This document shows positions 1 to 32,000 of a stretch of DNA of 32,000 nt, piece after piece. The number at the start of each line of letters is the position of its first letter. Position 1 is the stretch's first letter. The notes below the pieces were generated by a model that had not been told where the DNA came from, made no database searches, and saw only the letters and a program-made list of their open reading frames with translations. Source of the stretch: Moraxella nasovis (GTDB lineage: Bacteria; Pseudomonadota; Gammaproteobacteria; Pseudomonadales; Moraxellaceae); contig NZ_CP089976.1 in NCBI RefSeq assembly GCF_022701215.1, positions 1,020,001 through 1,052,000 on the forward strand, in the 5' to 3' direction. The position numbers and the translations under genes were made by a program.

Positions 1-900
1 GGACTGCCACATGCCGAAATTTACGCCTTAAATGACGCTAAAGCACATGGGTATGATATAAAAGGAGCGACTGCGTATGTAACGCTTGAGCCGTGTAGTC
101 ATTATGGGCAAACCCCACCTTGTAGTAAAGCACTGATAGAAAGTGGTATCAATAAGGTGATTATCGCTACTTTTGATCCTAATCCGCAAGTGGCAGGTCG
201 TGGCATATCTATGCTACAAAATGCAGGTATTGACACGCAAATAGGCGTGTGTGAGCGTGAAGCACGCAAGCTTAATGCAGGGTTTTTAAAGGCGATGGCA
301 ACAGGTTTGCCATATGTACGCGTCAAAATTGCCACAAGCCTAGATGGCCGCACAGCGATGGCAAGCGGTGAGTCAAAATGGATTACAGGTGAGATGGCAC
401 GAATAGATGTGCAAAAGCTTCGTGCTAGAAGTGGGGCTATTATTACAGGTTCAAGGACGGTTTTGGCGGACAATCCTGCATTAACGGTTCGTCTTGACAC
501 GCTTGATTTGGTAAATATTTCGCCACCTAAAATTGTGGTGATGGACAGAACGGGTAAATTAAAAAATACCGATAATTATCAGGTATTTAACAATAAAAAC
601 ACCCTACTTTGGCAAGATGATATTAAGAGTTTGCTGCAAACATTAGTAAGTGAGTATCAATGCTATGACGTGCTTGTAGAGGCAGGCAGTACACTTGCCA
701 CGAGTTTTTTGATAGCAGGATTTGTTGATGAGCTGATTGTGTATCAAGCCCCTTGTTTGCTTGGTAAAACAGCAAGGGCGATGTTTGATGGTAAATTTGA
801 TCAGTTAGCCGACAGATTAAGCTTTAATTTAGAGAGCTGTGAGCGATTAGGTGATGATTTAAAAATGACATTTGGGCAAAAACCACAGTGTCGTAAATGA
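1..900 (+). CDS. ribD: Bifunctional riboflavin biosynthesis protein RibD (pyrimidine deaminase / 5-amino-6-(5-phosphoribosylamino)uracil reductase), 5' end outside the window
   Basis: Frame 1 is open from base 1 (GLPHAEIYALNDA...) and continuous with ORF 157..900. It has the deaminase zinc motif HAE...TLEPCSHYGQTPPC, followed by the reductase domain (LPYVRVKIATSLDGRTA...SKWITG). Stop TGA at 898-900. Confidence 0.93.
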   Translation, partial: GLPHAEIYALNDAKAHGYDIKGATAYVTLEPCSHYGQTPPCSKALIESGINKVIIATFDPNPQVAGRGISMLQNAGIDTQIGVCEREARKLNAGFLKAMATGLPYVRVKIATSLDGRTAMASGESKWITGEMARIDVQKLRARSGAIITGSRTVLADNPALTVRLDTLDLVNISPPKIVVMDRTGKLKNTDNYQVFNNKNTLLWQDDIKSLLQTLVSEYQCYDVLVEAGSTLATSFLIAGFVDELIVYQAPCLLGKTARAMFDGKFDQLADRLSFNLESCERLGDDLKMTFGQKPQCRK

Positions 901-1023
901 GTTATCCACAGATTTGTATTGCATAATCAAACACGCCAAAACCGCCATAAAAACATGAATAACATCTGTGGATAACTTAAATTTTAGAACGCATGTTAGA
1001 CGGCTGATGATGATATTAGGTTG

Positions 1024-1050
1024 CTAAGCCTTTTATTATCAAAGGCTTAG
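1024..1050 (+). terminator. Stem-loop downstream of ribD (possible terminator, no T-run)
   Basis: Perfect 10-bp stem ctaagccttt (1024-1033) / aaaggcttag (1041-1050) with a 7-nt loop. There is no immediate U-tract, so intrinsic-terminator function is uncertain. Confidence 0.4.
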
Positions 1051-1071
1051 AATAAACTAAGAATATTTTTA

Positions 1072-1085
1072 GTTTCACGTGAAAC
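1072..1085. repeat. Palindromic 14-mer GTTTCACGTGAAAC, copy 1 (intergenic, inside the DnaA-box region)
   Basis: Exact self-complementary 14-mer read directly at 1072-1085. Confidence 0.9.
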
Positions 1086-1344
1086 AAATTTTGATTGTGG
1101 ATAAGTTTTAAACATTATTGATGGTTACCGTGTGTATAATTAAGTTATCCACAGCATAACTTTTTAATTATCCTGATTGGTGGCTTGATGTGTATGTGAG
1201 AGTGTTAATGGTTGTGAAGACTGTTTGTTTTGACTATCATAAAATATCAATTAACCGAATGATTGATTTTTTAAATTAATAATAATCTTTAATAACAGCA
1301 TTAGTATGTATTAATAATTTAAAAAATTAAACAATGGGTAAATT

Positions 1345-2010
1345 ATGTTTACAGGCATCATAGAAACCACAGGCACGCTCACCGCCATCATCCCCACAGG
1401 TGGAGATGTGCGATTGGTCATATCTGCCCCCAAGCTTGATTTTACTGATGTGAAATTGGGTGATTCTATTGCGTCCAACGGCATCTGCTTGACGGTGGTT
1501 GCCATAGATGGGACAAGTTATGCAGTAGATGTTTCATGTGAAACTTTATCTACCACCGCTTTGGGGGTGTGGCGAGTGGGCGATACGCTCAATCTAGAAA
1601 AGGCAATGCTTCCTACCACTCGTTTTGGCGGTCATATTGTCGCAGGTCATGTGGACGGCGTGGGTAAAATCGCCAAAATCGCCAAGGACGCACGTTCGGT
1701 ATATATAGAAGTGGTGTTGCCGCCAGAGATTATGAAATACACCGCTGACAAAGGCTCTATCACTGTGGACGGCATTTCTCTTACGACCAACCGCATTAAG
1801 CACAACCAAAACATCGTCTGCCTAAATATCATACCGCATACCGCCGATATGACCAACATCGCCAAGCATTGGGCGGTGGGTCGTGCGGTCAATATAGAGG
1901 TGGATTTGGTGGCACGCTATTTGGAGCGACTTGTTTTTGGGAGAAAAGAGTGTGAAGCAAAGACAAGTAACATCACCGAAGAGTTGTTGATAAAAAGCGG
2001 TTTTTTTTAA
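1345..2010 (+). CDS. ribE: Riboflavin synthase (alpha chain)
   Basis: 221 aa. N-terminus MFTGIIETTGTL is typical of riboflavin synthase, with two lumazine-binding repeats (GDSIASNGICLTV ... GSITVDGISLTT). Confidence 0.95.
   Translation: MFTGIIETTGTLTAIIPTGGDVRLVISAPKLDFTDVKLGDSIASNGICLTVVAIDGTSYAVDVSCETLSTTALGVWRVGDTLNLEKAMLPTTRFGGHIVAGHVDGVGKIAKIAKDARSVYIEVVLPPEIMKYTADKGSITVDGISLTTNRIKHNQNIVCLNIIPHTADMTNIAKHWAVGRAVNIEVDLVARYLERLVFGRKECEAKTSNITEELLIKSGFF
1531..1544. repeat. Palindromic-word copy 2, GTTTCATGTGAAAC, inside ribE
   Basis: Read at 1531-1544. It is codon-aligned with ribE: gtt tca tgt gaa act = V S C E T. Confidence 0.9.
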
Positions 2011-2046
2011 TAAATCTTATCATAATTATCATAAAAAGAGATAAAA

Positions 2047-3036
2047 ATGACGACAAAAGACAAATTAAGGGTGGTTTTTGCGGGCACTCCCATCTTCGCC
2101 AAAGTCGCCTTGCAACAACTCATTGACGAACAAGACGCTCTTAATATTGACATCGTGGCGGTCTATACTCAGCCTGACAGAAAGGCAGGACGTGGACAAA
2201 AACTCACCGCTTCGCCTGTCAAGGAGCTTGCGACTGCCCACAATATCCCTGTGGAACAACCGATAAGTTTTAGCCTAAAACACGAGGACGGACAAGTTTC
2301 ACGTGAAACGCTCGCCAGTTATTGTCCTGATGTGATGGTGGTGTGTGCTTATGGCTTGATATTACCGCTTGGCGTGCTAAATACGCCACGCTTGGGCTGT
2401 CTTAATATCCATGCGTCCTTGCTCCCAAGATGGCGTGGAGCTGCCCCCATTCATCGGGCGATTTTGGCAGGTGATGATCAGACGGGTATTACCATCATGC
2501 AGATGAACCAAGGCTTGGATACAGGCGATATGCTCTACATGACGGCGTGTGGGATTGACGACACCGACACCACCCAAAGCCTACATGATAAACTTGCCAA
2601 GCTTGGCGGTGTGGCGATATCTTGTGTGTTCAAGGATTTGACAAATTTTCAAAAAAACGCCGTCAAACAAGATGACATTCAAGCTAATTATGCCGATAAA
2701 ATCAGCACCGAAGAAGGGCAGATCAACTGGCAAAATACAGCCAGTCAAATCAACCGACAAATCCGTGCCTTGAACGCCCATACCTTTATCCATGATGAGC
2801 GTGTCAAAATCTTATCTGCCAAACCCATCAAATCCGACCAAACCACACAAAAACCTGCTGGCACGATCGTCAGTGTGGGCAAAAATGCGGTACTGGTGGC
2901 GTGTGGGGCAGATGAACATGGCGTGCAACACCTGATTAACATCACCGCCATGCAATGGGCAGGTGGCAAACCTTTGGACGCACTGCAAATCGCTAATTCC
3001 AACAAAATCGCTGATGGGGATATATTTGGTGCTTGA
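2047..3036 (+). CDS. fmt: Methionyl-tRNA formyltransferase
   Basis: 329 aa. Motifs LRVVFAGTPIFA, DVMVVCAYGLILP and CLNIHASLLPRWRGAAPI are characteristic of Fmt. It is followed by rsmB, the conserved fmt-rsmB pair. Confidence 0.95.
   Translation: MTTKDKLRVVFAGTPIFAKVALQQLIDEQDALNIDIVAVYTQPDRKAGRGQKLTASPVKELATAHNIPVEQPISFSLKHEDGQVSRETLASYCPDVMVVCAYGLILPLGVLNTPRLGCLNIHASLLPRWRGAAPIHRAILAGDDQTGITIMQMNQGLDTGDMLYMTACGIDDTDTTQSLHDKLAKLGGVAISCVFKDLTNFQKNAVKQDDIQANYADKISTEEGQINWQNTASQINRQIRALNAHTFIHDERVKILSAKPIKSDQTTQKPAGTIVSVGKNAVLVACGADEHGVQHLINITAMQWAGGKPLDALQIANSNKIADGDIFGA
2296..2309. repeat. Palindromic-word copy 3, GTTTCACGTGAAAC, inside fmt
   Basis: Read at 2296-2309. It is codon-aligned with fmt: gtt tca cgt gaa acg = V S R E T, the same phase as the ribE copy. 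Confidence 0.9.
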
Positions 3037-4363
3037 TATTTTACACACACAAAAATCTGCCCGTGCTAAGGTCATTCACGTCATTGAGCGGATTTTGGCA
3101 GGGCAGTCGTTATCTGTTTTGCTTGATGAGTTGCTTGCAGTCGTGGGCGATGATGATAGGGGCTTTGCCCATGAGCTGACGGTTGGCACGCTCCGCCAAT
3201 GGTGGGCGTTGTCTCGTATTGGTGAGAGTCTGATTGAAAGACAGCCTACCGATCGGGGCGTGAGTGTGGCGTTAAATGTTGGCTTGTATCAGCTACTGTA
3301 CATGAGTACGCCTGATTATGCCGCCATCAATGCCACACTAGATGCCCTAAAAGAGCTGAATAAAGGCTATGGCGTGGGTTTGGTTAATGCGATATTGCGA
3401 AAAGTTGCCAACAATCCTGCCAAATTTGCCAAAAAAGTACAAAAAAACCACAGTCTACCCAACCATCTTGCCAAAATCCTAAAAAGCGACTGGCAAACCC
3501 ATTATGAGATATTAAGCCAAAATTTACGTCAGCCTGCACCGATATTTTTGCGTGTTAATACCAAGTTTGGTACGCCAGATGATTATGCCACAAGACTCAA
3601 TCACGCCAATATCGCCTGTGATGTGGTGCCTGTGGGCGTGCGTGATGAGCGGTGTATTGTATTAAAAGATAATATAAAAATCAAAGACTTGCCTGATTTT
3701 TGTGAAGGTTATGTGAGTGTACAAGACCGCCACGCTCAAATTGCAGGGCATTTGTTGGCATCTTTGAGATTGCCTAAGCACCCAAACATTCTGGACGCTT
3801 GTACCGCCCCCGGTGGGAAATTGGCTCAGATTTTGGAGCTGTCCCACAGCGGTGCATTTGATATCAAACACATGACCGCCCTTGATAGTGATGACAGACG
3901 ACTTGACCGTGTGCATAAGAATTTGGCAAGACTGCATTTGGGTGATAAGGCGGACGTGATTTGTGCGGATGCGACAACTTATCAGGCGGACATACCCTTT
4001 GATGTGATTGTACTTGACGCACCTTGCACCGCCACAGGGGTGATACGAAGACACCCTGACATCGCCCTTTTGCGGACAGAAAATGACATCATTGAGACGG
4101 TCAAATTGCAAGCACAGATTTTGGCGAATTTGTGGCAAAGTTTGGCGGTGGGGGGCTATTTGCTTTATATCACTTGTTCACTCATCAAGGCAGAAAATAC
4201 TGCACAAATAAGCAATTTTTTGACAAACACACCGAACGCTCGTGCGGTGGATATTGAACTGACCCTACCTAATCACATCAAGCAGTCTGTGGGTTATCAA
4301 TGCTTGCCATTGGATAAATATGATGGCGATGGCTTTTATTATGCCTTATTGCAAAAAATATAA
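3029..4363 (+). CDS. rsmB: 16S rRNA (cytosine967-C5)-methyltransferase RsmB
   Basis: NusB-like N-terminal domain plus SAM-MTase motifs ILDACTAPGGK, VLDAPCTATGVIRRHPD and LLYITCS, with C-terminal DGFYYALLQK. The ORF-track start at 2963 lies inside fmt. A likelier start is GTG 3029 (or TTG 3026), preceded by GGGGA and overlapping the fmt stop. Start uncertain by a few codons. Confidence 0.9.
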   Translation: MLDILHTQKSARAKVIHVIERILAGQSLSVLLDELLAVVGDDDRGFAHELTVGTLRQWWALSRIGESLIERQPTDRGVSVALNVGLYQLLYMSTPDYAAINATLDALKELNKGYGVGLVNAILRKVANNPAKFAKKVQKNHSLPNHLAKILKSDWQTHYEILSQNLRQPAPIFLRVNTKFGTPDDYATRLNHANIACDVVPVGVRDERCIVLKDNIKIKDLPDFCEGYVSVQDRHAQIAGHLLASLRLPKHPNILDACTAPGGKLAQILELSHSGAFDIKHMTALDSDDRRLDRVHKNLARLHLGDKADVICADATTYQADIPFDVIVLDAPCTATGVIRRHPDIALLRTENDIIETVKLQAQILANLWQSLAVGGYLLYITCSLIKAENTAQISNFLTNTPNARAVDIELTLPNHIKQSVGYQCLPLDKYDGDGFYYALLQKI

Positions 4364-4394
4364 AATTGTAAAAATACAAAGCATTTAAAATGTT

Positions 4395-4425
4395 AATAAA
4401 CCTTAGTTAGTCGCTAAGGTTTATT
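4395..4425. terminator. Bidirectional stem-loop between convergent rsmB and the MscS-family gene
   Basis: Perfect 12-bp stem aataaaccttag (4395-4406) / ctaaggtttatt (4414-4425) with a 7-nt loop. Both flanks are AT-rich and it sits between two convergent stop codons (4363 and 4498). Confidence 0.65.
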
Positions 4426-4497
4426 AAAATACGCTGTGAAATATTACCAAAGAGTAGTTATGGGTTAAGTATATCCAAAAATCCTTTTTTAGTATCG

Positions 4498-6552
4498 TTA
4501 TTTAGGGTGGTTAGATGGTGCATAAGGGTCTGTAAAAGGATTGTTATCTTTGAGTAATACTTTATCAGCGGGTAAAAATTTGGCGTGCTCTTGAGCAAGA
4601 TACTCAAGCATGCTTTCACGCACTTCACAAGATAACTGCCATGCATTGTTTGGTGTGCTAGATGCTACAACCCCTCGTAAAGTAATAAAATGCTCGGACA
4701 CGCCTGAGACCACAAAGGTGGGTTCATTGTCAGTGTCGCTTAATTTATGAGCCTTGGTGATTTTGATAAATTGCTCGCCGATGGCTTTTACATCTGCCCC
4801 ATAATCCACATATAGCCATACAGGATAAAGCTGGGCAGGGTCGGTGTGTGACCAGTTGCAGATAATATCGGTAACAAAATGCCGCATAGGTACAATCAAA
4901 CGACGCTCATCCCACGTCATCAGCACTGCATAGGTGTAACGCAAATCTTCCACCGTACACCACTCATCTTTAAGGGTTACCGTATCGCCAATCCGCACAG
5001 GCTGAGTGATCGCTACCTGCACGCCTGCCATGATATTACCTAAAATCGGCTGTGCAGCAATACCAATAATCGCCCCTGCAATCCCTGCTGACGTTAAAAG
5101 GGTTGTGCCAAGTCCTTTTAAGTCGGTAAACATACTTAAACCTGCGATGAAGCCTACAATAATCATCACAAAAATAAATAATCGGCGAAACAAGGATAAA
5201 TAAGTAAGTCGTCTACGTGTTTTATCAGTCTCTTCGTCATCTAAATTGTCAATGCCAAAATCCCGATAGCGATTGGCGATAAAATTGATGGTACGAATGC
5301 CAAGCCATAAAGTAAACAGCACCAACGCTACCCAAATAACCGGACGAGTAGATGAAGCAATTGGGTCAATGGGAAGTCTGCCTGATACTTGTAAGTACAC
5401 CGCCAAAAAACTCATGGTTAAGATAAATGGTACGGTGATTTTATTTGCCAAATCGGTCAAAAAATTAGACTTAGCAAAAGTATGTACTGAGCCGTGTGTG
5501 TTTTTGCTTTTGTTTTTAATTGTGGTTAAAACTGTCGTAATGACACGGCTGATGAACCATGACACCCCAAGCGATAAGGCAAAAAACAGCAACAGAGCAA
5601 TCAGCTCCCACACCTTAATCCCAAAAAGCTTACCCTTTAGCCAGTCGGCAAAAAATCGCTCAAATTCGGCAGGTTTGTGCTGGTCATAAAGCAGGTTAAT
5701 ATTTTCACTACTCGCCCCAGATAACACCCAAATCGGTGCGTCATCGCCTACTTTAACACGCTCAATATAAAGCGGTATATGACGGTCTTTGTAAGCAATA
5801 GTGCCGATTTTGATACTGCGTCTTGGCACGCCTTTTAATGGGTTTTGACTGCCGACAGTTGGTTCAATCAGTCCATCGGGTCGATCAGGTAAATCATCAA
5901 AAATATAAAGTCCGTGCTGGGTGAGTAGATAGTCTAGTTTTACCGCAAGATTAGGGGCGATTAAGGATTGCTCTTGGGCTGAATAAGCATTAAGATTTAG
6001 GGCGTAGCTTGCCAAAAAAGGGTTATCGGTTGCGATGGCGGTGCTAAAAAACTCAAGCCATGCAAGTGGTGTCGATAGATTGGGCGGTGTGTCAAGCTGG
6101 GGCAGTCCTGCATTAAAAGTCTTTAAGGGTGTGTAATATTCGTTATATTCGGTATAAGCAGCTTGGTTAAAGGGGATTTGAGTTTGGTAGGTGGGCGGGT
6201 TGTCTTGAATATTATCAGAGCCATTTAGATGGCTGGCGTTACTACGGGTTATCTTTTGGGCTTGTTTGGTGACATATTCACCAAAGTTATCAGGTTTATT
6301 AGGATTGTCTTTTGCCTGACGCTTGGCAAGCTCGTAATCGCTTGGTAATTCTTGATTGGCAAAATTATCTTTACTTGTCTGCTGCAGGGTTTGGGCGGAT
6401 ATTTGAACAGATGGTTGTGTGTGATTTAGGTGGTTTGTGTTGGCATCTTGGGCAAATGCACCAACGCAAAAGCTAACATAAGTAGTAAATAGCGTCACAA
6501 ATATGGGCTTTTGACGGTCTTTAATGAGTTTGGACAGATTTTTGTAAGTCAT
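4498..6552 (-). CDS. Mechanosensitive ion channel family protein (MscS-like) with a large N-terminal periplasmic domain
   Basis: 684 aa. Signal peptide (…CVGAFA/QD), a soluble region of about 300 aa, several TM helices, then the MscS pore/beta-domain signature (GIAAQPILGNIMAGVQVAITQPVRIGDTVTL...). Confidence 0.85.
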   Translation of the reverse strand: MTYKNLSKLIKDRQKPIFVTLFTTYVSFCVGAFAQDANTNHLNHTQPSVQISAQTLQQTSKDNFANQELPSDYELAKRQAKDNPNKPDNFGEYVTKQAQKITRSNASHLNGSDNIQDNPPTYQTQIPFNQAAYTEYNEYYTPLKTFNAGLPQLDTPPNLSTPLAWLEFFSTAIATDNPFLASYALNLNAYSAQEQSLIAPNLAVKLDYLLTQHGLYIFDDLPDRPDGLIEPTVGSQNPLKGVPRRSIKIGTIAYKDRHIPLYIERVKVGDDAPIWVLSGASSENINLLYDQHKPAEFERFFADWLKGKLFGIKVWELIALLLFFALSLGVSWFISRVITTVLTTIKNKSKNTHGSVHTFAKSNFLTDLANKITVPFILTMSFLAVYLQVSGRLPIDPIASSTRPVIWVALVLFTLWLGIRTINFIANRYRDFGIDNLDDEETDKTRRRLTYLSLFRRLFIFVMIIVGFIAGLSMFTDLKGLGTTLLTSAGIAGAIIGIAAQPILGNIMAGVQVAITQPVRIGDTVTLKDEWCTVEDLRYTYAVLMTWDERRLIVPMRHFVTDIICNWSHTDPAQLYPVWLYVDYGADVKAIGEQFIKITKAHKLSDTDNEPTFVVSGVSEHFITLRGVVASSTPNNAWQLSCEVRESMLEYLAQEHAKFLPADKVLLKDNNPFTDPYAPSNHPK

Positions 6553-6913
6553 GTCTTTTATCTTAATTGTGAGATGTTGTTAGTGTAACCATCATCATTT
6601 GGTTGCTTTTTTATTGGTTGCGTGCTGATTTTTATAGCTTAATGCTTAAAAGCTATGTGGATTATGTCAGTTTTAATTCACACACGGTTAGGTTATTTTA
6701 CCTTAAAAGATACGTTAAAACCATTAAATGCTGATACCTGCTGACATAGTAAATAGTGGTTTTTTGTCAATTTTAAAAAAAAATTTGTTATCATTGTTAT
6801 GAATTTTTATTATGATTTATTAATGTTGGTATGGATTTTTATGCCTTAAAAAAAACCTAATAGACCGTATTGGTGGCTATAAATCATTTATTTGATTTTG
6901 ACAAATTTGCAAG

Positions 6914-6978
6914 TATCAATTTCTTTACAAAGGTTATAATTTATTGATAAATCACATCTTTTTGTAAAGAAATTGATA
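6914..6978. repeat. Perfect 18-bp inverted repeat with a 29-bp spacer, 42 bp upstream of the YkvI-like pseudogene start
   Basis: tatcaatttctttacaaa (6914-6931) is the exact reverse complement of tttgtaaagaaattgata (6961-6978). The spacer contains TATAAT (6935-6940). Confidence 0.9.
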
Positions 6979-7019
6979 TCTTATGGCTATTTTATGACTA
7001 TTTTTATAAGGTATCAGAT

Positions 7020-8252
7020 ATGAATTTTAAGAAAATTATGCTCATTGCTTTATCCTATGTGGGCATTATCGTTGGTGCAGGCGTGGCATCAGGGCAAGAT
7101 ATTTTGCAGTATTTTATGAGTTTTGGTAATTGGGGTATGGTTGGGGTTGTGCTTTTGGGTCTGCTTAGTGTCATTTTTGGTGGTATTACGCTTTACCTTT
7201 GGCTCGTATTATCAAGCCCAAGATCATAGTGAGGTATTGGATAATATCGCAAGCTCATTACTTGGTAAGCTACTTGATTGGTCGCTGATTTTTACCTGTT
7301 TTGTGATTGGATTTATTATGATTTCAGGAGCAGGAGTAAGTCTTAACCAAGGCTTTGGGATTGATCGCCCGATTGGGTCGCTGCTTTGTGCTTTACTGAT
7401 TATCTTTGTGAGTATGATGGATTTAGAAAAAGTATCGGCAGCCATTGGTGTGCTTACCCCTGTCGTGCTTGTGATGATTGTGGGCTTGGCAGGTCATACG
7501 CTGGCTACAACTGATGTAGATTGGCACATATTCATGCTATCGCCACAACGAGTGTTAATCCTGCTACGCCAAGCGTCTGGGTATCTGTTATAAATTATTT
7601 TGCCTTATCTTTAATCGCTGCAGTGTCGATGGCATTCGTGCTTGGTGGCTCAGCAGTACATATCAAAAATGCCACTTGGGGTGGGGTGATTGGCGGGTTT
7701 TTGATAGGACTGACTATTGCATTGAACGCTCTTGTGATGTTTATTTAAGATTGCTGCGGTTAAGGATGCTGATATCCCAACACAGGTACTGTTTGCTAAA
7801 ATTCATCCGCTACTAGGGTCGGTGATGTCGGTGGTAATTTTTGGTATGATTTTTAATACAGCGATCAGCTTGTATTATGCTCTTGCCAAGCGATTCTCAA
7901 AAATACAAAAACAATTTAATCTGGTAAATATTGCCCTTGTGGCGGTAGGGTTTGTGCTGAGCTTTGCAGGCTTTAAGTAGCTTGTTTTTGTGATGTATCC
8001 AATCGTGGGTTATGTGGGGGTTTTGCTGCTCTGTTTGTGCTTGGTTTTGCATGGTTTAAGGAGCGTAAACAAGTGGATAAAGAACAAAAAAAAATTCGTG
8101 CTGTACTATTTCGCTTGACGCATCGCAAGCTTGCTGATGATCAAAAATTTACCAAAAATCATCAAAACAAGCTTAATGAATGGGCAAAAAAATCCAACAT
8201 TGATAATGCAGTGATTAAAAAAGCGTGCATGATATGGTTAAAAGCCGCTTAG
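7020..8252 (+). pseudogene. YkvI-family membrane protein, disrupted by multiple frameshifts and an in-frame stop
   Basis: The N-terminus MNFKKIMLIALSYVGIIVGAGVASGQDILQYF is the YkvI-type signature. The coding signal hops frames: 7020-7229 (frame 0), about 7190-7593 (frame 1), 7521-7748 (frame 0), 7750-7977 (frame 1, ending at TAG 7978-7980), then 8037-8252 (frame 0). Hydrophobic TM-like translation continues across each break. Confidence 0.8.
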
Positions 8253-8276
8253 ATTAATCTAGTCTCTTGAAAAAAT

Positions 8277-8303
8277 CCGTCCATAAAAGTGGGTGGTTTT
8301 TTT
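8277..8303 (+). terminator. Rho-independent terminator-like hairpin after the pseudogene
   Basis: Stem ccgtcca / tgggtgg (7 bp including 2 G-U pairs), 6-nt loop, then T7 (8297-8303). An A-run lies upstream. Confidence 0.55.
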
Positions 8304-8511
8304 ATGCAGTCAATCAAATGTTTTAGCGGTTGTCTTTGTCAGGTAGTGGCTATGATAAAAGAAAAAATATCATCTAAATATGGTCTAAAAATGCTTTTAA
8401 AAACGATAAAAAAGTAGAAATGTGCAAAAAGATCATAAAAACTGTGCCAATTTATCAAGATTTTGTTATGATAATCGATTAGCCTAGATTAAACGAAAAT
8501 AAGGAAAAACC

Positions 8512-9918
8512 ATGTACTATATCAGTACTCGTGGCAATACCCCAAAAATGCAATTTAGTGATGTTCTACTGATGGGGCTTGCCCCAGATGGTGGGCTTAT
8601 GTTGCCAGAAACCTATCCACATATTGACCGCGTAACCCTTGATAAGTGGCGAGCGTTGAGCTATACCGATTTGGCATTTGAAATCATGAGTTTATTTGCC
8701 ACCGATATTGACAAGGCAGATTTAAAGGCGTTGATTGATAAAACTTACACCAAAATCGCCTTTGGCACAGATGAGATTACCCCTGTTCGTACACTTAAAG
8801 ACGGCATTAAAATCCTAGAGTTGTCAAATGGGCCGACGCTTGCCTTTAAAGATATTGCCATGCAGTTTTTGGGTAACGCCTTTGAATATGTACTCAAACA
8901 AAAGGGCGAGCGTCTTACCATTATCGGTGCAACCAGTGGTGATACAGGCTCTGCTGCCGAATACGCCCTGCGTGGCAAGGATAATATTGAAGTATTTATG
9001 ATGTCGCCCCATGGCAAAATGAGTGAATTTCAACGGGCTCAAATGTACAGCTTGACCGATAAAAATATCCATAATATCGCCATTGATGGTATGTTTGACG
9101 ATTGCCAAGATATTGTTAAAGCTTTACAAAACGACAAAGATTTTAAGGCTAAATATAGACTTGGCACGGTAAACTCCATCAACTGGGGGCGGATTTTGGC
9201 TCAAATCGTCTATTATTTTAAAGGTTATTTTGCCAGCACTACAGATAACGACCAAAAGGTTAGTTTTTGTGTGCCGTCTGGCAATTTTGGTAATATTTGT
9301 GCAGGACATATCGCTCGTGAAATGGGTTTACCAATCCATCGTTTGATTGTCGCCACCAACGAAAATGATGTGCTAAATGACTTTTTTAACCAAGGTAGAT
9401 ATACGCCACGCACGCCAAGCGAAACGTTTATCACGTCAAGCCCATCTATGGATATCTCAAAAGCGTCTAACTTTGAGCGATTTATTTACTTACTAAGTGA
9501 TAAGAATGGCGAAACCATCAGCCAGCTTTGGATGGATAGTAAAAAAGGGTTTGATTTATCAGACAAACTAACTGACATCAACGGCAAATACGGCTTTGTT
9601 TCAGGTAAATCTACCCACGCTGACCGCATCGCCACCATCAAAGCGGTGTATGAAAGCGATAAAGATTTGATAGACCCACACACCGCAGATGGTGTAAAAG
9701 TGGCACGTTCTGTGCGTGAAGATAATGAAATCATCGTCTGTGCTGAAACTGCCTTACCTGCCAAATTTAGCGAAACGATGGCAGAAGCCTTAGGTGAGAT
9801 TGACATACCACGCCCTACTCACACAAAAGATATTGAAACTTTGCCACAGTTCGTTACTGTGCTGGATAATAAAGCAGAATTGGTTAGAGCAGAGATTGAG
9901 AAGGTTGTGAAAATTTAA
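8512..9918 (+). CDS. thrC: Threonine synthase
   Basis: 468 aa. N-terminus MYYISTRGN...FSDVLLMGLAPDGGLMLPE, PLP-lysine context LSNGPTLAFKDIAMQ, and GATSGDTGSAA. Good SD (TAAGGAAAAACC ATG). Confidence 0.95.
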   Translation: MYYISTRGNTPKMQFSDVLLMGLAPDGGLMLPETYPHIDRVTLDKWRALSYTDLAFEIMSLFATDIDKADLKALIDKTYTKIAFGTDEITPVRTLKDGIKILELSNGPTLAFKDIAMQFLGNAFEYVLKQKGERLTIIGATSGDTGSAAEYALRGKDNIEVFMMSPHGKMSEFQRAQMYSLTDKNIHNIAIDGMFDDCQDIVKALQNDKDFKAKYRLGTVNSINWGRILAQIVYYFKGYFASTTDNDQKVSFCVPSGNFGNICAGHIAREMGLPIHRLIVATNENDVLNDFFNQGRYTPRTPSETFITSSPSMDISKASNFERFIYLLSDKNGETISQLWMDSKKGFDLSDKLTDINGKYGFVSGKSTHADRIATIKAVYESDKDLIDPHTADGVKVARSVREDNEIIVCAETALPAKFSETMAEALGEIDIPRPTHTKDIETLPQFVTVLDNKAELVRAEIEKVVKI

Positions 9919-9921
9919 CAT

Positions 9922-9935
9922 GTTTCATGTGAAAC
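9922..9935. repeat. Palindromic-word copy 4, GTTTCATGTGAAAC, 4 nt after the thrC stop
   Basis: Read at 9922-9935. The extended inverted repeat atgtttca-tg-tgaaacat spans 9920-9937. Confidence 0.9.
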
Positions 9936-9964
9936 ATAATAAATAATCATGTTGCTAGCCATAA

Positions 9965-9996
9965 AGCACCCAATTTTATCAATCAGATTGGGTGCT
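9965..9996 (+). terminator. Stem-loop downstream of thrC
   Basis: Perfect 10-bp GC-containing stem agcacccaat (9965-9974) / attgggtgct (9987-9996) with a 12-nt loop and no clear T-run. The GTG at 9992 used by the ORF track lies inside this stem. Confidence 0.5.
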
Positions 9997-10102
9997 AAGT
10001 AATATTACTCTCGCTTGTATTGATAGTGAAGCAAAGTGGTTTAACCGTCTTATTAAGATAATCCATGATAAAATAATCACCACATTTTCAATCATTAAGC
10101 TT

Positions 10103-11293
10103 ATGAACACTGCTTATCAACATCTTGACGATCACCAAAGTATGCTTGCCTTATGGTATGTGGTGAATACTTCTTTAGTATCCTATTATAAGCTTGTGAA
10201 TGCCTTTGGTAGTGCTAAAACTGCCTTGTCTGGGTCACAATCAGCGTGGCGGCAATTGTCTATTCATGCGTCACACATTAAGCGACTGGGTGATGCGTCT
10301 GACGTCTTGGCATTTATCGATCAAGTGCATGATGATGTGGCACGCAAAGCTTATTCGCTGCTGTTTTTTGGGGAGAATAACTATCCATCACAGCTAACTG
10401 AGCTGTATGACCCGCCACCTGTGCTGTTTTATCGTGGCAATGTCACACGACTAAGTGATCGCCAAATCGCTATTGTTGGTAGTAGAAAGCCGAGTGAGTA
10501 TGCCCAAAAGGTCACTTTTGATTTAGCTCAGTACTTGGTGCAGTCAGGCTTTAGCATAACCAGCGGTCTGGCTCAGGGTGTGGATAGGGCGGCACATTTG
10601 GGGGCATTAACTCAAGCACAAGGACTTCTTGGTAGGACAGTTGGTGTGACTGGCACAGGGGTTGATGTATGCTATCCGAAAAATCACCATGCGTTATTTG
10701 CTCAAATTATCCAAGATGGCGGCTGCTTGGTTAGCGAGCTGTTACCACATACCCCTGCTAGTAAGCATACGTTTCCACGCAGAAATAGGCTTGTAGCAGG
10801 ATTATCCATAGCGACAGTGGTTACCGAGGCAGCCATCCAAAGTGGGTCGTTAATCACAGCAAGGCTTGCTGCAGAGCAGGGCAAGCAAGTGTTTGCACTA
10901 CCAAACAATATTTATCATGCCAATACTGAAGGCTGCCATCATTTGATTCGTGAGGGGGCAACCCTTATTTATCACCCCAACCACATATTAGAAGATATTA
11001 ATAATCACACACAAGTGCCTTTTAATAACTTACCAAAAACTTTCTCTAAAGGCGACACCACTAATGCAACAGCAAAGACAAACACTCAGCCAAATGAGCA
11101 ATGGACTAACGATTTGCCGCTACCGCCAGAACACTTGCTTGATGTATTGTCTTATATTTTGGCAGATGGTGTGGATTTAGATCGTTTGGTGGTGATGACT
11201 AAGCTAGATGCAGGCACGCTGCTAGCAAAGCTGATGGAGCTTGAAGTGCTTGGTTTTATCACTCAAAAAGGCGGTCTGTATGTCAAACTGTAA
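10103..11293 (+). CDS. dprA: DNA processing protein DprA (Smf)
   Basis: Rossmann-like DprA core IAIVGSRKPSEYAQKVTFDLAQYLVQSGFSITSGLAQGVDRAAHLGAL ... FPRRNRLVAGLS ... SGSLITARLAAEQGKQVFALP, plus a C-terminal winged-helix-like tail. ATG 10103 is preferred over the upstream GTG 9992, which sits in the thrC hairpin. Confidence 0.9.
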   Translation: MNTAYQHLDDHQSMLALWYVVNTSLVSYYKLVNAFGSAKTALSGSQSAWRQLSIHASHIKRLGDASDVLAFIDQVHDDVARKAYSLLFFGENNYPSQLTELYDPPPVLFYRGNVTRLSDRQIAIVGSRKPSEYAQKVTFDLAQYLVQSGFSITSGLAQGVDRAAHLGALTQAQGLLGRTVGVTGTGVDVCYPKNHHALFAQIIQDGGCLVSELLPHTPASKHTFPRRNRLVAGLSIATVVTEAAIQSGSLITARLAAEQGKQVFALPNNIYHANTEGCHHLIREGATLIYHPNHILEDINNHTQVPFNNLPKTFSKGDTTNATAKTNTQPNEQWTNDLPLPPEHLLDVLSYILADGVDLDRLVVMTKLDAGTLLAKLMELEVLGFITQKGGLYVKL

Positions 11294-11900
11294 GATAACA
11301 AAAAAGGTATTTAATGTTGGTCAATTAGATGTATTAATCGATCATCTACACTGTGGTGGCGTGCTTGCTTATCCCACAGAAAGTGTGTGGGGAATAGGTG
11401 CAGACGCATTTTGTGAGCAGGCGGTGGAGCAGGTTTTAAAACTAAAACAACGACCAGCATCAAAAGGTTTGATTGTATTAACCGATCATGTGATGAAGAT
11501 CAAACCGTTATTGGTGGATTTACCACCACAAAACCAAGCACACCTGCTTAAAAAAATGAGCCGCCATCACTACCAAAACCAAGCGATTACTTGGCTTGTA
11601 CCCATATCACCATCAAGTCATATACCTACACTTTTGACAGGGGGATTTAACACCTTAGCGGTCAGAATCACCACGCACCCCACCTTAAATTTGATTTGCC
11701 AAAAACTGACAAGTGATAAAAATCCTTATGGATTTTTGGTATCGACCAGTTGTAATATTGCCAATCAACCCCCTGCGACAACCTTCTTGCAGGCGGCTAA
11801 CTATTTTGGTGATTCGGTGGGCTATCTGATGGATGAAAGTTTAGGCTTTGATAAACCCAGCCAAATCATCGACTTATCAAGCGGAAAAATTATCCGTTAA
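11280..11900 (+). CDS. tsaC: L-threonylcarbamoyladenylate synthase type 1 (TsaC/YrdC family)
   Basis: YrdC-domain motifs GGVLAYPTESVWGIGADA, LKLKQRPASKGLIVL, LAVRITTHP and LVSTSCN. ATG 11280 is preceded by AAGGCGG and overlaps the dprA stop (11291-11293) by 14 nt. The ORF-track start at 11241 is a TTG inside dprA. Confidence 0.88.
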   Translation: MSNCKITKKVFNVGQLDVLIDHLHCGGVLAYPTESVWGIGADAFCEQAVEQVLKLKQRPASKGLIVLTDHVMKIKPLLVDLPPQNQAHLLKKMSRHHYQNQAITWLVPISPSSHIPTLLTGGFNTLAVRITTHPTLNLICQKLTSDKNPYGFLVSTSCNIANQPPATTFLQAANYFGDSVGYLMDESLGFDKPSQIIDLSSGKIIR

Positions 11901-12991
11901 CATTCATTGGCATTGATGGTCTCAACGATATTAAGGTCAAAGCCTGATACATTAAAGCGACCTGAGCTTGAGAGTAATCGCATGTCTTTAACGCCAAGCT
12001 GTTTTAAGATTTGTGCACCTACACCGATACTGCGATAAGGTTCGCTTGTTTCGTGGATGCTTTGAGAGGAATGAAGCTTATCAATCTCATGGCTGATGTT
12101 AATAGGATTGGTACTTGCAATCCACACAAACACACCTTGCTCACTTTTGCCTATCTTAGATAGTGCATTTGCCATACTCCAGCCATGTTTACTTTGCTTG
12201 GCGGCAAATAAATCTTTAAGTGGGTTTAGACCATGCACACGCACGGTAGCAACGCCATTGCTTGGGTCACCTTTGACAAGGGCGATGTGTATTTCGCTTG
12301 CACCATATTCTTTAAATCGATGTAGGGTGAATGTGCCAAACTCGCTTTCAAACTCTTGGCTATCAATTAGCTCAACGGTCTGTTCGTTGGTCATGCGATA
12401 GTGGATTAAGTCAGCGATTGTACCGATTTTAAGACCGTGTTCTTTGGCAAAAATTTCCAAATCATCACGACGTGCCATCTCGCCATCAGGTTTGATGATT
12501 TCACAAATCACCGCTGACGGCTCAAGTCCTGCAAGCCTTGCCAGATCGCACCCCGCTTCGGTATGCCCTGCACGGTGCAATACACCACCTTTTTTTGCCA
12601 TAATGGGGAAAATATGCCCCGGTTGGACGATATCGGATGGCTTAGCATAAGGGGCGACTGCCGCTTGGATAGTGCGAGCTCTGTCGGCAGCTGATATACC
12701 TGTGGTAACGCCTTCGGCAGCTTCGATGGATAACGTGAAGTTGGTGCTAAATTTCGCTCCATTTTTATCGCTCATTAAAGGCAGTTCAAGCTGCTGACAG
12801 CGTTCTTCAGACAGCGTTAAGCACACAAGCCCACGAGCATGAGTAATCATAAAATTAATGGCTTTAGGGGTTACGTGGGTTGCCGCCATAACGATATCGC
12901 CTTCATTCTCACGGTCTTCATCATCCATCAAGACAACCATCTTGCCTGCTTTGATGTCTTCAATGATTTCTTGTGCGGTATTTAGTGCCAT
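11897..12991 (-). CDS. ribB: 3,4-dihydroxy-2-butanone-4-phosphate synthase with a degenerate C-terminal GTP-cyclohydrolase-II-like domain (RibBX type)
   Basis: The N-terminal DHBPS motifs are intact (VVLMDDEDRENEGDIVMAA, GLVCLTL, RAGHTEA). The C-terminal half aligns in position to RibA but lacks the Zn-binding Cys triad: RVHGLNPLKDLFAAKQSKHGW replaces the RVHSEC...CDCG type motif. Confidence 0.9.
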   Translation of the reverse strand: MALNTAQEIIEDIKAGKMVVLMDDEDRENEGDIVMAATHVTPKAINFMITHARGLVCLTLSEERCQQLELPLMSDKNGAKFSTNFTLSIEAAEGVTTGISAADRARTIQAAVAPYAKPSDIVQPGHIFPIMAKKGGVLHRAGHTEAGCDLARLAGLEPSAVICEIIKPDGEMARRDDLEIFAKEHGLKIGTIADLIHYRMTNEQTVELIDSQEFESEFGTFTLHRFKEYGASEIHIALVKGDPSNGVATVRVHGLNPLKDLFAAKQSKHGWSMANALSKIGKSEQGVFVWIASTNPINISHEIDKLHSSQSIHETSEPYRSIGVGAQILKQLGVKDMRLLSSSGRFNVSGFDLNIVETINANEC

Positions 12992-13223
12992 AAGATTGCC
13001 TAAAAATAAAAGGATTTAATGTATAATAAGGTCGTTTTTTTATTTATAAAGGTGGCAAGTTTAAGTTAGCATCCCATATAAAATTTACCTACTTTTAAGT
13101 AGTGCCAAAACAGCCAAAACAACCACTTATTTGTCCGTATCATAGTACCATCAAGCCTGCCTTAACCCATAAAGTCAAGACGGTAGGCGTATTTGAGAAA
13201 ATAAACAGCATTGTTTTAAAAAG

Positions 13224-14033
13224 TTATTTATTCACCACCCATTTTGGACAACCTATAAATAAATAATAAAACATAAATTTCAATGCAATCATCACAATAA
13301 TAAACAACTCCAACACCAAATAAAAATACACACCATCAACATGATTGATGGCACTTGGAATTATAAATAAATAAGGCGTCATAGTATAAGTGTGATACCA
13401 CTTTTTAAGGCTAATAAGTTTTGGGTGTAGGCAGATATGAGTAAGGCAATTTTGGCAGGTGTATTGATGTTCATCTAGCGGATTTAATGTCAAACGCTGG
13501 CTGATACATTTTGGACAATAAGGCGAATATGGATCAAAATACTCTGATAGTTGATTATGAGCAAGTGAAAATTTAAAATTATTTTTTATATCGGTTAGGC
13601 TATCTACGCCCTTTTTAATGGGATAATGGTGCGTAAGATAATACTGGGTGTTTTTTTCATAATTAATGATTTTTAAAATGGCGGAAACCACCATCACCCC
13701 AAAAAACATCAGCCAATAAATCCATGATATTTTTAAAAAATCCGTGCCAATCATAAGCCACAACAAAGCAGGGATAATGAGTGTGATGATGATTGGTTTT
13801 TGATGATATTGATAAAAATCCATAAATGCAGATTTTAGGCTTATGGATGCAGTCGCATCTGGGTTATTGTCATTGGTTTTTTGTGTATTTTGAATAGGTG
13901 TAGGATTGACAATCACACTATTATCACAATGGGTGCAAAACACAATGCCATGCACTTTTTTAGCATGTAGGGTATGATGACAATGTGGGCAGGGTTTGTT
14001 TTTGGGCGTGATAGATTTTATTCTGGTAAACAT
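13224..14033 (-). CDS. Hypothetical membrane protein with two zinc-ribbon-like CxxC...CxxC modules, each followed by a pair of TM helices
   Basis: 269-aa ORF. First module CPHC...CTHC (residues 15-36), then two hydrophobic helices. Second module CPKC...CQNC, then two more hydrophobic helices. The DNA is very AT-rich. I recognise no family. Confidence 0.6.
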   Translation of the reverse strand: MFTRIKSITPKNKPCPHCHHTLHAKKVHGIVFCTHCDNSVIVNPTPIQNTQKTNDNNPDATASISLKSAFMDFYQYHQKPIIITLIIPALLWLMIGTDFLKISWIYWLMFFGVMVVSAILKIINYEKNTQYYLTHHYPIKKGVDSLTDIKNNFKFSLAHNQLSEYFDPYSPYCPKCISQRLTLNPLDEHQYTCQNCLTHICLHPKLISLKKWYHTYTMTPYLFIIPSAINHVDGVYFYLVLELFIIVMIALKFMFYYLFIGCPKWVVNK

Positions 14034-14101
14034 GTTTTTTTGTCAAATGGTTATTATCAAAATGCGACTATTGGCAGATTATTATAAGCATGATACATCC
14101 C

Positions 14102-15370
14102 TTAATCGCCCTTAAGCCACCTGATAAATCCAAAACTTGCCTGCTCTTTTTGGTTATCACCAAAGCGATAAAACTGCACTTTACCGACCAAATTATCAGG
14201 CAAATACGTTTGTGGGTAATAATGGTTGGGATAATCGTGCGGATAGACATAATCCACCCCATAGCCTTGCTGTTTCATGAGATCTGTCACCCCATTTCTT
14301 AGGTGTAATGGTACAGGCGAGCCGTCCGTTTTGGTAAATGCTATGGCTTCGTTAATGGCTTTGTAGCTTGAGTTGGATTTTGGGCTATTTGCCAAATACA
14401 CCACCACTTGCCCTAAAATAATGCGGGCTTCAGGCATGCCGATACTTTGTATGCTTTGCAAAGCAGTGTGAGCAAGCAATAAGGCATTGGGATTGGCAAG
14501 TCCTACGTCTTCGCTTGCCAAGATGACAAGCCTGCGAGCGATAAATGCAGGGTCTTCGCCAGCGTTTAGCATGCGAGCAAGCCAGTACAAAGACGCATCA
14601 GCATCCGAGCCACGCACCGACTTTATCATAGCAGACACAAGATCATAATGGTTATCGCCATCTTTATCATAGCGGACTAGGGTTGAGCCTGCTACGGCTA
14701 TTACGTTTTCATCATTAATGATAATCGGTAAATTTTTATTAAAATTGGGGTGTGATTGCACGGCTAATTCTAATAAATTTAATGCTTTACGAGCGTCCCC
14801 CTGTGCTAGCTTCATGATTGCACTAGCAGATTGAAGGGTAATGGTTAATTTATTAAATTCATCATCACAGTTAATGGCACGCTTGAGTATTTGTGTGATT
14901 TCATCATCGCTTAAGGGGTGTAAGCGATACACTTGGGTGCGAGAGAGTAGGGCATTATTGACACTAAAAGACGGATTTTCGGTGGTCGCTCCGATGAGTG
15001 TAATGTCGCCTGCTTCTACCGCTCCTAAAAGTGCGTCTTGTTGGGCTTTATTAAAGCGATGAATTTCATCAACAAACACCACCGCCCGAGCACCAAACAA
15101 GCTGTCATCTTTGATCAGTACTTCTCGTAATTCTTTCACCCCAGAGCTAATGGCAGATAAGGCATGAAACGGACGACCGACCGCATCGGCAAGTAGGCGA
15201 GCAATGGTGGTTTTACCAATCCCTGCTTCACCATGTAAGATGATAGATGGCAGATGACCTTGCTCTATGATGCGTCTAATGGGGGCGTTTTGCCCGAGCA
15301 AATGCGTTTGTCCAATGACGTCATCAATGGATTTTGGGCGTAAGCGTTCAGCTAGGGGGATTTGGGTCAT
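14102..15370 (-). CDS. rarA: Replication-associated recombination protein A (MgsA/RarA AAA+ ATPase)
   Basis: 422 aa. LAERLRP...DDVIGQTHLLG, Walker A GEAGIGKTTIA, Walker B VVFVDEIHRFNK, and the conserved C-terminal MgsA domain (YDLVSAMIKSVRGSDADASLYWLARML..GEDP.FIARRL). Confidence 0.95.
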   Translation of the reverse strand: MTQIPLAERLRPKSIDDVIGQTHLLGQNAPIRRIIEQGHLPSIILHGEAGIGKTTIARLLADAVGRPFHALSAISSGVKELREVLIKDDSLFGARAVVFVDEIHRFNKAQQDALLGAVEAGDITLIGATTENPSFSVNNALLSRTQVYRLHPLSDDEITQILKRAINCDDEFNKLTITLQSASAIMKLAQGDARKALNLLELAVQSHPNFNKNLPIIINDENVIAVAGSTLVRYDKDGDNHYDLVSAMIKSVRGSDADASLYWLARMLNAGEDPAFIARRLVILASEDVGLANPNALLLAHTALQSIQSIGMPEARIILGQVVVYLANSPKSNSSYKAINEAIAFTKTDGSPVPLHLRNGVTDLMKQQGYGVDYVYPHDYPNHYYPQTYLPDNLVGKVQFYRFGDNQKEQASFGFIRWLKGD

Positions 15371-15414
15371 GGTTATCCATTGGCAGTATGTTAAGATGGT
15401 AAAAGTTTAGACTG

Positions 15415-15978
15415 TCAGTGTTTTTTATGCGGGTGCAATGTTTTTAATAGCTCCCACTCACGAATGTCATTAAAAAGCTCAGGCTCAAAGTCGGTATCAT
15501 CATTTTTAAGTACGCTAACATCGCCTGATGTCTCCATGATCACTGCAAAAACTTGGCTTGATGATTTAATGTTATTTTGCCTTAAGATGCCTTGAATGTC
15601 GCTTTTGCTAAGATTACACGCATGGATATTATCCCACAGGTATTGACCGTGTGCCATTAAAATCATCGGTTGATTATCAACCATGCGTTTGACAGGCTTA
15701 AGATGAATTCTAATCCATGAGAGTATCCGCTGCAACCCAAACAACGCCCCCATCGTAAACAAGCCTTGTAATAAACTTGGCTCAGCGGATAAAGCGGTAG
15801 ATGCAAGAATACTACCGATAGCCACCGTCATAGCAAAGTCATAGCCTGATAATTTGGTAAAGCTTCTAAGCCCAAGTAGACGAGTGTAGATAATCACACC
15901 GATATAAATGCCAATTAACGACAATAAAATTCCAATAAGCTGATTAATATCCACCGTTAGCCATTGTGATAAATTCAT
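15415..15978 (-). CDS. DUF421/YetF-like membrane protein
   Basis: 187 aa. The N-terminal TM region with RLLGLRSFTKLSGYDFAMTVAIGSILAS resembles YetF/DUF421 proteins, followed by a C-terminal soluble domain. SD AAGGA lies 6 nt upstream of the ATG. The family call is from memory of the motif, not a search. Confidence 0.7.
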   Translation of the reverse strand: MNLSQWLTVDINQLIGILLSLIGIYIGVIIYTRLLGLRSFTKLSGYDFAMTVAIGSILASTALSAEPSLLQGLFTMGALFGLQRILSWIRIHLKPVKRMVDNQPMILMAHGQYLWDNIHACNLSKSDIQGILRQNNIKSSSQVFAVIMETSGDVSVLKNDDTDFEPELFNDIREWELLKTLHPHKKH

Positions 15979-15989
15979 GATTTTCCTTG

Positions 15990-16508
15990 TTATAAATACG
16001 GTTTAGGTTGCCTTTCACACACGATATTATCTAGTTTGCCTAAATAAATATCTTCACAAATCTTGCCTTGTTGTTCGATAGTATACGCCCAAAAACTTTT
16101 TTGTTTATCCAATGTGTAGCGATAGGGATTAAATTTTTTAAGGCTAAGATAATGCAGCGATTGTAAAAATGCCCCCTTTAATAAGACGTTAATCCCTTGT
16201 TGGTGCTGAAAAACGTGAGCCATCTCGTGAATAAATAGGGTGCGATAGGTGGTATTTTCCACCGAATAATCTGCCTTATAATGCTTTTTTGGGACATACA
16301 GATTGCCATTAGGGGCGATGATGATATCGTCTGATTGCCAAAAGACATAAGGGCAGGCGATTATCCTAATGTCATCGGTCTTTAGATAATCACCAAATAC
16401 CGTACGACACAGTAACTTTTCGCCACAGGTGAGACAGCGGCTGATAGGCTTATTTTTACAATGCTTGGCAAGCACATAAGGCAGGCGAATTTTTGGTAAG
16501 CGTAGCAT
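15990..16508 (-). CDS. Hypothetical protein with an HEXXH zinc-metallopeptidase motif
   Basis: 172 aa. It contains FIHEMAHVFQHQQG (HEMAH). The start ATG overlaps the dgt stop (TAATG, 16506-16510). AT-rich. It resembles small proteins annotated as 'vgr related protein', but I cannot verify that. Confidence 0.65.
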   Translation of the reverse strand: MLRLPKIRLPYVLAKHCKNKPISRCLTCGEKLLCRTVFGDYLKTDDIRIIACPYVFWQSDDIIIAPNGNLYVPKKHYKADYSVENTTYRTLFIHEMAHVFQHQQGINVLLKGAFLQSLHYLSLKKFNPYRYTLDKQKSFWAYTIEQQGKICEDIYLGKLDNIVCERQPKPYL

Positions 16509-17863
16509 TAGATCATACCTACGCCTGATAGCTCTCTGGCAAGTGTGGCGGCACGATTGTCGGTCATGCCACCAACAAAATCTAATACTTTCATGTAGCC
16601 TGTGTATAAGGTATCATACTCCCGAATGGGTGTATCTTTCATAAGCTTTAATGTCAAATTGTTTTTAACCGTGAGTGGTTGACCTGTGATTTTGGCGTGT
16701 ACTGCAGGGATAAATAAATCAAGCAGCAGACCTAGGCAGCCAAAACTTGCGATTTCGGTGGTAATTTTACTTGGGTGATGAAAAATTTTGTCTTGGGCGA
16801 TTTGTTTGGCATTGTCTAAGGTGTTTTGTACGTTATTACTACTAACTGCCAGCAAGTCTTTGTGTGAAAACTTACCTGTTAATAGCTCATCATGGTGCTT
16901 CATAAAGGCATTGGCAATGTCATGAATGGCGTAACCAATGGCAATTCCACGCATCGCTCCACGCCTTTGCATGGGGTTGTTGATGGATTTTAGATTGTCA
17001 ATATCTACCACGTGGGTCAAAATGTTTTCAAACTCTGTCATGCTAAGTAAATCAAGCTCCACTGCATCTTCAAGATCCAGTAAAGCATAACAAATGTCGT
17101 CTGCCGCTTCCATCAAGTAAGACAGCGGGTGTCTTGCCCAGCGGTTATCATCTAACGAAACTAAGCCTAAATCGCTAGCAACTTTTTGAATTAATGGTAA
17201 TTCAGACTGTAAAATGTTGTATTTACCCTTGTCATAAGCTAGGTGATGTGAGCTTGTCCAAGGGTATTTGAGCAGTGTCCCAAGACTTGCTGATGTCAAA
17301 CGCATACCGCCTAAATGCCGATACATCTCAAGACGAGTCAGCGTGCGTAGACTCATGGCGTTGCCTTCATAGGTGGTTACATCACGGATTTCATCGTCGG
17401 TTAAGCCTTGCAAAAACCGTCCATTATCGTCCTTTTGCCACCACGCTCGCAGCGCTTCTTCGCCTGTATGTCCAAATGGTGGATTGCCAAGGTCGTGAGC
17501 CAAACACGCCACTTGCACCACCGTGCCAATGTCGCTTGGGGTGTAGCCTTTTGGTAAAAATCCGCCTTGCTCTAGCCTTACGCCTACATGATTACCAAGA
17601 CTACGCCCAACACTTGCCACTTCCACGCTGTGAGTTAAGCGGTTATGCGTGTGGTCGTGTTTGGCAAAAGGGTGAACTTGGGTTTTACGTCCTAATCTAC
17701 GAAAGGCACTTGAGAAGACTACACGGTCATAATCAATGTGAAAATCCGTCCGTAAAACGTCCGCTCCATCAAGACTGGCATGAGTGGTTGATGATACGAC
17801 GCAGCCATTATCAATCTTAAAGCGATTGGTTGAAAGTAGCTTTGCCCATGTAGATTTAGACAT
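16508..17863 (-). CDS. dgt: Deoxyguanosinetriphosphate triphosphohydrolase-like protein (HD-domain dNTPase)
   Basis: 451 aa. RTDFHIDYDRVVFSSAFRRLGRKTQV, HD-domain residues NRLTHSVEVASVGRSLG ... CLAHDLGNPPFGHTGE, and C-terminal DYVGGMTD-like FVGGMTDNRA. Confidence 0.92.
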   Translation of the reverse strand: MSKSTWAKLLSTNRFKIDNGCVVSSTTHASLDGADVLRTDFHIDYDRVVFSSAFRRLGRKTQVHPFAKHDHTHNRLTHSVEVASVGRSLGNHVGVRLEQGGFLPKGYTPSDIGTVVQVACLAHDLGNPPFGHTGEEALRAWWQKDDNGRFLQGLTDDEIRDVTTYEGNAMSLRTLTRLEMYRHLGGMRLTSASLGTLLKYPWTSSHHLAYDKGKYNILQSELPLIQKVASDLGLVSLDDNRWARHPLSYLMEAADDICYALLDLEDAVELDLLSMTEFENILTHVVDIDNLKSINNPMQRRGAMRGIAIGYAIHDIANAFMKHHDELLTGKFSHKDLLAVSSNNVQNTLDNAKQIAQDKIFHHPSKITTEIASFGCLGLLLDLFIPAVHAKITGQPLTVKNNLTLKLMKDTPIREYDTLYTGYMKVLDFVGGMTDNRAATLARELSGVGMI

Positions 17864-18251
17864 GTAAGTTTCCTTATTTTTTGGCTATCATAGCGACGGC
17901 GAGAGTTTTTCTTGCTTAACTTTATCGCTGTTACCGAACACTTTGGTGAAAGTACGTTTATGAAGTGGTATCATGTGTCAATCGCTAATACACAAAACCG
18001 CTTGCTTGCTTGTATGTTTTGATAGCGGCACGAAAACCAAACCGTTTGCCAAACATATTTTGAATAAAGCTTATCATTTTTCGCCTGTGTTCGATTCTCA
18101 TCTGTAAGTCTTATGGGTTAGGCTTATTCATGGGTTTTTATAAAACTTCATTATAGTAACAAAAATATTGTAGCAAAAACTAAGGCAACTTGGCGTATTT
18201 ATCATGGCTAAACCTTATGCAAAGGACTGCTTAATAAATCAAGCTACGAAT

Positions 18252-19184
18252 TTAATGAGCCAAGCTACGCAATCTATCTGCTAATGCTTCACGAGCCTTA
18301 ATAAAGCCGTCAATGCCATTGGTTAAAAGTTCAGTTGACATGGCGTCGTTTTGTAGCTGTTCATCAAAAGCGTCTTTGGTCAAAATTTGTTTTGGTAAAT
18401 CACTGCCATCATTTGGCGACAGCTGACGAGTGACAGCGACATCCATCTTAGCAAGCTTGTCAATTAAATCAGGTGAAATGGTCAATAAGTCGCAGCCTGC
18501 AAGTGCCAAAATCTCGTCTGTGTTGCGAAAGCTTGCTCCCATGATTTGTGTGCGGTAGTCGTGCTGCTTAAAATACTGATAAATCGCTTTAACCGAAAGC
18601 ACACCTTTATCCTCGGTGACTGGGATGGTTTCACGGTTCTCGTGGCGTTTTTGCCAATCTAAAATCCTGCCCACAAACGGCGAGATTAACGTAATGCCAG
18701 CGTCAGCACAGGCATAAGCTTGATGCAGTCCAAATAAAAGTGTTAAATTGCAGTGAATGCCTTGCTTTTCAAGCTGCCTACCTGCTTGAATGCCTTGCCA
18801 TGTGGAAGCAATCTTAATAAGCACTCTATCTTTACAAATGCCTTGTTCTTCATAGGCTTTAATAAACTCTAAAGCTTTTTTGACAGTTGCTTTGGTATCA
18901 AAAGAAAGTCGTGCGTCCACCTCGGTAGAAACTTTCCCGTCAATGCGTTTTAAAATTTCTGTTCCAATAAAAACAGTCAAATCGTCAATGACTTTATCGA
19001 TGTCGTGGGGATGTTTATTTAAGCTGTCTTTTAGTATCGGCTCAAATTCTGGTAGGCTAAGCACTTGAGTAATTAGGCTTGGGTTGGTGGTGGCATCTAT
19101 CGGTTTTAGTCGCTCGATGGCATCTAAGTTACCTGTATCAGCGACAATGGTGGTCATGGCTTGTAGTTGTGCTAGGGTGGTCAT
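18252..19184 (-). CDS. tal: Transaldolase
   Basis: 310 aa. TTIVADTGNLDAI...DATTNPSLI and the active-site lysine context VLIKIASTWQGI are the classic TalB-type pattern. Confidence 0.95.
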   Translation of the reverse strand: MTTLAQLQAMTTIVADTGNLDAIERLKPIDATTNPSLITQVLSLPEFEPILKDSLNKHPHDIDKVIDDLTVFIGTEILKRIDGKVSTEVDARLSFDTKATVKKALEFIKAYEEQGICKDRVLIKIASTWQGIQAGRQLEKQGIHCNLTLLFGLHQAYACADAGITLISPFVGRILDWQKRHENRETIPVTEDKGVLSVKAIYQYFKQHDYRTQIMGASFRNTDEILALAGCDLLTISPDLIDKLAKMDVAVTRQLSPNDGSDLPKQILTKDAFDEQLQNDAMSTELLTNGIDGFIKAREALADRLRSLAH

Positions 19185-19264
19185 TGGAATAATCCTGATG
19201 AGTAAGGTAAATCAAAATTAACACATTTTTTGACACCTGCCAACCCTTAAGATAAACAAGATCA

Positions 19265-20197
19265 TCAGCCTCTAGGGTGGTGCTGTTTATGTAGGTTTTG
19301 CAGGCGTGTGGTGGCGACGTGTGTATAGATCTGTGTGGTGGATAGGTTGCTGTGGCCTAATAATAACTGCACACTGCGTAAGTCTGCTCCGTGATTAATA
19401 AGATGAGTAGCAAAGGCATGACGCAGTGTATGTGGCGAGATGTCACTCGTGATGTTGGCGATGCGAGCGTATTTTTTAATCATATGCCAAAAGTTATGCC
19501 GTGTCATATAGCCACCTTGTGCGGTTAAAAAAACCGCTTGGCAGTCGTTTCTACCATCTGGCAGCAGTGTTCGTCTGTGTAGCATGTAGTTTTCTATGGC
19601 AGTGATGGCAAATTCGCCAAGTGGCACAAGTCTGGTTTTATTGCCCTTACCTGTGATTTGTAGCCAGCCTGCATTTAAATTAAGCTGCTCTAGGGAGATA
19701 TTTATCAGCTCTGATACACGCAGACCACAGGCATACAGCACTTCTAACATCGCCTTATCACGCAGCCCAAGCACTGTGCTGATGTCAGGTGCATCCAACA
19801 GACAAGTGACATCGTCTTCAGATAGGGTTTTTGGTAAGGATGAGCCAGTTTTTGGGGCTTTTATGTGCTCGCAGGGGTTATCGTCTCGTCCGCCATTGCC
19901 AATTTGCCATAAGAAAAACTGCCTTAAGCTTGATAAAATTCTTGCTTGAGTACGAACAGACTTGCCAAGCTGCATCATGGATTTTAGGCAGTGCTGTACT
20001 TGTGCCTCACCCCACGTTGTTAATGGTGTGCTTGAAGTATTAAGGCATAAGCGTAAATCACGCATATAAGCGTTACGAGTATGGACGCTAAGCCCACGAG
20101 CAAGCATGGCAGTGCGAAATTCTGTCAGATAGATGGGGTCGTCATCTGCGTGTGCGATGGTGGGCTGACGGGGTGTCTTGGCACGGGTCTGGCTCAT
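19265..20197 (-). CDS. xerD: Site-specific tyrosine recombinase XerD
   Basis: 310 aa. The C-terminal catalytic region HTLRHAFATHLINHGADLRSVQLLLGHSNLSTTQIYTHVATTRLQNLHKQHHPR matches the XerD pattern more closely than XerC. Confidence 0.9.
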   Translation of the reverse strand: MSQTRAKTPRQPTIAHADDDPIYLTEFRTAMLARGLSVHTRNAYMRDLRLCLNTSSTPLTTWGEAQVQHCLKSMMQLGKSVRTQARILSSLRQFFLWQIGNGGRDDNPCEHIKAPKTGSSLPKTLSEDDVTCLLDAPDISTVLGLRDKAMLEVLYACGLRVSELINISLEQLNLNAGWLQITGKGNKTRLVPLGEFAITAIENYMLHRRTLLPDGRNDCQAVFLTAQGGYMTRHNFWHMIKKYARIANITSDISPHTLRHAFATHLINHGADLRSVQLLLGHSNLSTTQIYTHVATTRLQNLHKQHHPRG

Positions 20198-20436
20198 GAT
20201 TTTTTGGCGATTAGATAACGATAACTGCCATCGTCACATGTTTGCTCTAAGATTAGTGTATGCCCCAAATGCCGACAAAAATTGGGAATATCTCGAGTGG
20301 TGGCAGGATCTGTGGCAAGAATTTCTATAACGTCCCCTGCTACTGCCTGACGAATGGTCTTATGAAGTAGCATGACAGGCTCTGGGCAGATAAGTCCTGT
20401 GGTGTCAAGATGGTGGTTGATGGTGTGATTAGTCAT
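20194..20436 (-). CDS. tusA: Sulfurtransferase TusA-family protein
   Basis: 80 aa. LDTTGLICPEPVMLL carries the CPxP active-site motif of TusA/SirA. ATGA overlap with the xerD start. Confidence 0.85.
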   Translation of the reverse strand: MTNHTINHHLDTTGLICPEPVMLLHKTIRQAVAGDVIEILATDPATTRDIPNFCRHLGHTLILEQTCDDGSYRYLIAKKS

Positions 20437-20887
20437 GATGGTCTGTTTGTTTTGATGAATGGGTTAAAAATGTCAAAAATCGCTTAAAATTAACACGAAA
20501 CACAAATGGCATACCAAACCATGCAATCATTGTCAAAAATAAGCTCATAAAAAATACAATACTACTGCCTTGTGCGATAAATACAGCAAGCGTAAAACCA
20601 AATAATCCTATGCCTACCCCTAGTATTAGGCGTAGGATTGACTTTTGGATAATATGATAACGCCCAAGTAAAAACACATGATATAAGCTGATGGGAATGC
20701 TTAGACCAACGAGTACATAAGGTAAATAATGAAATGCCAAATACACACCCATGCTGTCTTTAAAGGCGTTAAGACTGGCAAGCGTTCCTAAAATAAAAAA
20801 ACTACCAATCGCCATAATACCAAGGAAAATACTGATATTAGCAAAGCGGATCGCATCTGTAATATGACGGATTAAAAGATGATTCAT
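20429..20887 (-). CDS. Hypothetical integral membrane protein (about 4 TM)
   Basis: 152-aa ORF that is strongly hydrophobic. Its start overlaps the ruvX stop (ATGA) and its stop overlaps the tusA start by 8 nt. AT-rich. No recognisable family. Confidence 0.6.
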   Translation of the reverse strand: MNHLLIRHITDAIRFANISIFLGIMAIGSFFILGTLASLNAFKDSMGVYLAFHYLPYVLVGLSIPISLYHVFLLGRYHIIQKSILRLILGVGIGLFGFTLAVFIAQGSSIVFFMSLFLTMIAWFGMPFVFRVNFKRFLTFLTHSSKQTDHHD

Positions 20888-21369
20888 AGCTTACCTTTCG
20901 TGTCTTGGTCGTGGTAATTGCCGATGTAAGTGGCAAGCTTAGTGTCGCCAAAATACCCATCAAGCAAGACACAAGCTGCAATATCATCTATTGGATCGCT
21001 TTCATGGCGAATCCAGCCATTATCCCAGGCGATTTGCCGAGCTTGTTTTGAGCTAAGGCGTTCGTCATAAGTAAAGACTTTGGTGTAGCTTTTACGTTCG
21101 CCTAGACGATGAGATAGTCTGCGAGCAAATTTATGTGCCCGCTTGGTAATCATGCTGTCTGTTCCGTCCATATTTAAGGGAAGTCCCACGACGACGATGT
21201 CAATTTGCCAGCTGTCAATAATGCCAAGTAGATTATCCCAATCAGGCTGCCCATTATTCATCGCTAAGATGTCAAAAGCTCTAGCATCACAGGTAAGACT
21301 ATTACCAAGTGCCATACCCATTTTTTTTATACCAAAGTCTAAGGCTAAGATCAGTTTGGGCTTTGTCAT
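20884..21369 (-). CDS. ruvX: Holliday-junction-resolvase-like nuclease RuvX (YqgF)
   Basis: 161 aa. ILALDFGIKKMGMALGN and VVVGLPLNMDGT are YqgF motifs. It follows yqgE, the conserved gene pair. Confidence 0.9.
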   Translation of the reverse strand: MTKPKLILALDFGIKKMGMALGNSLTCDARAFDILAMNNGQPDWDNLLGIIDSWQIDIVVVGLPLNMDGTDSMITKRAHKFARRLSHRLGERKSYTKVFTYDERLSSKQARQIAWDNGWIRHESDPIDDIAACVLLDGYFGDTKLATYIGNYHDQDTKGKL

Positions 21370-21926
21370 TAGGCGTGTCCTGTAGCAGGGGCGAGTAATT
21401 GCGGATTAATGCCTATTTTATCGCAAGCTTTTTGGTATTTTTGATCAAGCGGTGTGCCAAATAAAATTTGTAAGTCGGCAGGGCAGATGAGCCAGTCGCC
21501 GTTCGCAATCTGTTTATCAAGCTGACCTTTATGCCAATGACAAAACCCAAGACATAGCAAAAAATGCGATACAGATCCCTCGCAGATCGCCTCAAGAACA
21601 TCTTGGCTTGTGGTTAGGCAGATGTTTTCGTCAACGACAAGAGAATAGCGATAGTCAGGCTGTCCTGTGTGCAAAATATAGCCTGCCTCTGGGCGTACAG
21701 GGCCACCGTGCATGACAGCAGTTTGGGAGTGGTTTGGAGTGCATGACAGCCCAAGATTATCCATAAGATTGCCTATAGTCATATCATCGATGGCACGGTT
21801 AATGATAAATCCCCAACTGATTTCATCAGTGTGCCGAACCACATAGATGAGTGTTCCTAAGAACAGTGCATCATTTATCTGCGGACTTGCGATTAAAAAG
21901 TGATGTGTAAGTTTTTGTTTTGGCAT
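21369..21926 (-). CDS. yqgE: YqgE/AlgH family protein (UPF0301)
   Basis: 185 aa. HFLIASPQINDALFLGTLIYVVRHTDEISWGFIINR, MHGGPVRPEAGYILH and HWHKGQLDKQIANGDWL match the AlgH/YqgE pattern. Confidence 0.88.
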   Translation of the reverse strand: MPKQKLTHHFLIASPQINDALFLGTLIYVVRHTDEISWGFIINRAIDDMTIGNLMDNLGLSCTPNHSQTAVMHGGPVRPEAGYILHTGQPDYRYSLVVDENICLTTSQDVLEAICEGSVSHFLLCLGFCHWHKGQLDKQIANGDWLICPADLQILFGTPLDQKYQKACDKIGINPQLLAPATGHA

Positions 21927-23629
21927 CAGGTTTGTTTAGACTGTGTTGATTTTGGTAAATTACAAATATCCCCCAACAGGCTTCTGGCGTGAGCTTTTGT
22001 GGCTTCTGTGATGTGTACGCCGCCAGACATACGAGCCAGCTCATCGACTTGGGCTTCGCCTGTGATGATACTCATGGTACTGGTCGTCTGCTCGCCATGC
22101 TCTTTATGCACTAAGATGTGCTGATGGGCAGCAGCAGCGACTTGGGCTTGGTGTGTGATGGCAAATAACTGCTGATGCTCCCCAAGATTACGCAAAAGCT
22201 CGCCAACCACTTGGGCTGTCCCCCCTGATATTCCGACATCCACTTCATCAAAAATCAGCGTCGGACGAACTTTATGCTGACTGTCAGTTGTCATGACCTG
22301 CATCACTAAGGCGATACGAGATAATTCACCGCCAGAGGCGACTTTATGTAAAGGCTGGGTGGGCATGCCAACGTTAGCACTAAATAGTAAGGCAACATCA
22401 TAAAGTCCATGCTGGTTGTACTGACTGCTTGGTTTTTGGCTAAAGTCAAATTCACATTTGGCATTAGGCAGTGCCAAAGGCGATAACAGTAATTCTAGCG
22501 TCTCGCAGATGGTCGGTGCGTGCTTTTGGCGTGCAGCATCAAGCTTGCGAGCGTGCGTTAGATACTGCTCATAGCTTTCGGTAACTTTCGCCTGAAGTAC
22601 GTCATCATCAGGAATGGCGATAAGCTCGTCCAACTCATCTTGCCACGTACTGGCGTCTTGGAGTAACTCGCTCACAGGGGCGTGGTATTTGCCAGATAAT
22701 CTGTGTGCTAGGCTGATAAGTTCATTTAGCTCATTAAGTCTTTCTTCGTCAGGTAAAGACTGTTCGGCATAGTCAGCAAGCTTAGCGGCAGCATCGTTAA
22801 TTTGCTCAAATGCCAAAGCTAAAAGCGTACCGCACTCGCTAAACACTTTACTTTTATCGCTTTGGCTGTCGCAAATCTTAATAGCACGAGCAAGTAGGCT
22901 TGACACGCTAGGCTCATCGCTGTCATTATCAAGATGGTTTGCTGCACTCATCGCTTCTGTCATTAGGCTTTCAAGGTTTGACAGCTCGTCATATTCGCTT
23001 TCAATATCATCAAAATTTACCTTAAGCAGCGGCTCAATGTCGGTGATTTTAGCTTGGAGTAAGGCGATACGATCAAGCCTTTGGGCAGATTGGTTCTTTG
23101 CATTTAGCGCTTTGGTTTTTAGGGTTTGCCAATCGTGATAGGCTTGTTTTGTGGTGTTTTTAAGCTCAGATAAGCCACTGACCGTGTCTAGCCAGTCAAT
23201 GACAAATTGGGGCTTTAGCAGCTCAAGTCCTGCGTGCTGTGAGTGGATATTCACCAAAATTGCCCCAAGTGATTTTAGTTCACTAATACTAGCAGGCGTG
23301 CCATTAATCCATGATTTTGAGCGACCTTGCTGGCTTATTTTACGGCGAATCAGTAAAGTGTCTTCTTCTAATGGACGCTCATGTTCGGCAAACCACGCAC
23401 TGACAGCGTCATTACCTGTGATGTCAAACTCACCAAACACGCACGCTTCATCTGTGCCGTGTCTGACAAGCCCAGCATCGGCACGACCACCTGCACATAG
23501 TGATAATGCGTCTAAAATTAATGACTTGCCCGCACCAGTTTCGCCTGTGATGACATTAAACCGTGCGTCAAAATTGATTTCGTGCTGTGCAATGAGTGCA
23601 AAATTTGTCAAGGTTAAAGACGCAAGCAT
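21926..23629 (-). CDS. recN: DNA repair protein RecN
   Basis: 567 aa. N-terminus MLASLTLTNFALI...FNVITGETGAGKSLILDALSLCAGGRA (Walker A), a coiled-coil middle, and C-terminal ASGGELSRIALVMQV and LIFDEVDVGISG (signature and Walker B). Confidence 0.95.
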   Translation of the reverse strand: MLASLTLTNFALIAQHEINFDARFNVITGETGAGKSLILDALSLCAGGRADAGLVRHGTDEACVFGEFDITGNDAVSAWFAEHERPLEEDTLLIRRKISQQGRSKSWINGTPASISELKSLGAILVNIHSQHAGLELLKPQFVIDWLDTVSGLSELKNTTKQAYHDWQTLKTKALNAKNQSAQRLDRIALLQAKITDIEPLLKVNFDDIESEYDELSNLESLMTEAMSAANHLDNDSDEPSVSSLLARAIKICDSQSDKSKVFSECGTLLALAFEQINDAAAKLADYAEQSLPDEERLNELNELISLAHRLSGKYHAPVSELLQDASTWQDELDELIAIPDDDVLQAKVTESYEQYLTHARKLDAARQKHAPTICETLELLLSPLALPNAKCEFDFSQKPSSQYNQHGLYDVALLFSANVGMPTQPLHKVASGGELSRIALVMQVMTTDSQHKVRPTLIFDEVDVGISGGTAQVVGELLRNLGEHQQLFAITHQAQVAAAAHQHILVHKEHGEQTTSTMSIITGEAQVDELARMSGGVHITEATKAHARSLLGDICNLPKSTQSKQT

Positions 23630-23668
23630 GACTCTCTCAAATAGGGATAATTAATGGTCAAATGAGTT

Positions 23669-23697
23669 ATCATAATGAATTTATGAGCATTTGGCAA
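23669..23697 (-). promoter_or_regulatory. Candidate sigma70 promoter for the recN operon
   Basis: On the minus strand: TTGCCA (23697-23692), a 17-bp spacer, then TATGAT (23674-23669), about 40 nt upstream of the recN ATG. Pattern match only. Confidence 0.35.
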
Positions 23698-23731
23698 TGA
23701 TTTTGGATAATTTTCTAAGCTTTACAATGCT

Positions 23732-23760
23732 TTGACAATTTGCCACAATACTGCTTTAAT
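23732..23760 (+). promoter_or_regulatory. Candidate sigma70 promoter for rlmB
   Basis: TTGACA (23732-23737), a 17-bp spacer, then TTTAAT (23755-23760), about 60 nt upstream of the rlmB ATG. Pattern match only. Confidence 0.4.
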
Positions 23761-23821
23761 CTCATCTGTGTTTGCTTGCACTCATCGCACAGCACTTTTT
23801 TGCCTAGTTTAGGAATGTTTC

Positions 23822-24652
23822 ATGAAAAACCGCCAACGAAAACCCACTAATAAAGCACCGCACCACAACCCAAAATCCATCAACACCCGACCCCAAAAAG
23901 CCAAAAAAACCACCCCAAATTTCTACGGAACGCACGCTGTTAAAGCCATCTTGCAGAATCGCCCAGAAGATGCGTTGGCACTGTTTGTACAAAATTATGA
24001 TAACAATTCTAATAACAATCACGACGCCATTATCGCCCTTGCCAAATCAGTAGGCGTGTCAGTGCAAATTGCCCAAAAAGACAGCCTAACAGAGTTGTGT
24101 GGCAGTACGCAGCATCAGGGCGTAGTATTATCTGCTCGCATGCAAGCGATGGCAGATGAGGCGTTACTTGATGATATGATGGATGCTGATGATGCGTTAT
24201 TTTTGGTGCTTGATCAGATTACCGATCCACATAATTTTGGTGCGTGCTTAAGGACGGCAGCAGTGATGGGTGTATCAGCGGTGATTGTGCCACGCCACGG
24301 CAGTGTTGGGCTAACGCCGACAGTTGCCAAGGTGTCTGTCGGAGGGGTGGAGAGTGTACCTGTTATTGAGGTGACAAACTTAGCAAGATGCCTTGAGAAA
24401 CTAAAAAAAGCGGGCGTATTCGTCTTTGGTACAGCATTAGACGACACCGCCAAGCCCTTGCAGGCGTGTGATTTTGGTGGAAAAGTAGCAATTATCATGG
24501 GTTCAGAAGGCGAAGGTATGAGGCGACTAACCACAGAACTGTGCGATACGCTCGTCTATATTCCAATGACAGATAACCCAAACCGTCCGCAGAGTTTAAA
24601 CGTTTCTGTGGCGACAGGCATGGTATTATGGGAAGTGGTACGTCAAAGATAA
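23822..24652 (+). CDS. rlmB: 23S rRNA (guanosine2251-2'-O)-methyltransferase RlmB (SpoU family)
   Basis: 276 aa. YGTHAVKAILQNRPE (substrate-binding N-domain), LVLDQITDPHNFGACLRTAAVMGVSAVIVP, IMGSEGEGMRRLT and SLNVSVATGMVLWEVVRQR. It carries a K/R/P-rich N-terminal extension of about 35 aa. Confidence 0.92.
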   Translation: MKNRQRKPTNKAPHHNPKSINTRPQKAKKTTPNFYGTHAVKAILQNRPEDALALFVQNYDNNSNNNHDAIIALAKSVGVSVQIAQKDSLTELCGSTQHQGVVLSARMQAMADEALLDDMMDADDALFLVLDQITDPHNFGACLRTAAVMGVSAVIVPRHGSVGLTPTVAKVSVGGVESVPVIEVTNLARCLEKLKKAGVFVFGTALDDTAKPLQACDFGGKVAIIMGSEGEGMRRLTTELCDTLVYIPMTDNPNRPQSLNVSVATGMVLWEVVRQR

Positions 24653-24686
24653 GAAAAAAATAAGAAAACGCTGTTAATTGCTTCAT

Positions 24687-24700
24687 GTTCCATGTGAAAC
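24687..24700. repeat. Palindromic-word copy 5 (one substitution), GTTCCATGTGAAAC, 35 nt after the rlmB stop
   Basis: Read at 24687-24700. The extended form atgttccatgtgaaacat spans 24685-24702. Confidence 0.8.
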
Positions 24701-24861
24701 ATATTAGATTTACCTAAATAACTATCGCCACCTAAAAAGTAGTTGTTTAGCATCTTGCTTATGGGTTTACCGCAGATTTAAAAAGTTATGTGATGCATGA
24801 CATCAAAGCACCGCTATCATGGGTGAATCGCTTTTATGGTAACTATAATAGGGTCTTATTT

Positions 24862-24901
24862 AAGTGAAGATAGACTGAAGATAGACAAACTATCTTCACT
24901 T
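24862..24901 (-). terminator. Stem-loop immediately 3' of the phosphohexomutase gene
   Basis: Perfect 12-bp stem aagtgaagatag (24862-24873) / ctatcttcactt (24890-24901), starting 8 nt beyond the stop (24909-24911). There is no clear U-tract. The loop contains a second copy of gaagatagac. Confidence 0.5.
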
Positions 24902-24908
24902 GGTATAT

Positions 24909-26327
24909 CTAACTATCAGATCGCACAGCACCGCATTCATACAGTACTGCTAAGATTTCATCAGTTCTTTGGGCAAGCAGAGCCTTATCGCCTTTGGTCT
25001 CAATGTTTAGGCGAATTAGGGGTTCGGTATTGCTTGAACGCAAGTTAAATCGCCATTCACCAAAGTCAAGGCTTGTGCCATCAAGTGTGTTTTCTTGTGG
25101 GTTTAGTGAGATGAATTTGGCTTTTAAGTGTTGGGCGATTTCATCGGCAGTTACATCACTGAGTTTAAAATTAAGCTCGCCTGAGCTTGGAAAGTCATTT
25201 AGGTAGCCGTCTACAAGTTCTGATAGGCTTTTGCCTGTTGTTGAAAGCAGTTCGGCAACCAAAAGCCAAGGTATCATACCGCTGTCGCAATAAAAAAAGT
25301 CCTTAAAATAGTGATGAGCCGACATTTCCCCGCCATAAATACTAGCCGTTTGACGCATGACTTGCTTAATAAAAGAATGTCCTGACTTACTTAGGTTTGC
25401 TTTGCCGTTATTTTTGGCGATGACGTGTTCTGTGTTATACACTACCCTTGGGTCGTAGGTGATGCCTGAGTTTGGCACTTTATCTAAGAAAGCCTGAGCC
25501 AGCATACCAACGACATATGATCCATCAATAAATCGTCCAGATTCATCAAACAAAAAACAGCGATCAAAATCGCCATCAAACGCCACGCCAAAATCCGCCT
25601 GATGAGCGACAACCGCATCAGCGGTGGATTTTTGGTTGGCGATAATCATGGGGTTGGGAATGCCGTTTGGAAATGTGCCATCAGGCTTGTGATGGATTTT
25701 AATCAGCTTAATAGGCGTGTCTGACAGTCGCTTTTGTAACGCATCCACCACAGGGCCTGCCGAGCCATTACCACTGTTAATGACGATGGTTTTTGGGGTA
25801 AAGTTTTTGGTATCAATAAAACTCATAAGCTTATCAATATAGGCGGTTTTATCGCTCATTAGCACAGTTTTACCTTTGGTGTGTGTGGTAAATGCCCCTG
25901 ACTCGGCTAAGGCTTGAATCTGTTTTAAGCCTGTATCTGCTGAGATAGGGCGAGAGTTTTCACGCACCATTTTTAAGCCGTTAAAGTTAATGGGATTATG
26001 GCTTGCTGTAACTTCAATACCACCAATGGCGTTATGATGACTGGTGGCAAAATACACCTCTTCGGTGCCTGTCATGCCAAGATCGATAACATCAACCCCT
26101 GCGTCAGTTATGCCATCTATGGCGGCAGTTTTTAGGCTTTGGCTTGAAGGGCGAATATCACTACCAATGACGATGACAGGATTTGGCTTGTCACTTTGCA
26201 CAGATAAAATCTGAGCGAATGCTCGTCCAATGCGGTAGGCTATCGTCTCATCTAGGTTGATATTAAGCTCGCCACGCACGTCATACGCCTTAAAGCAGGT
26301 GATGGCTATGGGGTTAAAGTTTGGCAT
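24909..26327 (-). CDS. manB: Phosphomannomutase/phosphoglucomutase (CpsG/ManB-type alpha-D-phosphohexomutase)
   Basis: CFKAYDVRG, active-site GIEVTASHNPINFNGLKM, metal loop GVAFDGDFDRCFLFD, GEMSAHHYF and NLRSSNTEPLIRLNIE. The ATG at 26327 (MPNFNPIAITCFKAYDVRG) is preferred over the ORF-track start at 26393, which adds an implausible hydrophobic leader. Confidence 0.9.
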   Translation of the reverse strand: MPNFNPIAITCFKAYDVRGELNINLDETIAYRIGRAFAQILSVQSDKPNPVIVIGSDIRPSSQSLKTAAIDGITDAGVDVIDLGMTGTEEVYFATSHHNAIGGIEVTASHNPINFNGLKMVRENSRPISADTGLKQIQALAESGAFTTHTKGKTVLMSDKTAYIDKLMSFIDTKNFTPKTIVINSGNGSAGPVVDALQKRLSDTPIKLIKIHHKPDGTFPNGIPNPMIIANQKSTADAVVAHQADFGVAFDGDFDRCFLFDESGRFIDGSYVVGMLAQAFLDKVPNSGITYDPRVVYNTEHVIAKNNGKANLSKSGHSFIKQVMRQTASIYGGEMSAHHYFKDFFYCDSGMIPWLLVAELLSTTGKSLSELVDGYLNDFPSSGELNFKLSDVTADEIAQHLKAKFISLNPQENTLDGTSLDFGEWRFNLRSSNTEPLIRLNIETKGDKALLAQRTDEILAVLYECGAVRSDS

Positions 26328-26505
26328 GATTGTTCCCAAAAAGTATAAAGTATAAATAAACTTGATTTGCATTGTAGCATAAATCCACCACAAATCTGAG
26401 AGACTTATTTGGTGATTTATGTGGTCAGATGATGATTGACTTTATGGGCAATATATTCCAAAATAGCATAATAATAGTAGCATTTGATTTAAAACTTCAT
26501 CAACT

Positions 26506-26545
26506 GACTTTATTACAATACATTCGACTTTATTACAATACATTC
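26506..26545 (+). repeat. Perfect 20-bp tandem duplication (2 copies) in the cysK upstream region
   Basis: gactttattacaatacattc at 26506-26525 is repeated exactly at 26526-26545. The pair is flanked by TTCATCAA on both sides and ends 27 nt before the cysK ATG. Confidence 0.95.
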
Positions 26546-26571
26546 ATCAATAAATTACCATCGGAGTAATT

Positions 26572-27501
26572 ATGAACATTGCAAACAACATCACCGATTT
26601 AATCGGCAACACCCCTTTGGTCAAGCTACACACGCTCACCAAAGGTGCTAAGGCGGACGTACTTGCCAAGCTTGAGTATTTTAATCCTGCAAGCTCGGTT
26701 AAAGACCGCATTGCTTTATCCATGATAAATGAGGCAGAAAAATCAGGCAAGTTAAAGGCAGGCGATACCATTGTGGAGGCGACATCTGGCAACACAGGTA
26801 TCGGGCTTGCGATGGTAGCAGCAGCTCGTGGTTATCGCCTTGTTATTACTATGCCTGAGAGTATGAGTCTTGAGCGTCGTACGTTATTAAAAGCTTATGG
26901 AGCAGAGCTCGTATTAACACCTGCGTCAGAGGGTATGGGTGGGGCGATTGCCAAAGCTGATGAATTGGCAGCACAAGATGGCTATTTTATGCCACGTCAA
27001 TTTGACAACCTTGCCAATCCCAAAATCCACCGTGAAACTACCGCCCTTGAGATTTGGGAAGATACAGATGGCAAGGTGGATATTGTTGTGGCAGGTATTG
27101 GCACAGGCGGTACGATTACAGGCGTGGGTGAGGTATTAAAAGATAAAAACCCTGACATTCAAATCATCGCCGTTGAGCCAGCCGACTCACCTGTCTTTAG
27201 TGGCGGCGAAAAAGGTGCTCATAAATTACAAGGCTTAGCCCCAGGCTTTGTGCCAAGTATCTTAAACACCAAAATTTATGATGAAGTGATCACTGTTAGC
27301 ACCGAAGACGCTTTTGCCACTTCACGGCGTATGGCAAGTGAGGAAGGGATTTTGGTGGGTATCTCAGCAGGGGCGGCAGTTTGGTCAGCCTTACAAGTGG
27401 CAAGCCGAGAAGAAAACGCTGGTAAAACCATCGTGGTTATTATCCCATCATCAGGCGAGCGGTATTTGTCTACGGCACTGTTTGCGGATTTGGCACAGTG
27501 A
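26572..27501 (+). CDS. cysK: Cysteine synthase A (O-acetylserine sulfhydrylase)
   Basis: 309 aa. [13 protein letters not shown] lysine context [27 protein letters not shown] and [16 protein letters not shown] lies upstream. Confidence 0.95.
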
Positions 27502-27543
27502 TTTGTGGCTAAATTGACTGAAACTGCATGAAATTTTTATAAA

Positions 27544-27578
27544 AAACCCATTATCTTGTTATAATGGGTTTTATTTTT
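27544..27578 (+). terminator. Rho-independent terminator of cysK
   Basis: 11-bp stem aaacccattat (27544-27554) / ataatgggttt (27561-27571) with a 6-nt loop, followed by tatttttgg (T-rich). Confidence 0.75.
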
Positions 27579-27590
27579 GGTGTAATCGTG

Positions 27591-28418
27591 ATGACCCCAA
27601 CCGATAATTTTAATGATTTATTAGCTTTAATGGCGACCTTAAGACAAGAGTGTCCTTGGGATAAAAAACAAACCAATAACAGCCTACAAAAATACGCCAT
27701 TGAAGAAGTGTTTGAGCTGATAGAGGCAATTGGGGCAGATGATGGCAGTGCTTACGCAACCAATGAGTTAAAAGGTGAGCTTGGCGATGTGCTACTGCAG
27801 GTGATTTTTCATGCTCATTTATATAATGAGCAGGGGCGGTTTGATATGGGTGATGTGATTTATCATTTACAAGAAAAACTCATCAGACGACACCCGCACG
27901 TCTTTGACAAAGAAAACCTAATAACCGATGACGATGTCAAACGCCGTTGGGACGAGATTAAGGCGATTGAAAATCAAGGCAAACCCAAACGCTTGCTTAG
28001 CGATGTTAAGGCAGGTACGGCACTTAATACCGCCCAAAACTTAACAAAACAAGCAAGCACGGTCGGCTTTGACTGGGACAATCTGCAAGGCGTGTTGGAT
28101 AAATTGTCCGAAGAGATGGACGAGTTTAAAGATGAATTGCCAAGTGGTGATTTTGCTTATCAAACCGAGCAATTGGATAAATCACAAAAAGACAAAATCA
28201 GCGATGAGCTTGGCGATGTGCTGTTTGTGCTAAGTAATGTGGCACGGCATTTGGGCATTGATGCGGAGATGGCACTGCATGGGGCGAATGCCAAGTTTCG
28301 CCGTAGGTTTGCTTATATAGAGACAAGTTTATTAAGCCAAGGCAAAGATTTTAAAGACAGCGATTTGGCAGAAATGGATAGCCTTTGGGATAAAGCTAAA
28401 GCATATGAAAAGCAGTAA
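27591..28418 (+). CDS. mazG: Nucleoside triphosphate pyrophosphohydrolase MazG
   Basis: Two MazG repeats: ECPWDKKQT..SL..YAIEEVFELIEAI...ELGDVLLQV and EEMDEFKDE...ELGDVLFVL. ATG 27591 is preferred because the ORF-track ATG 27564 lies inside the cysK terminator stem. Confidence 0.9.
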   Translation: MTPTDNFNDLLALMATLRQECPWDKKQTNNSLQKYAIEEVFELIEAIGADDGSAYATNELKGELGDVLLQVIFHAHLYNEQGRFDMGDVIYHLQEKLIRRHPHVFDKENLITDDDVKRRWDEIKAIENQGKPKRLLSDVKAGTALNTAQNLTKQASTVGFDWDNLQGVLDKLSEEMDEFKDELPSGDFAYQTEQLDKSQKDKISDELGDVLFVLSNVARHLGIDAEMALHGANAKFRRRFAYIETSLLSQGKDFKDSDLAEMDSLWDKAKAYEKQ

Positions 28419-28737
28419 ACTACTCTTATGCGTGCTGGGACTGTACACCCATGTTGCTTATGCTAATCAGTGCTATGCTGATCCGCAGATTGCCTATCAA
28501 GCGATGATGACTCATCACACACAGACCCAAAAGTTGGCAAATCGTATTAATATCAACACCGCTACTGCTGCCGACTTTCTTAGCCTGACAGGCGTGGGTG
28601 TAAAGACTGCGAAAGCCATCGTGCAGTATCGGCAGACGGTGGGTAATTTTCAGACAATCCAAGATATTACCCAAGTAAAAGGCGTCGGTCAGGCAACTTT
28701 TGAGAAAAATAAACATCGCTTAACGGTGCTAGACTAA
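28405..28737 (+). CDS. comEA: Competence protein ComEA (periplasmic helix-hairpin-helix DNA receptor)
   Basis: 110 aa. Signal peptide (MKSSKLLLCVLGLYTHVAYA), then INTATAADFLSLTGVGVKTAKAIVQYR...FQTIQDITQVKGVGQATFEKNK, a tandem HhH ComEA motif. It overlaps the mazG 3' end by 14 nt. Confidence 0.88.
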   Translation: MKSSKLLLCVLGLYTHVAYANQCYADPQIAYQAMMTHHTQTQKLANRININTATAADFLSLTGVGVKTAKAIVQYRQTVGNFQTIQDITQVKGVGQATFEKNKHRLTVLD

Positions 28738-28845
28738 GTATGGTACTTGGTTTATTTGGGAGTAATGACCAAAAACAAATTCGCTTTTTTTATTAATAAA
28801 GGTTAAAATAGTGGGTTATTTATCACAAAATAAGCGGAGACAGGC

Positions 28846-30660
28846 ATGGCAAGAACGCCAGCTAAATCTAGAAAAAATTCCAAAAAAGTCAGCCCTGTGA
28901 TTCATGATGCTGCTGCCCTTGGGCTAAAACGCAATGCTTTGCCGCACAGCATTGTGGAAGTGGTTGGTACGCTTATCAAAGCAGGCTTTGATGCTTATAT
29001 CGTCGGAGGCGGTGTGCGTGATAGCTTGCTTGGGCTTGCCCCAAAAGACTTCGATGCAGTAACCAATGCTCGCCCGCATGAGATTAAGGCGATATTTGGC
29101 GGTCGTTGCCGTATTATCGGCAGACGCTTTCAGCTTGCCCATGTGTACAGCGGTCGTGAGATGATAGAGGTGGCGACGTTTCGAGCTGCGCCTAAGGACG
29201 ACACGCACACCACAGATGATGGTATGATTACCCGTGATAATGTGTGGGGGACGATTGAAGAGGACTTTATCAGACGGGATTTTTCGATTAATGCACTGTA
29301 TTATAATCCCATCAAAGGCGAGGTGCTTGATTTTTGTGGGGCATTACAAGATATTAAGCAAAAACGTCTAAGACTGCTTGGAGATGCCAAGCTGCGTGTA
29401 GAAGAAGACCCTGTGCGTCTGCTTCGCGCTTTACGATTTAAGGCGAAGTTGGGATTTGATTTTGATAAAACGTTATCAAAGCAGTTTCATGGCGACAATT
29501 GGGCTTTGCTTGAGCAGGTGTCTGCACACAGATTATACGATGAAACCCAAAAGATGTTCACAGGCGGCTATCTGACACCACTTTTGCCTTTATTGTATAA
29601 ATATGGAGCGATGTCTAGCCTAATGGCTTATGCCGCCCAAGAGCCATCAAAGCTTAGCACTCAAGTTGCCATCAATTCAGACAGACGCGTTGATGAGGGT
29701 AAGACTTTAAATCCTGCATTTTTTTATGCGGTGCTTTTGTGGGAAAACTACCTATATCATTTGGCAAAATTTAAGAAAAAAGGTCTGCCATTTTACGAAG
29801 CTCAGCTTAAGGCGAGTGCAAAAGCGGTGGACGCCCAAAGAGTTAAGACAGCTATCCCTAGGTTTGCCGAAGAATTTATCTCACAAATCTGGATTATGCA
29901 GGCTAAGCTTGTAAATCCCCGTGTCAAACAAATCGCAGTCTTAGAAAAAATGCCAAAGTTTCGGGCGGCATTTGACTTTTTGGTACTGCGTGAGCAGTTT
30001 GATGATCATCCGTTATCAGAGCCGACCAATGGCATGGCAGCTTGGTGGCAAGCCTACCAAGAGACAGATGAGCTAAATCGTGAGCGTATGATCGATGAGC
30101 TGGCGACAGGTGATGTGCCAACCAAACGCCGCAAAAAACGCAAAACAGAAGATAAGGCTGAATTGCACCAGTTGCAACAGCTGTCTTTGGGTGAAGATAA
30201 GCCATCAGATAAGCCAGAGCCACTCTTTGTGGTCGAAGGTGTCAACGAGCTGCTTGAATCGCACCAAATGCCACAAAAACCAAAGCTACGCCAGCCAGAA
30301 GTGGCATTACCCGCCTTTGAGGTGGTGGCGTACACTGAAGATGACTTTTTAAAGCTGCTTAATAATGATGAGCCTTATATTCCAAGCAGTCGCTTGCGTA
30401 AGCGTAAGCCGTCATCTTCTTTATCGGTCAAAGAGCGTGAAAGTGGCATGACCCAACAAGTGCCTGCTACATCTAAAGAGCCTAAAAAGTCCACCAGACA
30501 AGCCAGAGTGCCTAGGGCTAATAAACCCACAGCTAAACCAAATCAACTAGCTAAGACAAAGATTGAGACTAAGACTAAGACCGAAACTAAGACGGCAGAC
30601 CAAAAGAGCAAACCACGGCGTAAACGCAAGCCTAATGCTAAGCCAAAAGCGACAGATTAG
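28846..30660 (+). CDS. pcnB: Poly(A) polymerase I with a long basic low-complexity C-terminal tail
   Basis: AYIVGGGVRDSLLGLAPKDFDAVTNARPHEI, CRIIGRRFQLAHV, RRDFSINALYY and DPVRLLRALRF are PcnB/CCA-family head-domain motifs. SD GGAGA. The last ~180 aa are K/R/P/T/E-rich. It is followed by folK, the conserved pcnB-folK pair. Confidence 0.93.
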   Translation: MARTPAKSRKNSKKVSPVIHDAAALGLKRNALPHSIVEVVGTLIKAGFDAYIVGGGVRDSLLGLAPKDFDAVTNARPHEIKAIFGGRCRIIGRRFQLAHVYSGREMIEVATFRAAPKDDTHTTDDGMITRDNVWGTIEEDFIRRDFSINALYYNPIKGEVLDFCGALQDIKQKRLRLLGDAKLRVEEDPVRLLRALRFKAKLGFDFDKTLSKQFHGDNWALLEQVSAHRLYDETQKMFTGGYLTPLLPLLYKYGAMSSLMAYAAQEPSKLSTQVAINSDRRVDEGKTLNPAFFYAVLLWENYLYHLAKFKKKGLPFYEAQLKASAKAVDAQRVKTAIPRFAEEFISQIWIMQAKLVNPRVKQIAVLEKMPKFRAAFDFLVLREQFDDHPLSEPTNGMAAWWQAYQETDELNRERMIDELATGDVPTKRRKKRKTEDKAELHQLQQLSLGEDKPSDKPEPLFVVEGVNELLESHQMPQKPKLRQPEVALPAFEVVAYTEDDFLKLLNNDEPYIPSSRLRKRKPSSSLSVKERESGMTQQVPATSKEPKKSTRQARVPRANKPTAKPNQLAKTKIETKTKTETKTADQKSKPRRKRKPNAKPKATD

Positions 30661-30669
30661 GTGGGCGAC

Positions 30670-31167
30670 ATGAGTACATGGGAGCAGATATATCTGGGGC
30701 TAGGTGGGAATATTACAAACGATCTTGGCGATCCTGCTAGCCATATTATGGCGGTGGCAGATACGCTTTGTGATAACGAGCATTTTTGTGATGTACAGCT
30801 GTCATCACTGTATGCTTCTAAGCCATTTGGGGTGGTTGATCAGCCTGACTTTATTAACGCTGTGTTATCTGCTAAGACAGATTTATCGCCATTGGCATTG
30901 CTTGATGTCTGCCAACAGCTAGAAAAAAATGCAGGTCGGGTTAAATTACGCCATTGGGGTGAGCGTTCGCTTGATGTGGATGTGTTATTTTATGGCGATC
31001 AGACGATCCAAAACGACAGATTAACCGTGCCACACGCTTATCTTTTTGAACGTAATTTTGTGCTTGTACCACTCGCTGAGCTTAATCCATGCTTAACGAT
31101 TAATGGCAAAAAGATTGCAGATGAGCTGTGGGCAAACGACTTATCTGGACTGACGAAGCTTGCTTAA
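30670..31167 (+). CDS. folK: 2-amino-4-hydroxy-6-hydroxymethyldihydropteridine pyrophosphokinase (HPPK)
   Basis: IYLGLGGN, DQPDFINAVL, GERSLDVDVLFYG, RLTVPHAYLFERNFVLVPLAEL. ATG 30670 has SD AGGTGG 5 nt upstream. The alternative GTG 30661 directly abuts the pcnB stop. Confidence 0.9.
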   Translation: MSTWEQIYLGLGGNITNDLGDPASHIMAVADTLCDNEHFCDVQLSSLYASKPFGVVDQPDFINAVLSAKTDLSPLALLDVCQQLEKNAGRVKLRHWGERSLDVDVLFYGDQTIQNDRLTVPHAYLFERNFVLVPLAELNPCLTINGKKIADELWANDLSGLTKLA

Positions 31168-31231
31168 GATTGGCTTGAGTTTATTAGTTTTACACTTACT
31201 TATCAAATAACCCTTAAATGCAGAAATTTTT

Positions 31232-32000
31232 ATGAGCTATCTATCTACAGAACAAAAACCTAAAATGCCGATTACTTTATCCACCTTACAAAAGTTTAAA
31301 GCCAACGGCGAGAAATTTAGCTGTCTAACTTGTTATGACGCAAGTTTTGCAGCAGCCATGCAGACCGCTGACATTGATACGATTTTGATTGGTGACAGTC
31401 TTGGTATGGTGGTGCAAGGCAAGTCATCTACCTTACCTGTTACGGTCGCCGATATGACATATCATACGGCAAATGTCGCTCGTGCTAATAATCACGCCCT
31501 AATCATCAGCGATTTGCCGTTTATGAGCGTTGCCACGCTTGATCGAGCGATTGAAGCTAGTCTTGCGGTCATGCAGGCAGGGGCAAATATGGTGAAAATT
31601 GAAGGTGGTAGCGAGCTGTGCGACATTGTTTCGGTGCTTTCAAATAATGGCGTACCTGTGTGTGTGCATTTAGGTTTGACACCGCAATCTGTTAATGTGC
31701 TTGGCGGATATAAAGTTCAAGGCAAAACCGATGACGAGGCTCAAAAACTGCTCGATGACTGTCAAAAATTAGTGCAAGCAGGGGCAAGTATGCTACTGCT
31801 AGAGTGTGTGCCAAGTGGGCTTGCCAAAGCGGTCACCGACAGCGTACCTGTGCCTGTGATTGGCATTGGGGCAGGCGTGGATACGGACGGACAAGTGCTG
31901 GTGATGCATGATATGCTTGGCGTTTATACCCGCAAACCTGCCAAATTTGTCAAAGACTTTTTAAGTGATAAAGACAACGAAACGCACGACATCGTAGGAG
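31232..32000 (+). CDS. panB: 3-methyl-2-oxobutanoate hydroxymethyltransferase, 3' end outside the window
   Basis: My own translation of the frame open from ATG 31232 to the window end: ...LQKFKANGEKFSCLTCYDASFAAAM...ILIGDSLGMVVQG..STLPVTVADMTYHT...MVKIEGG...VCVHLGLTPQSVNVLGGYKVQGK...PVIGIGAG..TDGQVLVMHDMLG. This is not in the ORF track because no stop falls in the window. An alternative start is ATG 31265. Confidence 0.9.
   Translation, partial: MSYLSTEQKPKMPITLSTLQKFKANGEKFSCLTCYDASFAAAMQTADIDTILIGDSLGMVVQGKSSTLPVTVADMTYHTANVARANNHALIISDLPFMSVATLDRAIEASLAVMQAGANMVKIEGGSELCDIVSVLSNNGVPVCVHLGLTPQSVNVLGGYKVQGKTDDEAQKLLDDCQKLVQAGASMLLLECVPSGLAKAVTDSVPVPVIGIGAGVDTDGQVLVMHDMLGVYTRKPAKFVKDFLSDKDNETHDIVG

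Follow-up and report, generated by a model that had tools for sequence, protein, structure and literature searches.

Escherichia coli datA contains four DnaA boxes and one IBS, the spacing of which is critical (PMC10380432), and it is reported to be modulated by read-through transcription (PMC10950094). Bacillus subtilis has DnaA-box clusters close to oriC that hold initiation in check and show genetic interactions with Spo0J (ParB) and Soj (Okumura et al. 2012, PMC3245932). Pseudomonas aeruginosa carries a second cluster, oriCII or oriC2, upstream of gidA and ~5 kb from the dnaA-proximal origin (Jiang 2006; Wawrzyniak 2026, PMC13438810; Weigel 2025, bioRxiv 10.1101/2025.08.05.668638), where DnaA binding regulates the downstream operon (PMC13438810). 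In Caulobacter crescentus, DnaA boxes are reportedly tied physically to parS, ~8 kb from the origin (Mera et al. 2014).

Here, we analyzed a cluster of DnaA boxes in the ribD-ribE spacer of a 32-kb stretch of DNA (the window) from a Moraxella-like genome and its counterparts in other Moraxellaceae. Our literature searches returned no earlier account of a second DnaA-box cluster in this family. Like datA, it is a predicted non-origin cluster of ~190-250 bp with four boxes; at the center, datA has a single IHF site, and the ribD-ribE cluster has an IHF consensus match in 6/14 spacers. The spacing between site and boxes matters in both, as established experimentally for datA and as indicated here by ~10.5-bp phasing. 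Both clusters lie downstream of a transcribed unit, are subject to read-through, and occupy the origin-proximal part of the chromosome. Unlike datA, which is located between glyVXY and queG at 94.7 min, the ribD-ribE cluster lies ~6 kb from oriC, arranges its boxes as two inverted pairs, and in most lineages has parS in place of the IHF consensus; the two loci share neither synteny nor sequence homology beyond the boxes.

With the B. subtilis clusters, the locus shares intergenic consensus boxes that are outside oriC yet near it. Those clusters are spread over several loci, contain many boxes in tandem, and are known transcriptional targets, whereas the ribD-ribE cluster is one locus with a fixed, phased four-box geometry and a candidate parS abutting a box. 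The similarity to P. aeruginosa oriC2 extends to the order (Pseudomonadales), the position of a second cluster ~5-8 kb from the rpmH-dnaA origin, and the co-orientation of the genes. In contrast to oriC2, which belongs to the mnmE-gidA locus, contains the full DUE-trio-R1-IHF module, and replicates autonomously, the cluster described here sits between ribD and ribE and does not have the module. Neither gidA (mnmG) nor parAB is present in the window, and the cluster is not upstream of mnmG. Caulobacter, an alphaproteobacterium, differs in that its DnaA boxes deviate from the TTATCCACA consensus and in that some Moraxella keep the boxes without parS.

Four perfect DnaA boxes separate ribD and ribE

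The features of the spacer and its surroundings are listed in Table 1. The identity of the upstream gene was established by tblastn, in which the translation of positions 1-897 matched ribD of a relative (L094); the orthologue in L002 has the Pfam RibD_C domain and a deaminase domain.

Table 1. Predicted features in and around the ribD-ribE spacer (window coordinates)
Feature	Position	Strand	Description
ribD, 3' part	1-900	+	ORF runs off the window start; stop codon TGA at 898-900
DnaA box 1	902-910	+	Exact TTATCCACA; extended form AGTTATCCACAG; first box in 14 genomes
DnaA box 2	967-975	-	Exact TTATCCACA; converges with box 1, starts 65 bp apart
Palindrome	1024-1050	.	10-bp stem, 7-nt loop; fold energy -13.8 kcal/mol, z = -2.6; holds the IHF consensus
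IHF consensus TATCAAAGGCTTA	1037-1049	+	Within palindrome 1024-1050
Putative parS AGTTTCACGTGAAACA	1071-1086	.	15/16 matches to TGTTNCACGTGAAACA; 10 nt left of box 3
DnaA box 3	1096-1104	-	Exact TTATCCACA; kept in relatives
Relaxed fifth DnaA box TTATACACA	1131-1139	-	Fits TTWTNCACA; 5 bp from box 4; overlaps TATAAT 1135-1140
DnaA box 4	1145-1153	+	Exact TTATCCACA; diverges from box 3, starts 49 bp apart
AT-rich ribE leader	1249-1344	+	83% A+T; imperfect 36-nt inverted repeat, right arm covers the ribE ribosome-binding site
ribE (riboflavin synthase)	1345-2010	+	ORF; orthologue with Pfam Lum_binding
parS-like GTTTCATGTGAAAC	1531-1544		Inside ribE
Perfect parS core	2296-2309	.	Inside fmt; member of the parS cluster near the origin that surrounds the DnaA boxes

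A first-pass annotation, made from the letters of the window, had reported four perfect boxes and no further perfect copy within the 32 kb. We confirmed both statements, including the position and strand of each box. Shuffled 32-kb sequences contained on average 0.44 perfect boxes and never reached four (0/100 shuffles), and the Poisson probability of at least four boxes within 253 bp was ~6e-12, or ~8e-10 after correction for window positions. Together, these estimates exclude a chance origin of the cluster. The same annotation had placed boxes 1 and 2 in a perfect 13-bp inverted repeat; the repeat is indeed perfect (100% complementary), and its arms measure 14 nt, with AGTTATCCACAGAT at 900-913 pairing with ATCTGTGGATAACT at 964-977. 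Box 1 follows directly behind the ribD stop codon, at a distance of one base.

The fifth box, the parS palindrome, and the IHF consensus had escaped the first-pass annotation. The relaxed box TTATACACA was not found in the nine other ribD-ribE spacers scanned and is specific to the window.

The box layout and its helical phasing are conserved in Moraxellaceae

The initial proposal had left the conservation of the cluster to a comparison of orthologous spacers. The same +,-,-,+ layout separates ribD from ribE in 14 genomes or contigs of Moraxellaceae, the RibE proteins of which are 60-85% identical, and it is common to Moraxella, Faucicola, and Psychrobacter. A metagenome scan added only six Moraxellaceae contigs with this layout. 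Because only the boxes are conserved, a MAFFT alignment of the spacers was uninformative, and we replaced it with a box-anchored comparison. The consensus was matched at 351 of 360 box positions (97.5%), and the DNA between the boxes is essentially randomized, with an identity of 0.32-0.37 compared with a random expectation of 0.29. Conservation extends slightly beyond the nonamer to AAGTTATCCACAR, with an A at -2 in 35/36 boxes and an R at +9 in 36/36. By their sequence, the four boxes are of the consensus, high-affinity type.

The distances between the boxes are also constrained. In all relatives, box 1 and box 2 are spaced, start to start, by 52-56 or 64-65 bp and box 3 and box 4 by 47-49 or 58-60 bp; the four boxes span 226-247 bp across the relatives and fall within 253 bp in the window. 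All three spacings vary in quanta of ~10.5 bp. This helical phasing had a mean resultant length of 0.77-0.80 with a peak at 10-11 bp, and none of 50,000 random draws was as extreme. The 129 bp between boxes 2 and 3 of the window are half a turn off the ladder of most relatives.

Two lineages depart from the layout. In L088, the spacer has shrunk to 84 bp and holds two tandem boxes 52 nt upstream of ribE, and in L089, ribE is apart from ribD and has no boxes upstream. These losses indicate that the exact architecture is dispensable. Judging from the genomes compared, the four-box platform is older than the split of Moraxella, Faucicola, and Psychrobacter.

Candidate IHF and parS sites occupy the center of the cluster

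Across the 14 spacers, the center of the cluster holds parS, an IHF consensus, or both, and the window has one of each. The IHF consensus WATCARNNNNTTR has a single match in the window spacer, against a background in the window of one per 3.2 kb. Matches to this consensus, which are consensus matches only, occur in 6/14 spacers and are absent from 8/14; the copy in the window is inverted. It lies 70 nt from box 2, compared with 48-49 nt in four Moraxella species and 60 nt in the metagenome-assembled genome L001, and the distances to box 3 in the cross-genome comparison were 54, 59, 64, and 74 nt. Compared across genomes in this way, the distances agree with a datA-type constraint on the spacing between IHF site and boxes. 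The palindrome that contains the consensus is not followed by a T-run and is thus not an intrinsic terminator.

The putative parS was scored against the 16-bp palindrome consensus TGTTNCACGTGAAACA (PMC7022226). Its 14-mer core is perfect, with 0 expected by chance. A spacer parS is present in 10/14 spacers, including the window, at offsets from boxes 2 and 3 that are conserved in the relatives; it lies 0 nt to the left or 2-5 nt to the right of box 2, or at a distance to box 3 of 38-41 or 10 nt, with 10 nt in the window. The cluster is located in the middle of a group of parS copies that, in the relatives, comprises mnmE, the ribD-ribE spacer, ribE, fmt, and rsmB. The ribE copy occupies the same codon position (+187) in nearly all relatives, and the fmt copy is found in relatives too. 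In total, each 13-20-kb origin-proximal locus in Moraxellaceae has 3-9 candidate parS copies; the five non-Moraxellaceae loci checked had none, except for one relaxed 10-mer match in L012.

The origin signature is found in the dnaA-rpmH spacer of relatives

The first-pass annotation had also offered the cluster as a candidate oriC. To judge this, we used criteria from Weigel 2025 and from work on DnaA-trios and the BUS. An origin is expected to have an R1-type box, an AT-rich DUE at a distance of about two helical turns, and DnaA-trios between them, and gammaproteobacterial origins show in addition an IHF site with a conserved C ~21 bp beyond R1. A DnaA-box array, a further criterion, is present in the ribD-ribE cluster as four perfect boxes and one relaxed box.

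The origin position was read in relatives, as dnaA-rpmH is outside the 32-kb window. In eight relatives, the canonical origin is in the dnaA-rpmH spacer, 6.3-8.1 kb upstream of the ribD-ribE cluster, and its module consists of an AT-rich DUE, DnaA-trios (a TAR run), an R1 box, and the IHF C at +22. The positionally equivalent dnaA-rpmH box combined all three origin criteria in 6/9 genomes and two of them in the remaining 3, with the IHF C at +22 of the R1 box in 7/9. The full DUE-trio-IHF signature was found at none of the 41 ribD-ribE cluster boxes in 10 genomes, and no ribD-ribE cluster box had ATCA with the C at +22. At the window boxes, the best 30-mer had an A+T fraction of 0.70-0.83 and the TAR run was 1.

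GC skew gave no sign switch at ribD-ribE, either in the window or in the relatives. The window has a skew of +0.17 over positions 1-1000, and its cumulative skew climbs from position 1. Position-3 skew is positive in yidC, mnmE, and ribD in 3/4 relatives (+0.06 to +0.33 for ribD), and its sign switches only at dnaA. On these sequence features, the ribD-ribE cluster does not qualify as the replication origin, and the oriC proposal is not supported.

We also judged a bipartite origin formed with the dnaA-rpmH cluster to be unlikely because the 6-8 kb and seven genes that separate the two clusters far exceed the roughly 1.5 kb of known split origins.

The ribE leader and transcription signals

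The AT-rich tract noted in the first pass at 1255-1344 is present as described (83% A+T, with TTAATAA at 1276, 1289, and 1311). Its suggested function as an unwinding element was not upheld: the AT-rich leader is not conserved before ribE in the relatives, and in three species (M. canis, M. porci, and M. nasibovis) box 4 is only 27-30 nt from the ribE ATG. Overall, this distance ranges from 27 to 323 nt.

The tract had alternatively been considered the ribE promoter, an idea that our data neither demonstrate nor exclude. When five genomes were scanned on the + strand for the sigma-70 consensus, neither the interval from box 3 to box 4 nor any other part yielded a conserved promoter, and the match counts were at or below the shuffle expectation; in the window, a perfect TATAAT lies near box 4. 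No intrinsic terminator was found after ribD in the five genomes scanned, and an Rfam search with permissive thresholds, run over positions 1-9000, returned no riboswitch or known RNA in the spacer. Small proteins were rejected, as the spacer contains only unconserved ORFs of 22-29 aa.

Discussion

To our knowledge, little is known beyond E. coli and B. subtilis about how bacteria lacking Dam and SeqA block re-initiation or link initiation to segregation. The ribD-ribE locus would be a compact and readily testable candidate, with four consensus boxes in ~250 bp and an old, conserved geometry, and it comes with natural variants that are parS-centered, IHF-centered, shrunken, or lost. Among the Moraxellaceae are the veterinary pathogen M. 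bovis, which was one of the relatives analyzed, and the human pathogen M. catarrhalis.

Of the readings considered, regulation of the initiator is the most likely function of the cluster. Among the suggestions of the first-pass annotation, a datA-like site, or more widely a non-origin DnaA regulatory cluster, survives on the basis of the four strong boxes, the central IHF consensus or parS, the phased spacing, and the absence of an upstream terminator. We therefore tentatively propose, as a plausible reading that still falls short of probable, that the spacer is an oriC-proximal, non-origin DnaA assembly site, akin in kind to datA, the B. subtilis DnaA-box clusters, and P. aeruginosa oriCII, and that this site serves to buffer or inactivate DnaA in connection with the centromere. 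DnaA would occupy all four boxes, and bending by IHF or bridging by ParB at the center would set both box pairs on one face, giving a looped higher-order complex. The site would be copied within seconds of initiation, and its doubling would at once withdraw DnaA from oriC; a datA-like stimulation of ATP hydrolysis may add to this withdrawal. Re-initiation would thereby be restrained in a family outside the dam/seqA clade of Gammaproteobacteria, and the availability of the initiator would be linked to the loading of ParB at the neighboring centromere. Any influence on ribE-fmt-rsmB transcription would be secondary.

Several observations speak against such a regulatory platform: the IHF consensus match is missing from 8/14 spacers and inverted in the window, the box 2-box 3 distance of the window is off the ladder, L088 and L089 have lost the layout, four boxes are a small sink relative to the genome-wide DnaA sites, and the same conservation would be expected if the cluster acted in gene regulation or segregation. 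Control of ribE-fmt-rsmB by DnaA is a live rival that we consider unlikely, though worth keeping in view. Boxes 3 and 4 would bracket a ribE promoter, or the four bound boxes would be obstacles to polymerase and weaken read-through from nrdR-ribD. The proximity of box 4 to the ribE start codon in M. canis, M. porci, and M. nasibovis, the perfect TATAAT that precedes box 4 closely at 1135-1140, the lack of an intrinsic terminator behind ribD in five genomes, and the retention of two boxes in the shrunken L088 spacer are consistent with this, as is the regulation of the gidAB-parAB promoter by the oriCII boxes of P. aeruginosa (PMC13438810). Nevertheless, the scans yielded no conserved sigma-70 promoter and match counts did not exceed the shuffle expectation, the box 4-ATG distance varies (27-323 nt), ribE of L089 does without any boxes, and the convergent ribD-proximal pair, the phasing over ~240 bp, and the adjacency to parS exceed what a promoter needs. 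Such control is compatible with the assembly-site reading and would tune cofactor and translation-initiation genes to the replication cycle. A second live rival, improbable in our estimation, places the function at the centromere: DnaA beside parS would license or modulate ParB loading, spreading, or origin segregation, or ParB would control DnaA occupancy. Here, the evidence is the parS beside box 2 and/or box 3 in 10/14 spacers (10 nt from box 3 in the window), the position of the cluster amid the parS group from mnmE to rsmB, and Caulobacter, where DnaA reportedly binds boxes at parS and is needed for segregation (Mera 2014, as described in PMC6399470). However, four Moraxella species have four boxes and zero parS in the spacer, so that the boxes persist where no parS adjoins them, and some parS copies have no box in their vicinity.

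A second, auxiliary, or decayed origin like P. aeruginosa oriC2/oriCII, which might fire or replicate a plasmid, appears very unlikely. The topology is that of Pseudomonas oriC2, with a box cluster a few kb from rpmH-dnaA, flanked by co-oriented genes whose transcription leads away from oriC1; in M. bovis, M. caviae, and Psychrobacter, the DNA immediately behind box 4 is AT-rich, and box 3 of M. canis and M. nasibovis shows two of the three origin criteria. Against this, DUE, trio run, and IHF C at +22 coincide at 0/41 boxes, the AT tract of the window is ~100 bp from box 4 and is missing where ribE starts 27-30 nt after that box, and the skew data (a position-3 switch only at dnaA and a cumulative curve climbing from position 1) place no origin signal here. 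Regeneration of DnaA-ATP through ADP release at a DARS-like site, which the first-pass annotation had listed among its options, is likewise very unlikely. The strong non-origin boxes, their inverted orientations, and the candidate IHF site recall DARS2, and the window alone has a close inverted pair, in which 5 bp separate 1131-1139 (-) from 1145-1153 (+). This pair occurs in no relative, and the conserved layout lacks the feature that defines DARS, a core in which three boxes adjoin and I and II stand head to head (PMC10380432). Edge-to-edge distances of 38-56 bp separate the conserved boxes, which form no tight head-to-head I/II/III core.

Beyond the proposed DnaA assembly site, the locus could be read as a composite initiator-centromere platform, a rather unlikely possibility in our assessment. 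In this phased scaffold, the boxes abut parS (0-5 bp), so DnaA and ParB would compete or cooperate on the same ~250 bp and thereby couple initiation to segregation; IHF would have replaced ParB at the center in one Moraxella subclade, and the window would be an intermediate with both.

Finally, origin predictors that rely on DnaA-box density could take the ribD-ribE cluster for oriC in Moraxellaceae.

DnaA boxes in the ribD-ribE spacer

An exact search of the 32-kb window returned four perfect copies of the DnaA box TTATCCACA, all located between ribD and ribE (cluster 2; boxes 1 to 4 are numbered from the ribD side). These are the four sites named in the first-pass annotation, and no fifth perfect copy was found in the window. 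Shuffled sequence contained a mean of 0.44 boxes per 32 kb and reached at least four in 0 of 100 shuffles, and a Poisson estimate places the chance of at least four boxes inside 253 bp at ~6e-12. The inverted repeat described around the first box pair is present and perfect, with 14-nt arms (900-913 / 964-977) in which boxes 1 and 2 are embedded. The AT-rich tract at 1255-1344 was likewise confirmed, with an A+T content of 83% and three TTAATAA words. A relaxed fifth box, a 14-bp palindrome, and an IHF consensus were not noted in the first-pass annotation. The spacer gave no Rfam hits, either to riboswitches or to other RNAs.

The relaxed box overlaps a perfect TATAAT hexamer at 1135-1140 (the two together span 1131-1140) and forms with box 4 a tight inverted pair that is specific to the window, being seen in no relative compared. 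The AT-rich ribE leader also contains an imperfect 36-nt inverted repeat (1249-1284 / 1309-1344, 83% complementary), the right arm of which spans the ribE ribosome-binding site and reaches the ATG; this repeat might block ribE translation initiation. It is not kept in relatives whose ribE leader is short.

Features of the ribD-ribE spacer and related sites in the window and in comparison genomes or contigs (L handles)
Feature	Sequence	Record	Position	Strand	Remark
ribD stop		window	898-900	+	
DnaA box 1	TTATCCACA	window	902-910	+	perfect, exact match
DnaA box 2	TTATCCACA	window	967-975	-	perfect, exact match
IHF consensus	TATCAAAGGCTTA	window	1037-1049		within palindrome 1024-1050, 10-bp stem
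14-bp palindrome	GTTTCACGTGAAAC	window	1072-1085		match to parS core
DnaA box 3	TTATCCACA	window	1096-1104	-	perfect, exact match
Relaxed fifth DnaA box	TTATACACA	window	1131-1139	-	5 bp from box 4
DnaA box 4	TTATCCACA	window	1145-1153	+	perfect, exact match
ribE start		window	1345	+	
Other parS cores		window	1531-1544; 2296-2309; 9922-9935; 24688-24701		
dnaA-rpmH spacer with origin module		L001 (Moraxella MAG)	2840-3234		beyond window
dnaA-rpmH spacer with origin module		L002	3113-3716		beyond window
dnaA-rpmH spacer with origin module		L083	1900-2457		beyond window
dnaA-rpmH spacer with origin module		L085	2400-3046		beyond window
dnaA-rpmH spacer with origin module		L087	3093-3683		beyond window
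dnaA-rpmH spacer with origin module		L081	100-690		beyond window
Tandem perfect boxes		L088 (Moraxella species)	8751-8771; 9929-9949; 6828-6844		
Additional perfect boxes		L170	7950-8050		

Conservation and spacing of cluster 2

The first-pass annotation had left it to comparison with relatives whether the cluster is conserved. In 14 genomes or contigs the ribD-ribE spacer has the same +,-,-,+ layout. These are the window, M. nasibovis, M. bovis and bovis-like metagenome contigs, M. caviae, M. porci, M. canis, a Moraxella MAG, M. osloensis, Faucicola mancuniensis, a Faucicola-like contig (RibE 60% and RibD 54-57% identical), Psychrobacter piechaudii, P. lutiphocae, and a Psychrobacter-like contig. 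The window's RibE is 84-85% identical to that of M. nasibovis and M. bovis and 70-73% to that of Psychrobacter. Across ten of these genomes or contigs, the boxes agree with the consensus (extended form, AAGTTATCCACAR) at 351 of 360 positions, and inter-box segments of equal length share 32-37% identity versus 29% expected from composition. Cluster 2 is under strong and unusual constraint.

The spacing is confined to a few values: 52-56 or 64-65 bp between boxes 1 and 2; 102, 112-113, 122-123, or 133-134 bp between boxes 2 and 3 (129 bp in the window and one other contig); and 47-49 or 58-60 bp between boxes 3 and 4. Periods of 10-11 bp gave the highest resultant length (mean R 0.77-0.80), which 0 of 50,000 random draws matched, although few independent indel events underlie this phasing and the window's 129 bp is out of step with the main ladder by half a turn. 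From helical phasing of this kind we predict a face-specific nucleoprotein complex and not independent sites.

There were exceptions. The spacer of one Moraxella species (L088) has shrunk to 84 bp with two tandem boxes, and more tandem pairs lie in the nrdR 3' end and ahead of mnmE; F. mancuniensis has additional boxes in the nrdR-ribD spacer; and in a metagenome scaffold from a Moraxella-like genome (L089) a rearrangement has split ribE from ribD, and ribE has no boxes ahead of it. In Moraxellaceae, DnaA boxes are therefore spread through the 7 kb that follow oriC clockwise, and the exact four-box scaffold can be lost.

In some genomes of Moraxella and Faucicola, the nrdR 3' end, the nrdR-ribD spacer, and the DNA ahead of mnmE hold extra perfect boxes as tandem pairs, so that this 7-kb stretch is box-rich in general. 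On L089 (10001; 19836-20657), tellurite-resistance (ter) genes, not ribD, precede ribE-fmt-rsmB-thrC, and ribD is inverted ~9 kb downstream; this gene order places the breakpoint inside the ribD-ribE spacer, which has lost its four-box cluster. An IS605/TnpB insertion lies between mnmE and nrdR in L170.

Location of the replication origin

Based on Pfam and called genes, every relative with enough flank has the same gene order: dnaN and dnaA on the minus strand, then the DnaA boxes of the dnaA-rpmH spacer (cluster 1), then on the plus strand rpmH, rnpA, yidD, yidC, mnmE, nrdR, and ribD, followed by cluster 2, ribE, fmt, rsmB, and thrC. Because the window begins within ribD, its own dnaA-rpmH spacer should fall just outside, roughly 5.5-6.5 kb upstream by comparison with relatives. 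The locus forms the final 17.5 kb of the complete M. nasibovis record, which therefore ends inside the dnaA-rpmH spacer, consistent with coordinate 1 having been placed at dnaA.

Cluster 1 has a common layout in nine genomes, with 2-3 (-) boxes and then 2-3 (+) boxes. Past the last (+) box come ~13 bp, a YTA/TAR trinucleotide run, and ~50 bp of 90-100% A+T, with a closing (-) box 74-80 bp away. The runs, e.g. ccccTACTACTACTATTA and cccTTATTATTATTATT, show the DnaA-trio pattern. In Moraxellaceae the dnaA-rpmH spacer thus carries a textbook origin module, in which consensus boxes are both tandem and inverted and the C of an IHF-type ATCA lies 22 nt past an R1-type box. We scored each box for a 30-mer with an A+T content of 0.9 or more, for three or more TARs in a run, and for an IHF-type ATCA whose C is at +22, following Weigel 2025 (bioRxiv 10.1101/2025.08.05.668638) and the DnaA-trio/BUS work cited therein. 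Exactly one positionally equivalent cluster 1 box had all three properties in six of nine genomes and two in the other three, whereas none of the 41 cluster 2 boxes from 10 genomes combined all three. Box 3 had two of them in M. canis and in M. nasibovis, and the window's boxes had none (best A+T 0.70-0.83, TAR run 1).

The window's AT-rich tract lies ~100 bp away from box 4 and is not conserved, as box 4 is only 27-30 nt from the ribE ATG in M. canis, M. porci, and M. nasibovis. On the plus strand, position-3 GC skew is below zero in dnaA and dnaN. It is above zero in yidC and mnmE of three of the four relatives (M. bovis being near zero) and in every ribD, the window's included (+0.33), and it remains positive even over the minus-strand gene ribBA. 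Within the window, cumulative GC skew climbs from position 1, with no minimum at 901-1344. Given the missing DUE/trio/IHF module, the unconserved AT tract, and the skew, we rejected the ribD-ribE spacer as oriC, for which the first-pass annotation had made it a candidate. The dnaA-rpmH spacer is the probable oriC of Moraxellaceae.

parS and IHF matches between the box pairs

The palindrome GTTTCACGTGAAAC matches the core of the canonical ParB site, parS (consensus TGTTNCACGTGAAACA; PMC7022226). Around the origin, Moraxellaceae loci carry 3-9 parS matches per 13-20 kb; these lie in mnmE, the ribD-ribE spacer, ribE (codon position +187), fmt, and rsmB. With the 12-mer pattern no match was obtained in five non-Moraxellaceae loci, and with a looser 10-mer a single one, in L012. 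In M. bovis, Psychrobacter, Faucicola, and M. osloensis, the spacer parS lies 0 nt from box 2 (left side) or 2-5 nt from it (right side); on the left of box 3 it lies at 38-41 nt or 10 nt. Four Moraxella species lack the spacer parS; in its place a single IHF consensus lies 48-49 nt from box 2, where the background frequency is one per 1.2-3.4 kb. Both motifs are present in the window and in one MAG. With one or both motifs at the centre, the two box pairs seem to need an architectural DNA-binding protein between them, a role in which ParB and IHF appear to alternate.

The window holds five parS cores, two perfect, two with one mismatch, and one with two. Three are no more than 1.3 kb from the DnaA boxes; two of the cores fall in coding sequence (ribE and fmt), and another comes after the stop codon of thrC. 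The ribE copy occupies the same codon position in nearly all relatives.

Possible functions of cluster 2

We tentatively favor, with somewhat less than even confidence, a non-origin DnaA assembly site, which would buffer or inactivate initiator DnaA right after initiation. In datA, four boxes and a central IHF site are set at a critical spacing (PMC10380432); cluster 2 is datA-like in its four boxes, its constrained spacing, and an IHF consensus match at the centre in some spacers, the window's included. datA is modulated by read-through transcription (PMC10950094); cluster 2 lies just downstream of a transcribed gene, ribD, and no intrinsic terminator was detected after ribD in five genomes scanned.

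DnaA could instead control ribE-fmt-rsmB expression, as box 4 is near the ribE ATG in some species; however, their distance ranges from 27 to 323 nt and no conserved promoter was found in the five genomes scanned, making this less likely. Caulobacter DnaA at parS (Mera 2014, as relayed in PMC6399470) is a precedent for a centromere role, but the boxes are kept in four species without a spacer parS, and we consider this role rather improbable. The topology is the same as that of Pseudomonas oriC2/oriCII, yet cluster 2 comes without an unwinding module, so that a second origin of this type is very doubtful. A DARS-like site is hardly credible, as the tight I/II/III core is missing from the conserved layout. 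The assembly site that we favor and these alternatives are not mutually exclusive.

Secondary DnaA-box clusters are already known, namely datA, DARS, the B. subtilis clusters, and oriC2 of Pseudomonas/Halomonadaceae. A dual-origin survey of Pseudomonadaceae and Halomonadaceae makes no mention of Moraxellaceae, ribD, or nrdR, and literature searches gave no earlier description of a ribD-ribE box cluster. New here are the position of the cluster, its fixed, phased scaffold of two inverted box pairs, and a predicted parS directly abutting a DnaA box, with an apparent parS/IHF swap.

Other features of the window

Four short ORFs, adjacent or overlapping (69, 156, 75, and 52 aa), lie at 7020-7980 (+). 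All resemble membrane-protein segments and thus probably represent a single frameshifted pseudogene. The surrounding region (6000-8000) has a low GC content (0.34-0.41), a GC skew of +0.23 to +0.28, and a negative AT skew. A 20-bp sequence (GACTTTATTACAATACATTC) that occurs twice as a perfect direct repeat (26506-26545) lies directly upstream of a PALP-family (cysK-like) ORF at 26572.
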